Assembly (NCBI GenBank): GCA_963848135.1
Contig: CAWKCK010000004.1
Coordinates: forward strand, 186,001 to 250,000
Length of the DNA stretch: 64,000 bases
Source: an uncultured delta proteobacterium
GTDB lineage: Bacteria; Desulfobacterota; Desulfobacteria; Desulfobacterales; SG8-13
Direction of reading: 5' to 3'
Part shown: piece after piece, positions 1-64,000 of the stretch
Layout of the letters: each line of letters opens with the position of its first letter
Numbering within the stretch: position 1 is the first letter of the stretch
Position numbers and translations under genes: made by a program
Notes under the pieces: model-generated
What the model saw: the letters and a program-made list of their open reading frames with translations, nothing else
Databases searched by the model: none
Told to the model about the DNA's origin: nothing

Positions 1-119
1 CATGGCGGGATTAAAGAAAGTCGAGAACGATTTTGTTGAAGATAAGTTTTATTTAATTCTATAAAGAAGTTTAAATGTTGAGAACGTCCCCAAAACCCCA
101 AAACCCCTGGTGATTTAAA

Positions 120-422
120 ATGACTATAAGAGCAAACATATCTAATGAGGTTTTATTCAAAATCAAAGGTCTCAAGGAAGAGTTGGCAGATCGGTACTCA
201 GTTCTTAGCATCGGTGTATTTGGGTCGGCGGTAAAAGGGCGCTACAGTAAGGAAAGCGATGTCGACATTTTGGTTGAATTGAATGATCCGACTTTTGATC
301 ATTACATGGAGCTTAAATTCCGATTGGAGGAAATATTAGGGCGTGATGTGGACTTGGTTCTTAAGGATTCGCTCAAACCCAGATTGAGGACGGTTATTGA
401 AAAAGAGGTTCGCTATGTCTAG
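120..422 (+). CDS. Minimal nucleotidyltransferase (MNT) antitoxin
   Basis: GVFGS...SDVDILVE motif, 100 aa, overlaps a downstream DUF86 gene. Confidence 0.9.
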   Translation: MTIRANISNEVLFKIKGLKEELADRYSVLSIGVFGSAVKGRYSKESDVDILVELNDPTFDHYMELKFRLEEILGRDVDLVLKDSLKPRLRTVIEKEVRYV

Positions 423-774
423 AGATTATCGCCTCTACTTGGACGATATCATAGAAGCAATCAGGAGAATCAAGGAATTTACAGATAGCGTGGACTTTAA
501 TACCTTCAAGCAGGATTTAAAAACGCAGGATGCGGTCGTTCGTAATCTAGAGATAATTGGCGAGGCTTCTGGAAGACTACCAGAAATGGTTCGTCAGTCA
601 GCCCCAGAAATTGAATGGCGAAAAATAGTTGGTATACGAAATATTCTTGCACACGAATATTTTGGTATTAGCTTGCCGATCGTCTGGGATATCGTACAAA
701 ATAAGCTGGATGAGTTGGCCGAGGTATGTATACATCTTGTTTCAGAATTCAATGATAATGATTCTAAAGAGTAA
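415..774 (+). CDS. HEPN/DUF86 RNase toxin
   Basis: MSRDYRLYLDDI...LEIIGEA...RNILAHEY (Rx4H motif). Confidence 0.9.
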   Translation: MSRDYRLYLDDIIEAIRRIKEFTDSVDFNTFKQDLKTQDAVVRNLEIIGEASGRLPEMVRQSAPEIEWRKIVGIRNILAHEYFGISLPIVWDIVQNKLDELAEVCIHLVSEFNDNDSKE

Positions 775-971
775 CCCGAAGGGTCGACTGATTATCCTTT
801 GCGAATGTCCGCAAAGGATAAAACGGTGTTGTCTGTGTGGGTCTGTGGCCAAAAAGAAATCTAATCAAACAATTTTCCATTAACGAATCACGATTAACAA
901 AAACTAAATTCCTTAATTCCCCAATCAGAGACTATTTTCATATTTCTATTTAAGTTGGAAAGTAATAGAGA

Positions 972-1280
972 ATGCATACAGACATCCTAAATGAAACTAA
1001 ACGAAGGAAACTGGCAGATTTCTGCCAAAAAAATCATATTGTCAAGCTTTCCATCTTTGGTTCTACCGTCCGGGGAGAATCAACTGCGCAAAGCGATATC
1101 GATCTGCTGGTTGAGTTCAGACCAGGGCACACCCCCGGCTTGATCACATTGGCTGGAATGGAAATTGAGCTGTCAACCATCATGGGTAAAAAAGTGGACT
1201 TGCGAACAGCTCAGGATCTAAGCACCTACTTCAGACATGATGTGCTTGCAGAAGCAAAGGCCGCCTATGTTGAAACATGA
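972..1280 (+). CDS. MNT nucleotidyltransferase antitoxin
   Basis: IFGS...SDIDLLVEF...KKVDL. Confidence 0.9.
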   Translation: MHTDILNETKRRKLADFCQKNHIVKLSIFGSTVRGESTAQSDIDLLVEFRPGHTPGLITLAGMEIELSTIMGKKVDLRTAQDLSTYFRHDVLAEAKAAYVET

Positions 1281-1597
1281 TTTGATCAGGCTGTTGCATA
1301 TGCGCGATGCTGTTGAGGAGGCGATGTCATTCGTGCAAGAATCTCGACCAGGATCGAAAGCTCGTATTGGCACTGATGAAGGACATTGAAATCGTTGGAG
1401 AGGCTGCAAGCCGTATCTCAAAAGAGACTCAGCTTAATATCCCAGAGATACCATGGGCAAATATCGTCGGGATGCGAAACCGCCTCATTCATGCCTATTT
1501 TGATATCAATTTAGATATTCTGTGGCAAACTGTAAACAGAGATCTGCCGGAATTGTCCAAGAAGTTAGCGAAGGCTATTGCAGACCACGAAAAGTAA
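1267..1597 (+). pseudogene. HEPN/DUF86 toxin, frameshifted near 1340
   Basis: ATG1267 reads MLKHDLIRLLHMRDAVEEAMSFVQ and then leaves frame; the C-terminal part (IEIVGEAA...RNRLIHAYF) is in ORF 1307..1597. Confidence 0.8.
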
Positions 1598-1770
1598 TCG
1601 CTTACGTAAATTTACGATTCGTTCAAATTTTTTATGAAAACAAGATAAAATTGAGCGAGGTATCTGGATAGGGTAGAGAAAAATGAATTTGGACAGGGGG
1701 GGAAGGGGGGAAGCAGAAGCGTGTGTGAAGCGCGGGGGAGGTTTATCACCCCTGGGCGCACCTATCGACC

Positions 1771-3004
1771 TTACACGGTGGCAACCTTGAGGATCTTTAG
1801 CCCCTTTCTGATATTATATGCAGCCTGACGGCACCAGACATCGAATTTATTTTTGGTAGTCGTTGTAAATCTTGCTCTTTTAGCCTGATCGTGCAGATGG
1901 CTGATGCCGAAGTATTGCTCAACAATGTAGCGAACCTTTGAGATTGGATTTATTGCGTTCAATTTCAATATTCAGTAAGCTTGGCAGTGGTGGAATCTTT
2001 TCGCATGATGCCATCGGCGATTTTGTTTGTGGACAAGAAATTTCGATTGGGATGACCAGCATAGCCTTTATCGGCATAGACCTTTTTAATGTTTTGTTTG
2101 GTATGACGACTAAAAACCGTACAGTAAGACAGGTAGTTGGTATCATTAACCGAGGCCGGTGTAATAGTAGTGGCCAGGATAAAGCCGTGATTGGTATCAA
2201 CGGCGGCATGTTCTTTAAGACCAAAGTGGGGGACATCGTTTTTGACAGTCCAGTTTGACTCCAGGTCCCGGCAGAACTTGAGCGGCTTGCCATTTTTATC
2301 GAGCTTTACCTTCAGGAGTATTTCTTTTGTCTCTATGTTTTTTAAGATCATCATTGCTGAGAGGCTGGCTGGCGGATTGCACCAGGCGGGCATCAACGGC
2401 AATGCCCTCGTTGATGGTCAGACCCTGTCCTTCAAACTGGCGCAGGATTTCGGAGTTGAGTTGATCCATGGCATCTTTGGACAAACGAGATCTAAAGCGA
2501 GAGAAGGTGGAATGATCCGGCGAGGGTTTATCCAAGGGCAGTTGCAGGAACTTTTTAAAGGACAGCCGATCGTTGATCTGGTTTTCCAGTTCGGGATCGG
2601 AGTTAATGCGGAACCACTTTTGCAGCATGAGGCATTTAAAAAGCAACAGAGGCGGGTAGGCATCGGCGCCTTCAGCGCTGGTGCCGACAGTGTAATGGCT
2701 CATTAAGACGGATTGGATTCTGTCCCAATTCAAGGGAACTGTTAAGTTTATCCATGAGTTTGAGGCTGCGGTTATGTTTGAGAGAGTTTGCCAGAGCAAA
2801 GTCGGCGAATCCGAGATTCTTTTTCATCTTTTTATAGCCCATATGATTCCTCCAAGTGGTTGATATTTACAGGATTTATGGCATAAAATAGATGAAAAAA
2901 CAAGTTAAAACAGATAGATATGATAATTAATGAGTTATTTTTTGGAGAATAATTCAAGGAGAAAGGCTGGGTTTAAGAGTTTTGCTGAGTTATGCAAAGG
3001 TCTC
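1771..3004 (-). mobile_element. IS5-family element with transposase (2842->1771) broken into several frames
   Basis: DDE fragments homologous to the copy at 9668..11015; terminus GAGACCTTTGCATAAC on the minus strand ends at 3004; other end not identified. Confidence 0.85.
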
Positions 3005-3174
3005 AATCGGTAGCATATTTGTACGCCACAGGTGCATCTTTGACCTTTTAGCCTTGAGCCCTTTTGGAGCGGCGAAGCTGCGTTTCATAAAATCGTTCAA
3101 CGATTTTATTCAACCAATAGAACCAGTGAAACTGTTTTTTCCATTTTAGCTCACTTCAGCCACTTTATCTCACC

Positions 3175-3531
3175 ATGCCTTCTCCGCAAATGATCCAAAG
3201 ACTACCGGTAAAAGGCACCAACGGCGCGATCGATCTTATCGAGATAGACGCCATATTTTACCTTGAATCCGCTGAAGGTGATACGCTGATTCGAACCGGG
3301 CGCAAGAAACCCTACCGTTCGGTGCAGCGCCTGCATGACCTGGCCAAAAAGCTGCCGGCACCGGTTTTCGTGCAATGCCACCGGGAATACATCGTCAATC
3401 TAAACCGTGTCAGGGCACTGACGCCACGGGGAAGCAGAGACTACGACCTCCGTCTCGATCCGCCGGTCAATCGCCGCATCCCGATTGCCAGGCAGCGCTT
3501 GGAAAAAGTCCGCGCCATCCTTGGGCTGTAG
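3175..3531 (+). CDS. Stand-alone LytTR DNA-binding protein
   Basis: IFYLES...FVQCHREYIVNL...IPIAR LytTR signature. Confidence 0.85.
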   Translation: MPSPQMIQRLPVKGTNGAIDLIEIDAIFYLESAEGDTLIRTGRKKPYRSVQRLHDLAKKLPAPVFVQCHREYIVNLNRVRALTPRGSRDYDLRLDPPVNRRIPIARQRLEKVRAILGL

Positions 3532-3957
3532 ACAATGACTACCATTATTACGACTTGCCCACTGTTTGACCATCCAGGCTGGAAAACGACGTCTCACGGC
3601 TCAGACAGGACAGGGTAAGCCGGAAAACGACAAGTCTGTTAAACCCGGAAATTTCATCGATTGGAGGTTTTTTTGGCCAATCGCACACCTTCGATCAAAT
3701 GATCAGATTTGTGATACCGCATCGCGGAAGGCATTTCGAGGTGATGCTTTAGTCAGTCTACCGCGATCCTCGAATAATACTGGCCATGTAAGCCTCCGGT
3801 TGACCCGAAGAATGACATCTTTTCAGCTCTTTCAATAGATCTTGCGGAGGTACAAAGTGACCCTCGGTTGTCTTTACGCTATCAAAATTCTACTTGATAT
3901 TTGGAATAGGTTGAATTAGAATCTTACCAGTAAGAATATTATAACTGGGAGTCTGTA

Positions 3958-4224
3958 ATGAAAAGTTTAGCGACAACCAAGATGTCCTCCAAGGGGCAGG
4001 TGGTTATTCCGGAGAACATCCGAAAACGATTGAAATTGACGGCCGGTTCTCGGTTCGTCGTCGTAGGGAAGGATGACGTAATCATCTTAAAGACGATAGA
4101 GCCACCCTCGATGCAGGAGTTTAATGGATTGATAAAAGAAGTGCGGCAAAAAGCTAAAAAGGCCGGTTTAAAGCGAAATGACATTTCTGAGGCTGTTTCC
4201 CAGGCGCGGCAGCGAAGCAAGTGA
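3958..4224 (+). CDS. AbrB/MazE-family antitoxin
   Basis: TKMSSKGQVVIPENIRKRL. Confidence 0.9.
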   Translation: MKSLATTKMSSKGQVVIPENIRKRLKLTAGSRFVVVGKDDVIILKTIEPPSMQEFNGLIKEVRQKAKKAGLKRNDISEAVSQARQRSK

Positions 4225-4891
4225 GGGTCGTCTGATCACAGAAATTTCACCAATTGGAGGATTTCATGGCCAAGGCACTTCAAAACGAAGCTGTAGTTCA
4301 TCTACCGCTAGTTTTGGATAACGCAGGCAATGATAGCCTCCGGCTGGCCTGAAAGGTGAAATCTTTTCAGATCTTTTTAATTCCTGGTGACACTATGATA
4401 GGAATTATTAATGGATAAGCCAAATTATTCAAAAATACTCCTGCCCATTTTCTTTATAGTAATTTCTGAAATGATTTCATGAAAATTTTGGGAATGATGC
4501 GAATGTGTTTGTCTCGGGAATATTTTTCAGCGGTCCGCCTTTCAAAATATTGGAAGCATGGCGCGATGGACGATTGGAGGTGGTGGTTTCACCGGAAATA
4601 CTTGAAGAGTATTATCGAGTTGGCGAAATCTTGAGCAACCGCTATCCAGACGTGGATGTCACACCCGTTTTGGAATTTATTACGATAAATGCAGAGATAG
4701 TTTCACCAACAACTCTCGAGGAGCCCATTTGCGCTGATCCGGATGACGACAAATTTTTTACGTGCGCCATTGAAGGACGCTGCTCCATTATTATCAGTGG
4801 TGATAAACACTTGCTCGACAAATCTGGTTACGCTAAGGTCAGCGTGCAGAGACCACGCGATTTTATGGATAAATTTTTGGTAAGAGTTTGA
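4221..4891 (+). pseudogene. PIN-domain toxin interrupted after about codon 5 by a ~260-bp MITE
   Basis: GTG4221 reads MRVV, then the insert, then DANVFVSGIFF...DPDDDKF...IISGDKHLL. Confidence 0.8.
4236..4494. mobile_element. MITE family M1, diverged copy
   Basis: Ends TCACAGAAATTTCAC / TTTCATGAAAATTTTGGGA; interior similar to 57305..57566. Confidence 0.7.
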
Positions 4892-5175
4892 GAAAAGGGT
4901 GCACAAAGCGGTATCGTCCCGCAACGGCGGGACTACATAAAATCGCTCAGCGATTTTATTCAGCCAATAGAACCAATAAAACTGTAGTTCCTACCAATCA
5001 AACCAATTGAACCAATAAAACAAATAAAATAGCCTTTTCTATTCCTTAATTCGCTATCCACATGATTGTAAATATCATAACTGTTTGTAATCGATTATAG
5101 AAATGAACGTTTGACAGGGGAATACAAGATGTCCCCAAAGTCTCTAATGATCGAAACGATGGAATATTGTAATTA

Positions 5176-5412
5176 ATGAAAACGACACAATATTTTGAAT
5201 ACATGAAAAAAAGATCGGATCGGGTTTATATTAAGGATAAATGGATAACATTTGTTGTTGATAATCCGATAAAAACTGAAATCCAATCGGATGGAAGAAT
5301 TAGAAAATGGGCTAAAATAGAAGAGGTTAATAAATATCTCAGGGTGATTTTGTTAGAAGATAGCGAAACAGTGCATAATGCCTTTTTTGATCGCTCCTTT
5401 AAGGAGGAATAA
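5176..5412 (+). CDS. Putative toxin (DUF4258/RelE-like) of a TA pair
   Basis: 78 aa, DGRIRKW...YLRVILLED..VHNAFFDR; immediately upstream of a DUF2283-like gene. Confidence 0.7.
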   Translation: MKTTQYFEYMKKRSDRVYIKDKWITFVVDNPIKTEIQSDGRIRKWAKIEEVNKYLRVILLEDSETVHNAFFDRSFKEE

Positions 5413-5414
5413 CA

Positions 5415-5621
5415 ATGAAAGTAAAATATTTTCCAGATACAGATACCGCTCACGTTGAATTTACGACCGGCGAAGTTCGGGAGACGAAAGAAATAAGCGA
5501 AAATATTTATGTGGACATAGATGAATTTGGTAACTTAGTGAGCATGACAATCGAGCACGCAAAAGCTAATGCAGGATTGTGGGAATTCTCTTATCAAGAT
5601 ATGACTCCCCAAGCGATGTGA
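5415..5621 (+). CDS. DUF2283-family putative antitoxin
   Basis: MKVKYFPDTDTAHVEF...VDIDEFGNLVSMTIEHA; strong RBS AAGGAGG. Confidence 0.8.
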   Translation: MKVKYFPDTDTAHVEFTTGEVRETKEISENIYVDIDEFGNLVSMTIEHAKANAGLWEFSYQDMTPQAM

Positions 5622-6207
5622 GACCGGAATTCGATTCTATCGTAATACTGGATGCTAAAAAGCGGATCCATAAACCAACCCATGTTATTTACCAGCTTGA
5701 GGAAAAAGATGCCGCATCAGCATAATAGCGGTTCTTGAAAGATTCAGCAGCTTGAATTGATTCACCCGAAGGGTCGGCTGATTATCCTTTGCGAATGTCC
5801 GCAAAGGAAAAGTATCTTTGGTCTGTGTCTGTCTGTAAGAATCTGTGTCCATAATATCGTTTGCCTTTGAGCTTTGAGCTTTCAGCCTTGAGCTCACTTC
5901 CTATTGTCTGTGCCTGCCCGGTCCGCTCGTAGGTCCGGAAGATCGTACTGGGGTTAAATTCTGCAATGCAGACCCCTACGGGGATTTAACTGGGTAAATC
6001 TGTGGCTAATAATTCCATAATTTTGTTTTGCCCTTTGAGCTTCATATCAGCGACAACGCCGGTTACATAAAATCGCGTACGATTTTATCCCGATATAAAG
6101 TTTAAAAGTTGAGAACGTCCCCAAAAGCTCTGAATTCGAAATTGACGATTTGTTCATATTTTTATGGATGTTCCCAAGATCCCCAATCTGTTCAACAGGA
6201 GGAAAAC

Positions 6208-6420
6208 GTGAAATATCGTGTATTAATCGAACAAGATGAAGATGGCATGTTTGTAGCCGAAGTACCAGCTTTGCCTGGATGTGTTTCTCAAGGTAAAACA
6301 CGAAACGAGGCGGTGCTGAATATTCAAGAAGCCATTGCTGTATATTTGGAAAGCTTAAAAGCTCATAATGAACCAATTCCCCCTTCTATTAACGAGGAAG
6401 TGGTAGAGGTTTCAGTGTGA
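6208..6420 (+). CDS. hicB: HicB-family antitoxin
   Basis: YRVLIEQDEDGMFVAEVPALPGCVSQGKT; RBS AGGAGG before GTG6208. Confidence 0.9.
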   Translation: MKYRVLIEQDEDGMFVAEVPALPGCVSQGKTRNEAVLNIQEAIAVYLESLKAHNEPIPPSINEEVVEVSV

Positions 6421-6903
6421 GCAACCTACCTCAAGTTTCTGGTCGTAAAGTCGTTAACCCGAATATTTCATGAAATCTTTTCGCCACTATGAGTAAGTTA
6501 ATTTAATTTTAGATACTTGACATGAAATGGACGTATTTTGGTTAGAGTACAATTTGCAACTTATGAATTTTAGAGAAAAGCCGAAAAGTTTTCACCTCTT
6601 GGGCACTCCCTGAGGCATCCATTGGCTGCGTTATCAAAAGCTTGCAGTAGGTTGACTACGGCGGCACCCTTGAGTGCCTTGCCATTGAATCCCTCAGGGA
6701 CGTGAAATGTCCGGGTTAAGGTATTACTGCAAATTGGTTATGAAAAAGATAGGCAAAAGGGAAGCCATATCGTCATGCGGCAAGTATCATATCCCCATAG
6801 GCGTATCGTAGTTCCAGATCATAAGGAGGTGGCGAAGGGAACGCTACGAGCAATCATTCGATACGCAGGTCTATCAGTAGAGGGATTTACAAAATTACTA
6901 TAA
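6417..6903 (+). pseudogene. hicA: HicA toxin split by MITE M1
   Basis: Removing 6458..6719 gives MSNLPQVSGRKVVKVLLQIGYEKDRQKGSHIVMRQ...VPDHKEVAKGTLRAII...LL*. Confidence 0.9.
6457..6716. mobile_element. MITE family M1 (~260 bp)
   Basis: TIRs ACCCGAATATTTCA / TGAAATGTCCGGGT; TTAA on both flanks; inverted paralogue at 57305..57566. Confidence 0.9.
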
Positions 6904-7063
6904 ACTATCACCAGCCAGACATTGATTGTCATTACTTTGACCTTTCAGCTTTGAGCCCTCTATACAATCCAAGTGCTCTAAACAGGACAAAACGGATAGA
7001 CCAAGGAGTATAGAAACTTATAATTTATTGGGCGTCCCCGAAAACACAATAAGGAATAAAATA

Positions 7064-7273
7064 ATGCGTAATTTTACGGCCATCATCGAAAAGTGCTCGG
7101 ATACGGGTCTATATGTTGGTTTTGTGCCAGGTTTCCCCGGTGCTCATTCACAGGGCGAAACACTAGATGAACTAAACGAAAATCTTAAAGAGGTAATTTC
7201 TTTGTTACTAGAAGACGGTGAACCAAGATTGGAAGCCGAATTCATCGGGACTCAAAATGTGGTGGTGGCCTGA
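7064..7273 (+). CDS. hicB: HicB-family antitoxin
   Basis: FTAIIEKC.DTGLYVGFVPGFPGAHSQGETLDEL. Confidence 0.85.
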   Translation: MRNFTAIIEKCSDTGLYVGFVPGFPGAHSQGETLDELNENLKEVISLLLEDGEPRLEAEFIGTQNVVVA

Positions 7274-7275
7274 AC

Positions 7276-7499
7276 ATGGGAAGCATCCCGGTTCCTAAAC
7301 AAAAGATGTGGCCGCTATTCTGGTGAGACTCGGCTTTGAGGAGGTCAGGCAGAGAGGCTCTCACAAACAGTTTCGTCACCCGGATGGGCGTTTTACAACA
7401 TTGCCCTACCATGCGAACAGAGATATTTCCCCCATCTTATTGCGTCAGATAGCCAAAGACATCAACCTGACTATTGAAGAGTTCATAAGCAATCGTTGA
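7276..7499 (+). pseudogene. hicA: HicA toxin with 5' frameshift
   Basis: ATG7276 (MGSIPV) is out of frame with VAAILVRLGFEEVRQRGSHKQFRHPDGR. Confidence 0.75.
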
Positions 7500-7950
7500 T
7501 CAACCCAAAGCTACAACTAAGCGCCGTAGGCGGAGCGGTTTTCATTGAGCGCCTTCTCCCGCTCGATGAAAAAATAATAACCCTCCGCGTTCTCCGCGCC
7601 TCGAGCGAAGCGGGTGGTGAAATCTCGTTAATCTTTCAGCTTTGAACTTTGAGCTCATATCCGCCTTGCCCCCTTTTTTTCCGGGCTCAACGGGCCCAAC
7701 CGGCTAAATTTATCCTGTTAAATTCACGATAGTGAAAAGCGAAGCTTATTTAACGGGACAGGCTTAACCGGCCCCCTTTGTAGGGCCAAATAGGAAACTT
7801 ATAATTTAATGGGCGTTATATATTGAAATAACTAAAGAATATACTGCCACGAGTAGTAAAAAGAAAAGTAATTATCGCCTTGAAAAAAAGATAACCTCCT
7901 AATAGCATAAAAGTCAGCAAAACTTAAACATCTGCCAAAAGGAGGTTATC

Positions 7951-9235
7951 GTGAAGCATGACAACGTTACCAAGTACGTCGAGTTCTGTCAATTCCGACA
8001 AGAGATCCGAGGATCGACAGAGCATGTCATCGTCGGCATCGATGTGGCAAAGGATCGCCACCACGCTTTTTTCGGTACCGCTATGGGCCGAACACTGCTC
8101 AAAAGACTGCTCTTTGACAACACCGCAGCAGGCTTCGCCAAGTTGCTGGAGCGCGTCGACCAGCTTAAGGCCCGCTATGGTCTGAGCAAGGCCGCCTTTG
8201 CATTGGAGCCGACGGGTAACTACCATAAACCACTGGCCCACTGGCTTTTGGAGCAAGGACAACTGCTGGTGCTGGTCTCCAACCATGCCATTGCCGAGAA
8301 CCGCCAGACATTGGACGGCCGGTGGGATAAGAACGACACCAAAGACAGTGCCAATGTGGCTGACTTGGTCTCCCAGGGCAAGTGCCAGTTCTTTGAAAAA
8401 CCGGCTGCGGACCTGTTGGAATTGCGCACGTTGCTGTCGCTGCGCAAGCGACTCAAGAAGCAAGAGCATGCGATTCGCATGCAGATCCGCAATGGGTTGG
8501 TGGCCAGGCACTTTCCGGAACTGGACCGGCACTGGGGAAGCTGTCTGACCGAGAACTTGGCAATCGTGCGCTGGTGTCTGGATCCGCGCACAATAGCGGC
8601 TATGGCCTTTTAACGATTTTCTGCGCCTGGTTACCACCCGTGATCGTGGTCTGCGGCAGCTAAAACGGTTGCGGACAATCCATGAGTTGGCCGCAAGTTC
8701 GATCGGCTGCCCGGTGAATGAAGCCACAGTATTTGAGGCCCAAACACTGGTGGAGCGCTTCTATGATCTGCGAGAGCGTATCGAACAAACCGAGGCGCAA
8801 ATAGAGTCGATTTGCCGGCGTTTTGCCGCATACCGGTGGTTGCGGACGATACCCGGATTTGGCCCTTACGTCTGCTCGCAGGTGTTGGCAAAAATCGGAG
8901 ACCCCCACCGATTCAAGGGGCGCAAACAACTGATCCGGCTGGCTGGTTTTGATCTGAACGCCAAGCGGAGCGGCAAACGCAGCCGGACGGCTGTGCCGGT
9001 GATCTCCAAACGCGGCAATAGTGATCTGAGATATGCGCTGTATCAGGCGGCGCTGATCGCTTCAATTCAAGACACCGGCTTCCGCGCACTGTACACCGGC
9101 TATTTGAAAGGCCGTGAAAAGGAGCGGGGCATCCGAACCAAAATGCGGGTCAAGCTGGCTGCCAAGATGCTGGTCATCGCTTGGACGATAATGAGAACTG
9201 AAACTGGTTTTAATCCGAGCATGCTCGGAGTCTGA
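7951..9235 (+). mobile_element. IS110-family recombinase gene, frameshifted at ~8610, followed by a long 3' non-coding end
   Basis: GIDVAK, LEPTG, KNDTKDS (DEDD domain); IPGFG...SG...ISKRGN..LR (Tnp20 domain). Confidence 0.9.
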
Positions 9236-10468
9236 GGGTAGAGCCCGCAAACAAATCGTGTATCGGCGAGAGAGCCCGTGAATAGGCGTAGGAGCGAAAC
9301 AACTCCGGGAGGGACAATTCCAGGGCCTCTCACTGAACTCTAAGCCTGGATAAGGAATGCTTGAGGCCGACACCAACGGTTCGGATCTCGGATAAACGTA
9401 ACGCTGAGGCGCAGAGTTCGCCGGCAGCTTCATGTAAGCCTGCCGAAGGGAGAGAAAACTCGTCGAAAAAGTGAGAGCTTTGAAAATTTGGTTAGATTAC
9501 CGATTTTATGATTTCTGTCAAATTTTTTACTAAAGTGAGATAAAATTCAGTCTGATATTAGAATTTGTTCATGAAAATTACGTTTTTTCTGGCATTAAAT
9601 AGGTGTTACAAGATCGTTTTCAAGCTGGCCCACAGGTTTTATCCACCCCCGGGCGCACCTATCCACCTTATACGGTAGCGACCTTCCGGATCTTTAATCC
9701 CTTGCGGATATTATAGGCCGCCTGGCGACACCAAGCATCGAAATTGTTTTTTGCGATGGTAGTAAATCTTGCTCTTTTAGCTCCATCGTGCAGGTGACTG
9801 ATTCCGAAGTATTGTTCAACGATATATCTGACTTTTGAAATTTTTGTGTTTCGCTCTATTTCATATTCAGTGATTTTGGCTGTGGTCGAGTCTTTTCGCA
9901 TAATCCCATCGGCGATTTCATTAAGGGCCAGGAAATCCCGGTTGGGCTGACCAGCATATCCTTTGTCGGCATAAACCTTTTCGATAGGTTGTTTGGTGTG
10001 GCGGCTGAAAACGGTACAATAGGGCAGGTAATTGGTATCATGCACGGAAGCCGGGGTCATGGTGGTGGCCAGAATAAAGCCATGTTTGGTATCAACGGAG
10101 GCATGTTCTTTAAGGCCGAAGTGGGGTTCATCGTTTTGCACGACCCAATTGGATTCGAGGTCTCTTGAGAACTTGCGAATATTGCCATTTTTATCGAGTT
10201 TACCTTCAGGAGTATTTCGTTGTTCTCTAACTTCTTTAAGTTGATCATTACTGAGGGGACGGCTGGCGGATTTAACGAGCCTGGCATCGACAGCAACGCC
10301 CTCGTTGATAGTGAGCCCCTGACCTTCAAACTGACGCAGGATCTCGGAGTTAAGCTGATCCATAGCTTGTTTGGACAATCGGGATCTGAAGCGTGAGAAA
10401 GTGGAGTGGTCCGGAGAGGGTTTGCTCAAGGGCAGACCGAGGAACTTTTTAAACGACAGCCGGTCGTT

Positions 10469-10748
10469 CACCCGGTGAAATTGTTTGAGGATTAATGTAT
10501 TACACATATGTTCTGCATAGTGAGAAGGATGGCCAGCTATATGTAGGCTTCACAAAGGACCTCAAACAAAGATTTGATCTGCATAACAAAGGGCGGATTG
10601 AATCAACAAAAGATAGACGGCCATTGAAACTGATCTATTACGAAGCTTGTACAGATAGAGAAGATGCTACTAAGCGTGAAAAACACCTAAAGACACACTA
10701 CGGGCGAATGTATCTAAAGAAACGACTCAAATCTTATTTCACTGGGTA
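10469..10748 (+). mobile_element. 280-bp inverted-repeat-bounded element carrying a GIY-YIG gene
   Basis: IRs ACCCGGTGAAAT (10470) / ATTTCACTGGGT (10747); removing it restores the host reading frame. Confidence 0.85.
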
Positions 10749-10749
10749 A
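10495..10749 (+). CDS. Small GIY-YIG nuclease
   Basis: YYTYVL...LYVGFT.DL..R...H...YYE....A.KRE..LK. Confidence 0.9.
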   Translation: MYYTYVLHSEKDGQLYVGFTKDLKQRFDLHNKGRIESTKDRRPLKLIYYEACTDREDATKREKHLKTHYGRMYLKKRLKSYFTG

Positions 10750-11395
10750 ATCTGGTTTTCCAGTTCGGGATCGGAGTTGATGCGGAACCACTTCTGGAGC
10801 ATCAGGCATTTAAAGAGCAGCAGAGGCGGATAGGCATCGGCGCCTTCACCACTGGTGCCGACCGTGTAATTGCTCATCAAGACCGTATTGATTCTATCCC
10901 AATCGATGGAATCAGCGATTTTTTCCATGAGTTTGAGACTGCGGTTGTGTTTGAGGGAACTGGCGAGAGCGAAATCTGCGAATCCTAAATTATTCTTCAT
11001 CTTTTTATAGCCCATATTATCCTCCGAGTAGTGATAATTGAAGGATATATGGCATAAAATAGATAAAATTACAAGTTAAAACAGATAGATATAATAATAC
11101 AGAGGAATTTTTCTGAAGAATATTCAATCAGAAAGGCTGGGATTTAGGACGCTTTCCTGAGGTTATGCAAAGGTCTCGTAACGATCAAGTCAGGGCTCAT
11201 TTACAAGCGAGTTTATCCGCCGAATTCCTTAACCAAAAACGTAGAAGATAAGTGCGTCCATTTGATTACAAATATTATAACAAGTTGTAATCAATATAAA
11301 AAAGTAAAAGCTTGACAGGGGGAATACAGGATGTCCCCAAAAACTCTATCTCCTTTTATTTCATTTCTATCTTTAATGAGCTGTCGGAGTATTGA

Positions 11396-12664
11396 ATGAA
11401 GCTAGCGCTTGTGCTTTTGATTGTTTTTTTCAATTACAGAATGTTTTATTTGTTTCCCTGGGCCCATCAAGTAGGAAGCTTCAACACAATGGATTTATCT
11501 ATTTTTATGATCGGCCTGTGGTTCTTTTATATACTACTTTTTAAAAGAAGATTGCTCAAAAACCCATATTCAGCCTTAATTATATTTCTCCTGTTCTTCG
11601 TTGGTATGCACATCCCATTTGCTGTGATGAAATTTGGTGTTTCATATATAGATGCAATTATCGCCAGCCGCGCTTTTCTGTTGTATCTAAGTTATTTCAT
11701 TTTTCTAGATATATTTACAAATGATGAAGCAATTCATCGCTTCTTGAAATGGATGATGATATTCGGGATTTTCTCCATTTTACTGGGAATTACGAACTAT
11801 ATTGGTCCAGAAATTCTCCATCATAGTACGGCAACCGAGGAAGGCGCGAAGATGCGCGGGGGAATAGTGAGGATTTATTTTCCAGCGTATTGGCTTATAG
11901 TTTATGCATCATTATATAGTTTTACCTTGTTTATAACATCAGACCGTATCAAACGCTTTCCTCTGTTATTCTTCATAATTTCGATAATGGCTATTATTTT
12001 CCGTCAGACAAGAGTAATTATAGGAACCTATGGAATAATTGCATGCTTCAATATCATCAGGCGAATGTCAAGCCCACAGGCCAAGTTTCTGATTTTTTCA
12101 GGATTCTTTGTATTCACCGGTGTTCTGATGAACCTCGATAAGTTCGAATTCCTTAAGTCCAATGTAGAAAAAACTAAGATAGAATTGACCGAATCCTCCG
12201 GCAGTTGGGGAGGTCGCGTCGACCAGCTCAAAACCACTTGGGAAATATTTCAGGAAGGCCCCCTTTTTGGAGTTGGTAGTTCTGCGTTGCGCTCGAACGT
12301 GGAGGCGTATGCCAGCATGCCACATTACAAAGTCAAAAGAATTATGAGATACTCGATTCAGAGTGATCTCGGCTATCCTATATGGTTGAAAAATTTTGGA
12401 CTTATTGGCGCCCTTTATCTCTTTCTATTGGCCTTGATTCTTTACAAGGATTTAAGACTTTTGAAGCGAAACGGCCAAAATCCTGAAATTACGACCTTTA
12501 TTGGGAACTATATATTTTTTATACTCATTAGCTTTTTCACCGTTAACTATTTGGGGCAAGGTGAAGGTATCATCCTATTCAGTTCTATTTTGGCTATGAT
12601 TCAGTCCTCCACTAATAATGCTAGGAAAGAAGGTTTGCATGACCACCCAAGCAAGCCCTCATAG
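11396..12664 (+). CDS. O-antigen ligase/Wzy-like polymerase
   Basis: Multi-TM protein, R...W..F..GPLFGVG motif, polysaccharide-locus context. Confidence 0.75.
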   Translation: MKLALVLLIVFFNYRMFYLFPWAHQVGSFNTMDLSIFMIGLWFFYILLFKRRLLKNPYSALIIFLLFFVGMHIPFAVMKFGVSYIDAIIASRAFLLYLSYFIFLDIFTNDEAIHRFLKWMMIFGIFSILLGITNYIGPEILHHSTATEEGAKMRGGIVRIYFPAYWLIVYASLYSFTLFITSDRIKRFPLLFFIISIMAIIFRQTRVIIGTYGIIACFNIIRRMSSPQAKFLIFSGFFVFTGVLMNLDKFEFLKSNVEKTKIELTESSGSWGGRVDQLKTTWEIFQEGPLFGVGSSALRSNVEAYASMPHYKVKRIMRYSIQSDLGYPIWLKNFGLIGALYLFLLALILYKDLRLLKRNGQNPEITTFIGNYIFFILISFFTVNYLGQGEGIILFSSILAMIQSSTNNARKEGLHDHPSKPS

Positions 12665-12739
12665 GGGTTGGGATTTCAAAAACAGTTAGTCATTTAAGCA
12701 TATCCAAGATTTGACATCCCAATATATATCTTTACGGCC

Positions 12740-14107
12740 ATGTTTTACAAAAAAATACTCAATCGATTTGAAAACGACCATCATATGGTCGCTATATTAA
12801 AAGGAACATCGATTTCATTGCCATTAAAAATAACTGGCACCTTACTGACCTTTTTTTTTAATTTATGTTTGGCGAGGTTGATAGGCGCTACAGGAGCTGG
12901 TTTGTTTTTTCTTGCCTTGACTGTTGCAACCATAGCTTCGGTTTTTGGTCGTATGGGTTTGGATAATGCCATGCTTAAGTACGCTGCAGTGGGAGCTTCC
13001 GAGGGCGACTGGACAAGCGTTAATGGTATATACAGGCAAGGCATGGTAACTGCGATGGCCGCTTCCACGGTGGCGTTTGTTATTATTATATTGGGTGCAC
13101 CGATTATCGCCGAGACAATTTTTAGTAAACCCGATTTGGTGAATCCTTTGCGATGGATGGCTTTTTCCATTATGCCTATGTCTTTATACCTACTTCACGC
13201 TGTCATGCTGCGATCAATCATGAAAATTACTTCCGGAGTGTTCATACTTGCTTCATCTGTTCCGCTTTTTAGTCTGTTGCTCGCCTTTCCACTATGCAGC
13301 CTATATAATGTTCAAGGGGCCGTTATAGCACACGCAATATCATGCAATATTACTTTAGCAATTGGTTTCTATCTTTGGCGCAAGTATACTTTTCAGTCTC
13401 GGAATGTCCAGCCCTCCTTTGATTACAAGCTGCTTATGGTTACAAGCATGCCTCTTTTTCTTGTTCAGTCAAACCATCTGATCATGAACTGGATGTCGAC
13501 ATTCTTTCTGGGAATTTTTGCAAGCACAGAAGACGTAGGAATATACCGGATTGCCGAGCGCACATCTGTATTGCTTTCTTTTTTCCTTGTGGCCGTGAAC
13601 AGCATGGCCGGTCCTAAATTCGCTGCGCTGTATAACAGAGGTGATTTAAAGTCCTTTGCAAGCGTTGTTCAAGGTTCCGCCATGTTGGCTGCAGTTATTG
13701 CCGCGCCATTGTTTCTTTTGTTTCTTTTGGCACCAGAATTCATCATGCGCATCTTTGGAGAAGAATTTACACGTGGCAGCGGAGCTTTGATTATTATAGC
13801 AATCGGACAGTATATAAACGTTGCAGTGGGTCCAGTAGGATTTGCGCTTATCATGAGCGGAAACGAAAAGAGCATGCGCAATGCAGTATTCACTGGAGCC
13901 GCCATCAATATCGGACTGAACATGGTTTTGACGCCCCTTTACGGCATATACGGCGCGGCCATAGCCGCGTCTACCGGAATTGCAGCCATGAATATTTTGT
14001 GCATGGTTATGGTGTGGAATCGTTTAGGTATCTGGTCGCTTCCAGTAGGCAAAGCCATTGTAAGTAGGCTTTCAAAACCAAAAACTCCTGACACATTGAA
14101 CTCATAA
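12740..14107 (+). CDS. wzx: Wzx flippase (MOP family)
   Basis: LARLIGA..G, LGIF....VGIY, P.YGIYGAAIA motifs; multi-TM. Confidence 0.85.
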   Translation: MFYKKILNRFENDHHMVAILKGTSISLPLKITGTLLTFFFNLCLARLIGATGAGLFFLALTVATIASVFGRMGLDNAMLKYAAVGASEGDWTSVNGIYRQGMVTAMAASTVAFVIIILGAPIIAETIFSKPDLVNPLRWMAFSIMPMSLYLLHAVMLRSIMKITSGVFILASSVPLFSLLLAFPLCSLYNVQGAVIAHAISCNITLAIGFYLWRKYTFQSRNVQPSFDYKLLMVTSMPLFLVQSNHLIMNWMSTFFLGIFASTEDVGIYRIAERTSVLLSFFLVAVNSMAGPKFAALYNRGDLKSFASVVQGSAMLAAVIAAPLFLLFLLAPEFIMRIFGEEFTRGSGALIIIAIGQYINVAVGPVGFALIMSGNEKSMRNAVFTGAAINIGLNMVLTPLYGIYGAAIAASTGIAAMNILCMVMVWNRLGIWSLPVGKAIVSRLSKPKTPDTLNS

Positions 14108-14117
14108 GGCTATATTC

Positions 14118-15014
14118 ATGCTTTTCCCTAATGCTGTCATAGCTGGTTTTCCAAAGTGCGGGACAACCTCGTTATTTTCCTATCTTGCCCATCATCCGCA
14201 GGTATGCGCGTCTTCTGTAAAAGAGACTTACTACCTAATGGATGAGGGGCATCCACTATTCAATGAACGGTGTAATTATGTAGTTCAGGGCATGGAGGGT
14301 TACGCTGCATTTTTTGCAAGCTGTAAAGATTCTGAAAGAATATTACTCGAAGCAACTCCCGATTATTTCTATCAAAAAACGGCCTTAGATGTATTGTCAC
14401 TAATAAATCCACGACCACTTGTGGTATTTATTTTACGTGATCCTGCTAAACGTGCATATTCTCTGTTTAAATTCGCTCAAAATAACTTAGGCTTGTTGAA
14501 TAAAAACTACTCCTTTTCGCAATACATTAACGATATTAGAAACAACAATAATGGCTTTTTTAAATATCGACCCATTTTGCGCAACGTAATAGAGCATGGT
14601 AAATATGTTGAGTATGTTGATAATTGGGCTGATCGTGTGGGAAAAGATAAAGTCAGAATTTTCCTGTTCGAAGATTTAGTTAGAGACCCTCACGCTTTTA
14701 TGCAAAAAGTGTCACAACACCTTGGCATAAATGAAGCTTTTTATGAGTCATTCGTTTATAATATTAGTAATCCGTCAATAAATGTAAAATTTCCCAAAGT
14801 GCAATTTATTAAGAATAGAATCAATAAGTTAACGGTTCTGAATATCTTTCGCGGAGCTCTTAAATCCTTGTATTATTCACTAAACGTCCAAAGGAATCAT
14901 ACGAAACTTACCCCAAATGATACAGTTACTATCGCGCGATTACGCAAATTGTTCGATCCATATAATAAAAGAATCAGTGAAGTTTACAATGTAGAAATTT
15001 CACATTGGGAATAA
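14118..15014 (+). CDS. Sulfotransferase
   Basis: IAGFPKCGTTSL PAPS-binding loop, EATPDY, LRDP..RAYS. Confidence 0.9.
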   Translation: MLFPNAVIAGFPKCGTTSLFSYLAHHPQVCASSVKETYYLMDEGHPLFNERCNYVVQGMEGYAAFFASCKDSERILLEATPDYFYQKTALDVLSLINPRPLVVFILRDPAKRAYSLFKFAQNNLGLLNKNYSFSQYINDIRNNNNGFFKYRPILRNVIEHGKYVEYVDNWADRVGKDKVRIFLFEDLVRDPHAFMQKVSQHLGINEAFYESFVYNISNPSINVKFPKVQFIKNRINKLTVLNIFRGALKSLYYSLNVQRNHTKLTPNDTVTIARLRKLFDPYNKRISEVYNVEISHWE

Positions 15015-15039
15015 AAAAGTTTGATGGAATGAAATTCAT

Positions 15040-15290
15040 AACTTAAGTCGTCAAGAGCCTGGTGCGGTCGCTCAGAGTCGTAAAACGCAAACCAGTTTCC
15101 CAGTCCGGCTCGAAGATCCGTTCCGTTCTCAAACGACCAAAGATAGAGGTAATGGTACTTGAGCGTCCACCACAGACGCTCAATGAAGATATTGTCCTGA
15201 ACACGGCCACGGGCCCATACTGATGGCAATGCCACGTGATTCAAGCAGACCGGTAAACCCGCTGCTGGTAAACTGGGCCCCTTGATCAGT
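15040..15290 (-). pseudogene. IS3-family OrfB C-terminal fragment
   Basis: TDQGAQF...GRVQDNIFIERLWWTLKY, homologous to 25118..25951. Confidence 0.85.
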
Positions 15291-15699
15291 TTCTGTCAAA
15301 TTTTTTAAGAAAGCGAGATTAAATTCAGCCTGATTCCAGTATTTGTTGATGAGAATTTCGTTCTTTCAGGCATTAAATCGGAGTTGCAAGATCGTTTTCA
15401 AGGTGGCCCAGGCCTTTCATTTACCCCCGGGCGCACTTATCCACCCTATACGGTAGCAATCTTCAGGGTTTTTAACTCCTCCCGGATATTATAGGCAGCC
15501 TGACGACACCAGCGATCAAAATTGTTCTCAGCGATAATACCTATGAAATTCGGTAAAATTTCATAGCGGGGCACTTGTTAGTTGAATCCGCGCTGAAAAA
15601 TACAGTAAGATATAATCATTTAAGGGGAATTTTTCTGGAGAACATTCAATCAGAAAGGTTGGGATTTAGGACGCTTTTCTGAGGGTATGCAAAGGTCTC
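15290..15699 (-). mobile_element. Internally deleted IS5-family remnant
   Basis: Both end regions match the element at 9500..11177; most of the transposase is missing. Confidence 0.8.
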
Positions 15700-16230
15700 T
15701 CCTTTCATGGGAGATAACTCAGAGCTTTGCACATTGTTCGTTTTTTATTGACCACTACATGCCAATTCGGAAAATGCTTAATATTTAAACCGTTTGCTAA
15801 CATTGGCGGTTGTCTCAAAGTTAAATTTGAAGGGCGATACAGAGTAGGGGCTTATTGCGTCTTCTGGGGCTAAGGGGAAATAGCTTTTTGGGTTAAAATC
15901 TTATTGTGCTGAATTTTGCGTTTTTGGCTGAAACGAATCAATTTTAATCGGTAAAAATGTCATTATTGCTGCAATGATTTCCATACGCGATACCAACCAT
16001 AATATCTCTGACTACTCCGTTCCTATGTAAAAGCAGGGTTTCGTCAAATTTCCGGTGGAAGTAAGAGGCCGATGCTTGGATTGGACATGGTGCGACAGAT
16101 ATTTAGTGGTGTAACCATTGGTAAAGGCGCCGTAATCGCAGCAAGGAAGATGGTAACCAAGAATGTGTCGGATATCACAGTAGTTGGTGGTGTGCCAGCT
16201 AAAGTTCTTTCCGACCGTAAATCATCCTGA
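15700..16230 (+). pseudogene. Hexapeptide-repeat acyltransferase pseudogene
   Basis: IGKNVIIA...DAWIGHGA...GVTIGKGAVIAA...VVGGVPAK with internal stops and frameshifts. Confidence 0.8.
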
Positions 16231-16245
16231 AATTTGGCGAATAAT

Positions 16246-17160
16246 ATGAATATAGTTTTTCACATCGGTTTGCATAAAACCGCAACTACCTGGTTTCAGA
16301 AGGTATTCTACCCATTTCATAAACAGCTTCATAACATTATCGACTCTTCAGCACCCTGGAATGATCCCATAATGTGTGCTTTGATTAAGACGCAAGAAAG
16401 CCGATTTAATGCATCCGAATGGCGAGATGTTGTAGAATCATCTGTTGCTAATCGAAATGTCAGTGAAGGCGACGTTGTCGTTATCTCTGCCGAACGGCTT
16501 TCCGGTCATCCGGCTTCTGGCGGTGCAGACAGGTTTCTCATCGCGCGTCGCATTCATCAGGCATTTCCGAGCGCAAAGATTTTCTGTGCATTACGAAATC
16601 AAGTGGAAATGATTGATGATATATATAGAACAATGCTGTTAGAAGGTTATTCGGGATCTATCGAACAATTAATAAGGGATGATTCATGGAAAACAGCATC
16701 ACCCCGATGGTCTTTTTTTGATTATTTGCCTCTTTATGAGGTATATACGTCAACCTTTGGCGTAAATAACTGTTATTTTAACTGCTTCGAGCACATGCGT
16801 ATTGATCCTATTGACTACTTGTCGCGACTATGTCATTTCTTATCCATTGAAGTTGACCTCCCTCCTTCTGAAACAATACATAGGAAAATAAATACTGGAT
16901 TGCCAAAAGCAGGTAACGGATTTCTCAGGCGTATCAATTCTTTTCGGAGGACAGAGTACCATCCCAACCCACCGGTTGTATTGCCCGACAGTATTTATTC
17001 ACTCTTTAAGTATATTTTTGGATTTTTACCACAACGAGCAAGCGTTCTATCAGATTCACAAATGATGACCATTCGAAAGCTGTATGCCGAGTCCAATGCC
17101 AAGTTAGCAGAGAAAATTGGAGGCGATATGAAGGGATACCTTTTAAAATACTGCTTATGA
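16246..17160 (+). CDS. Sulfotransferase-like protein
   Basis: FHIGLHKTATTWFQ, ISAERLS, LRNQ. Confidence 0.8.
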   Translation: MNIVFHIGLHKTATTWFQKVFYPFHKQLHNIIDSSAPWNDPIMCALIKTQESRFNASEWRDVVESSVANRNVSEGDVVVISAERLSGHPASGGADRFLIARRIHQAFPSAKIFCALRNQVEMIDDIYRTMLLEGYSGSIEQLIRDDSWKTASPRWSFFDYLPLYEVYTSTFGVNNCYFNCFEHMRIDPIDYLSRLCHFLSIEVDLPPSETIHRKINTGLPKAGNGFLRRINSFRRTEYHPNPPVVLPDSIYSLFKYIFGFLPQRASVLSDSQMMTIRKLYAESNAKLAEKIGGDMKGYLLKYCL

Positions 17161-17228
17161 CCCTGCTCAGCATTTGCGTTATCACAATCCAATGTCAATA
17201 CCTATTCGGTAAATTAATTAAATAGATT

Positions 17229-18143
17229 ATGACAGCTCATTGCCCTTCATTTTTTGTCATTGGTGCCCAAAAGGCTGGCACATCGACTTTGCATGCTCGA
17301 TTAGCCCTGGAGCCACACCTGTGCTTACCGAAGATCAAGGAAACACATTACTTCTCGGATAACGCACGTTATAGAAAGGGACTCTATTGGTACCTGAATT
17401 GGTTTGACTGCAGGCCCGGGTCTATAAGTGGAGAAGTTGATCCTGAATATTTATTTTTTAATGAGGTTCCCGAGCGCATCAAAAAGGTGACATCCAACCC
17501 AAAATTTATTTGTATTTTTCGACATCCTATTGACAGGGCATTTTCACATTACCAAATGACAAAACGACGCGGATATGAGGACTTATCCTTTGAGGATGCC
17601 TTAGCTGCAGAGGATGAGCGTATATCAGGAGAGAATCGTTTTTTTGCACTAACTCACTTCAGTTATATGCGCCGCAGCCTTTATGCAGAACAAGTCTTGC
17701 GCTACATGCGAGTTTTTCCTGAATCACAATTCTTATTCTTGACTTTTGATGAGTTAGTTGCAGACAATTCAAAACTAGCCACTTATGCACGTATATGCAA
17801 ATTTTTGGGCATTGAAAGCGTATTGTCTGAAAAGGATTTTAATAAACGCATTAACCCTTCAGCTATACCTAAATTTACTTTCATTCGAGATTTAATATAC
17901 GGTAATGGTATATTGAAGCACAAGGCAAGGCCTATAATTAGATTCATAGTTCCAAATGAAGATTTGCGGTTAAAAATTGCCATGACCGTTGACAATCTTA
18001 ATCTCAAACCGATTAAACATACAAAAAAAGCCGAAAGAAATAATTGTTACCAAAGCATTAAAAAATTATCCAACGAAGAAACAAAAAAAATAATGAAATT
18101 GACAAGATTGGATCTATGCAGCTGGATTCTCGAAGATTCATAA
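17229..18143 (+). CDS. Sulfotransferase
   Basis: IGAQKAGTSTL, KETHYF, RHPIDRAFSHY. Confidence 0.9.
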   Translation: MTAHCPSFFVIGAQKAGTSTLHARLALEPHLCLPKIKETHYFSDNARYRKGLYWYLNWFDCRPGSISGEVDPEYLFFNEVPERIKKVTSNPKFICIFRHPIDRAFSHYQMTKRRGYEDLSFEDALAAEDERISGENRFFALTHFSYMRRSLYAEQVLRYMRVFPESQFLFLTFDELVADNSKLATYARICKFLGIESVLSEKDFNKRINPSAIPKFTFIRDLIYGNGILKHKARPIIRFIVPNEDLRLKIAMTVDNLNLKPIKHTKKAERNNCYQSIKKLSNEETKKIMKLTRLDLCSWILEDS

Positions 18144-18145
18144 TT

Positions 18146-19213
18146 ATGAAATTCTACTTGTTTTTCACAACATGTGTTTTGACATTGTTCTTTTGCTTGA
18201 ATGCTTTTTGCAGTGAGGTACCACCCAATTGGCCATGGCACGGAATTGTTATGACATCAGCTACAGCAGATCATAGCGATGTGTCAAAAATAAAATCTAT
18301 GGTAAACGCTAACTTTCTATCGTTGCATATCAAGCCACGCTTTAGGGCTAAACGTGAAAATATTGATTACCGACTTGCTCTGGATAGAGAATTGGTTTGG
18401 GCTGATGAAATTCTTGATCAATGCAAACTTAATGGCATAACCGCCATGATTGTGGTGTACCAGTTCCCTATGAACCCCAATTTAAATTTAAAACAGAATT
18501 CTCCAGCTTTTTGGAATAACGTTAAATATCTTGATGAGGTTATCAACGTAGCTAAGATAGTATCGTCGCGATACGCTGACAGGGGTACAGAGCTTACTGG
18601 TTATCATTTTCTCAGCGAGCCCTTGGTTAAGGAAGGTAGCAAAAATAGGATTCCCGAACAATGGGCTAACTTATTGGATAGTATCATTAAAACTCTACGA
18701 AAACAGGATAAGGATTGCTGGATTGCTGTTACACCAGGTCCTGGTGGTATACCAGTCGGATATAAATCATTTGTCAAGCTGCCCTACATGCGTGTTATAT
18801 ACAATTTTCATATGTACCAACCGCATGCTTTCACACATCAAGGAGTAGGTAAGTTTCCTTTAGGGCAAAAGTATCCAGGAATGATAAAACTACATTATTG
18901 GGACAAAAAACGTCTGAATGATGCTCTTAACGTTGTTAAAATATTTCAAAAAAAGTATGATGTGCCCATTTTTGTCGGAGAGTTCAGCGCTGTTAGGTGG
19001 GCTGAAGGTGGAGAGCAATATATCCTTGATCTCGTTTCTATATTTTCCAAGAACGAATGGGGGTGGGCATATCATGCTTACAGCGGATCACATGTCTGGA
19101 ACCCTCATTACGACACTATCTATGCACCAAATATAAGGGCAGACATAGACAAACATTACGTGGGTACAAACTCCGTTCGTTGGGAAACCTTAAAGCAGGC
19201 CTTTAAACCATGA
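18146..19213 (+). CDS. Secreted glycoside hydrolase, GH5-like
   Basis: Signal peptide; SEP acid/base region, FHMYQP, PIFVGEFS nucleophile, WGWAY. Confidence 0.8.
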   Translation: MKFYLFFTTCVLTLFFCLNAFCSEVPPNWPWHGIVMTSATADHSDVSKIKSMVNANFLSLHIKPRFRAKRENIDYRLALDRELVWADEILDQCKLNGITAMIVVYQFPMNPNLNLKQNSPAFWNNVKYLDEVINVAKIVSSRYADRGTELTGYHFLSEPLVKEGSKNRIPEQWANLLDSIIKTLRKQDKDCWIAVTPGPGGIPVGYKSFVKLPYMRVIYNFHMYQPHAFTHQGVGKFPLGQKYPGMIKLHYWDKKRLNDALNVVKIFQKKYDVPIFVGEFSAVRWAEGGEQYILDLVSIFSKNEWGWAYHAYSGSHVWNPHYDTIYAPNIRADIDKHYVGTNSVRWETLKQAFKP

Positions 19214-19430
19214 ACAACTTTGCGGGTGAATTGTGTAGTTGCTCGCGAAGCCCAAATTACTTTAATTGATTAATAAAACGAACCTCTTTGCTATGGATCC
19301 AACTGCTTGAAATTATTTCTATCCCCAATTTTTCCATTTCGTCTTTTCGATGTAATAGCATTAACCTGTTAATTTTCTCTAAAAACTTCACTATTATTCA
19401 TATTTTCATCTTTAAGAGTTTTTTAAAATT

Positions 19431-20351
19431 ATGGTTCATATTTACCCAACGTTATCAATCGTTATAGTGAACTTTAACGGTGTAAAATTTTTGCGTTACT
19501 GCCTTGACTCTATCACTAAAAATTTATCAATTTCTTATGAAGTTATTATTGTAGATAATTATTCGTCAGATAATAGTATTAACGTCATAAAAAATGAATA
19601 CGATTGGGTTCGATTGTTTGAGCTCAATACTAATATAGGATTCTCTAAAGGGAATAATTTTGGTGTAAAAAGAGCCAGAGGCTCTGTAATTTTGCTTTTA
19701 AACAATGACACCATACTTAGAACCGATGTAGTAGCTGCAATAAATTTACTACAGAATGATCAGAAAGTTGGGCTCATTGGTGCAAAGATGGTTGGCGCTC
19801 ATGGAGAATATCGACATTCAGCTGGTCGCTTCCCACGGCCTCAAAGAATATTAATGATATCTAAAATGCTCGAAAGAAGAGAATATTTTAGAAAAGGCAA
19901 TTTCCCTACGCGCCCATTTGAAAAAGGTTATCCAGTAGATTTTGTAGAAGGCTCTTTTATGTTGATCAGAAAATCACTTTGGAATAAAATTGGCGGCTTT
20001 GATGAAAGCTTTTTTTTGTATGGGGAGGATGTTGATCTCTGCTATCGAATAAAGAAGGCGGGATTTGATATAATTTATTATCCAAATGTTGAATATATAC
20101 ATTTTAGTGGATTTAAACCAAAACGCGATCTATTCATTGTTCAAGGTATTATCATTTTCCACAAAAAATGGTCACCTAAAATTATTTTATATAGTGTGTA
20201 TTTGATTCTTATTATTCGCTCGATTTTAAAATTAATACTTGCCAAATCAATAAATGCTAAAAATAAGAGCCGTGATAATAAGACAATTGCTACGACAAGT
20301 GCAAATTCTATATATCTTATATATAAAAATCTCTTAAACTTTAAATCATGA
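19431..20351 (+). CDS. Glycosyltransferase family 2
   Basis: SIVIVNFN, VDNYSSD, LLNND, GGFDE.FFLYGEDVD. Confidence 0.9.
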   Translation: MVHIYPTLSIVIVNFNGVKFLRYCLDSITKNLSISYEVIIVDNYSSDNSINVIKNEYDWVRLFELNTNIGFSKGNNFGVKRARGSVILLLNNDTILRTDVVAAINLLQNDQKVGLIGAKMVGAHGEYRHSAGRFPRPQRILMISKMLERREYFRKGNFPTRPFEKGYPVDFVEGSFMLIRKSLWNKIGGFDESFFLYGEDVDLCYRIKKAGFDIIYYPNVEYIHFSGFKPKRDLFIVQGIIIFHKKWSPKIILYSVYLILIIRSILKLILAKSINAKNKSRDNKTIATTSANSIYLIYKNLLNFKS

Positions 20352-21511
20352 AATACATATTGTTGATTCACCAATCTGCTGATTTGTATGGCTCTGACAA
20401 ACATATTCTTCACTTGATAGATAATGTCAATAAGGACAAGTTTCAATTCATTGTAGTTTTACCTTATAAAGGGCAACTATATACTGAAATACAAAAACGA
20501 AAAATAGAAGTCCATGTTATACCCTTACTTCGACTGTCACGAGCTACAGTTAAACCGAAAAACCTTTTTCGGTTACCAATAGAGACTGTAGCTTCTATAA
20601 AAGCCATTACTAGAGCAGTAAACAATAGAGATATTTATTTAGTTCATTCAAATACTTTATCCGTACTTCCTGGAGCAATCTGGTCATTTAACAAAAAGAT
20701 ACATCACATATGGAATGTCCATGAAATGATTGTAAACCCTCAATGGGCGAAAATTACATTTCCATTATTGTTAAAATTCTTTTCGGACGGAATTATATGT
20801 AACTCTAAGGCAACATGTGATCTATTAATATCGAAAGTTCCCTCACTCTCTAAAAAATCTTTTGTAGTTCTTAATGGCCTTGATCGCAAATACAGTGTCA
20901 AACGAAAATTAGTCAAAAATTTTCGCGAACAGCTAAATGTCTGCGGTGGTGATATTCTAATAAGTTTAGTTGGTAGGATCAATCGCTGGAAAGGGCAATT
21001 GCTTTTACTAAATGCCGCAGAGAAACTGTACAATAATGGATTGCACAATTTACACTATTTATTCGTGGGCAGCCCACCAGTCGGACAAGATCATTTTCTT
21101 GAAACTCTAAAGGATAAAATAAATCAGTTACCTTTTAAAAACAAAATTCACATTCTCGGTTTTCAAAATGATATTTGGAAAATTTGGGATGCTACCGATA
21201 TTGCAGTTGTACCATCAATCGAACCTGAACCTTTTGGTTTTGTCGCGCTTGAAGCTATGCTTTCAGAAAAACCTGTTATCGCAGCAGCTCATGGAGGATT
21301 AAAAGAAATTGTCGTACATCAAGAAACCGGGCTACTCTTTCGTCCAAATGATGCCGACAGCTTGGCAAAGTCTATTTCTTATCTCTCACAAGACCCTTTT
21401 AGGCGTCGTGAATATGCCAAATCAGGAAAGAAAAGGGCCGAAGAATATTTTTCTTTGAGAAAGTATATTTCTAAATACGAGTCTATTTATGACATGGTAT
21501 ATAATTCATAG
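20348..21511 (+). CDS. Glycosyltransferase family 4
   Basis: EPFGFVALEAM (Ex7E), VGRINRWKG. Confidence 0.9.
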   Translation: MKYILLIHQSADLYGSDKHILHLIDNVNKDKFQFIVVLPYKGQLYTEIQKRKIEVHVIPLLRLSRATVKPKNLFRLPIETVASIKAITRAVNNRDIYLVHSNTLSVLPGAIWSFNKKIHHIWNVHEMIVNPQWAKITFPLLLKFFSDGIICNSKATCDLLISKVPSLSKKSFVVLNGLDRKYSVKRKLVKNFREQLNVCGGDILISLVGRINRWKGQLLLLNAAEKLYNNGLHNLHYLFVGSPPVGQDHFLETLKDKINQLPFKNKIHILGFQNDIWKIWDATDIAVVPSIEPEPFGFVALEAMLSEKPVIAAAHGGLKEIVVHQETGLLFRPNDADSLAKSISYLSQDPFRRREYAKSGKKRAEEYFSLRKYISKYESIYDMVYNS

Positions 21512-21566
21512 GCATTTTACATAGGCGTATTATTTACTTTTAAAAATATGAAAAGATAGTTACAAA

Positions 21567-22667
21567 ATGAAAAACGAAAATAATAATAAAAAGATTGCCA
21601 TAATCGGGACAGTCGGCGTTCCTTCGAATTATGGTGGCTTCGAAACTTTAGTAGAAAATATCGTCGAACAACTCAGCGCAAGTTTTCAAACCACAGTATA
21701 TTGTAGCGCAAAGCGTTTCCCTGAAAAAATATATACCTATAAGGGGGCACAACTAGTATATCTTCCTTTAGACGCAAATGGTTTGCAAAGTATCGTTTAT
21801 GATATACTCTCAATATTATTGTCTTTAAAGAGAAATGATATTTTCTTAATTTTCGGTGTTTCCGGTTGTATCATACTTCCAATCATTAAAATTTTTACAA
21901 GGAAAACTTTTATTGTTCATATAGATGGACTTGAATGGAAACGTAATAAATGGAAATTTTTCGCTAAAGCAATCTTACGCTTGTCAGAAAAATGTGGAGT
22001 AACTTTCTCTGATGCTGTTATTGCAGATAATATTGCTATTAAAAGATATATCCAAAAACAGTATCATAAAAAAAGCGAGTTTATTGCCTATGGCGGTGAT
22101 CATACAAATAAAATTACGCTTGAAAAAAGTATAGTTAAAGCGTACCAATTGCCAAATACGGCATACGCTTTCTTTGTTTGCCGAATAGAGCCAGAGAATA
22201 ATTGCCATTTGATATTAGAAGCTTTTTCAACTGGCAATTTACCACTTGTTGCCATTGGAAACTGGGACAATTCAAAATATGGTCGTAATCTTAAAAAACG
22301 TTACATAAAATATGACAATCTGCATCTATTAGATGCTATTTACGATCTTACAGTTTTAGATTCAATTCGATCCAATTGTATTATTTACATTCACGGCCAT
22401 GCCGCAGGAGGTACTAACCCTTCACTTGTCGAGGCCATGTCGCTTGGATTAGCCATTGCCGCATATAGAGTAGATTACAATATAGAGACGACTCAGGGAA
22501 AGGCTCTTTTCTTTCAAAACAAACACGAACTAATTAACATTATTAAAAATATAAATTCTATTGACTTAGATAAAATAGGAAATGACCTACGTAATTTGTC
22601 CGAGGAAAAATACAAATGGAAAATTATAGCTCAAAAATATGAAGAACTCGCTTATGTGTTTTATTGA
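21567..22667 (+). CDS. GT4-like glycosyltransferase (DUF1972)
   Basis: GTVGVPSNYGGFET, DGLEWKR.KW, GGTNPSLVEAM. Confidence 0.85.
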   Translation: MKNENNNKKIAIIGTVGVPSNYGGFETLVENIVEQLSASFQTTVYCSAKRFPEKIYTYKGAQLVYLPLDANGLQSIVYDILSILLSLKRNDIFLIFGVSGCIILPIIKIFTRKTFIVHIDGLEWKRNKWKFFAKAILRLSEKCGVTFSDAVIADNIAIKRYIQKQYHKKSEFIAYGGDHTNKITLEKSIVKAYQLPNTAYAFFVCRIEPENNCHLILEAFSTGNLPLVAIGNWDNSKYGRNLKKRYIKYDNLHLLDAIYDLTVLDSIRSNCIIYIHGHAAGGTNPSLVEAMSLGLAIAAYRVDYNIETTQGKALFFQNKHELINIIKNINSIDLDKIGNDLRNLSEEKYKWKIIAQKYEELAYVFY

Positions 22668-22726
22668 AGAAAGACACTTCATTTATATTCTAACCTTATT
22701 CAGTGATCTGTGTAAGTGATATTAAA

Positions 22727-24557
22727 ATGAAAACCGCATTAATATACTCAATCGATAAATATTCTAAAGTAATCATCTATATGATTGTATTAACTGGCAT
22801 ATACTATTCTGCTTATAGCTTCATGTTAAAATGGTGGGAAAAGGAAGATTTCAATTATTGCTATCTTATACCGTTTATTGTGATTTATTTGATATGGGAA
22901 AAACGTAAGGAATTTGAAACCACAGAAATTTCTCATTCTTGGATAGGTTTTTTTCCACTCGTTTTTGGAATTATGCTATATTTTTTAGGAGAATTAGGTG
23001 GTGAATACTATACGCTTTATTTTTCTTCATGGTTGATATTCATCGGCCTCTGCTGGATACATCTCGGTTGGGAAAAACTTAAAATTATCTGGTTCCCTGT
23101 TGTTTTCATCCTGGCTATGTTTCCTCCGCCAAACGCGATTAACCATCCTTTGACTCTTAAGTTCAAACTGTTATCCTCAAAAATTGGTGTGGCTATCATC
23201 CAGGCATATGGCCTTTCCGCCTACCGGGAAGGCAATGTTATAGATCTGGGATTCACTCAACTGCAGGTGGTGGATGCTTGCAGCGGACTGAGGTTTCTGT
23301 ATCCCTTGATTATCATGGCCCTGCTTTTGGCCTATTTTTACAGGGGCAGCTTTTGGAAAAGGGCCATCCTCGTCATATCCGCCGTGCCGATCACAATCAT
23401 CACGAATTCATTCAGGATTGCCATGACCGGCATTCTTTATAAACATTTTGGGGCCGCTGCGGCCGAAGGGTTTTTTCACGGGTTTTCCGGGATGGTTTAT
23501 TTTCATGTTCGCGTTGGCGATATTGTTGCTGGAAATGTGGATTATTAGTGGGTTTCGGTCGATTTTTGGGATTAAATTGGACGCAGAGGATAAGTATAAT
23601 TCAGGGATTGAGGAATTGAGGGATTCAGGAATTGAAAAGCTTGAGGGGCAAAGTGAGAAAGAGCTGAAAAGCAATATTTTAGCCACAGACGCACACAGAC
23701 ACGCACAGACAAAAGAAAGAGATATTTTCCCGGACGACGCTGTCCGGGAAAAACCTTCTGCTGCTTCGCAGTTAAAAGATATTCATTCCGATAACGCCAT
23801 TGACTCACTCGATGGGGAATACCCCGCAACCCGCAACTCGCAACTCGCAACACGAAGCCCCCAAACACAGGAACCCGCAACCCGCAACCCGCAACCCGTA
23901 ACTCCATGGCTGAAAGCCATTCTCCAGCCACCCCAATTCATTGTAGCTGTACTACTGCTGGGAGCCACCCTGGTTTTGGCGCAGGGAGTGGAGTTCCGGG
24001 AAAAGATTCCTATGAGCCGATCATTTTCAGAGTTTCCGTTGCAGGTGGGGGAGTGGACGGGAAAGCGCGACGTGCTGGAGCTCAAATTTATCGAAGAGCT
24101 CGATTTCAAGGATTATATTATTGTGGATTACAGGGACAAAGCCGGAAAGGCTGTGAATTTTTACACGGCCTATTATGATACTCAGCGCAAGGGCGAGTCG
24201 ATCCATTCACCGGAAACCTGTCTGCCCGGCGGCGGCTGGGAGTTTAAAAGAGCCGGCCGCACCACTGTGCCGATGAATCCATCTGACATGACGATCAACC
24301 GTGCCTTCATCGTGCAGGGGGCCGCCAAACAGTTGACCTATTACTGGTTTCCTTTAAGGGATCGTATCGCCACCAATCTCTGGGAGGTCAAGGCCTACAA
24401 TTTCTGGGACGCGCTCACGCGCCAAAGAACCGATGGGGCGCTGGTGCGCCTGGTGACCCCGGTGTACAAAGATGAAAATGTGGCGGATGCGGATGAGCGG
24501 TTGGCGGCGTTCACGCGGGAGATTGTGCCGGTGTTAAAAGAATTTTTACCAAGGTAA
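22727..24557 (+). pseudogene. xrtD: Exosortase-EpsI fusion (XrtD-like) with a frameshift at ~23490
   Basis: VVDACSGLR, N.FRI, FFHGFSG exosortase motifs; EpsI HSPETCLPGGGW, RTDGALVR; an extra G in TCCGGGATGG splits the ORF. Confidence 0.75.
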
Positions 24558-24815
24558 AATGAAAAATTGAGGGATTGAAGGATTTAAGAATTCAGGGATT
24601 GAAGGATTGAAGAATTAAGGGATTGAGGGTAAAGCAAATTCAGGAATTGAGGGATTAAGGGATTGAAGGATTGAAGGATATAGGGATTAGTGAATTATAA
24701 AAAATTTGAAGAGCTGCCGGTTTGGAATCTAGCAAGAGAGTTATGGGCGGTGGTCCCCAAAAACTGGACAATGTGTTAAACTCTGAGTCAGTCCAAACAA
24801 GAAAGGAACTGACAA

Positions 24816-25097
24816 ATGGGCAAAAAGCGAAAAAAGTACAGTTCAGAGTTCAAAGCCAAGGTTGCGTTGGCCGCGTTAAAGAACGAAGAAACCACCGCAG
24901 AGCTGGCTCAGCGCTTCGGCGTGCATCCCACAATGATCAGCGGTTGGAAACGCTCATTGCTTGAAGGCGCCGCCGAGATTTTCGATAAGGGCCAAGGCTC
25001 CCGAAAGCAAACCGATGAAAAGATCGATGAGCTTCATCGGCAAATCGGCAAGCTGAAGGTGGAAAACGATTTTTTATCACGAAAGCTCGACTTCTAA
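24816..25097 (+). CDS. IS3 transposase OrfA
   Basis: KYSSEFKAKVAL HTH; T-run near 25070 is a probable -1 frameshift site. Confidence 0.9.
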   Translation: MGKKRKKYSSEFKAKVALAALKNEETTAELAQRFGVHPTMISGWKRSLLEGAAEIFDKGQGSRKQTDEKIDELHRQIGKLKVENDFLSRKLDF

Positions 25098-25117
25098 GTG
25101 TCAAGGAGCGGCGTCAA

Positions 25118-25951
25118 ATGATCGATGCTAATGACCAGAAGTTGAGCGCGTCCAGACAGTGCGGGATATTGAACCTGAATCGCTCCACCTACTACTACAA
25201 AAAGAAACCAATTAAGCCCGAAGATCTGAAGCTGATGCGCCTGATCGATGAGCAGTATCTAAAGACACCCAGTTGGGGCAGTCGCTCGATGCGAAACCAT
25301 CTTCGCCGAATGGGCTATAAAATCAACCGTAAACGGGTTCAGCGGCTGATGCGGCTAATGGGCCTTGAGGCAATTTATCCGAAACCAAAAACCAGCCGAC
25401 CGCATCCGGCCCATAAAGTCTACCCCTACTTGCTACGAAACACGGTGGTTGACCATCCCAACCAGGTGTGGACAACCGACATCACCTACATTCCGATGAA
25501 CCGTGGCTTTATGTATCTTATTGCCGTCATGGACTGGTACAGTCGCAAAGTTTTATCCTGGCGGGTATCCAATACCCTGGATACCGATTTTTGTATCGAG
25601 GCCGTAGAAGAGGCCATCAGTCGCCACGGTACGCCAGAAATATTTAATACCGATCAAGGCGCTCAATTTACCAGTGCCGGTTTTACAAATTTACTCAAGT
25701 CGCACAATGTGCGGATCAGCATGGATGGCCGCGGCCGTGTCCAGGACAATATTTTCATTGAACGACTGTGGTGGACGCTCAAGTACCAGTATGTTTACCT
25801 GTGGTCTTTTAACAACGGTTCCGAGCTTCGGCAGGGCCTTGGCCAGTGGTTTGGGTTTTACAACGCTGAGCGGTCCCATCAGGCGCTTGACAACTTGACC
25901 CCGGATGAGGTTTACTTCGGTCTTCCCCATCCGTTTGCCGAGGCTGCTTGA
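25118..25951 (+). CDS. IS3 transposase OrfB (DDE)
   Basis: WTTDITY, NTDQGAQF, DNIFIERLW. Confidence 0.95.
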   Translation: MIDANDQKLSASRQCGILNLNRSTYYYKKKPIKPEDLKLMRLIDEQYLKTPSWGSRSMRNHLRRMGYKINRKRVQRLMRLMGLEAIYPKPKTSRPHPAHKVYPYLLRNTVVDHPNQVWTTDITYIPMNRGFMYLIAVMDWYSRKVLSWRVSNTLDTDFCIEAVEEAISRHGTPEIFNTDQGAQFTSAGFTNLLKSHNVRISMDGRGRVQDNIFIERLWWTLKYQYVYLWSFNNGSELRQGLGQWFGFYNAERSHQALDNLTPDEVYFGLPHPFAEAA

Positions 25952-26129
25952 GGCCTCGCTCCCACTACGCCCGACTCAGAGCTTAACTCTAAGCTCAGGC
26001 TGTCCAAGTGATTGGGTCCACCGCCATGTCGTGGAGTGTATCAATTAGTTTCAGAGACCAAACTGAGGAAAGATTTCAGCCTGCGAGATCAAATTTTGCG
26101 GGCAGCTGGTTCGGTAATGGATAATGCTC

Positions 26130-26407
26130 GCCCAGTTAAATAGCTTGTTTTCAATGTACTACACTTATATTCTACATAGCCAACAGGATATGAATTTTTA
26201 CGTTGGGTTTACAAAGAACCTCAAGCTAAGATTTGAGCAGCATGAGAAGGGTCTGGTGGAGTCGACGAAGCACCGGAGGCCACTCAAGCTAATCTATTAC
26301 GAAGCGTGTGTAGTTGAAAAAGATGCTTTAAAGCGAGAAAAATACTTAAAAACATACCATGGAAGAATGTTCATTAAGAGAAGACTCAAATCTTATTTAA
26401 CGGGGTA
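26130..26407 (+). mobile_element. Second GIY-YIG mini-element
   Basis: IRs CCCAGTTAAAT (26131) / ATTTAACGGGG (26405), inside the four-helix-bundle gene. Confidence 0.8.
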
Positions 26408-26408
26408 A
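26154..26408 (+). CDS. Small GIY-YIG nuclease
   Basis: 84 aa, 58/84 identical to 10495..10749 by manual ungapped alignment. Confidence 0.9.
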   Translation: MYYTYILHSQQDMNFYVGFTKNLKLRFEQHEKGLVESTKHRRPLKLIYYEACVVEKDALKREKYLKTYHGRMFIKRRLKSYLTG

Positions 26409-26672
26409 ACGTATGGATTTGATGACGGTTCGCCAAGGGAATTCATAAGATTCTTGGGCTACTCGCAAAGATCATGTGGCGAAATACAATCTCAATTATA
26501 CAGGGCAATTGATTGTCACTACATTACGAAGGATCAGTTCGATTCCGTTTATACCTTGTCGGCTGAATGCAGGAAACAAATAAAGGGCTTCAGAAAATAT
26601 CTTCGAAACTACAGTTCAAACCAAAATTCCTAAATTCCTAAATCCGCAATACATAAATTTAATTACTAAAAC

Positions 26673-28316
26673 ATGATCTACTTCTCCACTCTTCTTTTAG
26701 CGATGTTCATTACCATTGCGCTGATACCGATTTTAAAGCGGTATGCGGTATTCTTGCACGTTGTCGACATGCCCGGCGAACGTAAAGTTCACAACACACC
26801 GGTGCCAAAGGTGGGCGGCATCGCGATGGGTTTAGGTGCATTGGTGCCAGTGTTGATATACGTTTATGGCGACAAATCGGTGTTGTCGATTCTGCTGGGA
26901 ACGGCCATAATTATCGCCTTTGGCGTGCTGGACGATGCCAAGGAGCTGGGGTATAAGGCCAAGTTCTTTGGTCAAGTGGGCGCGGCTTTGGTGGTGGTGT
27001 TCTTCGGCGGGGTGAAGATCTGCTGCCTGGGCAACCTCTTACCTGGAGAGATGGTTCTGCCCGACTGGTTGGCCGTAACCTTGACGATAATTGTGATCGT
27101 GGGCGTCACCAATGCTGTCAACCTGGCTGACGGCCTCGACGGTCTCGCCGGGGGGTTGATGCTGCTCAGTTTCCTTTGCATCAGTTTCATGGCTTACAAG
27201 ATCGGGTACATGTCCATTGCTCTTCTATCGGCCGCCACGGTGGGCGCCATTTTCGGCTTCCTGCGTTTCAACACCTATCCGGCGACCATTTTCATGGGTG
27301 ATGCCGGCAGCCAGCTCCTTGGGTTCCTGGCCATCACCATGGCGATAGCGATTACCCACGGTAACAGTCCCTACAACGTCCTATTTCCACTTATCCTGCT
27401 TGGTTTGCCCATTCTTGATACGCTTTGGGTTATGATCGAAAGAATAAAGAAAGGTAAATCGCCTTTTGTGGCCGACAAGAATCACCTGCATCACAAGCTA
27501 CTGAATCTGGGCCTTTACCATACAGAAGCGGTCTTTACCCTCTACGTTCTGCAGGCAGCGCTGGTGACGACCGCATTTCTGCAACGCTTTTATCCTGAAT
27601 CGACGGCGTTGGTCGTATATTTAGTGTTTTCAGTCGGTATGTTTGTCATTCTTGGTGCCGCAGAAAAACGCGGCTGGCGCTTGGAACGCCCCGGTATCAT
27701 TGACCGGATGATCAAAGACCGGCTCAAAATTTACATCAGAGAGCGATATGTCGGGATTAAGCTGTCCCAAAGCGTCATAGAGATCGGTTTCCCGCTCTTA
27801 TTGATAGTCAACTGTGCCCTGACTGGACGATGTCGCTATTGCCATGGCAGATGTAGCGGCTGCATTGGTCCTGATGATTTTTGGGATCAGCCTGTATCGG
27901 CCGACCAAACTCGGCTGGCGTGTTGCGAATGACGGTTTACTTTTTCCTGCCCCTGATCATTTATTATGGTGAGGTAAACCGGTTGTCGTGGATCCCGGAA
28001 TGAATTTATGCGTTGGTTCAACTTGAACTTCGTGGTGCTGGTTTTCTTTGCGGTGATGACCCTTAAACTGACCCGGCGCAGGGAAGGGTTCAAGCTCAAA
28101 CCGATCGATTTTATCATCCTTTTCGTGGCCATCGTGGTGCCCAACCTGCCGGACACAGCCGTTAACAGCTACCACGCCGGACCGTTGGCAACAAAGATCG
28201 TCGTTTTTTTCTTCACTTTCGAGGTGCTTGTGGGTGAGTTGCGCGGCGCGATGGGACGCCTGGGGGCCGCAATCGCCTTTGCCATGGTGGTGGTGGTGGT
28301 GAAGGGGGTTATATGA
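26673..28316 (+). pseudogene. WecA/MraY-family undecaprenyl-phosphate sugar-1-P transferase with C-terminal frameshifts
   Basis: GVLDD, NAVNLADGLDGLA, FMGDAGS, D.NHLHH; the C-terminal extension continues in ORF 28008..28316. Confidence 0.8.
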
Positions 28317-28500
28317 ATAAAATTTAGGAATTGAGGGATTCAGGAATTCAGGAATTGAGGGATTGAAAATAAGGGTTCAGGGAGTCGAGGAATCGAGAGT
28401 GAAATCTGTGGTTGAATTGGTTTTGTTGGTTACATTGGTTTGATTAGTTTTATTGGTTAAATAGAATCACTTGCGATTTTATATAACGTGGCGTTGCCGC

Positions 28501-28848
28501 TTAATTCAGGTTCATGACGAGCTTCAATCCCTTCTCGACCTCAACCATTTTTTCTTTCGGCAGGGTGCCTATTTTTTCTTTGATGCTGGATTTGTCGACC
28601 GACTTGATTTGGGTGACGTTGACGACACATTGACGCGGCAGGTTGGCTTCACCCCTTTTCAGCAAAACATTGCCGGGAAGATCTCCGAACTTCAGGGTCG
28701 AGGTAATGGCCAACATGATGACCGTGTTTATCTTGCTGTCATTTAATACATCACTCTGAATGACAAGCCCCGGTCTTCTCCCCAGCGGTTCAGAAGATTT
28801 GCCGGGCGAAAAATCGACCCAGTAAATCGACCCTTTGCGAATTACCAT
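28501..28848 (-). CDS. MazF/PemK toxin
   Basis: IYWVDF.PG..SEP..RRPGLVIQSD.LN. Confidence 0.9.
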   Translation of the reverse strand: MVIRKGSIYWVDFSPGKSSEPLGRRPGLVIQSDVLNDSKINTVIMLAITSTLKFGDLPGNVLLKRGEANLPRQCVVNVTQIKSVDKSSIKEKIGTLPKEKMVEVEKGLKLVMNLN

Positions 28849-29096
28849 TCCTGCCCCGTGTTACTGCCTGAACCTTCGAGCCATGAAGCGGTATCCAACT
28901 GTTCTTTCACGATGGTCTCATCGGAAAATACCTGATCGTAGGCTTGCTTGATCTGCCGGCTTCTTTCATCGATTATTATTTGGCGCAGAAGCAGGGTAAT
29001 GAATTTGCTCCGGGACAGACCCTGTTCACTTCGAATGTCGTCAATGGTGCAGAGAAGGTCGGATGGGATTGAAATAGCAACTTTTTTAGTATGCAT
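28842..29096 (-). CDS. CopG/RHH antitoxin
   Basis: KVAISIP...ID...GLSRSKFI; overlaps the toxin start. Confidence 0.8.
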   Translation of the reverse strand: MHTKKVAISIPSDLLCTIDDIRSEQGLSRSKFITLLLRQIIIDERSRQIKQAYDQVFSDETIVKEQLDTASWLEGSGSNTGQEW

Positions 29097-29392
29097 GAAA
29101 TTGAATACCTATTAGTATGATAAATTGGTATTCATATTTTAGCTACCTACTTATCGGGTTGTCAATGAGTAATGAGATTGAGGAATTGAGGAATAGAAAG
29201 GGCTGTTATAATTGTTACATTGGTTTGAATTGGTTTTATTGGTTAAATAGAATTCACTTGCGGTTTTATATACCGGTAGACATCGGTGCGGTAATAGTTA
29301 ACATAAGTTTTTTCGAAGCCAGAAAATCCCGCGGCGCGGGACCAAGTCTGTGAATGTCCGTGTGCGTCTGTGGCTGAAAGGTTTTTTTAATT

Positions 29393-29634
29393 GGCCACGG
29401 ACACACACAGACGAACACAGACAAGAGATAATTTTCCTTTGCGGACAGTCGCAAAGGAAAATCAGTCAGCCCTTCGGGCAAATAAAGCAAATCCTATCGG
29501 TTGTACGATTGCGAGCAGGTCGCCGAATCCACTCATTTGTGACGAACATGGAAAATCCCGCGCAGCGGGTGGCCTGTTTTGGCCGGTCATGTCGACCGGG
29601 CAAAGTCTGTGCGGGTCCGTGTGGGTCTGTGGTT
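29393..29634. repeat. Repeat A (~245 bp) with inverted CACAGAC-periodic arms
   Basis: Close copy at 31199..31442; related fragments at ~780-850, 5760-5850, 23680-23770, 32020-32250 and 41410-41630. Confidence 0.85.
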
Positions 29635-29667
29635 AACAAGGGGTTTTGAAATGCAATGGAATTGGAT

Positions 29668-29922
29668 TAGCCGCAGACGGACGCAGACGGGCACAGACAA
29701 GAGATTATTTGTCTCGGCCGACCTGGCCGAGACAAGGCGTCTGGCGCTGCGCGTAGCTAATGGTTTTAGAGCACTTGCACCAATCGACGAATATCCACAT
29801 TTGTTAATATCATCGATCATCGATAATTAAAGGAAAGGATTGCTCGCCCGCAGGGCTTGCCAGTTTGGCACAGACAGGTCGTCCGGACCAAAGTCTGTGA
29901 GTGTCCGCGTGTGTCTGCGGTA
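29668..29922. repeat. Repeat B (~255 bp) with inverted CGCAGAC-periodic arms
   Basis: Paralogue at 30508..30765. Confidence 0.85.
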
Positions 29923-30017
29923 AATTATGTGGTTTGATGAAGTTTGATCGGTTACGTCTCAAAAGGCGGTCAGAAAGACGTAGATTCTTGGTTTTCCAAT
30001 AGTAAGGACTTATTATT

Positions 30018-30248
30018 ATGGACATAATATTTTCACGACACGCCAAGAGACGTATGGCCCTGTATGAGATCGATGTCCCTGATGTGAAACTCGCTATCGA
30101 AAGAGGGGAGAAGCAGATTCAGCCAGATGGGAAAATATGTTTTACCATTACATTGGAAAAACTCAAATATCCTTTGAAAGTTGTGACCTTTGAAGAGGCG
30201 GAAACTTATGTTATCATTACGGCTTATCCTCTCAAAAGAATGGGGTAA
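30018..30248 (+). CDS. DUF4258 putative toxin
   Basis: FSRHAKRRM...VIITAYP. Confidence 0.85.
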   Translation: MDIIFSRHAKRRMALYEIDVPDVKLAIERGEKQIQPDGKICFTITLEKLKYPLKVVTFEEAETYVIITAYPLKRMG

Positions 30249-30252
30249 AACG

Positions 30253-30474
30253 ATGAAAATCAGTTACGATAAAAAGGTAGACGCTGTTTATTTAAAATTG
30301 CTTGAATTGAAACCTGACGGTGTTATCGAAGTCGCCGAGGGCATAAATATCGATGTCACTGCGGATGGAAAAATTGTCGGAATTGAATTCTTGGATGCAA
30401 CCCATAAAATATCCATCGACAGTTTGCTGACATACGAAATCGAGCCTGGAAGCATCAGTGAATTGGCGCATTAG
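30253..30474 (+). CDS. DUF2283 putative antitoxin
   Basis: MKISYDKKVDAVYLKL...DGKIVGIEFLDA. Confidence 0.85.
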   Translation: MKISYDKKVDAVYLKLLELKPDGVIEVAEGINIDVTADGKIVGIEFLDATHKISIDSLLTYEIEPGSISELAH

Positions 30475-30507
30475 AAATGAGCTAACAGATAGATCGTACC
30501 ATTAAAT

Positions 30508-30765
30508 TAACCGCAGACGGACGCAGACGAGCGCAGACAAGAGATTATTTGTCTCGGCCGACCTGGCCGAGACAAAGATGTCATGCGCTTCGCGCAGTTT
30601 TGAGCTGCCGGGTACTCGCACAAGTCAATGAATTTGAGCATTAGTGAACCATCACCGATCATCGTTAGATCTACAAAAGAATTTATCGCCTGCAGGGCTG
30701 GCCAATTTGGGCCGGACAGGTCGTCCGGGCTAAAGTCTGCGTGAGTCTGCGTGGGTCTGTGGCTA
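30508..30765. repeat. Repeat B, copy 2
   Basis: Shares GAGATTATTTGTCTCGGCCGACCTGGCCGAGACAA and end arms with 29668..29922. Confidence 0.85.
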
Positions 30766-30787
30766 AATATCATTTTATTGAATTTTA

Positions 30788-30964
30788 AAGGATCCGCTTC
30801 GTCTTGTCATTCCTGCGCGAACAACTGACGAACCAAGGTATCTTCTGGTCGGCAAGATTTCCGAGAGACACTGGTCGGCGGTCTTCACATATCGTGGTGA
30901 AGCCATTCGAATCATATCTGTGCGGAGATCCCGCAAAGAGGAGGTGGAACTTTATGAAGGCTAA
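30788..30964 (+). pseudogene. 5'-truncated BrnT toxin
   Basis: Unlisted frame KDPLRLVIPARTTDEPRYLLVGKI...IRIISVRRSRKEEVELYEG*; no N-terminus. Confidence 0.8.
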
Positions 30965-31175
30965 AGAACTGGACAAAAAATTCGACTCCGGGAAAAGTAT
31001 TTTAAAAGATTTGGACTTGGAAAACGCTGTCAGGCCCGGACAAGAGCATAAAAGAGTTAACGTAGACTTTCCGGCATGGATGGTTTCGCGCTTAGACAAA
31101 GAAGCTAAACGTCTGGGTGTGCCCAGGCAATCATTAATAAAAATTTGGATCGCCGAAAAGCTGCAAGAGTTCTAA
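30954..31175 (+). CDS. BrnA/CopG-type antitoxin
   Basis: MKAKELDKKFD...RVNVDFPAWM...LGVPRQSLIK; RBS GAGGAGG. Confidence 0.85.
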   Translation: MKAKELDKKFDSGKSILKDLDLENAVRPGQEHKRVNVDFPAWMVSRLDKEAKRLGVPRQSLIKIWIAEKLQEF

Positions 31176-31198
31176 CAAAACATTGCAATGTAATATTA

Positions 31199-31442
31199 GC
31201 CACAGACACACACAGACGAACACAGACAAGGGCTTTTTTTTTCCCTTGCGGACGATCGCAAAGGAAAACCAGTCAGCCCTTCGGGCAGATTAAGCAAATC
31301 CTATCGGTTGTAGGATTGCGAGCAGGCCGCCGAATCCACTCATTTATGACGAACATGGAAAATCCCGCGCAGCGGGTGGCCTGTTTTGGCCGGTCATGTC
31401 GACCGGGCAAAAGTCTGTGCGGGTCCGTTTGCGTCTGTGGTT
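31199..31442. repeat. Repeat A, copy 2
   Basis: Near-identical to 29393..29634. Confidence 0.85.
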
Positions 31443-31542
31443 AATAAAGGGTTTTGATGTTTTTTGAACGGCCGCCCCACACGGCCGGTCAGAAGAAAAT
31501 ATTTTCTCCACTAACGCTGTGACTCTGCGGTGGATAAGCTTC

Positions 31543-31758
31543 TCAAGACCAGTTCAGGACCAGCTTTCTCTGGTTTCGGGCACAGTCTGTCAGATATGAA
31601 TTGATCAGCGTTTGATACGGTATGCCTGTTGCTTCGGACATCTCCTTAAAGTATTCGATGACCTCGATACCCAACCGCATGGTCACCTGTTTTTTCAGAC
31701 TCGCAGAATAAGGGTTCTTTTTGCCGGTCATTTTTGAAAAATTATATTCTTTTCTCAT
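31543..31758 (-). CDS. BrnA-family antitoxin
   Basis: MRKEYNFS...VTMRL...YFK...GIPYQTLIN. Confidence 0.85.
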   Translation of the reverse strand: MRKEYNFSKMTGKKNPYSASLKKQVTMRLGIEVIEYFKEMSEATGIPYQTLINSYLTDCARNQRKLVLNWS

Positions 31759-31964
31759 TGCCTATCGCCCCCATAGTAGTGGGTTTCCTTTTTAGTTGCC
31801 TTACGAGCAGATATGATACGAATGGTTGATTCGTCTTCACGATAGCAGTAGCAGACGACCAGGATTCTTATCCCGAATATTTCATGAAATCTTTTCTGCA
31901 CTCGATTTTTGGTTTTGTTAGATTCGGCCTTGCTGGAATCCCATTCGAATCTGATGTGCGTCAT
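31755..31964 (-). pseudogene. BrnT toxin with its centre replaced by an M1 MITE end
   Basis: FEWD..K..N and IRIISARKA are retained; the middle is TCCCGAATATTTCATGAAATCTTTT (31871..). Confidence 0.75.
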
Positions 31965-32337
31965 AAATATATTATAATTACATTGTAATTTATAATGTCA
32001 ACATATAATTTATTTTAGACGGACGCTGCCGTAGGATATTTTTTACCGTCGACGACGCTGTCGACGGTAAACCAGTCAGCCCTTCGGGCAGATTGTTCAT
32101 GTTTCATCGAATGTATTGTTACGGGCAGTTCGTCAAACCGATTCAGTACGACAGTAAACAAGGAAAGCTCCGCGGAGCGGATGACCTGTTTTGGCCGGTC
32201 GGGTCAACCGGGCAAAAGTCTGTGAATGTCCGTGTGGGTCTGTGGCTAATGAATGGCTTTAATGGCTTTTGAGCGGTCGCCTGCCAGGAAAGTGGCTGCA
32301 TGACATTTCTGAAAGGCGGGGCCCTAACCAAAATCCT

Positions 32338-32664
32338 CTAAAAATATTCATGAAGGTGTATTTTCACTTTCCCTGAATCCTTATCGGAAAGCCTCCCGAT
32401 TTTTTTTAGAAGCAATCGGTTATCCAGGGTAAAGAGTTTGAGCCTGACCTGGCACGGTAAATTTAATCCAGCCGCAGTATATTCCTGGATTTCAGAATCA
32501 CCGGGCCACGGACGGTGACCTCTGGTTGTTATCATTGCAAGGACGGTATGCCCGCTCCCGTTGAATGTTTTATTGCTGAGCACAAGGGCTGGACGCCTTT
32601 TGGCATCCGGTTTATCTGTAAACGGAAAGGGAACGGTCACGACATCCCATTGGTTACAAATCAT
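32338..32664 (-). CDS. PemK/MazF-like toxin
   Basis: DVVTVPFPFTD...KRRPALVLS. Confidence 0.9.
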   Translation of the reverse strand: MICNQWDVVTVPFPFTDKPDAKRRPALVLSNKTFNGSGHTVLAMITTRGHRPWPGDSEIQEYTAAGLNLPCQVRLKLFTLDNRLLLKKIGRLSDKDSGKVKIHLHEYF

Positions 32665-32878
32665 TGAAAGCCTCTTCATCGTCCGGACTGCTCCACTCTT
32701 CGAGTGTTTCCGAAACAGCTGAATGGAAGGCAGAATCAAACGGTGTGATGCGGCTGAGCTTAATGGATTGGCCCTGTATTTCATAAGCGATAAGATCACC
32801 CGGTTGTATGCCCAGGGCCTTTCTGATCTCCAAAGGGATGGTGACCTGGCCTTTGGCCGAAAGTTTGCTGACATGCAT
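32654..32878 (-). CDS. AbrB/MazE antitoxin
   Basis: SKLSAKGQVTIPLEIRKALGI.PGD. Confidence 0.9.
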   Translation of the reverse strand: MHVSKLSAKGQVTIPLEIRKALGIQPGDLIAYEIQGQSIKLSRITPFDSAFHSAVSETLEEWSSPDDEEAFNDL

Positions 32879-33207
32879 CGTTGATTCTCCTTGAGTGAGG
32901 AACGCTGAAAAAAAATATCAAACGTAAAGAATTGTGTCAAGTTGGAATTCTTTACCAAGGATGAAAGTCAAATTAAAGGATTAAGGGACTGAGGGATTGA
33001 AAATAAAGGGTTCAAGGATTCAAGGGGACGAGGAAAAAAAGGCTGAAAGCAAGGGAGAGCTGAAATCCTGATAGACCTCAAAGGTCAAAGCTGAAAGCAG
33101 ATCTCACACCCGCTCCCGGTGGTCGCTTGAGGCACAGGGGGCACAGAGGGTTTTATGAGTGGTTATGTTTTCCGCTGAGACGCCGGAAAACATAAAACTG
33201 CACGCCC

Positions 33208-33630
33208 TTAAAGAGATTTCAGAAACTGTTTTGGGGTTAGAATACTTATGTTGTTGTAGTTCCCGAGTGAGAGCAGGTGACGGTCGCCGGATATTATGAA
33301 TTGGGCATTTGCGGTAGCAGCGCATGCAAAGAACTTATCATCTGCAGGGTCTTCCGCTACAATTTTTGGAACATTTTGATCGATGTCGACCGAGCTGAAA
33401 TAGAGGAGGATTTCAACATGCAGGAGATAGTCGATGTCCTCTACCGCTAGTTTGAATTTCGGGTATGCCAGGACGCGGATATATTCATTTATGATATCTG
33501 CGGAGGCAAAGGGCTGAATGCGCCTTTTCTGCCACAAAGATACAATTTCGCCCGGGACTCCGGAAAACAGCAAACCGGACACGACGACATTGGTGTCGAT
33601 GACGACCCGAGCTACTTTTTTCTTGCCCAC
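33208..33630 (-). CDS. PIN-domain toxin
   Basis: VVIDTNVVVSG...DPADDKF...IISGDRHLL. Confidence 0.9.
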   Translation of the reverse strand: MGKKKVARVVIDTNVVVSGLLFSGVPGEIVSLWQKRRIQPFASADIINEYIRVLAYPKFKLAVEDIDYLLHVEILLYFSSVDIDQNVPKIVAEDPADDKFFACAATANAQFIISGDRHLLSLGNYNNISILTPKQFLKSL

Positions 33631-33839
33631 TTGACGGCTTCTTTCACACTGTTGGCATTCAACCCCATCGCCTTCAGCTTGGATCGGATCTGGCCCAGAT
33701 CGGTGCCATATACCTTTAACGGCTTCAGCAAAACAACACCCTCATTGAGTTCCACATCGAAATATTCAACATCCGGTAATTGTTCGATGATTTTTTTGGG
33801 GATAGTGATCTGATTTTTTGCGGTAATTTTGGCAAGCAT
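33612..33839 (-). CDS. AbrB/MazE antitoxin
   Basis: MLAKITAKNQITIPK. Confidence 0.85.
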   Translation of the reverse strand: MLAKITAKNQITIPKKIIEQLPDVEYFDVELNEGVVLLKPLKVYGTDLGQIRSKLKAMGLNANSVKEAVKWARKK

Positions 33840-34109
33840 TTCCGATTTCCTTACTTTCTGGTTTTCTTTATGCCTTACTTTATTGGTTTTTGCGAGTGTT
33901 GTCAATTGGGGGATTCAGTAATTAAGGAATAGAGAAGCTCAAGGCTGAAAGGTCAATGCTGAAAGCAGATCTCACACCCGCTCCCGGTGGTCGCTCGAGC
34001 TTGCTATATTCCAGTAAGCCTTGAGCATGAACAAAAAAGGCTATACTCATTTTGATGCCAGTTACATGCAAGTTGGTTGGTAATCTGGGATCAAAAGAGG
34101 AGCATAGCC

Positions 34110-35363
34110 ATGAATACTAAATCGCAAAAAGTTAAAAGGGTCAATAGGCAAACAATGATCGTTAGTCTGGATATCGGTAAAGGGTCTCATTTTGGATATT
34201 TCCGTGCCCCCAATGGGAAAGAAGAAAAACCTTTTGAAGTTACCAATTGCCGGTACGGTTTTGACCAATTTTGGAAGAAGCTGTGTCGGTTTAAAAAAGC
34301 CCATCGCTTGAGTCAGGTTCTGGTTGGCTTTGAGTCCACAGGGCCTTACGCCGAGCCGCTGCTGCACTTTTTGAGGCAGAAGCCGGTGCAGCTGGTGCAA
34401 ATCAACCCGATGCACAGTAAGCGTGTGAAGGAACTTACCGGTAATTCTCCGAACAAGACCGATCGTAAAGACCCGCGAGTCATTGCCGATGTGATGATGC
34501 TCGGTCATTCTTTGACGGTGGTGGTTCCGGAAGGAGCGGCGGCCGAGCTGCGGCGGCTGACCCAGGCCAGAGAGCGCGCCATCAAAGAACGCACGGCCAT
34601 ACTCAATCAGTTGCAGCATCTTGTGTTTGTCGTTTTCCCAGAGTTTTTGAAGGTGATCAAAACCGTTTCTTGTAAAACCGGCTTGTATCTGATCAGGCAT
34701 TGCCCTGCGCCGGGCGCCGTGTTGACTCTGGGCCTGGAGCAGTTGAGCCGGGACATGAGGCGTGTGAGCCGTGGCAGGATGGACCATCAACGGGCCAGGC
34801 AGCTGTTTCAGGCGGCAAAATCCTCGGTCGGAGTCACCGAAGGCCGCCAGAGCATTGTCTCGGAGATTGGCTACCTTGTGGATCAGATCGAAAGGATCAA
34901 TGCGTTTGTCGATCACCTGGAAGGCCGCATGAGAAGCTATTTGGAGCAAATCCCATACAGTCCGTATCTTCTTTCGATGCGAGGTATCGGCCTGATCACC
35001 GTTGCCGGCTTGATCGGTGAGGTGGGAGACTTTCGTCAATTTTCCACGCTCCCTGAGATCACCAAACTGGCTGGTCTGGATTTGTTTGAGGTCAGTTCCG
35101 GCAAGCACCGCGGGCGACACCACATTTCCAAACGCGGACGACCGTTGATGCGCAAACTGTTGTATTTTGGCGCCATCAATACCGTTAAGTCCAATGGGAT
35201 TATGCATGTGCCTTACAACCGAATGATTGAGCGTGGAATGCCCAAAATCAAAGCTCTGGTGGCGATTTCGCGCAAACTGCTGGCGGTGATGTTTGCATTG
35301 GCCCGTGATGGCTCGATATATATCGAAGATTACAATACCCATCGTTGTCAACTAGCAGCTTGA
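34110..35363 (+). CDS. IS110-family recombinase (intact)
   Basis: SLDIGK, FESTG, KTDRKD, SSG...ISKRGR; RBS GAGGAG. Confidence 0.95.
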   Translation: MNTKSQKVKRVNRQTMIVSLDIGKGSHFGYFRAPNGKEEKPFEVTNCRYGFDQFWKKLCRFKKAHRLSQVLVGFESTGPYAEPLLHFLRQKPVQLVQINPMHSKRVKELTGNSPNKTDRKDPRVIADVMMLGHSLTVVVPEGAAAELRRLTQARERAIKERTAILNQLQHLVFVVFPEFLKVIKTVSCKTGLYLIRHCPAPGAVLTLGLEQLSRDMRRVSRGRMDHQRARQLFQAAKSSVGVTEGRQSIVSEIGYLVDQIERINAFVDHLEGRMRSYLEQIPYSPYLLSMRGIGLITVAGLIGEVGDFRQFSTLPEITKLAGLDLFEVSSGKHRGRHHISKRGRPLMRKLLYFGAINTVKSNGIMHVPYNRMIERGMPKIKALVAISRKLLAVMFALARDGSIYIEDYNTHRCQLAA

Positions 35364-35364
35364 T

Positions 35365-35520
35365 GTGAAAGCGGGGAGATTTTCATCTGCGCCATTAAGG
35401 CGATTTTTTCGACCTTCAGCTCGAGCATTCAAAACTCCCCGCTGTCACCAATTCCCGATGAAGCAAGATCAGAGCCGTTGGCGGACTCTCAAATACCAGG
35501 GTTGGAAATGGTGACCTCAT
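35365..35520 (+). ncRNA. Putative bridge/seek RNA of the IS110 element
   Basis: Two stem-loops whose loops match the target and the donor junction (see findings). Confidence 0.7.
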
Positions 35521-35889
35521 TATAAGCAAAAACTATTTTAAGTTCTTGACTACAATAAACCAGGCACAGGGGGCACAGAGGGTTTTATGAGTGGTTATGT
35601 TTTCCGCTGAGACGCCGGAAAACATAAAACTGCACGCCCTTCGGGCATTAAGGCGGGTTTTTGAGTAGCCGCCTCTCACAGGGCCGGTTACACTTTTTTC
35701 TCTACGAACTCTGTGTGCTCTGCGAGAGCTGAAAAAAGGTGTTGAGATTGTTAGAAGAAATATTAAATAATTTGATTATTAGAATTGTTTAGGAAAGTTA
35801 TAAGAGCAGAGAAACTTTCATTGCGTTCTCAAATCGGCCGTAGTTGGTGTGTCCTGTTCAGAGGTTCACAATCAAAAGGAGGGTATGTT

Positions 35890-36696
35890 ATGGCGAAACG
35901 CTGTCTTGTTCTCTGTCTGGTCGTTGGCTGGATCGTCGCCGTCCCGGGCTTAGCCGCTGCATATAATGCTACCGGCATTTGGGACTTTTCAGAACACACT
36001 TTCTGGAACTCTTGTGAAGAGCCGAATCCGCCAGCGGAATCGGGGTCATTCATTTTTATGCAAAATGGAAACAGCGCCACCATCATAAAACAAGGTCGAA
36101 CGCTTACTGGATCGGTCAGTGGTTCACTATACACTTTTTATGACACCAAATTTGAAGATGGTGGGACGACTCAGATAACCATATTGATACCTCTTGTTTC
36201 GCCAACCAGTGCTGAGATCACGGTGCAGTGGGAATGGAGCGATGGAGTAGACCCTTGTGCGGGAGGGAATAATGCTACCATCGCCAAACAGACTCAGATT
36301 TCCCCGGTGTATGACATAACAGGCACGTGGGAATATTCAGAATCAGGACATTGGAACAGTTGCGGTGATCCGGTTGAAAGCCCGACCACCGATACGTTGA
36401 CCTTAATCCAGAACGATAATCTTGTATCCGGCACTTCAGCAAGTGGCACTATCTATACAGGCTTTCTCAACGGTTCGACCTACACGGCCGTTAGCACTTA
36501 TCCGGAAGATGGCGGCACCACCTCTGAGGTCAAAACGATAAACATGAGTTCAAAGAGCGCCGGTGGCGGAAGTTGTCAATGGATTTGGAATGACATTTTT
36601 GAATCCTGCGCCGGTGGGTACAATGAGACAATTTCAAAAGTGGTATCGACCGTCAATGTAATGCCGGCGATAAACGCCCTTCTGCTTAACGAGTGA
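35890..36696 (+). CDS. Secreted protein with an internal two-domain duplication
   Basis: RBS AGGAGG, signal peptide, Y.xTG.W..SE...WNSC twice, C-terminal PAINALLL. Confidence 0.75.
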   Translation: MAKRCLVLCLVVGWIVAVPGLAAAYNATGIWDFSEHTFWNSCEEPNPPAESGSFIFMQNGNSATIIKQGRTLTGSVSGSLYTFYDTKFEDGGTTQITILIPLVSPTSAEITVQWEWSDGVDPCAGGNNATIAKQTQISPVYDITGTWEYSESGHWNSCGDPVESPTTDTLTLIQNDNLVSGTSASGTIYTGFLNGSTYTAVSTYPEDGGTTSEVKTINMSSKSAGGGSCQWIWNDIFESCAGGYNETISKVVSTVNVMPAINALLLNE

Positions 36697-36919
36697 TTCA
36701 TTTAAGATTTTCGATTTTTTCAAATAATCACTACTTGATTACCGCAACACGATAATTTCACTATTCGGATCAAACGCGGGCTGCAATAGTCTCGCCCGAT
36801 GGTCCTGGTCTGGATCCTCTGTGTAACCCGAGTCTCGCGGGAGATGAATTAAAGCTTCCTCTTAGGACCTGATAACTTGCATTTAGTGAAAAGACCCGCG
36901 AGATTGCCTTTACCCTCTC

Positions 36920-37073
36920 AGCCCGGAAATTTCATGAAATCCTTTCAGCGCTCTCATTAGTTTTCGGGGAGGGACAAAGTGACCGTAGGTTATGCAGTTC
37001 ATAAGTTTAACCAGTGCCCCAATATGACTTATTTTTGGCAACTCGGTGAAAAGATCTCATGAAATATTCGGGA
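36920..37073. mobile_element. Short (~155 bp) M1-related MITE
   Basis: GCCCGGAAATTTCATGAAAT ... CTCATGAAATATTCGGGA. Confidence 0.75.
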
Positions 37074-37075
37074 TA

Positions 37076-37186
37076 GGGTTGTGGAAGCTCAGGGTCGGCC
37101 AGTATCGTATCATTTATAAAATCGACGACAACGACAAAATTGTCGATATTGTTGTCGTCAGACATCGACGTGATGTTTACCGATAG
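37076..37186 (+). pseudogene. RelE/ParE toxin C-terminal remnant
   Basis: GLWKLRVGQYRIIYKIDD..KIVDIVVVRHRRDVYR*. Confidence 0.8.
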
Positions 37187-37521
37187 TTGTCATTTCTACC
37201 TCAATCATGAGGTTTTATTTCCTATCGGTATCTCCCGATAGGGAATAAGCTGTATCCTCATTAAAAATCACAAACCTTGTTGTATATATCCAATTAATAT
37301 GGTAGTTTATCTCTGGGGTTGTTCGCCTGGTTGTCACCGGCGTCACCCGTTGAATTCCCGTGGGGACTGCAAAGCGGCATTCAACAAAGCGATCCCGGGT
37401 GAGAAAAAAATCAAAAAGAAATTGATAAGTTATACCCATTTAACCCGAATATTTCATGAAACATTCGGGTTAGATTCTTACAAAAACTTATAAGCATTGA
37501 ATTTCATGTCAGGCATATTTA

Positions 37522-37684
37522 TACCTAATTTGAGCGATTTTTGACTCGTGCTGCACCAATCTATTGCCCATCAAGGGCCTGTGCCAATCCTCGACATAGC
37601 CATGGATATGCCTGCGGTTGGCGCAGGCCCTTGATGAACAAGATCTCAGCACATCGCTTCCTCAAAAATCGCTCAACTCAGGTT
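37522..37684. repeat. MITE-like element
   Basis: TIR ACCTAATTTGAGCGATTTTTGA / TCAAAAATCGCTCAACTCAGGT; related ends at ~54660 and ~56575. Confidence 0.7.
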
Positions 37685-37704
37685 ATAGAAAGGTTAGCTT
37701 CTCA

Positions 37705-40107
37705 ATGAAAAATAGATCCGTCGTCATCCTGATGATTACTCTGTTATCCCTGTCATTCACGCTTGCTTGCGACGGGCCCGAAGAAAAAAAGATGAAGTTC
37801 TTCGATAAAGGCAAGACGTTCTATGAGGAGGGGGACTACGTCAAGGCCCGGCTGGAGTTGAAAAACGCCGTTCAAATCGACCCCAAATTCGCCCAGGGTT
37901 ACTATTACATCGGGCTTGTGGAAATGAAGGAGCAAAACTATCGACAGGCTTTCGGCAATTTTTCCAAGGCCGTGGAACTCGACCCAAAGATTTTCGATGC
38001 CCAATTGGAGATGGGCCGGTTGTACATGGCGGGCCGGGCACAGGACAAGGCACTCGAGAAAGCGGAACTGGTGCTTGCGGCCGAACCGGAGAATGTGAAA
38101 GCCGCGCTTTTGAAGGCCTCGGTATTGCTGCGCGAGAAAAAAGAAACCGAAGCCAGCCAAATTCTCGACGATCTGCTCGGCAAGGGTGTGACCGAACCGG
38201 ATGTCTATCTGCTGCTGGCCCTCATTGCCGCCCAACAGAACGACGCCTCGGGTGCGGTGAGCATTCTGGAGAAAGGATTGACGGCCAACCCGAACGCGGT
38301 CAATATTCACATCTTTCTGGCCCGGGTCTATGCAGGTGCTAAAAACTACAGTGAGGCCGAGGCGGCCATGCAGAAGGTTATCGCCATCGCGCCCGACGAT
38401 GTAAGCCATCGGTTCACTCTGGCAACGCTGCTTTGGCAGTCGGATCAAAGAGCCAAGGCCGACAAGGTGATCGCAGATATTATCAGCGCCGACCCGCAAA
38501 ATGAAGAGAATTTAATCAATGCCGCCCGTTTCTACCTCGCCCAGGAACAGGTCGAAAGCGCGGAAAAACTTTTACAGAAAGGCATCAAGGCGACCCCGAC
38601 AAGTTATCAATTGCGCTTCGCGTTGGCCGAGATTTACATGAATCGCAACCAGCCGGATGCGGCCGAGAAGACACTGAGAGAGAGCTTGACTCTGGGAAAA
38701 GAGCCCGACAGCCCCAATATGTTAAAGGCGAAAACATTGCTGGCGCGGACGCTTTTGGCCAAAGGGGAGGTGGCCGCCGCCGAGGCTCTCGTGGACGAGG
38801 TCATCGAGGCCAACCCCAAGAATGTGGATGCCCATTTCATCAAAGGCCGGCTGTACATGCTGCGTAAAGACGGCGAGGCGGCCGTGGCCGAGTTTCGGAC
38901 CGTGATCACCGAGAAGCCGGAACTCGAGGCCGGGTACTTGAACCTGGCCGAAGCCCACTTGCTGAACAAGCAGAACCAGCTGGCTCTCGACACCTTGCGC
39001 AGTGCGGTCAGTGCGCTTCCGGAATCGAAGAACCTGCTCCGGGCCCTCGCCCAGGTATACGCGGCGCAGAAGAATTATGGTGAGGCCGAAAAGCAGCTCA
39101 ACCGCATCTTAGAAATCGATCCCCAGGACATTGGTGTATACGCCAACCTGGGGGACCTGTATGCCTACACCGGTAAGACCGGGGATGCTGAAAACACCTA
39201 CCGTAAAATTATCCAGCAGGCACCGGATAAAGCTCTTGGCTATATCAAACTGAGCCGGTTCTACCTCAAGGAGAAGCAACCGGACAAGGCCCTGGCCGTG
39301 TTGGAGGGGGCCTATCAGAATAACCCGCAATCGGCCCAGATCCTTTCCAGCCTCGTTCAAACCTACATCGGCAACAAACAATTTGACAAGGCCGTCGCTG
39401 TTTGCCAGACGCAAGTGGACCAAAATCCGAAAGACGCCTTTTCCTACAACCTTCTGGGTGCAGTATACACCGCCAACAAAGACTTTCCTGAAGCTGAAAA
39501 AGCCTTGACCAGAGCGACAGAATTGCGACCCCTCTGGCCGGCGCCTTACAACAATCTGGCGCGGATCTACCTGGCCCAGGGAAAGACGGCCGAAGCCGTT
39601 GCCAAATTCGAAGATGCCCTGGCGGCCAATCCTCAAAACGCCGGGGCATACCTGGCGCTCGGCTCGATTTACGAACAGAAAAACGACAGCCCCAATGCCA
39701 TTAAGGTTTACGAAAGGGCTCTCGAGGTTCATCCGAGCATGTGGGCTGCCGCCAACAACCTGGCTTTTCTCCTCGGCGAATCGTCCGGCGATCCGAAAAC
39801 CTTGGAGCACGCCTTGTCCCTGGCCCGCAAGGCCAACGACCTGAGGCCGAACGAGCCCCTGGTGCTGGACACCCTGGCCTGGATTCAGTACAAGCGCGGC
39901 GAAATGACCGAGGCCCGTCAGAATCTAACGGCGGCATTGGACCAAGCGCCTGAAAATCCCGTGTTCAACTATCACATGGGGGTAATACTATACGAGAATG
40001 GTAACACCGTGGAAGCCAAACAAAAACTGGAGACCGCTTTGGCCGGCAAACAGACTTTTGCCGGGCGGGATAAGGCTGAAAAACTGCTGAAGCAACTTGG
40101 GAATTAG
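37705..40107 (+). CDS. TPR lipoprotein (PrsT-like, exosortase/EPS system)
   Basis: Lipobox TLAC, many TPRs, AANNLA..., DTLAWI. Confidence 0.85.
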   Translation: MKNRSVVILMITLLSLSFTLACDGPEEKKMKFFDKGKTFYEEGDYVKARLELKNAVQIDPKFAQGYYYIGLVEMKEQNYRQAFGNFSKAVELDPKIFDAQLEMGRLYMAGRAQDKALEKAELVLAAEPENVKAALLKASVLLREKKETEASQILDDLLGKGVTEPDVYLLLALIAAQQNDASGAVSILEKGLTANPNAVNIHIFLARVYAGAKNYSEAEAAMQKVIAIAPDDVSHRFTLATLLWQSDQRAKADKVIADIISADPQNEENLINAARFYLAQEQVESAEKLLQKGIKATPTSYQLRFALAEIYMNRNQPDAAEKTLRESLTLGKEPDSPNMLKAKTLLARTLLAKGEVAAAEALVDEVIEANPKNVDAHFIKGRLYMLRKDGEAAVAEFRTVITEKPELEAGYLNLAEAHLLNKQNQLALDTLRSAVSALPESKNLLRALAQVYAAQKNYGEAEKQLNRILEIDPQDIGVYANLGDLYAYTGKTGDAENTYRKIIQQAPDKALGYIKLSRFYLKEKQPDKALAVLEGAYQNNPQSAQILSSLVQTYIGNKQFDKAVAVCQTQVDQNPKDAFSYNLLGAVYTANKDFPEAEKALTRATELRPLWPAPYNNLARIYLAQGKTAEAVAKFEDALAANPQNAGAYLALGSIYEQKNDSPNAIKVYERALEVHPSMWAAANNLAFLLGESSGDPKTLEHALSLARKANDLRPNEPLVLDTLAWIQYKRGEMTEARQNLTAALDQAPENPVFNYHMGVILYENGNTVEAKQKLETALAGKQTFAGRDKAEKLLKQLGN

Positions 40108-40665
40108 GGAGTGGGGCATTCAGGAATTAAGGGATTAAGGATTAAGGAATTATAGGAAGACACTCGAACCCTTGCGTCCCTGATCCCTGATAAGAAAACT
40201 ATCTAAATGTTCAAAATTTATCCTGTGAAATTCTCAAAAGATACGAGCGAAGCGGATTTCACCGGGACGATCTCAACGATCAACGTTGGAAGTGCCTGAA
40301 GTTAAAATAGGGGACACGGATTCACGCAGACGGGCGCGGATGGGGAAAGAGCTCGAAGCTCAAGGCAACAGAAGCACGTTGGCGGTTGGAGGGTTGAGGT
40401 CGGGGGCAACCCGTAACACGCAACTCGTAACGCGCAACCCGTAATCTCAAGGGGATAAGGATTTGGAAATAGAGAATTAGGGGATATCTCACACCCGCTC
40501 CCGCTGGTCGCTCGAGCGCGTTGGGGGCGCAGAGATAATTTTTGGCGTTGAACGGGTCATCACCATATAGGTGTCGTCCGTTATCGGAATAGTTCCTCAA
40601 TAGTCTGCTATAGTTCAAGCACTTGTTTCATAAAATTTACGAAGGAAATTTTATTCAGGAAAGGA

Positions 40666-41256
40666 ATGAAGATGACGACATTTAAGGGGAAACTGCTATT
40701 TGTCCTGGTTGTTTGCCTGACGGTGGTAGCGGCGACGGCTGGAGCGGCTGACACGACCGCACAGGCACTGGGACAGGATTACATCATCGGGCCCGGTGAC
40801 GTATTAGAGATATCGGTGTGGAAGGAAGAAGCCCTGACCAAACTGGTAACCGTATTGCCTGACGGCAAAATCGCCTTTCCGCTGATTGGCGAGGCGGTAG
40901 CCGACGGCTGGACGGTTGCGCAGCTGAAAAAAGAAATCGAATCCCGGCTGGCCCGCTTCGTTCCGGATCCGGTACTGTCGATAAGCGTTTATCAGATGAA
41001 CAGCTTAATGGTCTACGTGGTGGGAAAAGTAAACAGGCCCGGCCGATTTGAACTCAACACCAACATCGACGTTTTACAGGCCTTGTCTCTTGCTGGCGGA
41101 CTTAACAGTTTCGCCAAGCGCGGACAGATAAAGGTCTTCCGCAAAAAAGACGGTAATACCAAGATCTTCGATTTCGATTACGATGATGTGACCGAAGGGA
41201 AGAAACTGGAACAGAACATTCAGCTGGTGAGAGGGGATGTGGTTGTCGTACCCTAA
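40666..41256 (+). CDS. Polysaccharide export protein (Wza/EpsE family)
   Basis: YIIGPGDVLEISVW, PDGKIAFPLIG, GDVVVVP. Confidence 0.9.
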   Translation: MKMTTFKGKLLFVLVVCLTVVAATAGAADTTAQALGQDYIIGPGDVLEISVWKEEALTKLVTVLPDGKIAFPLIGEAVADGWTVAQLKKEIESRLARFVPDPVLSISVYQMNSLMVYVVGKVNRPGRFELNTNIDVLQALSLAGGLNSFAKRGQIKVFRKKDGNTKIFDFDYDDVTEGKKLEQNIQLVRGDVVVVP

Positions 41257-41991
41257 TAAAATCGCTCGCGATTTTATATAACGCGGCGGTGCCGCTAAAA
41301 GTAAGGTCAAAGGAAGGGAAGGGAATATTCAGGAATTGAGGGATTAGGGGATTTATCTCACACCCGCTCCCGTTGGTCGCTTGAGTGCGCCGAGGGCGCA
41401 GAGATATATGGGCCACAGACCCACGCAGACAAACACAGACGTTAGATAAATTTTCCTTTGCGCGCATTCACAAAGGAGAAACAGTCAACCCTGCAGGTGA
41501 AAAAACAAAAAAGACGGGTTTTTATCCCGCACAGCGAGTGGCCTGTTTTGGCCGGTCAATTTATCCTGAGCTTTGTCGAAGGAGTCGACCGGGCATAAAA
41601 TCTGTGCTGATCCGTGTGTGTCCGAGGCTGAAGGGTTGGGCCCCAATTACAAACTTAAGAGCTTTGCTTACTCAGCGTGCTCTGTGAGAGACAGGAAGAG
41701 GCTCAAAGGTCAAAGCTGAAAGGTCAAAGATGAAAGATTAATAGTTCAAAGTGCCTAAAGTGAACTAAAGTTTGAAAATAGGGCACAGATTTGCGCAGAT
41801 AGATACAGACAAAAGAAAGTGAGCTCAAAGCTGAAAGGTCAAAGCAATAGAAGCACGTTGGAGGTTAGAGGGTTGAGGTTGGAGGCAACCCGTAACACGC
41901 AACTCGTAACCCGCAACCCGTACTCTCAAAGCTGAAAGAAGAATAAATGATAGCATTCGGATTACACCAGTTGATGGCGATCGGAGGCTGC

Positions 41992-43193
41992 ATGCGGATG
42001 GCAACTAAAAAAATCTTCATCGGGCTGACGTTACTCTCCCTAGTTTTTGGCCGGCTAGCCAAGCCTTTGCCGACAGGCGGGAACTCGACGTTTTTCTTGG
42101 GGCCAGGGGGGAATACAACGACAACATCTTTTTCACCGCTGAAGACACGGTCGACGATTTCATCACGACGCTCTCCGGTGGGCTCAAATTTCTTAATCAG
42201 ACCGAGAGGACCGATCTTTACTTGTCAGGGATCGTGGAGCGGCTGATCTATGCCGACGAAAAAGACCTCGATAGCTGGGACCAGTACTACAAAGGCCGCT
42301 TCGGTTACAAGTTCACGGAACGGTTCGGCGCCAGGATTGACGCCGCCTACTCGAAAGACTCCCGGCCGGACCGTGATGTGGCCGCTTCCGGCCTGATCCT
42401 GAGTACAGTTCCCCGCCAGATCCAAAACTACGGGGCGGAGGTGGACTATGCTTTTACCGAGATCACCGCCTCGAACCTTTACTACCGGTACACCCGCCAG
42501 GATTTTGAACCGCGAGAGTTCGATGCATCTTTTCCCGATTACCGCGCCCACCGAGCCGGGCTGGGGTTTGTCCACCGGCTCGATCGATATCTGGCAAACA
42601 CTGCAGGTCGACTCAATTTCGGCTACAATTATTTCAAATACCCGGAAACCGGCACGGAGACCAAGGTGGTTATCGGCACCGTGGGGCTGGAATATGATCT
42701 AACCGAAAAATGGCAGCTGCTCATCGATGTCGGGCCGAATTACTATGATACGGAATTCAATGTATTGGGCCGCCAATTCAAATACAGCGCCTGGGGCGGG
42801 ACCGGCACGTTAAAGATCGGTTACACGGGTGAATACGTCGGTTCCAACTTGACCATTTATTACGGCATCGAGCCGGCCAGCGGCCGGGACGGGTCTGCCC
42901 AGCGTACATCCGGGATATTCGACATCTTCTACCGCTTTGCTGAGCGCGGCAGGACGGGGTTTGCAACCGGGTATTACATCAACAAAGCCAATTCAGGAGA
43001 ACTGGCCATTCTTCCCCTCGATGAGCATACGTTTAACATCAGACCCTGGTTGCGCTTCGACATCATCTTCGACAAACTTTACCTGGAAGCCTCCTACACT
43101 TACTCCCGTGTTGACGACCGAATCCGCGACAATGACCGGAGCCGCAATTTGGTTTGGCTGCAGTTAGGGTTTGATTGGCCGATTTTAGAATAA
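41992..43193 (+). pseudogene. Outer-membrane beta-barrel of the EPS system, frameshift in the signal-peptide region
   Basis: MRMATKKIFIG leader is out of frame with AFADRRELD...GEYNDNIF, which continues into ORF 42222..43193. Confidence 0.7.
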
Positions 43194-43235
43194 AAATATA
43201 AATTTTTAAGTAAAAAATTTATATAAGGAGATATA

Positions 43236-44807
43236 ATGGAACCGAACGAAATGGCGATGGACGACTATGTCGGTATCTTGAAACGACGTAAGTGGAGCCT
43301 GATACTGCCGATGATTATCGTCTTTCTGGCGGCAGCGGCTGTCGCCCTGCTGCTGCCACCGGTTTACAAGTCAACGGCGACGATCCTGATCGAGCAACAG
43401 GAAATCCCGGCCGAATTCGTGATGGCGTCGGTCACGAGTTATGCCGAGCAGCGATTGCAGTCGATTAACCAGCGGATCATGAGCTCTACCCGTCTCTTGG
43501 AGATTATCAACCGTTTCGGTCTTTATGCGTCACTGCGCGACAAGTGGACCACCGAAGAGATTGTGAACAAAATGCGTGAAGACACATTGATGGAACCGAT
43601 CAGCGCCGAGGTGATTGACCGGCGCAGCGGTCGGCCTGCAGAGGCTACAATTGCCTTTACGCTTTCCTACGAAGGCCAGGAAACACCTCAGAAGGTTCAG
43701 CAGGTGGCTAATGTGTTGACCTCACTGTTTCTCGACGAGAACCTTCAAGTGCGGGCGCGGCAGACCCGGGAAACCAGTGAATTCCTGGAAGATGAATTGA
43801 AAAGGGTCAGAGCCGATCTAGATGAGGACGAATCCCGTTTGGCCGCTTTCAAGGAAAAAAACATCAACACCCTGCCCGAATTGATGCAGGTGAACTTGCA
43901 GACTCTAAATAATCTTGAACGCAATATCGAACTCCTTCAGGAACAGCTCCGCAGCCAGAAGGAACGCGAAGGTCGACTCCAGGGGGAATTGGCCAACGTG
44001 TCGCCGGAACTGGAGGCTGCTCAAAAAGACCGAGTACGCCTGGAGGAACTAAAAGTCGAGCTCGTTTACTTGAAGAGCCGATTTACCGACGAGTATCCGG
44101 ATGTGCGCAAGGCCGAAGCGGAAATTGCCAAGCTCCAACGTCAACTGGACAACGGCCGTAGCGGTTCAGGAAAGACCAAACCGGACAACCCGGCTTACAT
44201 CACCATGGCCTCCCAGCTTTCGAGTACCCGGGCAGAAATCAGATCGATCCAGACACAGATCCGAAACATGAACACCAAGGCTGAAACCTATCGACGATAT
44301 ATCGAGACAACACCCAAGGTCGAGGAAACTTACAATGCCCTTCTGTCCGAGCGCGACAACACCAAGGCCAAACACGACGATTTGATGCAGAAGCTGATGG
44401 AGGCCCGTGTATCCCAGGGACTGGAAACCGAGCAGAAGGGTGAACGATTTACCTTGATCGATCCAGCCCGATTGCCCGAGAAACCCTTCAAGCCCAACCG
44501 GTTGGCGATCCTTCTCATCGGTGTGGTTTTGGGCATCGGCGCCGGGGTCGGTTTTGCTGCTCTGCGGGAGTTCAGTGACACATCGATCCGCAGCATCGAA
44601 CATCTGAGCAAAGCCACCGCTTATCCGGTTCTGGCCACCATTCCATTGATCGTGACGGCCGCGGATACGGCGCGGCAAAGAGTGAAAAAATTTGCCTGGG
44701 TGGCCGGGATCGTTCTATTGGTGATTGGCAGTGTCACTGTTTTTCACTTCCAGGTCATGGATTTGAATGTTTTTTGGGCCAAGTTGATGCGCAAGATGGC
44801 CATATAA
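43236..44807 (+). CDS. Polysaccharide chain-length determinant (GumC/Wzc N-terminal part)
   Basis: LKRRKW, P.YKSTATIL, coiled coil, IDPARLPEKP..PNR, TM. Confidence 0.9.
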   Translation: MEPNEMAMDDYVGILKRRKWSLILPMIIVFLAAAAVALLLPPVYKSTATILIEQQEIPAEFVMASVTSYAEQRLQSINQRIMSSTRLLEIINRFGLYASLRDKWTTEEIVNKMREDTLMEPISAEVIDRRSGRPAEATIAFTLSYEGQETPQKVQQVANVLTSLFLDENLQVRARQTRETSEFLEDELKRVRADLDEDESRLAAFKEKNINTLPELMQVNLQTLNNLERNIELLQEQLRSQKEREGRLQGELANVSPELEAAQKDRVRLEELKVELVYLKSRFTDEYPDVRKAEAEIAKLQRQLDNGRSGSGKTKPDNPAYITMASQLSSTRAEIRSIQTQIRNMNTKAETYRRYIETTPKVEETYNALLSERDNTKAKHDDLMQKLMEARVSQGLETEQKGERFTLIDPARLPEKPFKPNRLAILLIGVVLGIGAGVGFAALREFSDTSIRSIEHLSKATAYPVLATIPLIVTAADTARQRVKKFAWVAGIVLLVIGSVTVFHFQVMDLNVFWAKLMRKMAI

Positions 44808-44809
44808 AA

Positions 44810-44932
44810 ATGACTTTGTAAAAAGCCCAATTTCAGTGTTGCGCATCATCTCACATCCCCTGCGGCGTACCTTGAGTACGCCTCGTATCGTAAGAATCGC
44901 GCGCCTTGAACTTGAACTTTTTACTTTGTCAT
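44810..44932. repeat. MITE-like palindromic element
   Basis: ATGACTTTGTAAAAAG / CTTTTTACTTTGTCAT ends. Confidence 0.65.
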
Positions 44933-44981
44933 TCAGTTCGATATGAAGCTATTTTAGAAAGAAAATTGCGAAGGGATACCG

Positions 44982-45827
44982 ATGAAATTACAAAAGGCGA
45001 TCGACAAAGCCAGAATGAAGCCGACAACATCCTTGTCGGGGGAACCCGTTAAGGCCATAAAAGCGCGGCCGGTTGTCAAGCCGGAAGAGAAGGGAAAACC
45101 GCCGGTGTATAGCGATTCGGCAGCGGTTTCGCTCAATGAGGCGCTTGTCCAGGAGAACCGCTGTGTCTGCCTGTCGCCCGATGCACCCGAACTCGATTTT
45201 TACAAGGTCCTGCGGACACAGATTGTGCACCGCAGCAAGGAAAAGGGATGGAATACCATCATGGTCACCAGTACCCGGCCTGGCGAGGGCAAGACTTTGA
45301 CATCGATCAACCTGGCCCTGACCTTTGCCAAGGCATACGGGCAGACCGTTTTGCTGGTCGATTGCGATTTGCGCCAGCAGAAAATCCACACCTATCTTGG
45401 GCTCAACAGTGACAAGGGGATTGCCGACTACCTTCTGAACGACCGTCCACTCAAAGACCTCATCCTGTGGCCGAAGGTGGAGAAACTGACCCTGATCTCC
45501 GGTGGGGACACCATAATCGAGAGTGCGGAGTTGCTTGGATCACAGCGCATGAAAGATCTGGTGGCGGAGATGAAGAGCCGTTACAGCGATCGTTATGTGA
45601 TTTTCGATTCGCCGCCGCTTCTCAGTGGAGCCGATGCCCTGACTTTTTCGCAGCTGGTCGACGCCGTAATCATGGTGGTCGAGGAGGGCAAAACACCGTT
45701 AAAAGAAATCGAAAAAGCCGTGGAACTCATTCCCAAAGAAAAATTCATGGGTTTTGTACTCAACAAGTCGCATATATCCAAAAAAGGATATTATTATCAT
45801 AACTACTATAAGGGAGACGCAAAATAG
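44982..45827 (+). CDS. BY-kinase (polysaccharide tyrosine autokinase)
   Basis: GEGKT, LLVDCDLR, IFDSPP, Tyr-rich tail. Confidence 0.9.
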   Translation: MKLQKAIDKARMKPTTSLSGEPVKAIKARPVVKPEEKGKPPVYSDSAAVSLNEALVQENRCVCLSPDAPELDFYKVLRTQIVHRSKEKGWNTIMVTSTRPGEGKTLTSINLALTFAKAYGQTVLLVDCDLRQQKIHTYLGLNSDKGIADYLLNDRPLKDLILWPKVEKLTLISGGDTIIESAELLGSQRMKDLVAEMKSRYSDRYVIFDSPPLLSGADALTFSQLVDAVIMVVEEGKTPLKEIEKAVELIPKEKFMGFVLNKSHISKKGYYYHNYYKGDAK

Positions 45828-45936
45828 GTAAGCATTCACAGGGCACCGCATCTGCTTTGTTGTCGGGCACTTGAAGTACAAAAGTACGTCTGCGCGCCCG
45901 ACGCCTTGCATCTGCGGCACCCTGTAAACGCTTACT
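45828..45936. repeat. MITE-like palindromic element
   Basis: GTAAGCATTCACAGG / CCTGTAAACGCTTAC. Confidence 0.7.
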
Positions 45937-46159
45937 ATTCTGTGGTCTTAAGCACATTCGATGTTGCAACCCTGTGACCCCATACCAAAATAGATATAGT
46001 GGTTGTCAAAAAAACGAACTATTTTTCGAACGGTTTTTTCTACAACCACTGATTCCCCCCTTTTATTATTTGAGTTTGGATAGAGCGGAATGCGACATCC
46101 ACCCCTGAAAAGCATTTCGATAAGATAACCGGCCGAAGAGCCGGGCACAGAACCTGATA

Positions 46160-46205
46160 AAAATGGCATTTCACCGTAACAAATTGGTGAGATGCCATTT
46201 TTTTT
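46160..46205 (+). terminator. Intrinsic terminator-like hairpin
   Basis: AAAATGGCATTTCACC...GGTGAGATGCCATTTTTTTTT. Confidence 0.55.
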
Positions 46206-46269
46206 GGCGGCATTTAAACCCAAACAGCCTTCGACATTCTATGATTGGGGTACCCCGTTTGAGATTTTA

Positions 46270-46595
46270 GGATCGTCTCCAATAAAGTTGGTGGTTTTTG
46301 CGGACAAATAATTCATATCTTATTGAGATAAATATATAAATTAACCGCAGACGCACGCTGACATAACACAGAAAAACCCTTTTACCCGGGCGACTTTCCC
46401 GGGTAAAAAGGGCATGCCTCTCAGGCAGAAAATCAGATGGCCTCGCGCAGCGACTGCTTGTTTTGCCTCCGCAGGTCGCGGAGGCAAAAGTCTGTGTCTG
46501 TCAGCGTCTGTCGAGCGAGCGAAGTGAGCGGGTGGCCAATATAAAAACGCTATGATCCATGCATGAGCTTCGCATCAATTTACACCAACTAATCC
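46270..46595 (+). repeat. Repeat C (~330 bp), copy 1
   Basis: Near-identical to 46962..47299. Confidence 0.9.
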
Positions 46596-46961
46596 TCCAG
46601 CTTCATTTACGGATATTGACTTCATGAAATCTACGTCGTCATTCGTTAAACGGCAGTTTCATTACTTTTAACTACAAAGTTATACATTAATAATAAAAAC
46701 AAGTATTTGACAAGTATTTATTTCTAAAAGTTATTGACAATTTCATTGCTGTCAGCATAGGGGTTAAGACATCTTTCTTCTGATTCCGGGAATGCTGACA
46801 TTCTAATTGTTGTTCTGTATACAGACGTGTGGATAACTCTCGATTTCGGCGGCTCTCACGATGCAGCAGACAAAGGATCATCGACTTCAGTCCTATACGG
46901 TTGATTTAAACCGGTTAGCGGTTGCCTTAATCGGCGTAACGCTAACCGGTTTTTAATTTAA

Positions 46962-47299
46962 GGACCATCTCCAAAAAAGTTGGTGTTTTTTGCGGGTTTA
47001 TTATTCATATCTTATTAAGATAAAAGTATTAATTAACCGCAGACGCACGCAGACGTAAACGCAGACAAAACCTTTTACCCGGGCGACTTACCCGGGTAAA
47101 AGGTGCATGCCTTTCAGGCAGAAAATCAGATGGCCTCGCGCAGCGACTGCTTGTTTTGCCTCCGCAGGTCGCGGAGGCAAAAGTCTGTGTCCGTCAGCGT
47201 CTGTCGAGCGAGCGAAGTGAGCGGGTGGCCAATTTAAGAACGCTATGATCCATGCATGAGCTTTGCATCAATTTACACCAACTAAATCGGAGAAGAACC
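46962..47299 (+). repeat. Repeat C, copy 2 (MITE-like)
   Basis: Imperfect TIR GGACCATCTCC....AGTTGGTGT / ACACCAACT....GGAGAAGAACC. Confidence 0.9.
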
Positions 47300-47309
47300 T
47301 AATTTAATA

Positions 47310-47470
47310 AGGTGTTGAAAAAAGTCATAAGCGCCAGCAAAACAAGGCAAAATCCGACAAAAAAGCGGGGTTTAAGTGTGATAAATGAGCATTTTCGCTG
47401 AAGCGGAGGTAGGGTCCGGTTCAGCCATTATCGCCGTATTGTCAAGCGCAATCGTTTTTCAACTGCCTGT
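47310..47470. repeat. MITE-like repeat D
   Basis: Inverted paralogue at ~62325..62487. Confidence 0.75.
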
Positions 47471-47533
47471 TAAACGTAGCAGAATAGCTTTTCGACTGCC
47501 TGTTAAGCAATTCTGAGAACCACAGAGGAAAGA

Positions 47534-50500
47534 GTGATGTTTAGAAAGGGTACACCCTGGGTTGCCATTTTTTATACCATTCTCCTCGCTTCTTCACTTT
47601 TCTACATAAATCCCTCCAATTCCGACAATTTCGATATATCTGAACCACTGCCGGGCACTGATGGTAGCTTTCCAAACGGTGGCACTGTCGTGTTATCGGG
47701 TGCATCGACAGCACCGAACCCATGTGCGGCTGACTTTAAGCGCGATGGCGATGTCGATGGAGCGGACTTGGCCATTTTCGCCTTCAGCCTGGCGACCAAT
47801 TGCTTCACTGGGCCCGATTGCGGTGGTGATTTCGATTCAGACGGCGATATCGACACGTCCGATTTTAACGTCTTTTTTTCCAGCTATGGTAAATCTGACT
47901 GTCCTCCGGGGGCTCCCGAGGACCTCGAACTTGGTTTGCTTTTTAATGAACAAAATGGCGGAGGCGGCCTTGTCGCTGAAACCGTGAGAATCATTAACGG
48001 AAATGCTCTCGAGAAACGGACAGACATCAACTTTGCATCCCCCAACAGCAGAGGGCTTTCTTTCGCAGCTGTTTACAATAGCCGATCGAATTCTCTCGGG
48101 TCTTCGGGCTACGGGTGGCATCACTCTTATTCGCTTGCGCTTGAGTCGAATTTTAACTTTTTGGGGCAGTTTTACCTCAAGGTTGTCGATGAGTCCGGGC
48201 GGGCGGCTTATTTTATCGAAGACTCCCCAGGGTCATACAAAGGCGCGTTCAACGAAAAGACGCGCATCGAATTCATTCCTGATGAATATATATGGTACCG
48301 CCTGGACGGCACCCAGTGCGGATTTTCTGCCGATGGGCGACTGATCTGGCTCGCTGACGAAAAAGGCAACCGTCTGAATCTATCGTATGACTCCGGGGAT
48401 TTGCTCGAAACGGTAACAGACACTGCCAGTGGGCGTGTTCTGACGTTCAGTTACAATGCCGAGGGTTTGATTGCCGAACTCATCGGTCCGGTGACAGATG
48501 GTGTGGCTGACGGGGTTTGGGCCCGCTTTGATTACGATGGTGATTCGAACCTGATTAGCGTTACCTATGCCGACGGATCCGGTATTGAATACGCCTATGC
48601 CGATGTCAACGATCCACATAACCTCACCGAGAAACGCAACACGGCCGGTCATCTGATTTCCACCTGGGGCTATGATGATCAGGATCGCTGTATCGCCAAC
48701 TTCAGCCGCTTCGGCAAAGAGGTGACTCTTGCCTATCCCGATGACACCCATGTGGCGGTGACCGATGCTTACGGGATTCTGAGAACCTATACAATCGGCG
48801 ATGTTGGCGGCAGAAGGCGCCTTTTTGCCATGGCAGGCCCTGCCTTGCCCCCTTACAGCAGGGAGAATGCCGTTCGCTGGGAATATGATTCGCAATTGAA
48901 TCTCGCTGAAGTCGAATACGGTGGCGGGACCGTGCGTCAGTTCCGGGCGTACGACCAACGGGGTAATCCGGGAGCGATCATTTGGGCGGCCGGTACATCG
49001 GTGGAACGCACGATTAACTACACCTATCACCCGGAAATGAACTCTTTTCTCAGCCGAAACGAAACAAGTGTGCTCGGGGAAGGGGACAAGGAAATCGTAT
49101 GGGACTACGATGATGACGGCAATAACATACCCAACGAAAACCCGGCTCGAACGGTTACACGTATCATAGAAAAAGGCTTTACCCATGACGGGAACGGTAA
49201 TGTCGTTTCTTTCGAATATGTCACGGCTTTGACTTACAATTCGGCGGGACAGCTGCTCGGTATCGATGGGCCAAGGCCTGGACCGGGCGATACGATGACT
49301 TTTTCATACCATATCGACAGCGGCAATCTCCTATCAATCAACCAGCCGCTTATCGGCGCGACCATGTATTCGAATTACGATACCGCCGGGCAGGTAGGAA
49401 CAATCACCGATGTCAACGGCCAGGCTGATCATTTCGTCTACGATGGCCGTGGACGAACGATCACCGTAATACATGAAACGGATAGCAGCACCAACCGGGT
49501 GGTCTTCAACACGGGCGGCCAGCCCTATTTATTCACCGATGAGGATGGCGTCAGCCGCGAATTCGAGTACGATGCTATATATGGTCGCCTGACGCGGAAA
49601 TTCGATATGGACGATAATTTTATCGCCTATACTTACGATACTCAGGGCAACCTCATCGAGCAGGGAAAACACGATGCCTCCGGAGCGCGCACTTCCCGTA
49701 AACGATGGAACTATCAGCATCCGGGCTTTCCGGGGCGACTTTGGAAGGAAATCAAATCCGACGACAGTTTCACCGAATACACTTACGATGATGCCGGCAA
49801 CGTGACTGCAGTCAAAGATCCGGAAAACCACACGACTTTATACGCTTACGATGCATTGGGACGAATGACCGATATATTCAGACCGGACAACTCTTCTGTC
49901 GGATATGGATTCGATGCCCATGGCAATCTGAACGCCTTTGTCGATGGTATTGGCTCTGTAACGACATTTATATACGACGACATGGGACGGGTGGTGACGT
50001 ATGCCTCACCGGATACTGGTGTAACGTCCTACGTCTATGACGCGGCTGGCAACTTGATCCAAAAAACCGATGCCAAGGGCATCATTGTGCAATACGCGTA
50101 TGACGAACTCAATCGACTGGTCACTGCCAGCTTCCCGGATGCTGCCCAGAATATCAATTACTCTTATGATGCCGATCTTTTTGGCGCAGGGCGGCTCACC
50201 GGGATAGTGGATGAATCCGGCAACACTACTTTCGAATACGACAATCGGGGGCGTCTGGTCGCGAAGAGCAGCACCGTTGAAAACGTCCCTTATCCATTGA
50301 ATCGCACTTTTTCGCCCGGCGGCAGGCTGCTTGCAATGGTGTATCCCTCCGGCAGAAGAATCGATATCGCTCACTATCCTAACGGTCGCGCTCAAAGTGT
50401 TTCAACGACACTCGACGGGTCGACGGTCGCACTGGTCGACAATCTCGTTTACCAACCCTTCGGCCGGCCTCGGTCTTTGACAAGCGGATCTGGCGGAACA

Positions 50501-51892
50501 GTGAATACACATTCCGGCGACTGCGAATGTATGACTGTTTCCAACCCCGGAACACCGATGGAGAAGGTTTATACCTACGATGCCAATCGTAACCTCAAAT
50601 CTATTAGAGGGACAAGCACGCCCTGGGTCGACCAGGACTATACTTACGATGCTCTGGGGCGCTTGATCGGCACTGTCGGCCCCTACGGGACGTACAATTA
50701 CACCTATGACGACGCCGGCAACCGGTTAACCAAATCGGCAAACAACTTGCTCGAAACCTATACCTATGTTCCGGGCACGAACCAGCTCAGCTCCCGTGTC
50801 AATGACGAAAATACCACCAGCTATGGTTACGACGCCAACGGTAACCTGACGGTTGCCGGCAGTTCTACGCTGTTTTACAACCAGAACAATCGATTGATTC
50901 GCGTGGACGAGGAGTCGACAACCAAGGGTGAATACGTGTATAATGCACTAGGACAACGAATTTCAAAGTCACAGGGCGAGACGGTGACCGTATTCCACTA
51001 TGACTTTGACGGCAACATCATCGCAGAGGGCGAGCCGGACGGCACCATCGATTGGGATTACCTTTACATAGGCGGCAGCCGCACGGCAATGGTGGATAAT
51101 AGCAGCGGGACTTTTTATTATTATTTAAATGATCATTTGGGGACACCCCTGATGATCACCAATGCCACTAATACGATTGTATGGGAAGCGACAAACAAGC
51201 CCTTCGGTGAAGCGACGGTAAACCCGAAATCCACACCGCAGAACAATTTCAGGTTTCCCGGCCAGTATTATGACCAGGAGACAGGACTGCACTATAATTA
51301 TCATCGGTACTATGATCCGAAGATTGGGAGGTATCTCAGGGCGGATCCGGTTGGGTTGGCGGGAGGGATGAATTTATTTGCCTATGTGAAAAATAATCCG
51401 ATTAATAATTATGATCTTTTGGGGCTTATAGTTCAGATCCATTCGAGAAGTGTTATTGGAACGAAAGGCGCAGGGGCCCATACCTATATTAGAATTACAG
51501 ACAGAGTTGGAAATACAACTACATATGGTAGTTACCAAAACAAATATGATTTAAATGTAGTAAGAAAAAACCATCCAACTGACCACGGACCCGAACGGTT
51601 GCCTGTAACAAGTTCAATCACTGTTCCTCCTCCAGCAGGAATGACATCTTACGAATGGGACGAAGCAGTTATTCTCGCTGCTGAAAATAGACGAATGACC
51701 CAAATACAATTATACAAAATCTTCGGTGGAGATGGTGGTGATATAAGCGGTAATTGCCACACAACTACGAGAGGCATAATCAGAGATGCTGGTGGTTTTA
51801 TCCCACCAGATTTTGATCCTCCTGGTTTGAATCCGGGCCTTTATCCTAACCAAAAAACCTTTTTAGATCAGGGGCTGTTAGATTATTGGTAG
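47534..51892 (+). CDS. Rhs/YD-repeat polymorphic toxin with signal peptide and dockerin-like N-terminus
   Basis: YD repeats, RFPGQYYDQETGLHYNYHRYYDP..GRY..DP.G, NP....D..GL. Confidence 0.92.
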   Translation: MMFRKGTPWVAIFYTILLASSLFYINPSNSDNFDISEPLPGTDGSFPNGGTVVLSGASTAPNPCAADFKRDGDVDGADLAIFAFSLATNCFTGPDCGGDFDSDGDIDTSDFNVFFSSYGKSDCPPGAPEDLELGLLFNEQNGGGGLVAETVRIINGNALEKRTDINFASPNSRGLSFAAVYNSRSNSLGSSGYGWHHSYSLALESNFNFLGQFYLKVVDESGRAAYFIEDSPGSYKGAFNEKTRIEFIPDEYIWYRLDGTQCGFSADGRLIWLADEKGNRLNLSYDSGDLLETVTDTASGRVLTFSYNAEGLIAELIGPVTDGVADGVWARFDYDGDSNLISVTYADGSGIEYAYADVNDPHNLTEKRNTAGHLISTWGYDDQDRCIANFSRFGKEVTLAYPDDTHVAVTDAYGILRTYTIGDVGGRRRLFAMAGPALPPYSRENAVRWEYDSQLNLAEVEYGGGTVRQFRAYDQRGNPGAIIWAAGTSVERTINYTYHPEMNSFLSRNETSVLGEGDKEIVWDYDDDGNNIPNENPARTVTRIIEKGFTHDGNGNVVSFEYVTALTYNSAGQLLGIDGPRPGPGDTMTFSYHIDSGNLLSINQPLIGATMYSNYDTAGQVGTITDVNGQADHFVYDGRGRTITVIHETDSSTNRVVFNTGGQPYLFTDEDGVSREFEYDAIYGRLTRKFDMDDNFIAYTYDTQGNLIEQGKHDASGARTSRKRWNYQHPGFPGRLWKEIKSDDSFTEYTYDDAGNVTAVKDPENHTTLYAYDALGRMTDIFRPDNSSVGYGFDAHGNLNAFVDGIGSVTTFIYDDMGRVVTYASPDTGVTSYVYDAAGNLIQKTDAKGIIVQYAYDELNRLVTASFPDAAQNINYSYDADLFGAGRLTGIVDESGNTTFEYDNRGRLVAKSSTVENVPYPLNRTFSPGGRLLAMVYPSGRRIDIAHYPNGRAQSVSTTLDGSTVALVDNLVYQPFGRPRSLTSGSGGTVNTHSGDCECMTVSNPGTPMEKVYTYDANRNLKSIRGTSTPWVDQDYTYDALGRLIGTVGPYGTYNYTYDDAGNRLTKSANNLLETYTYVPGTNQLSSRVNDENTTSYGYDANGNLTVAGSSTLFYNQNNRLIRVDEESTTKGEYVYNALGQRISKSQGETVTVFHYDFDGNIIAEGEPDGTIDWDYLYIGGSRTAMVDNSSGTFYYYLNDHLGTPLMITNATNTIVWEATNKPFGEATVNPKSTPQNNFRFPGQYYDQETGLHYNYHRYYDPKIGRYLRADPVGLAGGMNLFAYVKNNPINNYDLLGLIVQIHSRSVIGTKGAGAHTYIRITDRVGNTTTYGSYQNKYDLNVVRKNHPTDHGPERLPVTSSITVPPPAGMTSYEWDEAVILAAENRRMTQIQLYKIFGGDGGDISGNCHTTTRGIIRDAGGFIPPDFDPPGLNPGLYPNQKTFLDQGLLDYW

Positions 51893-52029
51893 ACAATTAA
51901 CTTTTGTTAGATATGGAACTCCCCGCGGTTTGCCGCGGGGAGTTTTGACCCTAATACAGATCAAATTTGCAATTTAACGGTAACTTATTTGCTATTTTTA
52001 ATTGCTACAGTAGTCATAGGAATTTTGTT

Positions 52030-52320
52030 ATGAGAAATGTTCTTGCCTGTATAGCTGTTGTCGTTCTAAGTTTTATAGTATCTCAATTTCATATGATATA
52101 TACTGCAGATCAAGTGGCAAAATTGTTCGGCTATGTGATCTCATTAGGTTTTCTTCCTTTATTATTTGGTGGATTAATTGGGTGCATAGCGGTTTTTCTT
52201 ATGCATGACAGGCTATTACAAGGACTAAAAGTGAATTGGTATATACCTGTCATTGGTTCTATGGCTTCGTTAATACCTATAGCATATGTCCTATGGTTAA
52301 TGGCACAACCCGAGCACTAA
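52030..52320 (+). CDS. Small membrane protein, candidate immunity protein
   Basis: AT-rich, about 3 hydrophobic segments, directly after the Rhs C-terminal domain. Confidence 0.55.
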   Translation: MRNVLACIAVVVLSFIVSQFHMIYTADQVAKLFGYVISLGFLPLLFGGLIGCIAVFLMHDRLLQGLKVNWYIPVIGSMASLIPIAYVLWLMAQPEH

Positions 52321-52455
52321 ATCTAATTACCAAAGGTGAAAAGTAAACTATGGATAATTTATAGAGAACATGGACTATCCTATTTATTTTTGAAATTATA
52401 AGAAAAATAAAACAAACGAGAATGTGTACAACAAATACTGGTAATTTATAAATCT

Positions 52456-53247
52456 ATGATACTTGCAGTACTTTGCAAAATCTTTCGGTCTCTGTTTTTT
52501 TTGAGCTACTTTTTAAAGTTTTATTCAATAAGGTTTTTTGGACTCTTTGTTTCGTGTAGTTTCATCATTCTTAATTGTAACTCATTTGCTATAGCCCAAA
52601 ATAATTCCTGCGACACCCCACCCTGCACCATAGCCGGCAACGCAGAGTATAAAAAAAATTGGCAATTCTATTGGCTTCCGAGTAACCCACAGACCATCGG
52701 GCGAAGCAGCGAAGCAACGGTCGGCGTATTTGGCGGATATCCGCCTTTTACGTGGACGGTCAGCGGCAATGGTTTTTCTCTGGCAGATGAGGAGACCAGC
52801 GAGCGGAACAATGTGCTCATTTCCAATTCTACTGCCTGCGGATCTGCATCAATTACTGTTACAGACGCCAATGGATATACGACCACAGGCTCGCTGAGAT
52901 GTTCGGCAGGAAAATGGAGTAGTTTAAAACCCGGTTGCGTATTTGGCGGTGTCGATGAGTATGTGTATGAAGGCGGTGCGGAATTTCTTCACAATGGACC
53001 GCTATGGATATTTATAGCAGGAAAATATAAACAGTGGCAAACCATAGGGATGACAGAACCCGGTGACTGTGGTCAAACCTGCGATAGGTGTCCGGAGCAT
53101 TGTGCCTTAAAGGAAAGCGAATCTATTTTATATCAGTGCTCACCTTGTTTAGACAACACCTCGATCGTCCCCTGCCGTATAAGTCAAATTTTGGGGAAAT
53201 GTTGCACGATATTCAAAGTCGATTACAATGAGTGGGTGTGCAATTAA
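52456..53247 (+). CDS. Cys-rich exported hypothetical protein
   Basis: AIAQ cleavage-like site, GGYPPFTW Ig-like motif, many Cys; start uncertain. Confidence 0.65.
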   Translation: MILAVLCKIFRSLFFLSYFLKFYSIRFFGLFVSCSFIILNCNSFAIAQNNSCDTPPCTIAGNAEYKKNWQFYWLPSNPQTIGRSSEATVGVFGGYPPFTWTVSGNGFSLADEETSERNNVLISNSTACGSASITVTDANGYTTTGSLRCSAGKWSSLKPGCVFGGVDEYVYEGGAEFLHNGPLWIFIAGKYKQWQTIGMTEPGDCGQTCDRCPEHCALKESESILYQCSPCLDNTSIVPCRISQILGKCCTIFKVDYNEWVCN

Positions 53248-53311
53248 ATGGCGCGTAGTAGTTTTTGCGCGTGAAATATGTGATCAAATGGTGGGATTAT
53301 GTTTTGGTAAA

Positions 53312-54520
53312 TTAATCTTGGCCTTTGGCATTTTTTTGCTCTGCCACAATTGAAAATGGTTTCTCCCGGCGAAGAGGCTTGACCGTCTTGTCCGCTTCTG
53401 GCGGCCCCTCAACCGTATGATTATTGTTGGCGACGTCTTTTTGCAGGATTTCATATTTGGATTTCAGTTGGGCAAAGGCCATGAGAAGCTTGTCGCTACG
53501 GAGGCGCTCTTTGGCGAGCATCACCCTGACCGTATCCCGTAACTCTTTAGTGTATTCTTCGACACGCCTTTCAAGCGTTTCAACTTGTTTCTCCAACTCA
53601 CGCTGACCGCTTTGTTTGACTGCAGGCACGGGATTGGACGGTGTTTCTGTTTTTCTGTAAGAATAGGCCTCCTTTGGTTCTTCGTATTCATCTTGAAACC
53701 ATCGGTCGACCCCCAAACCCGTATCGCCCGTATCAGCCTTGATTTCTTCCAGCACCTGAGTGCCGATAATCGGAATTTCGTCTGCAAATCCATAGACCAG
53801 GGCGGCGTGGCACAGAATATTGATTGCCCGAGGGATACCGTTGGTCATCCGGTGAATGATATTAACAGCCCCGACTGTGAATAGATCGGGGTTTCCGTCA
53901 ACTGTATCCAATCGGTGGGATATGTATTGCCCGGTTTCTTCCCGGTTGAACGGTTTCAAGTGGTAGTTGATGGCGATGCGCTGCGTCATGGATTCCATGG
54001 CCGGCGTGTTCAGCTTGGCTTTCAGTTCCGGTTGGCCGACCAGCATGATCTGCAACAGCATCTTGTTGCCATCCTGAAGGTTTGACAATAACCGGATTTC
54101 TTCTAAAGCGTCTAAGGACAGGCTTTGGCCTTCATCGATGATAAGCAGGGGGCGTTTGCCCTTGCTGCGCATGTCCATAAGAAAATTGGTCAGCGCCTTG
54201 ATAATACTGGCCTTACTGTCTTTTTCGGGACTGAGCCCAAACTCTTCCAGAATGAGAGACAACAGTTGGTCTGCAGTGACGTTGGTGTTGAATACCACTG
54301 CGACGTTGAATTCATCGTCGAGGTTTCTCAACATGTGGCGAATGATGGTCGTTTTACCGGTTCCGATTTCGCCGGTGAAGAGGATCAGACCCGAGTCGTC
54401 CATCAGGCCGAAATCGAGACTGGAGACGGCATTTTTGTGCTGGCGGCTGAGATAAAGAAAATCGGGATCGGGTGCCAGGTTGAAAGGTTTTTCTGTAAAT
54501 TCGAAAAATTCTTCGTACAT
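53312..54520 (-). CDS. ExeA-like AAA ATPase (exosortase-system associated)
   Basis: MYEEFF...PF...PDP, GEIGTGKTT, IIDEGQ, LVGQPEL, GIPRAIN. Confidence 0.9.
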   Translation of the reverse strand: MYEEFFEFTEKPFNLAPDPDFLYLSRQHKNAVSSLDFGLMDDSGLILFTGEIGTGKTTIIRHMLRNLDDEFNVAVVFNTNVTADQLLSLILEEFGLSPEKDSKASIIKALTNFLMDMRSKGKRPLLIIDEGQSLSLDALEEIRLLSNLQDGNKMLLQIMLVGQPELKAKLNTPAMESMTQRIAINYHLKPFNREETGQYISHRLDTVDGNPDLFTVGAVNIIHRMTNGIPRAINILCHAALVYGFADEIPIIGTQVLEEIKADTGDTGLGVDRWFQDEYEEPKEAYSYRKTETPSNPVPAVKQSGQRELEKQVETLERRVEEYTKELRDTVRVMLAKERLRSDKLLMAFAQLKSKYEILQKDVANNNHTVEGPPEADKTVKPLRREKPFSIVAEQKNAKGQD

Positions 54521-54827
54521 ATCAATACCGTTTTAGAGTGATTTGTAAATATCTAAATTTACATAATTTATAAAATATTAAGCCTAAATGTCAAGGAATA
54601 TGATTCACCAGCTGCACGGGTACCATAGGTCGAACTATAGTCCGCACATTTCATAAAAACCTAATTTGGGCGATTGTCGAGGCTTGCTCGCCGTTGGTGA
54701 CGTTGCCGCAGATACAAGGAAGATGTCGTTCCGCTACATTCAGCTATGCGGGATGGCATATGACGCCATATATGCGGCAACCCTCCAGAGGCGGATAAAG
54801 ATCGGCAATCCCGGTGGGGTTCAAATT

Positions 54828-55165
54828 TTGGTTCTTCTCCGATTTAGATGTTGTATATTGATGCGAAGCTTATGCATGAATCATAGCGTTTTTAAATTGG
54901 CCGCCCGCTCACTCCGCTCGCTCGACAGACGCTGACGGACACAGACTTTTGCCTCCGCGACCTGCGGAGGCAAAACAAGCAGTCGCTACGCGAGGCCATC
55001 CGCTTTTGTGCCTGAAAGGCATGCACCTTTTACCCGGGCAAGTCGCCCGGGTAAAAAGGGTTTGTCTGCGTTATGTCTGCGTGCGTCTGCGGTTAATTTA
55101 TACTTTTATTTTAATAAGATATGAATAATGTACCCGCAAAAAACACCAACTTTTTTGGAGATAAT
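54828..55165 (-). repeat. Repeat C, copy 3 (inverted)
   Basis: Reverse complement of 46962..47299. Confidence 0.9.
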
Positions 55166-55759
55166 CCCAAATTTTAAAATCAAACGATAAAAGAATTCCT
55201 TATAAATAAAGCAGTTTTCCCTCCATTCAAAATTTGAAACGCTCACTTTAGGAAAAAGTAAAACGCACTTATCGGCTGCAAGACCTGACACCGCACCCCT
55301 GAAGTTGATAAAATTCGGTAAGCTTGAAATTCATTCAAAATGGTTTTAGCTTACACTGTAGACTTTTATGGGAAAGACAATCTCCACTATCGATTCAGTC
55401 TTGTCGTGGCATGAACATCCATGCTGGGACAAACCCGTTAAGGCAGGGAATAAAGATCGCCAAGGTGACAGGCTTCGAGATTAATACCCGAATGTTTCAT
55501 GAAATCTTTTCATCGAGCAATAATAAAAGAAGCCATATCGGGGTATTGGTCAAACTCATGAACCGGATAACCGAGGGACACATTGTACCTCCCCAACATG
55601 TAATGAAAGAGCTAAAAAGATTGCTCCCTTCGGGCCAACCGGAGGCTCCCATGGCCGGCGTTATTCGAGGATCGCGGTAGATTGACTACAGCATTACCTC
55701 GAAATGCCTTGGACATAAAAGCCTCCAATTGATGAAATCTCCGGGCTAAAGAGGACAAC

Positions 55760-56035
55760 ATGATCGCCTATTTCGTGCATAACCAAAAGGAACAAAGCGA
55801 CACCATTGTTTTGCCGGATCTGGGGTGCAGCGTGCCGGTGGATGAATCGGGTGTCAAAAATTTCATCGCCGTGAATCCTGATTTCCAGGGGCTGTCTGGA
55901 GATGCCTGTGGGCACATGAAGCCGGAAGATTATGGGACTATCGTGGCCACCCGCGACGAATGCGGCGATGTGAATGTAATTAAAAAGGCTTTGTGGCAAG
56001 ATCGCCTGAATCATCATCTCGGCGGCGGGCGATAA
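55760..56035 (+). CDS. Hypothetical protein
   Basis: RBS GAGGA, 91 aa, plausible composition. Confidence 0.6.
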   Translation: MIAYFVHNQKEQSDTIVLPDLGCSVPVDESGVKNFIAVNPDFQGLSGDACGHMKPEDYGTIVATRDECGDVNVIKKALWQDRLNHHLGGGR

Positions 56036-56600
56036 CGAATGGTCGGGTCGAGCCCAATCCGGTTCGATAGATCAACAACTTCGTTATCGAAATATTAATC
56101 ATCGGTAAATCCCCAGCTTTTCCGGGGCGAATGCCAAAGCTTGACAGTTCCGGGAGTTAACAGCGACCGGAGATGATGGTTATTATATAATTCAATAACC
56201 GGTTGGTTATCCGGAATAACAGTTATAAAAGTCCACTTTGAGCGGTTCACAAACTATTTCCCAAGTTGAGCGTTTCATATTCTAGAAATATGAAAATTAA
56301 TAATAATAAGGAATTCTGCCCATCGGAATTTCGGAAAAATAAAACCCTGAAATTTGAATTTTGTGTTTTTTGGGTAATTATTTCATATGTTATAGCACAA
56401 TAACAGAGCCTGTATACAGTTGAACAGTGACGCACGCACTATTGGCCCTTTTTAGGCTTTGTCTGCCCGTAATATCCGCCTCAGGCGGGTCACCGCATCT
56501 GCGGCGTCAAATGCCGTCCCGCATAGTCCACTATAGCGGAACAAGATTTTCCTTGTACCTGCGGCAAACTTGAAAATCGCTCAATTTGGGTATTTAATAG

Positions 56601-57305
56601 ATGATCATGAAACCATTTACTTTCATATGCACCTTAGGCTGGATCGCCGCGAGTGTGCCGGTTGTATTTGCAGACATCTATGTTTGGACGGATTCGAATG
56701 GGGTAAAGAATTTCACCAACTATGCACCGCCTGACACGGCGGTCGTTTTTATGGAAACCCCTGAAATTGAGGCAGGGATCCCGGTGGCAGAAACGGCTGC
56801 AGAGATAGCGCGCAATGCTTCCGAACCCTTGCCATCGGAATTGTTGCGGAATTCTCAGGAAGAGATCGAGGCGTTGACAGAACAGGTAGAAGGGTTGCGA
56901 AAAGAGCTGCGAGAAGCCCTGGAACCGGTTCCAGAGCAACCACCGCTCGATGAAACCGTGGTGACTGAGTCAACGGAGCGGATCGGATACCGAACCTCGA
57001 TCGGATATGGTTATTATCCCGGATACGATCCATATGGCTATCTCTGGTACCGCAAGTTCAAAAAGCATCACCGGCGACCGGGTTACGGCCACGGCGGGCA
57101 CAAAAAGGCGGTACCCTATAAACATCGGGTAACACTTCACGGGTACAGCGGTAAAAAGATTGGTCAGCGTGGTGTTAGAACCGGCAGGGGGCATTCCGGA
57201 TTTCAAAAGTCAGGCAGCATCAGGCATCGTTCCCATGCGGGTGGATCCCGCAGGCATAGCGCTTCTCGGGTAGGACACCGGGGCGGTATGCCGTCGAGAC
57301 GCTAA
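56601..57305 (+). CDS. DUF4124-domain exported protein with His/Arg/Gly-rich tail
   Basis: ADIYVWTDSNGVKNFTN.AP. Confidence 0.8.
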   Translation: MIMKPFTFICTLGWIAASVPVVFADIYVWTDSNGVKNFTNYAPPDTAVVFMETPEIEAGIPVAETAAEIARNASEPLPSELLRNSQEEIEALTEQVEGLRKELREALEPVPEQPPLDETVVTESTERIGYRTSIGYGYYPGYDPYGYLWYRKFKKHHRRPGYGHGGHKKAVPYKHRVTLHGYSGKKIGQRGVRTGRGHSGFQKSGSIRHRSHAGGSRRHSASRVGHRGGMPSRR

Positions 57306-57566
57306 TCTGGATATTTCACGCCCCTGAGGGATTCATTGGTAAGGCACTCAAGGGTGCAGCCGTAGTTATACCTACTGCAACCCCTTGTTAACGCGGCCAA
57401 TGGATGCCTCAGGGTGTGCCCAAAGGGTGAAATCTTTTGGATTTTTTTCTAAATATCATAAGTTGCAAATTGTACCCTGAAGGTTATGTTTCAATGTCAG
57501 TTCAAGTATATAGAATTCTACAATTTTACTAGTAGTATAGAACAGACTTCATGAAATATTCAGGCT
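57305..57566. mobile_element. MITE family M1
   Basis: Reverse-complement paralogue of 6457..6716; CTAA on both flanks. Confidence 0.85.
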
Positions 57567-57767
57567 AATAATCCCCGGCATTCTCCTCCACCAAAAAGAC
57601 TTTTCGCCCGATCCACCAGAGCCGGACGAGTTTCTTCGTTGCGCCCCCGTTTCAAGCCCTCGACAGACTTGAGTCTGCCTGCGGGTGCAGTCCATATGCA
57701 GTGTTGAAGCGGATGTAAAATCCGCGCAGCGGGGATCCTTGGTCTGCCTTGATCTCGACCGAAAATC

Positions 57768-60700
57768 CTAAGTTTGAGATGCTGGGTTATCCAGAATACG
57801 GCGAATCATCTTGGACACTTTGTACATATCGAACGGTTTCTGAATAAATTCACTACAGCCCATTGCAAGCATCTCCGTTGCGATGTCGTCCATGCTGTAG
57901 CCACTCGATACGAGCACCTTCACCTCGGGCTCGATCTTCTGCAGTTTCTGATATGTTTGGCGCCCATCCATACCGGGCATGATCATGTCCAGAATGACCA
58001 GTGCAATATTTTGCGACTTTTCGCCATAAATACCGACGGCTTCCTCACCGCTTCGAGCGGTTAGCACCGTGTATCCCATGTCATTGAGCATTGCCTTGCA
58101 AGCCTCCAGGATGTAGTGCTCGTCATCGATGATCAATATGGTTTCAGAGCCCCAGTAGATGCTTTCGTCTGTTTCTTCTTCCGAATGCAGCGGTTTTTCA
58201 GTGGCCGGCAGATAGATAAAAAATGTCGTTCCCACCATCGGCCGGCTTGCAAAATCTATGATTCCCGAATGGTTGTTGACGATACCGAACGCCGATGCCA
58301 ATCCCAGGCCGGTTCCACTGCCGATGGTCTTGGTGGTAAAAAATGGTTCAAAAACGTGGGCCTGAACATCCTGGGCTATTCCTATACCGGTGTCCTTTAC
58401 AGAGATCTTGACATAGCGACCGGACGTTACTTTGTACGGTTGAACAAACTCTTTATCCAAATAAACGTTACTGGTTTGCAGATGCAGGACGCCTTTTTGA
58501 GCCATGGCCTGGTAACCATTCAGGTACACGTTGACGAGAACCTGTTCGATCTGGATTCTATCAACGTCGACGACCCAGATATCCTCCTGGTATGATGCGA
58601 CAATTTGAACTTCCTTGCGGGTGCGGCCGAACATTTCGGCCGTTTTTCTGACCAAATCGTTCAAGTTCGTTGGTTTGACCATATATTTACCGCCGCGGGC
58701 ATATCCAAGAAGCTGCCGTGTCAGGTTAGCACCACTTTGAACGCAGCGTTCGATGCTCCTGACATTTTCGATGTTCGGATTTGCCGTATCGAGAGCCGAG
58801 AGCATGAGGCTCGCGTTGCCCTGGATGCCCATAAGCAGGTTGTTGAAGTCATGGGCGATACCGCCGGCCAAACGTCCCAGGGCTTCGAGGCGCTGGGTCC
58901 TGTGGAGATGCTCGGTCAGCCGCCGGCGCTCTTTCTTGTCTTTCAAGCGCCGCGTGACATCACGGCCGATTCCGCGATAACCGCAGGGGAGGCCTGTAGC
59001 ATCATGAATCAGCGAGGCAGACAGTTCGATGAACCGCTTGCCCCCGTCCTTGTTGATGATCTCAACCTCTATGGCTCTGCGGGGCTTTCCGGTTTGGTAA
59101 ATGTCGGCAAAGATCCTGAGAATCCGCTGAGCGGTATGCGGGCGGGTGAATCGGCGGATATTCATGCCCAGCAATTCACTTCCGGGCAGTCCAAGAGCGC
59201 GGGTTGTCGCATGGTTGTAGAATGTGAATTTACCTTTCAGATCGGTTTCGAAATAACCTTCCTCGATGCTCTCCAGTATGTTTCTGTATTTTTCTTCTTT
59301 TTCCCGCAATTCGGCTTCGGTGCCGAGGCGTTGCTCTACTTCGTGTTGTAATTCGATATTGACTTTCTCCAGGTCGGCTGTCCGCTCCAGCACGAGTTCT
59401 TCCAATCGGGTGCGATATTCTTTCAATTCGGCTTCGGCTGTTTTGCGGGCTGTGGTGTTACGCATTGAACCGATAATTTTTTCCGGTTTTCCGCGTTCAT
59501 CTTTTTTGAGCATCGCATTCACCGAGTAGTAAACCGGTTCTCCGCGATTGTCCTTCAATACGATTTCGTAGTCGGTCACACTCTCCTGGGAGAGGAGAGT
59601 GTCGATGAATATTTTCCGCGAATCGGGATCGTTATAGAAGCGATTGACATTGGAGCCGATTAGACGGTCTCTCTTGAGCTCTGAGATTTTTTCGATGGAC
59701 GGGCTGATTTCTAAAACGGTGCCGTCCATGGCGGTTTCATAATAAGCGTCCTGAATATTTTCAAAGATACCGATGTATTTTTCCTGGGTGTCTCGGATGG
59801 CGGTCTTCATGCGTGCGAAAGCATCTCCGGTTTCGCTTATCTCTTTGTAGCGGGATTTCAGCTGGAACTGAGTCGTCAGATCGTTGTTCTTTACAGCGAG
59901 GGCGGCTTTCTCCAAATCGGCCATGGGGCGCAGGATGGTGCGGGCCAGGAGAAGTGCCATCAATGTCGCGAAAACCGACAGGGCCAGGGTTAAAAGGATA
60001 TTGTCGCGCCGGTTTTTCTTGAGGGTGCCGAGGTAGTCGTCTTCGGGCAAGTGAACGGCGATGATCCAGGGCCAGTTGGAAAAAGAGAACGGCGTCAACA
60101 TCGCGTGATGGTATTCCCCGTTGTGTTTGAAGCGTGCAAATTGGGATTTCTTCATATGGTAGCGTCCATCGGGCCCGGCCTTCATGTCCATTGCTGAGAA
60201 GGCTTTGCGGCTGAGGACATCGTCCAATTCCTCTATCTTTGCGAGACGGTAACCGTCTGAAGGACCGTTGCCGGTCGTTTTAATTTTTTCAAGATCCGGG
60301 AAGGCAACGACATCGCCATTGTTGTTGATCATGAAAGCGCGGCCATGTTTGCCGATGTTCATGTTGCCGATAAATCGCGATAACTGGTCGATCTCGATAT
60401 CCACCCCGATGACCCCCTGGAGCGTGCCCCCGTCATCGTATGTGGGGCCGGCAATGGTGATGCCGGGTTTTTGGGACGTATAAAAAATATACGGATCGGT
60501 CCAGACGATCTGGCGTTGAGCATCGGCGCTCTTATACCACGGTCGGTTACGGGGATCGAAATCGTCTTGAGTGTCGTACGTTTTGGCAATGACGTTCAAA
60601 TGCTCATCGCGCCATATGAGCCGTGTGCTGTGCGTGTCGTTTTTGTGTTGTATGATTTTGGTTCGAAATGCCGCACCCGGTTTCTGCGTGTCACGGCTGA

Positions 60701-61049
60701 CATAGAAAAAGTCGCCATCCGGTTGTCCAAGGTAAATGCCGGCAAAGTGGTGGTAAATCGCAAGTTGGTCCAGAAAGTAACGCTCCAGACTGTCGAAACT
60801 TTCCTCGTTAATACCGACAACATTGGCGCTGACCAATCGGCGGGTAAGGGTGGCGGCGGCATGGGCATGGGCCAGGTGATTTTGGGACTGCTCCATCGCC
60901 AGGTCGGCGATATTTTCCATGATATCCATGGCATGTTGATTCAAGACTTTTTCGGAAGAGATGTAGGTCGAGGTTGTCGTTGTCAGATATGTTCCCCAGA
61001 TCAAGACGAGAAAGCCGACAATCAGGGCCCAGCGGATGGATAGCTTCAT
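57768..61049 (-). CDS. Hybrid sensor histidine kinase (Cache, HAMP, 2xPAS, HisKA/HATPase, REC)
   Basis: RPWY, WTDPY, GIAHDFNN, FEPFFTTK, GTGLGL, LDMIMPGMDG. Confidence 0.95.
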   Translation of the reverse strand: MKLSIRWALIVGFLVLIWGTYLTTTTSTYISSEKVLNQHAMDIMENIADLAMEQSQNHLAHAHAAATLTRRLVSANVVGINEESFDSLERYFLDQLAIYHHFAGIYLGQPDGDFFYVSRDTQKPGAAFRTKIIQHKNDTHSTRLIWRDEHLNVIAKTYDTQDDFDPRNRPWYKSADAQRQIVWTDPYIFYTSQKPGITIAGPTYDDGGTLQGVIGVDIEIDQLSRFIGNMNIGKHGRAFMINNNGDVVAFPDLEKIKTTGNGPSDGYRLAKIEELDDVLSRKAFSAMDMKAGPDGRYHMKKSQFARFKHNGEYHHAMLTPFSFSNWPWIIAVHLPEDDYLGTLKKNRRDNILLTLALSVFATLMALLLARTILRPMADLEKAALAVKNNDLTTQFQLKSRYKEISETGDAFARMKTAIRDTQEKYIGIFENIQDAYYETAMDGTVLEISPSIEKISELKRDRLIGSNVNRFYNDPDSRKIFIDTLLSQESVTDYEIVLKDNRGEPVYYSVNAMLKKDERGKPEKIIGSMRNTTARKTAEAELKEYRTRLEELVLERTADLEKVNIELQHEVEQRLGTEAELREKEEKYRNILESIEEGYFETDLKGKFTFYNHATTRALGLPGSELLGMNIRRFTRPHTAQRILRIFADIYQTGKPRRAIEVEIINKDGGKRFIELSASLIHDATGLPCGYRGIGRDVTRRLKDKKERRRLTEHLHRTQRLEALGRLAGGIAHDFNNLLMGIQGNASLMLSALDTANPNIENVRSIERCVQSGANLTRQLLGYARGGKYMVKPTNLNDLVRKTAEMFGRTRKEVQIVASYQEDIWVVDVDRIQIEQVLVNVYLNGYQAMAQKGVLHLQTSNVYLDKEFVQPYKVTSGRYVKISVKDTGIGIAQDVQAHVFEPFFTTKTIGSGTGLGLASAFGIVNNHSGIIDFASRPMVGTTFFIYLPATEKPLHSEEETDESIYWGSETILIIDDEHYILEACKAMLNDMGYTVLTARSGEEAVGIYGEKSQNIALVILDMIMPGMDGRQTYQKLQKIEPEVKVLVSSGYSMDDIATEMLAMGCSEFIQKPFDMYKVSKMIRRILDNPASQT

Positions 61050-61331
61050 GAGTCCGTCCCCATTCATTAAACTTGATACACTCCTGCGCAGAATACCGGA
61101 ACCGTATCAAGTCTATTGGCAAGCCCCCCGGTTTGTCCATAGTTAGTTTCCGTCCTAAAATGGTCTTTCTCCCCAATTTCGGCGACAATCACCCTGAAGG
61201 CGGACACGCCGTCAGAATTGTTTCTGAGAAAAACGAAAGCATGTCTCCGCATAATTACTTGATTTAATTTAACTTGCAGGAAATGACGCCTTTCTGGATC
61301 GGAAACCGGTCAATCCAGAGATGGCGCCTAT

Positions 61332-61862
61332 TCAGTCCTTGCTGGGGTGGGGTAGGTTGCGGGGTTGCGCGAGGGTCCACCGCGCGAAACGGTTCAGAAC
61401 GATGCCGACCGCACAGCACAAAACGATCCAGCCATCTTTGAAGCCCTCAAAGAGAAGCGAATGAACGATATCGGACCATCCGGCATGGCCTTGAGACCAA
61501 TGAACTTCGAACGGCCAGAAAAATGAGACGGAGGATTCCGTTAAAAATGCATCGGCAAACACGTGCGATAAAAGGAGCATGACCGACAACCGGTAACTGA
61601 GGCCCTGGATGCCCAACCAGCGGCGAGCAACGAAATATGCCACGAATCCGGCAGTAAAAGCAAATACGAGACTATGGGTCGGTCCGCGGTGAAACGCGTT
61701 CCCGTTCCACTTGAGCACTAAACCGATTATGACGTCTATATCAGGCAGGTTGGCAAGGATGGCGATGAAAAGGAAGCGTTTCCAGCGGCGGAAAGCCGAA
61801 TCTCCGACGCCGGTTTCATATGTAATCAAGCCAATGGCGGTATGTCCGAGAGGCAAAGGCAT
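61332..61862 (-). CDS. Metal-dependent hydrolase (YdjM/DUF457-like)
   Basis: H...LPDID...HRGPTHS...SH..AD. Confidence 0.85.
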   Translation of the reverse strand: MPLPLGHTAIGLITYETGVGDSAFRRWKRFLFIAILANLPDIDVIIGLVLKWNGNAFHRGPTHSLVFAFTAGFVAYFVARRWLGIQGLSYRLSVMLLLSHVFADAFLTESSVSFFWPFEVHWSQGHAGWSDIVHSLLFEGFKDGWIVLCCAVGIVLNRFARWTLAQPRNLPHPSKD

Positions 61863-62654
61863 AGTGGTCCTCACTTATATGTTGGGTGGAAACGATGGTA
61901 AACGTTACCAGGGCGCCACCTTTGGTTTTTAGATTCATTCGCAATTTGAATTCTTCCGAAAAAACCGGGGCAATGGCCTTTGGCCAGCTCAAAGCGGTCT
62001 TTTGTTACCATTGTCGAGATATGTGGAGAAAGCAGATTCCATGCCATAATTGCTGTTTGATGAAAGGCGCTATTTTTTACAAGTATCTCAGGTGGATCTT
62101 ACTAGTGACGTGGTCGCTTACATTGGTAGGGATGTCGTAAATTGTGTAATTAATTTCCTAATTTGATGACGTTTTCCTCTCAACCTGGGTATAAAAAAGC
62201 GTAAGGAAATCCCAAGTTGTTGATAGTTATCAATTCTTGCGGCGCCTTACGGTTGGCCGATTCCTTACGCTCATTTTCCTGGTAGCACTGTCGAGCATTG
62301 GCGTCAATAGCAACCTGGGTTATCAGGCTTGTGAAAAACAATGCGCTTAATTAGACGGCGTTAATGGCTGAACCGGGGGTCTTACCCCCGCTTCGGCGAA
62401 AATGCTCATTTATCAATCATAAACGCCGCTTTTCAGTCGGATTTTTCCTTGTCTTGCCGGCACTTATGCCGTTATTCAATACCCTTGCTGCTAAATCACG
62501 GACAATGGCTCTTGCTCGAAAAATTTAAAAATCTTATAATTATAATCGAATCTGGATACAGGGCTGAATCGATAACACTGACGCTGAACCGAAACTGCAT
62601 TGCCGGGCACCGATGGGGGTAACGGTATTGAAATCGGTCGGCTGATTCCGCGAT

Positions 62655-63314
62655 GTGGGGTTGCGCATGTTGAATGCCAGATCGAGACTCATCATTGTGC
62701 GTGTGGGAAATACGATTACCTTCAGCAGTTTGAAAACGATCGGTGATGGAATCCTGGAAACATTTCACGGCATGATCGAGGCGGTAGAGTTGGCGCACCA
62801 CAATGCCCCGACGATGGACAGCATCGATGCCGAACTCCTGACCATGATCCTGCATGACGAGTACGGCGGGCACACGCTCGGTATCACCGATGCGGATTTA
62901 AGAACCGAGGACGACGACGAGTTTTACAATTCGATTTTTGGCGGTAAAAACACCAAGAATGATGTGGCTGTTGTATCCACCAATAAATTGAGCCCGAAAA
63001 ACATCAACACTAGAGGCGAATACGAGCTGTTCATCCAGCGGACACTGAAGGTATCCCTGCATGAAGTCGGTCACAATTTCGGATTGGCCGACCATCCTTC
63101 CTTCCGCACCGCATCCAACGGGGCGCTTTGTCCCATGAGTCGCGGCGAGCAAAACAAGTTCGGTACTATCGGATATGTTCTGGCTGTGATAGATGGTCGC
63201 GGGAAGAATTTCTGTGACGAGTGCTGCCACTTTTTAAGCCAAATCTATGGTTTCCGGGATACTGGCAGTCGACCGGTAAACGCTGGACCGGACCATCCTT
63301 CATCGAAATCATAA
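62655..63314 (+). CDS. Archaemetzincin-like zinc metallopeptidase
   Basis: HEVGHNFGLADH, C.M, FCDEC; start uncertain. Confidence 0.7.
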   Translation: MGLRMLNARSRLIIVRVGNTITFSSLKTIGDGILETFHGMIEAVELAHHNAPTMDSIDAELLTMILHDEYGGHTLGITDADLRTEDDDEFYNSIFGGKNTKNDVAVVSTNKLSPKNINTRGEYELFIQRTLKVSLHEVGHNFGLADHPSFRTASNGALCPMSRGEQNKFGTIGYVLAVIDGRGKNFCDECCHFLSQIYGFRDTGSRPVNAGPDHPSSKS

Positions 63315-63462
63315 GGTTCAAAATCCGGGGCAATGGTTCGTGGAAACCGTGTCCGAACGGGGCCGGGAAGGGTTATCGTTGCAATTCCGGCAAGATCAGC
63401 GTTAAACGATAGGTGAAGATTTTAACAAGATCGTTTATATAAACTGATGTGCTCGCACTGCC

Positions 63463-63774
63463 TCACAGGAGGTCTTTGCGCATAATTCTGCTTTTAGGGT
63501 CTCTGTATAACTCCACTCCGAAACCTACTTTGTTTTTCCATACGATTTGACCCTTGCGCTTTTCTTTTCCATTGTTTGAGTAGGGAAGCGCCACCGTAAT
63601 GATATCACCGACGGCCAAGCGGGCAGCTGATTTGATGTAAATGCCATGCTGACTGAAATCCCTGAGTTCTCCCTGGTAGAATTGCTTGGGGGTGGCAAAA
63701 AACACGTAACGAACATAGGCATGCCGTTCATTTTGGCGTCTGTCGATATTGGTATTGTTCTGGGCTGCATGCAT
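63463..63774 (-). CDS. PilZ-domain protein
   Basis: RRQNER, DFSQHG, GFGVEL. Confidence 0.85.
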   Translation of the reverse strand: MHAAQNNTNIDRRQNERHAYVRYVFFATPKQFYQGELRDFSQHGIYIKSAARLAVGDIITVALPYSNNGKEKRKGQIVWKNKVGFGVELYRDPKSRIMRKDLL

Positions 63775-64000
63775 GGCGTGATTTTCCTTATTTGCGAGTC
63801 AGTTCCACATGATTTTATGCGATGGGCCGTTTGCCAATGCTGGGCGATGCCTAAATGAAAAGCAATAATTATGCCTGATATAATAATTATAAAAACACTA
63901 AAATAACAGCTATATGCAAGGCCATCGCGGATGGGATACCAAATGTTTGTGAACTGTTTTTCACAGAATCTGGTAATCAATTCGCTTGTCGTAATATGGT

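Follow-up and report, generated by a model that had tools for sequence, protein, structure and literature searches.

A candidate ~280-bp selfish element with an 84-residue GIY-YIG nuclease as its only gene and with ends predicted to close a DNA three-way junction

The interrupted transposase and the nuclease gene

In the window, i.e. the whole 64,000-nucleotide stretch from an uncultured delta proteobacterium that was analysed in this study, a gene for a small GIY-YIG nuclease is enclosed by terminal inverted repeats, and the unit so formed (copy 1 in Table 1) lies within an IS5-type transposase gene, to which it is antisense. The transposase gene is split in two, with the Pfam profile DUF772 matched at positions 1-32 on 10749-11075, and at positions 33-73, together with DDE_Tnp_1, on 9812-10471. 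The first-pass annotation, made from the sequence alone, had described 12-bp inverted repeats around the ORF, the right one coding for the last residues of the protein. Both statements hold when the sequence is read directly: the repeats are real and are contained in longer arms of 15 nt, TTCACCCGGTGAAAT and ATTTCACTGGGTAAA, which are complementary at 13/15 positions, and the right arm spans the Y-F-T-G-stop codons. The annotation had also named homologues lacking the repeats as evidence against its own reading. Inverted ends matching at at least 10 of the 15 positions are present in 82/82 genome-derived copies, from many phyla, so those of copy 1 are not a product of chance; among metagenome loci they were found in 43 of the 50 places where the pattern found a right end.

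Table 1. Features of the window (strand "." for paired arms)
Feature	Position	Strand	Remarks
Element copy 1	10467..10750	+	outer edge of left 15-mer to outer edge of right 15-mer
Left terminal inverted repeat, helix P1 5' arm	10467..10481	.	TTCACCCGGTGAAAT
Right terminal inverted repeat, helix P1 3' arm	10736..10750	.	ATTTCACTGGGTAAA; overlaps Y-F-T-G-stop codons
Helix P2 5' arm	10482..10490	.	leader including GAGG ribosome-binding motif; pairs with 10560-10568
Helix P2 3' arm	10560..10568	.	within D-L-K-Q codons
Helix P3 5' arm	10569..10577	.	Q-R-F-D codons; pairs with 10727-10735
Helix P3 3' arm	10727..10735	.	L-K-S-Y codons; adjoins right repeat
84-aa single-domain GIY-YIG nuclease gene	10495..10749	+
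Split IS5-type transposase, C-terminal part	9668..10468	-	rest of DUF772 and DDE domain
Split IS5-type transposase, N-terminal part	10749..11015	-
IS5 paralogue with empty site	1900..2800	-	uninterrupted, otherwise frameshifted; used in the first-pass annotation
Element copy 2	26127..26409	+	ORF 26154-26408; ends CTCGCCCAGTTAAAT / ATTTAACGGGGTAAA
Four-helix-bundle (23S_rRNA_IVP) gene split by copy 2, N-terminal part	26012..26131	+	profile positions 16-45
Four-helix-bundle (23S_rRNA_IVP) gene split by copy 2, C-terminal part	26409..26633	+	profile positions 49-105
Gene-less mini hairpin	7707..7765	+	element-like ends TATCCTGTTAAAT ... ATTTAACGGGAC
Second gene-less mini hairpin, homologue of 7707..7765	40214..40272	+	compensating stem change GTGAAAT / ATTTCAC

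The 84-aa product matches the Pfam family GIY-YIG (PF01541) over residues 1-71 with an E-value of 1.6e-18 and 67.2 bits (cut-off 22.6). Among 20 aligned sequences, Y16, G18, R26, H30 and E50, which we take to be the catalytic residues of the nuclease, are invariant, and Y3/Y5 are nearly so. Its predicted structure (mean pLDDT 93) has the expected beta-beta-alpha-beta-alpha core. The nearest solved structures by sequence are 1zg2 (E 1.1e-5) and 1ywl (7.7e-5), both weak matches at 25-30% identity, and the top Foldseek matches, with TM-scores of ~0.54-0.66, are 1zg2 (UPF0213 BH0048), 7wme (HIGLE) and 6sei/7cq2 (Slx1), with I-TevI at rank 14. Judged by sequence and modelled fold, the protein thus appears to belong to the UPF0213 / Slx1-like branch. 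UPF0213 / YhbQ and Slx1 / HIGLE proteins, its best matches in both respects, are structure-selective endonucleases that cut branched DNA; they differ in being encoded by stable cellular genes and in having partners or extra domains, and we know of no report in which one of them is the gene carried by a mobile element. No curated name was obtained, as NCBIfam gave nothing above its cut-offs and a PADLOC defence search gave no match. The group I intron endonuclease model TIGR01453 reached only 16.5 bits, below its cut-off of 56.05, and the protein is a bare catalytic core without a DNA-binding domain.

Filled and empty sites and the spread of the family

Alignment of the copy 1 locus with the paralogue at ~1900-2800 (mean column identity 78%) leaves a gap that equals 10469..10748 to within one base, which bears out the first-pass claim that deleting this segment restores an uninterrupted transposase. 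Closer empty IS5 copies exist in the same genome (G000:C2:13451-14041, two flanks 90% and 85% identical) and in a genus relative (G007:C45, 89% and 94%), and all empty copies read CGTT|GATYTGG. In metagenome contigs with the empty site, just 4 letters separate the equivalents of 10465 and 10750, and a second filled/empty pair was found in a Y1-transposase gene of another genome. The pairs whose absence the annotation had listed as contrary evidence are thus present at each of these levels, and the element is polymorphic for presence. A target duplication, of which the annotation saw no sign, is absent from both real filled/empty comparisons (IS5 and Y1 transposase); some A/T-rich intergenic copies do have AAT on both sides, and a duplication was rejected because the two real pairs show none. 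Beyond positions -1 and +1, the flanks of 88 flank-distinct copies have no conservation or repeat. Relative to the empty sites, the net insertion of copy 1 is 280 bp (10469-10748), with edges uncertain by ~2 nt: several parses fit equally, either [CACCC..GGGTA] with one substitution or a replacement of 2-4 nt around TGA, and no exact placement was adopted. In the four-helix-bundle lineage, the edge arithmetic leaves one extra base.

The descent of the element is decoupled from that of its host genes. The IS5 flanks of copy 1 are 89-94% identical to those of empty copies and 72-78% identical to those of most other filled IS5 copies, and its element is 83-86% identical to the elements of these other filled copies. 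Since the flanks are nearest to empty IS5 copies, whereas the closest relatives of the element interrupt IS5 genes that are more distant, it has moved on its own. Likewise, two elements of one assembly (L025 and L078) are 89% identical, while the 30-nt flanks in their host paralogues are only 33-43% identical. Neither an excision product, a circle junction nor a very recent duplicate was seen. Among sequencing runs, all represented by contigs, the share of sampled words present in any one run is at most 0.21; the contigs of four runs included the empty site and no circle junction. A contig from an RNA library covers 10480-10630, which cannot show transcription.

Three further copies lie in the window. 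Copy 2 is 69% identical to copy 1 in protein and 71% in DNA, has a compensating G>T / C>A change in its ends, and interrupts a four-helix-bundle gene whose uninterrupted homologue (G003:C17) is 81% identical. The other two are mini hairpins that keep the ends of the element and have no gene, and gene-less copies with the same ends also occur beyond the window (L015:1923-2110 and L045:340-505). The first-pass annotation had overlooked the second full copy and the two mini copies, as well as the conserved three-way junction described below and the loyalty of lineages to their target sites. Relatives of the protein are widespread: proteins of comparable length that match with E-values up to 0.001 form 2324 clusters, and the family extends across many phyla. 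They are scarce among replicons that might carry them: 72,556 plasmid records and 50,697 phage records held no relative above 60% identity, with one match (42%) in the former and seven (36-43%) in the latter. More distant small GIY-YIG genes without these inverted ends occur in the same genome (L005, L006) and in relatives (L007-L012).

Lineages recur at fixed short sites, TTGA, TGAA and TAAA being those seen, in multicopy genes for IS5 transposase, 23S-rRNA-IVS protein, GxxExxY nuclease, ORF6N and Y1 transposase. The insertion points are fixed at the level of the codon (23S_rRNA_IVP profile 45|48, PDDEXK_3 27|28 and 83|86, DUF772 32|33), and nearest neighbours share the target class in 48/64 cases. 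Such loyalty to sites in conserved genes, together with a site that is occupied in some alleles and vacant in others and shows no target duplication, is what a free-standing homing endonuclease gene would produce, by cutting the double-stranded empty allele and being copied in by recombinational repair from the filled one, with the junction serving expression or mRNA stability. The single base beside the junction that distinguishes all filled from all empty IS5 sites could then reflect co-conversion, yet no co-conversion tract is recognisable in the IS5 flanks. GIY-YIG homing endonucleases such as the T4 Seg proteins and I-TevI are likewise selfish units consisting of a nuclease gene only; they are ~250 aa long, have a DNA-binding domain, depend on flanking homology and work without terminal repeats, and they are not known to give rise to gene-less derivatives that conserve the ends. 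The element protein differs from them in its 84 aa, its lack of such a domain and its low score with the intron endonuclease model, and the flanks of related elements (33-43% over 30 nt for L025/L078, 72-78% for IS5) have too little identity to support homologous repair. Whatever its target, every lineage has retained these ends and this junction, the ends are kept by gene-less copies, and many copies sit at unrelated intergenic sites. We therefore consider homing unlikely, though it is the strongest of the competing explanations; the lineage-target link fits double-strand-break repair as well. Further points against the reading preferred below are the low identity (71%) of the two copies in the genome, the lack of an excision product, circle junction or very recent duplicate, and the ~2-nt uncertainty of the edges.

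A three-way junction formed by the ends and the coding sequence

The paired ends form the first of three helices (P1); the leader pairs with codons ~22-25 (P2), and codons ~25-28 pair with codons ~78-80 (P3). As deduced from covariation in the sequences, P1-P3 are predicted to form a three-way junction that brings both boundaries between element and host to one point. The pairing is conserved and covaries across phyla: over 115 distinct copies, 94.1% of 3910 cells hold a standard pair, compared with 27-50% after the partner has been shifted by 1-3 columns, both sides change in 21 of the 35 junction pairs, and none of 500 shuffles reached the observed values. In P1, for instance, the column pair 44-327 is UA in 62 copies, GC in 46 and CG in 5. 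The energy-minimum single-strand DNA folds of copy 1 (z -3.05, 0/200 shuffles as good) and copy 2 (z -2.37, 4/200) contain the same three helices unprompted.

Wobble pairs are rare and without clear strand bias (53 G.T vs 42 A.C), so the junction fits DNA better than RNA; with no strand preference, these counts do not single out either strand as a substrate. Were the paired ends instead a stem in the transcript, processed like an RNase III intervening sequence or an intron, insertions would be made harmless at the RNA level. The placement of the copies lends this some appeal. Some copies stand just before host start codons; among intergenic copies, a host start codon lies -2 to +15 nt from the first base of the element stop in 18/48 (7.9 expected), operon copies are on the same strand as the downstream gene, and of the five target gene families, four carry the element in sense orientation. 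The element is antisense, on the other hand, in all IS5 loci with a flank Pfam match; the split genes are left truncated or out of frame, no space remains for a ribozyme, and G.U pairs are not in excess of A.C. A search with the Rfam models was negative, both at E-values up to 1 on 10300-10900 and at gathering scores for the window as a whole. Taken together, these points make an action at the RNA level very improbable, and a catalogued RNA or group I intron was rejected on the lack of an Rfam match and on the antisense orientation to the IS5 transposase.

Mode of movement and relation to known systems

Pfam searches of the flanks of ~125 copies revealed no other enzyme gene that recurs beside the element, only interrupted host genes. 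This agrees with the first-pass description of a nuclease-only selfish element bounded by inverted repeats, with no DDE, HUH or Y/S recombinase; that interpretation as a whole is supported, and nothing it had named as contrary evidence was found. The gene-less copies with the same ends, and the presence of two lineages within Y1_Tnp genes, could also be accounted for by a non-autonomous cassette, the folded ends of which are recognised by another enzyme (a Y1/HUH transposase or a host factor), with the GIY-YIG protein as cargo or as a helper that cuts, for example, vacated or incoming single-stranded DNA, in the way that Ssn acts during transformation. GIY-YIG nucleases have, to our knowledge, no strand-transfer activity, which would favour such an arrangement, and domestication is raised for NTS-ssnA-NTS by Chenal et al. 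(PMC11893778). Against it stand the flanks just described, the constant association of ends and ORF, the latter providing one strand of all three helices, the intactness of the ORF in 95/115 copies, and the fact that the Y1 genes are broken targets, not partners; a cassette of this kind is accordingly improbable. The preferred reading, of which we are confident, is a mobile element whose working unit is the nuclease together with the junction.

The Ssn nucleases (CDD family cd10448) and their hairpin repeats are the closest published analogue. The caveat in the first-pass annotation that small GIY-YIG genes next to palindromic repeats may have been reported before was justified: in Chenal et al. 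(2025, Nat Commun; PMC11893778), hairpin repeats lie on either side of genes for small GIY-YIG nucleases, in a layout that the authors themselves liken to an IS. According to that paper, the Ssn enzymes (~94 aa) bind these repeats when they are single-stranded and not otherwise, and cleave immediately upstream of them; the arrangement differs from that found here. The two systems share a single-domain GIY-YIG protein of ~90 aa (84 aa here; <150 aa is the Ssn criterion), a gene with hairpin-forming repeats on both sides that change together with the protein lineage, and gene-less repeat copies dispersed in genomes. They differ in that each Ssn flank has its own local hairpin of 20-50 nt, whereas here the ends pair with each other and the neighbouring arms with coding sequence, the gene lying inside the junction; insertion into genes, filled and empty sites and mobility are not reported in the sections of PMC11893778 consulted. 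The published degenerate SRM/NTS pattern, searched on both strands, is absent from the 64-kb window (0 matches) and occurs 34 times in the 6.03-Mb genome; an Ssn motif within 500 bp on each side of the gene, as expected of that family, was rejected accordingly.

Among transposable elements, IS200/IS605 ('peel and paste') and REP/RAYT systems use a Y1 HUH transposase, covalent intermediates and separate subterminal hairpins as ends. The element resembles them in its folded, putatively recognised single-stranded ends, short specific target, gene-less hairpin relatives and lack of target duplication; it differs in having one junction closed by both ends and a hydrolytic GIY-YIG nuclease as its only protein. 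Membership in IS200/IS605 was rejected, as a Y1 HUH TnpA is absent from the element and Y1_Tnp genes occur only as broken targets. With classical IS elements and MITEs it shares terminal inverted repeats, one gene and gene-less miniatures, but it has no DDE, DEDD, HUH, Ser or Tyr transposase, its only ORF being GIY-YIG, and no target-site duplication. The autonomous IS elements known to us are all well above ~280 bp, and no published description of this element family was found in a literature search.

We propose that the nuclease would recognise the folded element on single-stranded DNA, by analogy with the Ssn nucleases and their hairpin repeats, and would cut at the base of P1. Once freed or copied, the element might then enter a short purine-T..A site, replacing 1 to 4 nt of it, which would be why filled sites always read TT[element]AA, and host repair or ligation would complete the insertion. 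As GIY-YIG enzymes are hydrolases with no strand-transfer step that we know of, insertion would need such help from the host. Movement through a single-stranded, structure-cut intermediate is a serious possibility, somewhat short of an even chance. That the whole is a ~280-bp selfish element, with the 84-residue nuclease as its only gene and the element itself a DNA structure, seems on balance the probable interpretation. More tentatively, it may be the smallest autonomous DNA transposon known and represent a new prokaryotic class, in which the sole protein is an 84-residue GIY-YIG hydrolase, a single-strand three-way junction presents both ends to the nuclease for excision and site-specific re-insertion, and helix and nuclease co-evolve.

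As the element breaks or precedes genes, it has consequences for the annotation of uncultured bacteria and for the evolution of their genomes. Should the nuclease suffice to move the 280-bp unit, GIY-YIG would join the short list of enzyme classes that drive bacterial DNA transposition, the minimum size of an autonomous element would be lowered, and the recently described single-stranded-DNA-specific GIY-YIG nucleases would gain a natural biological role. On the same tentative reading, since helix sequence and nuclease would co-evolve, each lineage would be a natural structure-addressed system for cutting and inserting single-stranded DNA, and the co-varying pairs of junction and nuclease would be candidate tools to cut or insert at folded single-stranded DNA.

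Conserved ends and a proposed three-way junction

The 84-aa GIY-YIG protein has numerous relatives: among similarly sized proteins, 2324 match it at E up to 0.001, and the best 120 of these are nearly all exactly 84 aa, mostly on short contigs. Just six of 41 related genomes, this genome included, encode a homologue at E up to 1e-10, and those in the other genomes are 36-47% identical and belong to a different clade. We took 80 loci (L-numbers) from species-representative genomes and 80 from metagenomes; the hosts of the former include Desulfobacterales, other Thermodesulfobacteriota, Bacteroidota, Patescibacteria, Brocadiae, Chloroflexota, Elusimicrobia, Nitrospiraceae, Alpha- and Gammaproteobacteria, and others. 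The first-pass annotation had proposed to check whether homologues share the inverted ends of copy 1, the element at 10467-10750, and all 82 genome-derived copies carry them, matching at 15 (n=2), 14 (24), 13 (23), 12 (14), 11 (14) or 10 (5) of 15 positions. Among the metagenome loci, 32 of 80 without a match to the right-end pattern (more divergent or truncated) were left out; the other 48 contain 50 right-end places, 43 with a left partner at no fewer than 10 of 15 positions and seven without one in the search span, the left end of L123 lying just beyond it.

Small GIY-YIG genes of the other clade (L007, L008, L010 and L011, in the related genomes G037, G020, G001 and G022, respectively; 36-47% identical) lie directly 3' of a tRNA-Val / tRNA-Asp pair, and their final codons enter an apparent duplicated tRNA 3' half; L009, of the same clade, is broken. 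Inverted ends were not found at L007-L011, and this clade looks like a different arrangement, linked to tRNA genes, of the same protein superfamily.

A repeat search in copy 1 revealed two perfect internal inverted repeats abutting the terminal arms. In an alignment of 115 distinct copies (122 with full flanks minus seven duplicates), the three helices of the proposed junction, P1, P2 and P3 (see the table), contain standard pairs in 94.1% of 3910 cells, versus 27-50% after a shift of the 3' partners by 1-3 columns. Both-sided change was seen in 21 of the 35 junction pairs, and none of 500 shuffles reached any observed junction measure. P2 is almost entirely exchanged between a AGCTTGAGG type and a AATTTTAAATT type with pairing kept (column pair 54-150: GC 55, UA 32, CG 21), and column pair 44-327 of P1 varies likewise (UA 62, GC 46, CG 5, GU 1, other 1). 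Unconstrained ssDNA folds of both window copies recovered the same three helices, with fold statistics of z -3.05 (0/200 shuffles as good) and z -2.37 (4/200). Wobble pairs are rare and even (53 G.T versus 42 A.C, with ~3300 Watson-Crick cells in the P1 core, P2 and P3), which favours a helix of DNA over one of RNA without singling out a strand. That the structure acts at the RNA level is contradicted by this lack of a G.U excess, as well as by the antisense IS5 insertions and the lack of an Rfam match.

The ORF is intact in 95 of the 115 copies, opening at a start codon and spanning 80-100 codons up to a stop in the right arm; it extends a few codons further in ~13 and is broken in ~6. Across 20 aligned sequences, residues Y16, G18, R26, H30 and E50 do not vary, and the structure of the 84-aa protein was modelled with a mean pLDDT of 93. 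Among solved structures, UPF0213 BH0048 and EF2693 are closest to it in sequence, and BH0048, At-HIGLE and Slx1 in fold, with I-TevI lower. It fits none of the curated families of NCBIfam or PADLOC.

Features of the element family: window positions, alignment columns of the proposed helices, and insertion sites in target domains (profile positions)
Feature	Position	Strand	Remarks
Copy 1 left arm, 15 nt	10467-10481		complementary to right arm at 13/15 positions
Copy 1 GIY-YIG ORF, 84 codons	10495-10749	+	domain match E 1.6e-18
Copy 1 right arm, 15 nt	10736-10750		overlaps last four codons and stop codon of ORF
Copy 2 ORF	26154-26408	+	protein 69%, DNA 71% identical to copy 1
Mini hairpin, ~55 nt, gene-less	7707-7765		whole-genome pattern scan
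Mini hairpin, ~55 nt, gene-less	40214-40272		whole-genome pattern scan
Helix P1	columns 34-48 with 323-337		two ends paired
Helix P2	columns 49-59 with 145-155		leader pairs with D/N-L-K-L/Q codons
Helix P3	columns 156-164 with 314-322		R-F-E/D codons pair with L-K-S codons
23S_rRNA_IVP	about 45/48		most loci of that family
23S_rRNA_IVP	54/56, 50/53, about 63		L081, L082, L155
PDDEXK_3 (GxxExxY)	27/28		L020, L025, L027, L029, L041, L051, L127, L128, L150
PDDEXK_3 (GxxExxY)	83/86		L023, L031, L049
ORF6N	end of domain		L017, L035, L044, L142
ORF6N	start of domain		L021
IS5 (DUF772)	32/33		copy 1, L013, L116-L124 and others
IS5	two other sites		L015, L034
Y1_Tnp	one site		L076, L158
HTH_3	after domain		L032

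Filled and empty sites, targets and movement

Copy 1 interrupts a minus-strand IS5-type transposase gene between DUF772 profile positions 32 and 33. The paralogue at ~1900-2800, from which the first-pass annotation had read an empty site and no target duplication, is just ~78% identical to the host gene. Closer empty IS5 copies occur in this genome (G000:C2, flank identities 90% and 85%) and in a genus relative (G007:C45, 89% and 94%), and the empty form of the site is also present in contigs from three public metagenome runs; in two metagenome contigs, 10465 is joined to 10750 with four letters in between. The empty IS5 copies all read CGTT/GATYTGG versus CGTT[CACCC...GGGTA]AATCTGG in the window, the insertion amounts to a net 280 bp, and comparison with them bears out the absence of a duplication. 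A second pair is formed by L076, in a Y1 gene, and a paralogue in the same genome (GATAT-T[CACCC...GGGTA]-AATATGG versus GATAT-G-AATATGG), and thus the filled/empty pairs proposed as a check exist for both IS5 (same genome, genus relative and metagenome contigs) and Y1.

In 88 flank-distinct copies, the entire 15-mers (TTYRCCC... / ...GGGTRAA) and a purine at -1 (74/88) are conserved, and conservation ends there. Empty sites read TTGA (IS5) or TGAA (Y1) and filled sites always TT...AA, with an uncertainty of ~2 nt in edge placement and one extra base left in the four-helix-bundle lineage. Tandem junctions in L045 (60-505) and L131, where a right end is fused directly to a left end (GGGT/TCACCC), fit one copy having entered the TAAA end of another. 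Most simply put, 1-4 nt are replaced around a T-N-R-A site, without duplication.

Open frames abutting the junctions were scanned with Pfam, and the 122 copies fall into IVP (26), PDDEXK_3 (17), IS5 (13), ORF6N (5) and Y1 (3) targets and 58 unlabelled places, a few labels (L014, L036, L078, L136) coming from junction translation without a Pfam match. The element lies on the strand of every 23S_rRNA_IVP, PDDEXK_3, ORF6N, Y1_Tnp and HTH_3 match, and all IS5-domain matches are on the opposite strand.

Rearranged copies were also found. One IS5 gene, at L015, contains a full copy (2472-2757) and a gene-less copy (1923-2110) with the same ends and an unrelated 31-codon ORF; each flank of the full copy derives from a different IS5 insertion site, which means that the interval between those sites was deleted. 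The left end is doubled in L084 and the right end in L145, and these three structures, like the tandem junctions, point to repeated activity. At L139 another left-end-like motif directly follows the element, and L126 has two elements 480 nt apart, the second inside the palindrome TTACGTAA.

Copy 2 (26127-26409), with the ends CTCGCCCAGTTAAAT and ATTTAACGGGGTAAA and a compensating change from the GTG/CAC of copy 1 to GTT/AAC, splits a four-helix-bundle gene (23S_rRNA_IVP family) at profile positions 45 / 49 on the sense strand; an intact homologue of this gene (81% identity) is found in the genus relative G003. A whole-genome pattern scan returned just copies 1 and 2 as full copies, which, being only 71% identical, are old and give no sign of current activity in this genome. 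The same scan returned the two window mini hairpins, which are mutually homologous with the same compensating stem change, and more partial copies at G000:C5:690972, C4:175365 and C4:176718; one C9 match looks like chance. These ~55-70-nt hairpin repeats, of the pattern AAATTTATCCNGTNAAATTC ... AGCGAAGC..ATTTNACNGGGAC, have ends similar to those of elements of a Balneolaceae lineage (L038, L066, L079) and probably represent gene-less miniature versions of a related element; among them, a fold clearly ahead of shuffled sequences is seen for 7707-7765 alone (z -4.7).

Elsewhere in the window, ORF translations at 120-1600 and 3900-7300 resemble, on inspection, pairs of small nucleotidyltransferase / HEPN-type genes and other toxin-antitoxin-like pairs, immediately upstream of the IS cluster. 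An IS-like two-piece ORF (7951-8613 / 8669-9235) and an IS3-like orfA/orfB pair (24816-25951) flank the region, and the 66 bases directly after the latter recur on C1 and C2 at 91-98% identity.

The IS5 flanks of copy 1 are 89-94% identical to the empty copies versus 72-78% to most other filled copies (an exception reaches 85% over one 109-nt stretch), and its element is 83-86% identical to those of the other filled copies, so the element came into, or was precisely lost from, IS5 lineages after their divergence, always at the same site. Furthermore, L025 and L078, from one assembly, carry elements 89% identical at the same site in two paralogues, with 30-nt flanks of 33% and 43% identity, too low for homologous repair; the choice of site is independent of long flank homology. 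In 48 of 64 cases an element and its nearest neighbour occupy targets of one class, and copies of one genome in different targets are just 69-74% identical. Fixed sites and this link between lineage and target would also follow from homing via double-strand-break repair, which leaves unexplained why the junction is universal, why miniatures exist, why the protein measures 84 aa and why the flanks have diverged. If the GIY-YIG gene were instead cargo of another system, a partner gene might be sought beside it, but none recurs. From these comparisons, we infer that the element is mobile on its own, with a choice of sites.

Possible mechanism and effects on host genes

The Ssn nucleases, a published ssDNA GIY-YIG family, bind their hairpin as ssDNA only, with cleavage a few nucleotides 5' of it (PMC11893778). 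By analogy with this behaviour and with the structure-selective relatives found by fold, the nuclease would recognise the folded single strand, and the cut would fall where P1 joins host DNA. In the nearest paper, Chenal et al. 2025 (PMC11893778), the SRM hairpin repeat is reported on both sides in 42% of ssnA homologues, and NTS-ssnA-NTS, with NTS the family's hairpin repeat, is likened to an insertion sequence; the accessible portions of that paper include neither mobility nor a paired-end or three-way-junction architecture, and the window contains no match to its SRM pattern. A full-text literature search turned up no report of an element that encodes only a GIY-YIG protein and has paired ends or a three-way junction, and in the accessible part of PMC12455944 a GIY-YIG protein merely appears in a list of genes acquired from Patescibacteria.

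Operons harbour many of the unlabelled copies from Patescibacteria and Bacteroidota, with the downstream gene on the same strand, for example before rpmE, ruvB, fpg and atpC. In 18 of 48 such copies, versus 7.9 at random places in the same loci, a same-strand ORF of at least 60 codons begins between 2 nt ahead of the first base of the element's stop codon and 15 nt past that base, and at L033, L043, L083, L088 and other loci of these two phyla the start codon of an essential host gene on the same strand follows the stop by 0-15 nt. This arrangement suggests translational coupling of rpmE, ruvB, atpC and fpg to the nuclease ORF. The evidence on the element, which is comparative throughout, shows a self-contained unit of nuclease gene and junction that is polymorphic for presence and absence without duplication, and whose gene-less derivatives retain the ends.

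Follow-up and report, generated by a model that had tools for sequence, protein, structure and literature searches.

The window, the 64,000-nucleotide stretch of DNA analysed here, contains two copies of a short element built around a GIY-YIG nuclease gene. Copy 2 spans positions 26127–26409 (283 bp; all features described are on the plus strand unless stated otherwise) and comprises an 84-codon gene flanked by 11-bp inverted arms. It begins with a tetranucleotide, the left foot CTCG (26127–26130), which is of the CYYG type and is absent from the empty allele described below. The left arm, CCCAGTTAAAT (26131–26141), provides the 5′ strand of a predicted helix P1, and the leader (26142–26147) provides the 5′ strand of a predicted helix P2, shortened to 6–7 bp in this copy versus 9–10 bp in most relatives. 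The gene (26154–26408) encodes a single-domain nuclease of 84 residues with Tyr5, Tyr16, Gly18, Arg26, His30 and Glu62 intact. Within it, the coding segment Leu-Lys-Leu-Arg-Phe-Glu (26222–26237) supplies the 3′ strand of P2 and the 5′ strand of P3, with the branch point at 26227/26228, and the segment 26385–26405, which encodes Leu-Lys-Ser-Tyr-Leu-Thr-Gly, supplies the 3′ strand of P3 followed by the right arm, the 3′ strand of P1. The right arm, ATTTAACGGGG (26395–26405), is followed by the right foot TAAA (26406–26409; TTTA on the opposite strand), which includes the stop codon, such that the final codons and the stop of the nuclease gene fall within the right end of the element. The core, measured from arm to arm, is 275 bp (26131–26405), and of the 11 arm positions 10 are paired, position 4 being an A·G mismatch. 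Five non-host bases, CGTAT (26410–26414), stand beyond the right foot and together with G26126 form an unexplained junction scar. A 94-residue reading frame from the ATG at 26124 begins outside the element, and this ATG is probably not the true start. A scan for promoters and terminators gave no signal above chance. The 11-mer arm pair alone is weak evidence (7 matches when one mismatch is allowed versus 2.5 expected), and so the case for the arms rests on the family data given below.

Copy 2 lies in a four-helix-bundle gene, as a first-pass annotation of the DNA had proposed. Its flanks match PF05635 at positions 16–45 and 49–105, as well as TIGR02436, and intact host orthologues of 126 residues read SVMDNIAEGFDD at the site, which identifies the two host halves as parts of one gene. 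These orthologues also align to a first piece, codons 1–18, at 24690–24745; thus, the host gene is broken twice. The middle piece (26026–26125) ends at the Asn codon of SVMDN, and the last piece (26415–26633) runs from GFDDG to the stop codon. The other interruption, upstream of copy 2 and missed by the first-pass annotation, is an IS3-family element at about 24746–26025 (NF033516, 282 bits; ends read by eye), which is flanked by an ATG direct repeat.

The junctions of copy 2 are defined by the 126-residue orthologues together with an empty allele, and both place the insertion at N|IAEG, within the motif SVMDN(IAE)GF where it had been expected. The empty allele, a contig of run X2 that differs at 1 of 221 bases of the host 3′ half, continues AAT ATA GCA GAA GGA, and the filled allele in the window reads AAT, G, CTCG, the 275-bp core, TAAA, CGTAT and GGA. 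Nine host bases, the Ile-Ala-Glu codons, were therefore lost without duplication, and ten non-host bases lie outside the arms (G and CTCG on the left, TAAA and CGTAT on the right), which resolves the junction that had been described as less clean than that of copy 1. A contig of run X1, possibly the source sample, is identical across 25950–26185, which rules out an assembly error at the left junction.

Copy 1 (10467–10750) lies in an IS5-like (DUF772/DDE) transposase gene on the minus strand. The protein encoded by its GIY-YIG reading frame (10495–10749) shares 58 of 84 residues (69.05%) with that of copy 2, exactly as annotated at first pass, and the two copies are 72% identical in DNA sequence. 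The architecture is the same, as claimed; the claim of equal length did not hold, the arm-to-arm length being 276 bp in copy 1 versus 275 bp in copy 2. The compensatory difference between the arms of the two copies (TGAAAT/ATTTCA versus TTAAAT/ATTTAA) is real. The right arm of copy 2 is coding (Tyr-Leu/Phe-Thr-Gly), and the arm swap between the copies also changes Leu to Phe. At its insertion site, copy 1 carries the foot TTCA in place of host TTGA: TTGA stands at this position in a pair of intact paralogues from the genome and in a third from a congener, and the empty alleles of runs X1, X2 and X7 have TTGA, TTTA or TTAA and never TTCA. Thus, the left four bases are either brought in by the element or altered during insertion, and a purely host origin of the feet was ruled out for both window copies. 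The two insertions are independent, as had been surmised, with different host genes and intact empty alleles of each. Given filled and empty alleles, the element is almost certainly mobile. Close gene-bearing copies in this genome (G000) are just these two, plus a handful of gene-less miniatures; the one at 5952–5998 (no strand assigned) has one intact arm with its foot, one worn arm and two small hairpins.

The GIY-YIG gene is the sole gene of the element. A profile search found no DDE transposase encoded in it, nor does it encode a reverse transcriptase. The copy 2 protein matches the Pfam GIY-YIG family (PF01541, 58 bits) over its entire 84 residues, with no DNA-binding extension, and its predicted structure is a compact single domain (pLDDT 91.8). 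Its sequence matches in the PDB are the UPF0213 proteins 1zg2 and 1ywl only (E values of 3e-6 and 4e-6), which have been assigned to the prokaryotic Slx1 family (PMC1564403). TIGR01453 scores 16 bits on the element protein, below its cut-off of 56, and the named GIY-YIG clusters in an Atlas search were generic ones only.

A total of 230 loci were gathered: 8 viral, at least 121 matches to the right-end pattern in genome contigs, 80 of 577 metagenome matches and 21 from genome searches. A protein match was present in 149, of which 129 could be parsed with both arms (125 unique); among the other 20, 10 have no right arm and 10 no nearby left arm. Pair counts use 123 copies, leaving out two rows with misplaced arms; the tree uses 113, leaving out twelve distant or odd rows of the 125; and helix counts use 107, leaving out six broken frames as well. 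Named carriers include Desulfobacterota, Patescibacteria, Planctomycetota, Bacteroidota and Cloacimonadota. The distribution is patchy, with 8 of 251 genomes of the class and 12 of 401 of the phylum positive, G000 counted. A protein search yielded 5,775 homologues, some of which may not belong to elements. No plasmid record matched the protein at an E value of 1e-5, and viral contigs gave 8 weak partial protein matches only, with the right-end pattern absent. More distant GIY-YIG relatives (L013, L141–L145 and L148; 46–58% identity) have variant arms, sometimes a spacer between the stop codon and the arm, and the same kinds of host genes. One more distant element, L142 (G285:C4, ~3436–3687), lies inside an AAC-rich run that resembles, we assume, the template or variable repeat of a diversity-generating retroelement.

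Across the 123 copies, arm position 7 is a Watson-Crick pair in 120 (T-A 103, G-C 14, C-G 3) compared with 90.5 by shuffling, and position 4 in 89 compared with 58, although such column shuffles ignore kinship. Since the left arm was placed wherever it best matched the right arm, and some copies were retrieved by the right-arm pattern, pairing is inflated at invariant columns. With correction for the tree (starred branches), four of seven independent pairs changed the same way at position 7 (p = 0.125) and about six of eight at position 4 (p = 0.03), with almost no changes in the opposite direction at either position among independent pairs. Judged from these alignments, the tree-corrected support for arm covariation is modest. 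The four bases outside each arm are anti-paired at position −2 (TTTA/TGAA 29, TTCA/TAAA 25, TTTA/TAAA 7, TTCA/TGAA 0) and are not under selection for perfect pairing. The two common end forms are mirror images of one another, and likewise the A·C (13) and G·T (7) mismatches at position 4, which suggests that the interior inverts between the arms or that one arm serves as the template for recopying the other. Of the 123 copies, 106 have CYYG or TYYA as their left foot and 117 have complementary first and last bases there; TAAA or TGAA forms the right foot in 113, a preference partly forced by the stop codon. Both CYYG and TYYA are sequences of DNA type II tetraloops (PMC9975016). The notion that the feet are a fixed trait of each lineage was rejected, as the foot changes 16 times between CYYG and TYYA and tracks the host site, being CYYG in 30 of 30 copies at the four-helix-bundle site.

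Both window copies are predicted to fold, as DNA, into a perfect three-way junction with zero unpaired branch bases (z scores of −3.0 and −3.3). The arms form P1, the leader and the Leu-Lys-Leu codons form P2, and the Arg-Phe-Glu codons and the Leu-Lys-Ser codons form P3. Two compensatory changes in P2 separate copies 1 and 2. Over the 107 rows, 94% of P2 and 97% of P3 pairs are Watson-Crick, compared with at most 41% when the strands are slid. P3 is mostly invariant coding sequence. In P2, several columns have two common pair types (for example, G-C 60/A-T 39 and C-G 51/T-A 51), non-synonymous changes included; tree-corrected column by column, none reaches p < 0.05 alone, the best being 0.0625. 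The first-pass annotation had argued from the co-varying arms of the two copies that end pairing is functional. Covariation could not be shown from two copies alone; over the 123 copies the claim is supported for the arms, not for the outer four bases, and the functional unit is larger than end pairing, namely the predicted three-way junction.

Both flanks match one host family by HMM in 36 of the 125 copies. The split hosts are the four-helix bundle (23), the IS5-like transposase (6), PDDEXK_3, which we take to be GxxExxY (4), a family that is presumably ORF6N (2), and a bAvd-like protein (1). The four-helix-bundle gene is broken at the same codon as in copy 2 in 22 of the 23 cases, and three database proteins (P0021, P0027 and P0034) are in-frame fusions of the N-terminal half of the four-helix bundle with GIY-YIG at this site. 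The 30 tree rows labelled with it (21 through HMM matches of both flanks, 5 through one flank, 4 by eye) are clustered and do not form one clade, with 14 label changes versus 26.6 when shuffled and at least 5 forced by starred branches. Host-site labels as a whole cluster on the element tree (22 changes versus 54.8 shuffled). For 26 same-site copies with long flanks, mean identity is 72% between elements and 48.5% between flanks, with a correlation of 0.14; L189 and L073 have flanks that are 91% identical and elements that are 76% identical. The possibility of one old insertion inherited with its flanks was rejected: host halves match different intact subfamilies closely (around copy 2, 84–92% amino acid identity to P0121 and 1 difference in 221 bases to the empty allele) and the nearest sampled element is 75% identical. 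The tree also includes 52 of 113 copies at unclassified, mostly intergenic, unrelated sites; 25 of these 52 have an ATG within a few bases 3′ of the right arm, often overlapping the stop codon. Four copies (L026, L205, L215 and L219) form a well-supported clade (100/98) that occupies one codon of a candidate transposase gene, by motif presumably of the Y1 type, and includes both mirror end forms.

With the element taken as the core plus the right foot, a direct repeat of two or more bases is absent at 111 of 123 junctions and none exceeds three, so target duplication was rejected. Zero to nine host bases are lost per insertion, and the flanking consensus beyond the feet is slight. Among same-site copies, the class of junction scar changes 11 times on the element tree versus 11.4 when shuffled (50 of 110 branches open), and the foot type 14 times versus 12.7 on what is a poorly resolved tree. 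Tandem copies with one common foot occur at L164, L141, L213 and L215. In L014 (G219:C15), the two flanks match different IS5-like sites, as would result from deletion of the DNA between two hot spots.

The reading frame is open in 107 of 113 copies. Tyr16, Gly18 and Arg26 are present in 107 of 107 and Glu62 in 106, and differences by codon position are 0.24/0.15/0.50. This pattern supports selection on the nuclease protein, even in elements that lie inside dead host genes. By the same token, open frames and near-invariant catalytic residues in such elements support a need for the nuclease in movement.

Among 250 loci, many of them selected by right arm, 64 contain gene-less miniatures with these arms, 81 in all, compared with 0.2 in mononucleotide shuffles. 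Of the 33 that are 36–80 nt long, 25 fold into two hairpins on a stem, versus 6.6 when shuffled. Their loops are enriched in xC-GNA-Gx triloops (23 versus 0.9), presumably stable hairpins of the DNA type, and in GCGNAGC (15 versus 0.25). In L018, L096, L147 and L399, a miniature is nested within an element at one spot, three bases past the P2/P3 branch point; the outer elements are 70–80% alike, and three of them lie in different four-helix-bundle hosts. Either the nesting spot is itself a target, or dead elements are moved in trans. Five loci (L032, L074, L106, L107 and L108) contain similar miniatures of 75–78 nt at one repeated host site with differing feet, TTCA or CTTG on the left and TAAA or TGAA on the right.

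The explanation that we favour, and consider somewhat better than evenly supported, is that of a 283-bp nuclease-only element that inserts without duplication, folds as single-stranded DNA into the predicted three-way junction, and moves through nicking at its feet by its own nuclease followed by host repair. The fold would form on either strand once the region becomes single-stranded. By analogy with SsnA, which acts on a hairpin, and with Slx1, which acts on branched DNA, the nuclease would bind the junction and nick each folded strand just outside the CYYG or TYYA foot, on the 5′ side of the stem. Hydrolytic nucleases have no ligation activity, and the joining of element to target is therefore an assumption of the model; as no covalent tyrosine or DDE chemistry is evident, host microhomology joining or template switching is proposed to complete the insertion. 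Repair of this kind would explain the ragged junctions and the feet that overwrite similar host bases, and the model also fits the lack of duplications, the variable host loss, the tandems with a shared foot and the L014 deletion. Hot spots would arise where a conserved codon approximates a loose YYYR^YNRR target within a gene that the host can afford to lose; given the slight flanking consensus, a loose target does not obviously explain why the hot spots are so sharp. The miniatures would be moved in trans. Two read comparisons, which covered contigs, list no back-joints, and neither cleaved, excised nor circular forms were seen.

The sharp reuse of conserved codons, such as the four-helix-bundle codon, is what homing by short homology would produce. 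The nuclease would then cut empty alleles at the conserved codon, and repair templated by a donor paralogue interrupted at the same codon would bring in the element together with a few adjacent bases; the fold would serve regulation or self-protection, and new sites would be rare accidents. Homing best explains the foreign bases at the copy 2 junction, where the scar G-TCG..CG resembles the Val-Ala codons of a paralogue (an NVAEG variant exists in P0128, and L170 and L147 share the left five bases of copy 2). The clustering of host-site labels on the tree agrees with it, and GIY-YIG homing endonucleases are established (PMC1564403). Nonetheless, neither scar class nor foot type follows the tree, with the open branches noted above; the 52 copies at unrelated sites and the spread of gene-less miniatures are not what homing predicts, and the protein has no DNA-binding extension. 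We regard homing as unlikely. That the element is instead a passenger-carrying MITE, its hairpin ends moved by an HUH enzyme (IS200/RAYT-like) or another transposase and its GIY-YIG gene being cargo or a maintenance nuclease, appears quite improbable. In having tetranucleotides at the foot of a hairpin and no duplication, the element does recall IS200/IS605 and REP elements (PMC6006769), and G000 has four Y1 transposase matches. However, none of the four Y1 loci contains a foot-bearing element arm, and the left tetranucleotide of IS200/IS605 is the intact target, whereas here the foot overwrites host bases and the loss varies. The coding sequence, moreover, builds two of the three predicted helices, and the active site remains under selection inside dead host genes.

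The fold might also act as RNA, in translational control of a toxic nuclease or as an intermediate copied by a host reverse transcriptase. P2 uses the leader just 5′ of the start codon and often has G·T pairs in the sense strand, and the 25 intergenic-type copies with an ATG just 3′ of the right arm are probably co-transcribed. Yet A·C pairs, which are G·T only on the antisense strand, are also common in P3 and at P1 position 4, and the loops of the miniatures are enriched in GCGNAGC. Rfam has no match to the element (one chance match, E value of 0.51, lies inside the IS3), and the element encodes no reverse transcriptase. An RNA role seems very improbable.

Among known systems, the closest resemblance is to Ssn, in which SsnA recognises a hairpin in single-stranded DNA and cleaves a few bases 5′ of it (Chenal et al. 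2025, PMC11893778). The two share a small single-domain GIY-YIG protein (<150 residues; 84 here) beside a cognate structured repeat, and many gene-less repeats; the catalytic Tyr, Tyr and Glu are equivalent. The layout of Ssn was likened to that of an insertion sequence, its mobile origin being only hypothesised by the authors (PMC11893778). The SRM motif of Ssn is absent within 500 bp of the gene from all 123 loci, among them the two window copies (0.35 occurrences in shuffles), and the same pattern flanks three proteins found in NTS loci. In a tree with long-branch warnings, which served as a proxy for membership of the cd10448 clade, 12 element proteins fall on one side of a branch (97/97) and the three SRM-flanked proteins on another (99/98); an element protein and an SRM-flanked protein are 37% identical over 68 residues. 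By motif, and probably by phylogeny, the element is distinct from Ssn. In addition, the element ends are predicted to pair with each other and with coding sequence, whereas the Ssn repeats, in the account cited, are hairpins of their own outside the gene, and gene insertions with empty alleles are shown for the element.

IS200/IS605 and REP/RAYT elements, as described in PMC6006769, resemble the element in their structured single-stranded ends (predicted here), foot tetranucleotide, lack of duplication and hairpin derivatives. In contrast to them, the element has no HUH tyrosine transposase, its junctions are imprecise and its foot overwrites the target; its ends are terminal inverted repeats that would close a three-way junction rather than two subterminal hairpins. 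Insertion is not precise 3′ of an unchanged tetranucleotide, as TTGA became TTCA at copy 1 and nine host bases were lost at copy 2. The Slx1-like UPF0213 proteins (1zg2 and 1ywl) share the minimal domain without a C-terminal Asn, but are described as vertically inherited repair proteins (PMC1564403), whereas here the gene forms the body of a mobile element; cleavage of branched DNA by eukaryotic Slx1 is the proposed parallel to the element nuclease. Free-standing GIY-YIG homing endonucleases of the T4 Seg or I-TevI type are also selfish genes that reuse conserved codons, but the element has no DNA-binding extension and no intron or intein, destroys its host gene, and has inverted ends, miniatures and many unrelated sites. 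Bacterial MITEs such as Correia and RUP are short gene-less inverted-repeat derivatives with target duplications and DDE partners. The miniatures are alike in this respect, while the full-length partner here encodes a GIY-YIG nuclease. Terminal inverted repeats are common to the element, with its 11-bp covarying arms, and to classical DDE insertion sequences and MITEs, whose DDE transposase and fixed-length duplication are absent here.

The literature searched, mostly titles and abstracts, holds no description of such an element, and the supplements of the Ssn paper may list such proteins. On present evidence, this kind of element is new, and its mechanism is a proposal. The chances are about even that it represents a new class of autonomous DNA of ~280 bp, in which a Slx1-like GIY-YIG nuclease replaces the transposase, reads a junction formed by its own coding strand, nicks each strand just beyond a foot of type II mini-loop sequence, relies on host repair for pasting, and drives a large family of three-way-junction repeats without a gene in Desulfobacterota, Patescibacteria, Planctomycetota and Bacteroidota. 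This locus contributes a near-identical empty allele at a hot-spot codon and feet that overwrite host bases; the locus and its relatives together contribute the apparent type II loop composition of the feet, the mirror-image end forms and the nested miniatures. To our knowledge, prokaryotic transposition relies on DDE, DEDD, HUH, serine, tyrosine or Cas1 enzymes. Spread by a hydrolytic nuclease alone, if true, would add a route to these, and ~280 bp is very small for an autonomous element. The filled and empty alleles are direct genomic evidence for the idea, raised in the Ssn paper, of mobile small GIY-YIG genes with hairpins. The 84-residue protein becomes a candidate structure-specific single-stranded DNA nuclease with a defined substrate, and many proteins annotated as 'GIY-YIG family protein', as well as the four-helix-bundle/GIY-YIG fusions, would be insertion products.

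Elsewhere in the window, dense families of short tandem and dispersed repeats occupy 23590–24700, 28305–28400, 29337–32260 and 40085–41940, where they separate the small accessory genes of a polysaccharide-type locus; in other loci, similar repeats contain insertions of the element's relatives.

Follow-up and report, generated by a model that had tools for sequence, protein, structure and literature searches.

A 1564-bp IS110-family insertion sequence with a putative two-loop guide RNA downstream of its transposase gene in an uncultured Desulfobacterales bacterium

Several RNA-guided insertion sequences (IS) have been described that resemble the element reported here. In the IS1111-family elements ISEc11, ISPa11, ISKpn4 and ISPst6 (Siddiquee et al., 2024; PMC11187229), a long noncoding region lies downstream of the transposase gene (tnp) and holds the guide RNA, called seekRNA. 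The seekRNA match to the top strand is located 5' of the match to the bottom strand, with an overlap between them at the site of insertion. The same source reports specific targets that differ among relatives, a circle-junction promoter, subterminal inverted repeats of 7–17 bp in the IS1111 group, and transposases of 330–350 aa. IS621 (Durrant et al., 2024, PMC11208160; Hiraizumi et al., 2024, PMC11208158; PDB 8wt6) has a recombinase with DEDD and Ser residues, a repeated extragenic target and a 2-nt core, and in its RNA the target loop comes first and the donor loop second, with one guide per strand in each loop. ISPpu9 of Pseudomonas putida is, according to PMC12288879, an IS110-family element in a repeated extragenic (REP) sequence with an RNA gene (Ssr9) downstream of tnp and with extra orphan copies of that RNA.

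The present element was found in a window of 64,000 nt, which is the whole stretch of DNA that was analysed. In its predicted anatomy it resembles the IS1111-family elements described above, with two differences: its transposase of 417 aa falls outside the size of 330–350 aa, and its subterminal inverted repeat is short and imperfect, with one indel. Its noncoding ends measure 200 nt on the right (35364-35563) and 110 nt on the left (34000-34109), and the predicted guide RNA (35370-35514) occupies the longer one, downstream of the gene. Of its predicted guides, the complement of the top strand comes before the complement of the bottom strand in the 5' to 3' direction, the order given for seekRNAs in PMC11187229. 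By layout alone, guide order and RNA position of this putative RNA are of the IS1111/seekRNA type. The IS621 features named above, including loop order, are also shared by the predicted anatomy, but the left-end bridge RNA with the bottom-strand guide first, which marks the IS621-like IS110 group, is not found here; compared with IS621 (PMC11208160), RNA position and guide order are both reversed. The repeated extragenic target and the putative downstream RNA gene recall ISPpu9. The main features of the element are as follows.

34000..35563, + strand: whole insertion sequence, 1564 bp, ends set by an empty paralogue, three copies in the genome
34039..34109, + strand: inverted repeat GGCTATACTC... 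/ ...GAGGAGCATAGCC, 15 nt, 80% complementary, both motifs present in the left ends of relatives
34110..35363, + strand: transposase (recombinase) gene, 417 aa, recognised by PF01548, PF02371, NF033542 and an alignment with IS621
35370..35514, + strand: putative bridge/seek RNA gene with two stem-internal loop-hairpin modules, from RNAalifold, pair counts (75 sequences) and covariance model R1
35562..35563, + strand: AG core that closes the IS on the right, the only sequence common to the left-flank end and the IS right end

The IS begins with CTTGCT at 34000 and ends with AAACCAG at 35563. A first-pass annotation, made from the sequence alone, had set these ends around an AG core, and every coordinate that it gave holds; the ends are fixed by the empty paralogue. 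When empty and filled sites are compared for the three copies, the last bases of the left flank have nothing but AG in common with the IS right end. As is characteristic of the IS110 family, the insertion took place at a 2-nt core, here AG, with neither terminal inverted repeats nor a longer target duplication. We take this core, read as CT on the other strand, to be like that of IS621.

The transposase matches PF01548 (E 9.6e-29) and PF02371 (E 1.6e-19) and scores 208 bits against the NCBIfam model NF033542, 'IS110 family RNA-guided transposase' (cut-off 140). Candidate DEDD residues D21, E75, D118 and D121, and S330 of an SG motif (S330-G331), align with the corresponding residues of the IS621 recombinase, to which the protein shows a distant likeness (E 6e-9). 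These domains and catalytic residues place it in the IS110 family in the broad sense, that is, the RNA-guided DEDD recombinases. A plasmid search returned full-length alignments to transposases of approximately 400 aa, among them ISBth13-like and ISSfl4-like ones with genes of 1197 nt; the rows from E. coli, Salmonella and Klebsiella (40% cover) reach only residues 244-409. The inverted repeat in front of the gene could sequester its ribosome-binding site.

The noncoding right end folds into two modules, each consisting of an outer stem, an internal loop and an inner hairpin. The outer stem of module 1 pairs AGCGGGGAG (35370-35378) with CTCCCCGCT (35435-35443), and that of module 2 pairs GTCACCA (35444-35450) with TGGTGAC (35508-35514). 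The inner hairpins are as follows.

35397..35416, + strand: inner hairpin of the target loop (AAGGCGA...TCGACCTT), helix 2, 8 pairs, 5 with compensatory changes, 99% paired
35471..35489, + strand: inner hairpin of the donor loop, helix 5, 7 pairs, 5 with compensatory changes, 99.2% paired

The minimum free energy is -55.1 kcal/mol, against -43.6 +/- 3.5 in 200 shuffles, none of which folds as well. The consensus fold of 75 relatives contains 38 pairs, and compensatory (both-side) changes are present in 26 of them, with module 2 (helices 4 and 5) supported equally to module 1. Among 2840 pair cells, 98.4% are paired, compared with 91.8% in shuffles, 38–46% with partners slid and 92.6% when the - strand is read; none of 500 shuffles matched the observed pairing or compensation values. 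G-U cells (180) far outnumber A-C cells (16), which favours the + strand for the RNA. Both stem-loops lie where the first-pass annotation had placed them, and the two checks that it had proposed, RNA folding and a covariance model, back the two-module fold. As expected of an IS110-family element, this structured noncoding end has internal loops predicted to pair with target and donor.

The covariance model R1 scores 164.5 bits on 35370..35514. Its three matches in the genome are the three IS copies; R1 finds no orphan RNA copies here, unlike those reported for ISPpu9 (PMC12288879). On distant plasmid relatives (a Peribacillus element with 34.5% identity and the ISBth13-like and ISSfl4-like elements) R1 gave nothing better than E 0.2, so the model is specific to the present clade. 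Rfam covariance models gave no match at E up to 1 between 33000 and 36500 of the window.

The two internal loops contain four putative guides, two of which read the insertion site.

35386..35393, + strand: guide TCTGCGCC on the 5' side of the target loop, complement of core G and right flank GCGCAGA as read on the top strand
35419..35425, + strand: guide GCTCGAG on the 3' side of the target loop, same sequence as 5 nt of the left flank followed by core AG

Both target guides co-vary with the flanking DNA across relatives. For the 5' guide, the bases in alignment columns 25-32 complement those at flank positions +7 to +1 in 71–82% of loci (MI up to 0.99), and 5.72 of 7 positions fit the guide's own right flank but 3.46 fit other right flanks (71 unique pairs, 55 distinct guide windows). 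For the 3' guide, columns 62-67 carry the same bases as flank positions -7 to -3 in 76–96% of loci (MI 0.93–1.37), with a mean of 4.5 of 6 variable positions matching the own left flank and 1.74 matching the flanks of other guides (76 unique pairs, 40 distinct guides). None of 10000 permutations reached the observed value for either guide, a count that overstates the significance because the relatedness of loci is ignored. The position-by-position map of guides against flanks shows two clean diagonals of opposite sense. Comparison with relatives, of the fold as well as of the guides, rules out chance. Being identical to the left flank plus AG, the 3' guide would pair with the bottom strand, and pairing of the 5' guides of both loops is predicted to reach only one of the two core bases in each case. 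The first-pass annotation had matched CTGCGCC (35387-35393) to the right target and GCTCGAG (35419-35425) to the left target plus core. Both positions hold and both guides co-vary with their flanks; the pairing of the former stands, while its length does not, the guide being one base longer (TCTGCGCC).

The fit of guides to flanks has exceptions. Right flanks match at no more than 4 of 7 positions in 8 of 71 pairs and left flanks at no more than 3 of 6 in 7 of 76 pairs, and the insertion sites of two loci, L015 and L066, are unfit for their own guides. At the present locus, the 5' guide has one mismatch to its flank GCACAG, which is absent at another copy of the IS (GCGCAG). Exactly this guide pair occurs at five independent sites, namely (insertion point marked by a slash) GTTAGAG/GCGCAG, GCTCGAG/GCACAG, GCTCGAG/GCGCGA, GCTCGAG/GCGCGG and GCTCGAG/ACGCAG. 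Unrelated targets at other insertions had been named in advance as evidence that would speak against guiding; all five sites are matching targets.

The 3' structure might instead act in cis within the mRNA of the transposase, by stabilising it, as a terminator-like element or by regulating translation, with the flank matches as by-products of descent from a common insertion; this and a non-guiding role for the second module are considered below, after the donor loop, whose putative guides are the following.

35462..35467, + strand: guide AGCAAG on the 5' side of the donor loop, complement of CTTGCT, the six bases with which the IS starts
35493..35499, + strand: donor loop 3' guide ATACCAG, of which ACCAG is identical to the last five IS bases, including core AG

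In relatives, this guide reads AGCACG or AGCTCG precisely where the left end reads CGTGCT or CGAGCT instead of CTTGCT. Column 112, the sole variable position, complements IS position +2 in 99% of the 70 loci compared. The match of AGCAAG at 35462 to the left end, already noticed in the first pass, is therefore one that co-varies with the IS. The right end of the IS is invariant, which leaves the donor 3' guide nothing to co-vary with. Its position was correctly assigned to ATACCAG, and the proposed match to the right end AAACCAG draws on the conservation of ACCAG, which is kept in RNA and right end alike and spans only 5 nt in the present element. In the clade with the left end CGTGCT, the donor 3' guide is identical to the right end in 8 of 8 cases (TAAACCAG). 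The overall reading of the first-pass annotation is supported, by co-variation for three of its four guide assignments and by conservation alone for the fourth.

The short donor 3' guide, the presence of an imperfect subterminal inverted repeat, and the predominance of a short RNA (82–96 nt, the long form being rarer) that PMC11187229 reports for the IS1111 family would all suit a different division of labour, in which module 1 alone is the working guide (a short 'seekRNA'), module 2 is structural or regulatory within a longer precursor, and the ends are recognised by protein through the subterminal inverted repeats. We consider this improbable, since the donor 5' guide tracks changes in the left end and compensatory changes back module 2 as well as module 1. 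Still less probable is the cis-acting mRNA element mentioned above. It would accord with the location of the structure directly 3' of the stop codon and with its lack of an own promoter, but 40 and 55 distinct guide versions track different flanks, the former in identical and the latter in complementary sense, while the stems stay constant, a pattern that common descent cannot yield.

The target of the element is, as judged from its sequence, a hairpin-bearing repeat family of approximately 100 nt. The members in the window are as follows.

33955..33999, + strand: left half of the interrupted repeat, ending in GCTCGAG with core AG at 33998-33999, aligned to the empty paralogue 33080-33131
35564..35648, + strand: right half of the interrupted repeat, with GCACAGGGGGCACAGAGGG, a hairpin with loop CTGAGACGC, and GCCCTTCGGGC (nhmmer C4:221562-221648, E 9.8e-14)
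33107..33209, + strand: uninterrupted paralogous repeat copy, target GCTTGAG/GCACAG at 33125-33137
7520..7622, - strand: uninterrupted repeat copy, GCTCGAG/GCGCGG with one guide mismatch (nhmmer E 1.7e-18)
40498-40543: weak repeat member with an extra base at the would-be insertion point (nhmmer E 7.7e-4)
41352-41409: weak repeat member with an extra base at the would-be insertion point (nhmmer E 5.4e-5)

A scan of the genome for the 13-mer predicted from the guides gave 1, 12, 154 and 1577 matches at 0, ≤1, ≤2 and ≤3 mismatches, respectively. It is mostly noise, as 154 matches compare with a rough expectation of approximately 130 under equal base frequencies, and a profile search (nhmmer) was used in its place. 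This search retrieved 41 matches in the genome. The idea that the element is directed against a local repeat family was correct, and the similar sites pointed out at ~7597, ~40508 and ~41377 are true members, the latter two weak. The empty paralogue, GTCGCTTGAGGCACAG from 33122, matches approximately 45 nt of the left flank of the filled site and 85 nt of its right flank. The repeat also occurs in a paired form of ~280 bp. The genome has 23 PF00589 (tyrosine recombinase) matches, and all of them are away from the 41 repeat matches. A search for an orthologous empty site with the left flank in 30 relatives gave matches only to the repeat portion of the flank and to distant homologues of a PIN gene. 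One uninterrupted repeat copy was seen in a genome of the same genus.

All three IS copies lie at the identical point of the identical repeat. The element is intact and recently active, considering its near-identical copies at one repeat point and its complete gene. A dead relic, multiplied through duplication of the repeat around it and not through transposition, is hardly credible, because the extended flanks shared by two repeat copies of the window (33080-33215 and the filled one) are outweighed by three IS copies on three contigs with unrelated outer flanks, one differing base in 1564 among them, an intact gene with all catalytic residues, and an RNA present in only 3 of the 20 family genomes searched (the present genome counted).

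A promoter is predicted in silico to be reconstituted across the joined ends of a circular form, from the following halves.

35546..35551, + strand: TTGACT, putative -35 half of the circle-junction promoter, with TTGAC there in 59 of 62 unique relatives; overlaps the imperfect subterminal inverted repeat
34005..34010, + strand: TATATT, putative -10 half, which would form a promoter only on end joining in the circle; in the end pairs of 56 of 62 unique relatives, with TATAAT in 2 more

When the ends are joined, the spacing is TTGACT-17 nt-TATATT. A scan of the linear element found no sigma-70-like promoter sites and two terminator-like sites, both on the - strand and none for the RNA. The subterminal inverted repeat is imperfect, approximately 9–12 bp with one indel (TATTSYAGT-AAG vs TATTGTAGTCAAG), and has a mean identity across relatives of 0.59 in register versus 0.19–0.34 out of register; repeat finding on the element alone reported neither terminal nor subterminal inverted repeats. 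Contigs of relatives from four metatranscriptomes cover parts of the element and, in the RNA region, 35247-35532, 35424-35527 and 35464-35532, a coverage that cannot show transcription because such libraries can hold DNA and the contigs carry neither strand nor ends; stretches left uncovered are likewise uninformative.

Collectively, we consider it very likely that this is an autonomous IS110-family IS whose DEDD/Ser recombinase is steered by a two-loop RNA of approximately 145 nt, whose gene follows that of the recombinase in the same orientation. End joining in an excised circle would assemble a promoter that could serve the transposase gene and yield the RNA by read-through, and the RNA would be bound by the recombinase. 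The insertion site would be recognised by loop 1 and the joined circle ends by loop 2, in which AGCAAG would pair with CTTGCT of the left end and ACCAG would match the right end together with the core. Recombination there, at AG, would then bring the circle into the host repeat of approximately 100 nt without duplication.

This kind of system is already known, and knowledge of the mechanism is unchanged. For the present genome, guide pairing explains why the element is restricted to one repeat family. The element and its approximately 90 sediment relatives may represent an undescribed subgroup that combines a long transposase of IS110 size (~417 aa), an IS1111-type layout (right-end RNA, reversed guide order) and the simple two-internal-loop topology of IS621, a tentative proposal that we hold to be rather doubtful. 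If true, guide order would depend on where the RNA gene lies and not on the protein lineage. To our knowledge, such elements have received little attention so far in their hosts, anaerobic sediment bacteria. Within this clade the target guides have been naturally re-written dozens of times, and the clade appears to follow one hairpin-bearing, MITE-like repeat family (TTCACCGC...AG/RCRCAGAG) through Desulfobacterota and Nitrospirota genomes. It offers a natural series of re-programmed guides, in which one constant scaffold carries 40 to 55 different target guides and 3 versions of the donor guide, and from which data could be drawn on the mismatch tolerance and guide length of a right-end-encoded bridge RNA.

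The IS110-family element at 34000 (CTTGCT...) to 35563 (...AAACCAG) is a real, intact insertion sequence (IS) with predicted bridge/seek-RNA guidance. The first-pass annotation of the IS and its guide RNA is correct in nearly all details, and every coordinate in it holds on re-reading of the window sequence. GCTCGAG closes the left flank and GCACAG opens the right one. An empty paralogue of the site, GCTTGAG-GCACAG, is located at 33125-33137, and the similarity to both IS flanks extends well past the junction. The left flank and the IS have only a terminal AG in common, indicating that the IS sits at a 2-nt core without further duplication. Three copies of the 1564-bp IS, with one base difference in total, were found on three contigs of its own genome (6.03 Mb, 18 contigs), with the junctions GTTAGAG-IS-GCGCAG, GCTCGAG-IS-GCACAG and GCTCGAG-IS-GCGCGA.

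The transposase gene (34110-35363) encodes 417 aa with PF01548 and PF02371, and its product scores 208 bits against NCBIfam NF033542, "IS110 family RNA-guided transposase" (cut-off 140). The protein is distantly alignable to the solved IS621 (E 6e-9) and ISCro4 (E 1.2e-6) proteins; on the basis of this alignment and the sequence, D21, E75, D118 and D121 are DEDD candidates and S330-G331 is the conserved Ser-Gly. The best full-length relatives in a plasmid search are approximately 400 aa long, with 23-35% identity. Upstream of the gene, an inverted repeat was observed at the left end (34039-34053 with 34095-34109), in which GGCTATACTC can pair with GAGGAGCATAGCC. Both motifs recur among relatives, and the pairing would mask the gene's ribosome-binding site.

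Two stem-internal loop-hairpin modules had been proposed downstream of the gene, and 35364-35563 alone folds in this way, with an MFE of -55.1 kcal/mol compared to -43.6 +/- 3.5 in shuffles (0 of 200 as good). Protein relatives were gathered from 16 genome loci (55-92% identity) and 79 metagenome loci (from the best 80 of 122 found), and a conserved hairpin anchor is present in 92 of 98 loci. The RNA alignment contains the window and 74 non-identical relatives having the whole 162-nt region, leaving out the two other own-genome copies and a degenerate copy (L019). RNAalifold predicted five helices with 38 pairs in total, and both sides change in 26 of these pairs. Standard pairs account for 98.4% of 2840 pair cells; shuffles give 91.8%, with 0 of 500 attaining the observed share, and sliding the partners by 1-3 columns lowers it to 38-46%. 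G-U pairs (180) exceed A-C (16) and the opposite-strand reading would pair only 92.6%, indicating that the RNA is on the gene's strand.

The variable parts of the alignment are the unpaired sides of both internal loops. On the 3' side of loop 1, the target loop, the six bases preceding the invariant AG were set against the six flank bases that precede the core; the mean match is 4.5/6 for own pairs and 1.74 for other-guide pairs. The 5' side, set against the reverse-complemented first seven bases of the right flank, matches at 5.72/7 versus 3.46. The observed mean was attained in none of 10000 permutations on the 3' side (76 unique pairs from 84; 40 distinct guides) and in none of 10000 on the 5' side (71 unique pairs from 75; 55 distinct guide windows), zeros that overstate significance because the loci are related; despite this kinship, the guide-flank pattern is plain by eye. 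The position map consists of two diagonals, with columns 62-67 identical to flank -7 to -3 in 76-96% and columns 32 down to 25 complementary to flank +1 to +7 in 71-82%. The permutation tests and this map back the earlier proposal that the loop-1 guides, CTGCGCC and GCTCGAG, read the flanks. The mismatch to GCACAG noted then is a property of the window insertion site and not of the guide; the IS copy on contig 5 has GCGCAG at this position.

In loop 2, the donor loop, AGCAAG (35462-35467) complements the six bases with which the IS begins. Relatives with AGCACG or AGCTCG begin with CGTGCT or CGAGCT, and complementarity at the variable donor position holds in 99% of 70 loci, a co-change that bears out the proposed pairing with the left end. 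On the 3' side, where ATACCAG had been assigned to the right end, ACCAG reproduces the final five bases of the IS (eight identical bases in one clade), an assignment suggested by conservation, since the right end never varies.

Some loci deviate from this pattern. Right-flank pairs match at ≤4/7 in 8 of 71 cases and left-flank pairs at ≤3/6 in 7 of 76. The insertion sites of L015 and L066 misfit their own guides, as does the left flank of L007. The metagenome locus L066 has the target guides of L068, yet lies in a palindromic site, CCCCCTCTTAAG|ATAAGAGGGGG, and its flanks fit the guides of the related element at L064, L069 and L073. This could be due to guidance in trans by the RNA of a co-resident relative or to recombination between elements. 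L019 (on CAVRBA010000011.1) retains a partial transposase match (residues 283-404, 73%) and has stem mismatches and a 5' target guide that misfits its flank; it is still in a GCACAGAG-type repeat.

The suggestion that the IS is directed to a local repeat family was also substantiated. A profile was made from the empty site together with two more copies and the three IS sites after removal of the IS. It gave 41 matches in the own genome with E of at most 1e-3, including the three right halves that adjoin the IS copies; all three IS copies lie in this repeat. The following copies are present in the window:

7520-7622, target-repeat copy
33107-33209, target-repeat copy
35564-35648, right half of a target-repeat copy, adjoining the right end of the IS

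The three similar sites listed by the first-pass annotation belong to the family (7520-7622, 40498-40543 and 41352-41409), the last two weakly. The repeat is approximately 100 nt long and opens with TTCACCGC; its long form continues ...CGCTCGAG|GCGCAGAGGACGCAGAG, followed by a hairpin with a stem that varies through compensating changes and a conserved loop, CTGAGACGCC or CTGAGAGGGC. GCCCTTCGGGC frequently closes the repeat. A GCCC-TTCG-GGGC hairpin often follows the conserved-loop hairpin. Many copies are arranged as convergent pairs, which span about 280 bp, have a conserved inner part (e.g., C3:269880-270160 and C18:249475-249757) and resemble a miniature inverted-repeat element (MITE); others, including those in the window, are single and lie between small genes. 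No Rfam match was found in the scanned stretch 33000-36500. Two toxin-antitoxin pairs on the - strand, MazE/PemK-MazF (32338-32878) and an unassigned small protein with a PIN_3 toxin (33208-33905), are each bounded by a repeat copy in a cassette-like layout.

Five independent sites with exactly the window guide pair (three in the own genome, L020 and L045) are all at the same point of the repeat. The right flank is of the NCRCVRAR type at 25 of the 67 unique sites for which both flanks are available across all relatives, suggesting that much of the clade targets repeats of this kind in other hosts; other members have unrelated targets.

A promoter scan identified no sigma-70-like promoter in the linear IS. 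With the ends joined, TTGACT (35546-35551) and TATATT (34005-34010) would lie 17 nt apart, and these halves are kept in unique relatives (TTGAC in 59/62, TATATT in 56/62). Circle-junction promoters have been described for the IS110 family (PMC11208160; PMC11187229). The RNA region is covered by metatranscriptome contigs of relatives, a weak hint of expression.

In the own genome, the IS110 transposase model was matched 22 times, and the open frames fall into at least four size classes (about 344, 375, 431 and 435 aa), indicating that several different RNA-guided elements coexist there. A second IS110-family transposase gene, of another type, is located at 8029-9202 (C4:194029-195202), with the repeat copy at 7520-7622 about 400 nt away; the model match to this gene is split in two (model positions 1-149 and 173-341), so it may carry a frameshift. 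The covariance model of the RNA matches only the three IS copies in the own genome, with no orphan RNA genes, and detects the RNA in 3 of 20 searched genomes of the host family, own genome included.

In the window IS the RNA lies downstream of the gene and the guide complementary to the top strand comes first, an arrangement reported for IS1111-family seekRNAs (PMC11187229) and reversed on both counts in IS621 and ISEc21. Its two simple internal loops are closer to IS621 than to the multi-loop donor sites reported as frequent in IS1111 (PMC11208160), and its 417-aa transposase exceeds the 330-350 aa given for IS1111 in PMC11187229. The subterminal inverted repeat is short and imperfect. The window IS belongs to an already known kind, the bridge/seek-RNA-guided insertion sequences.
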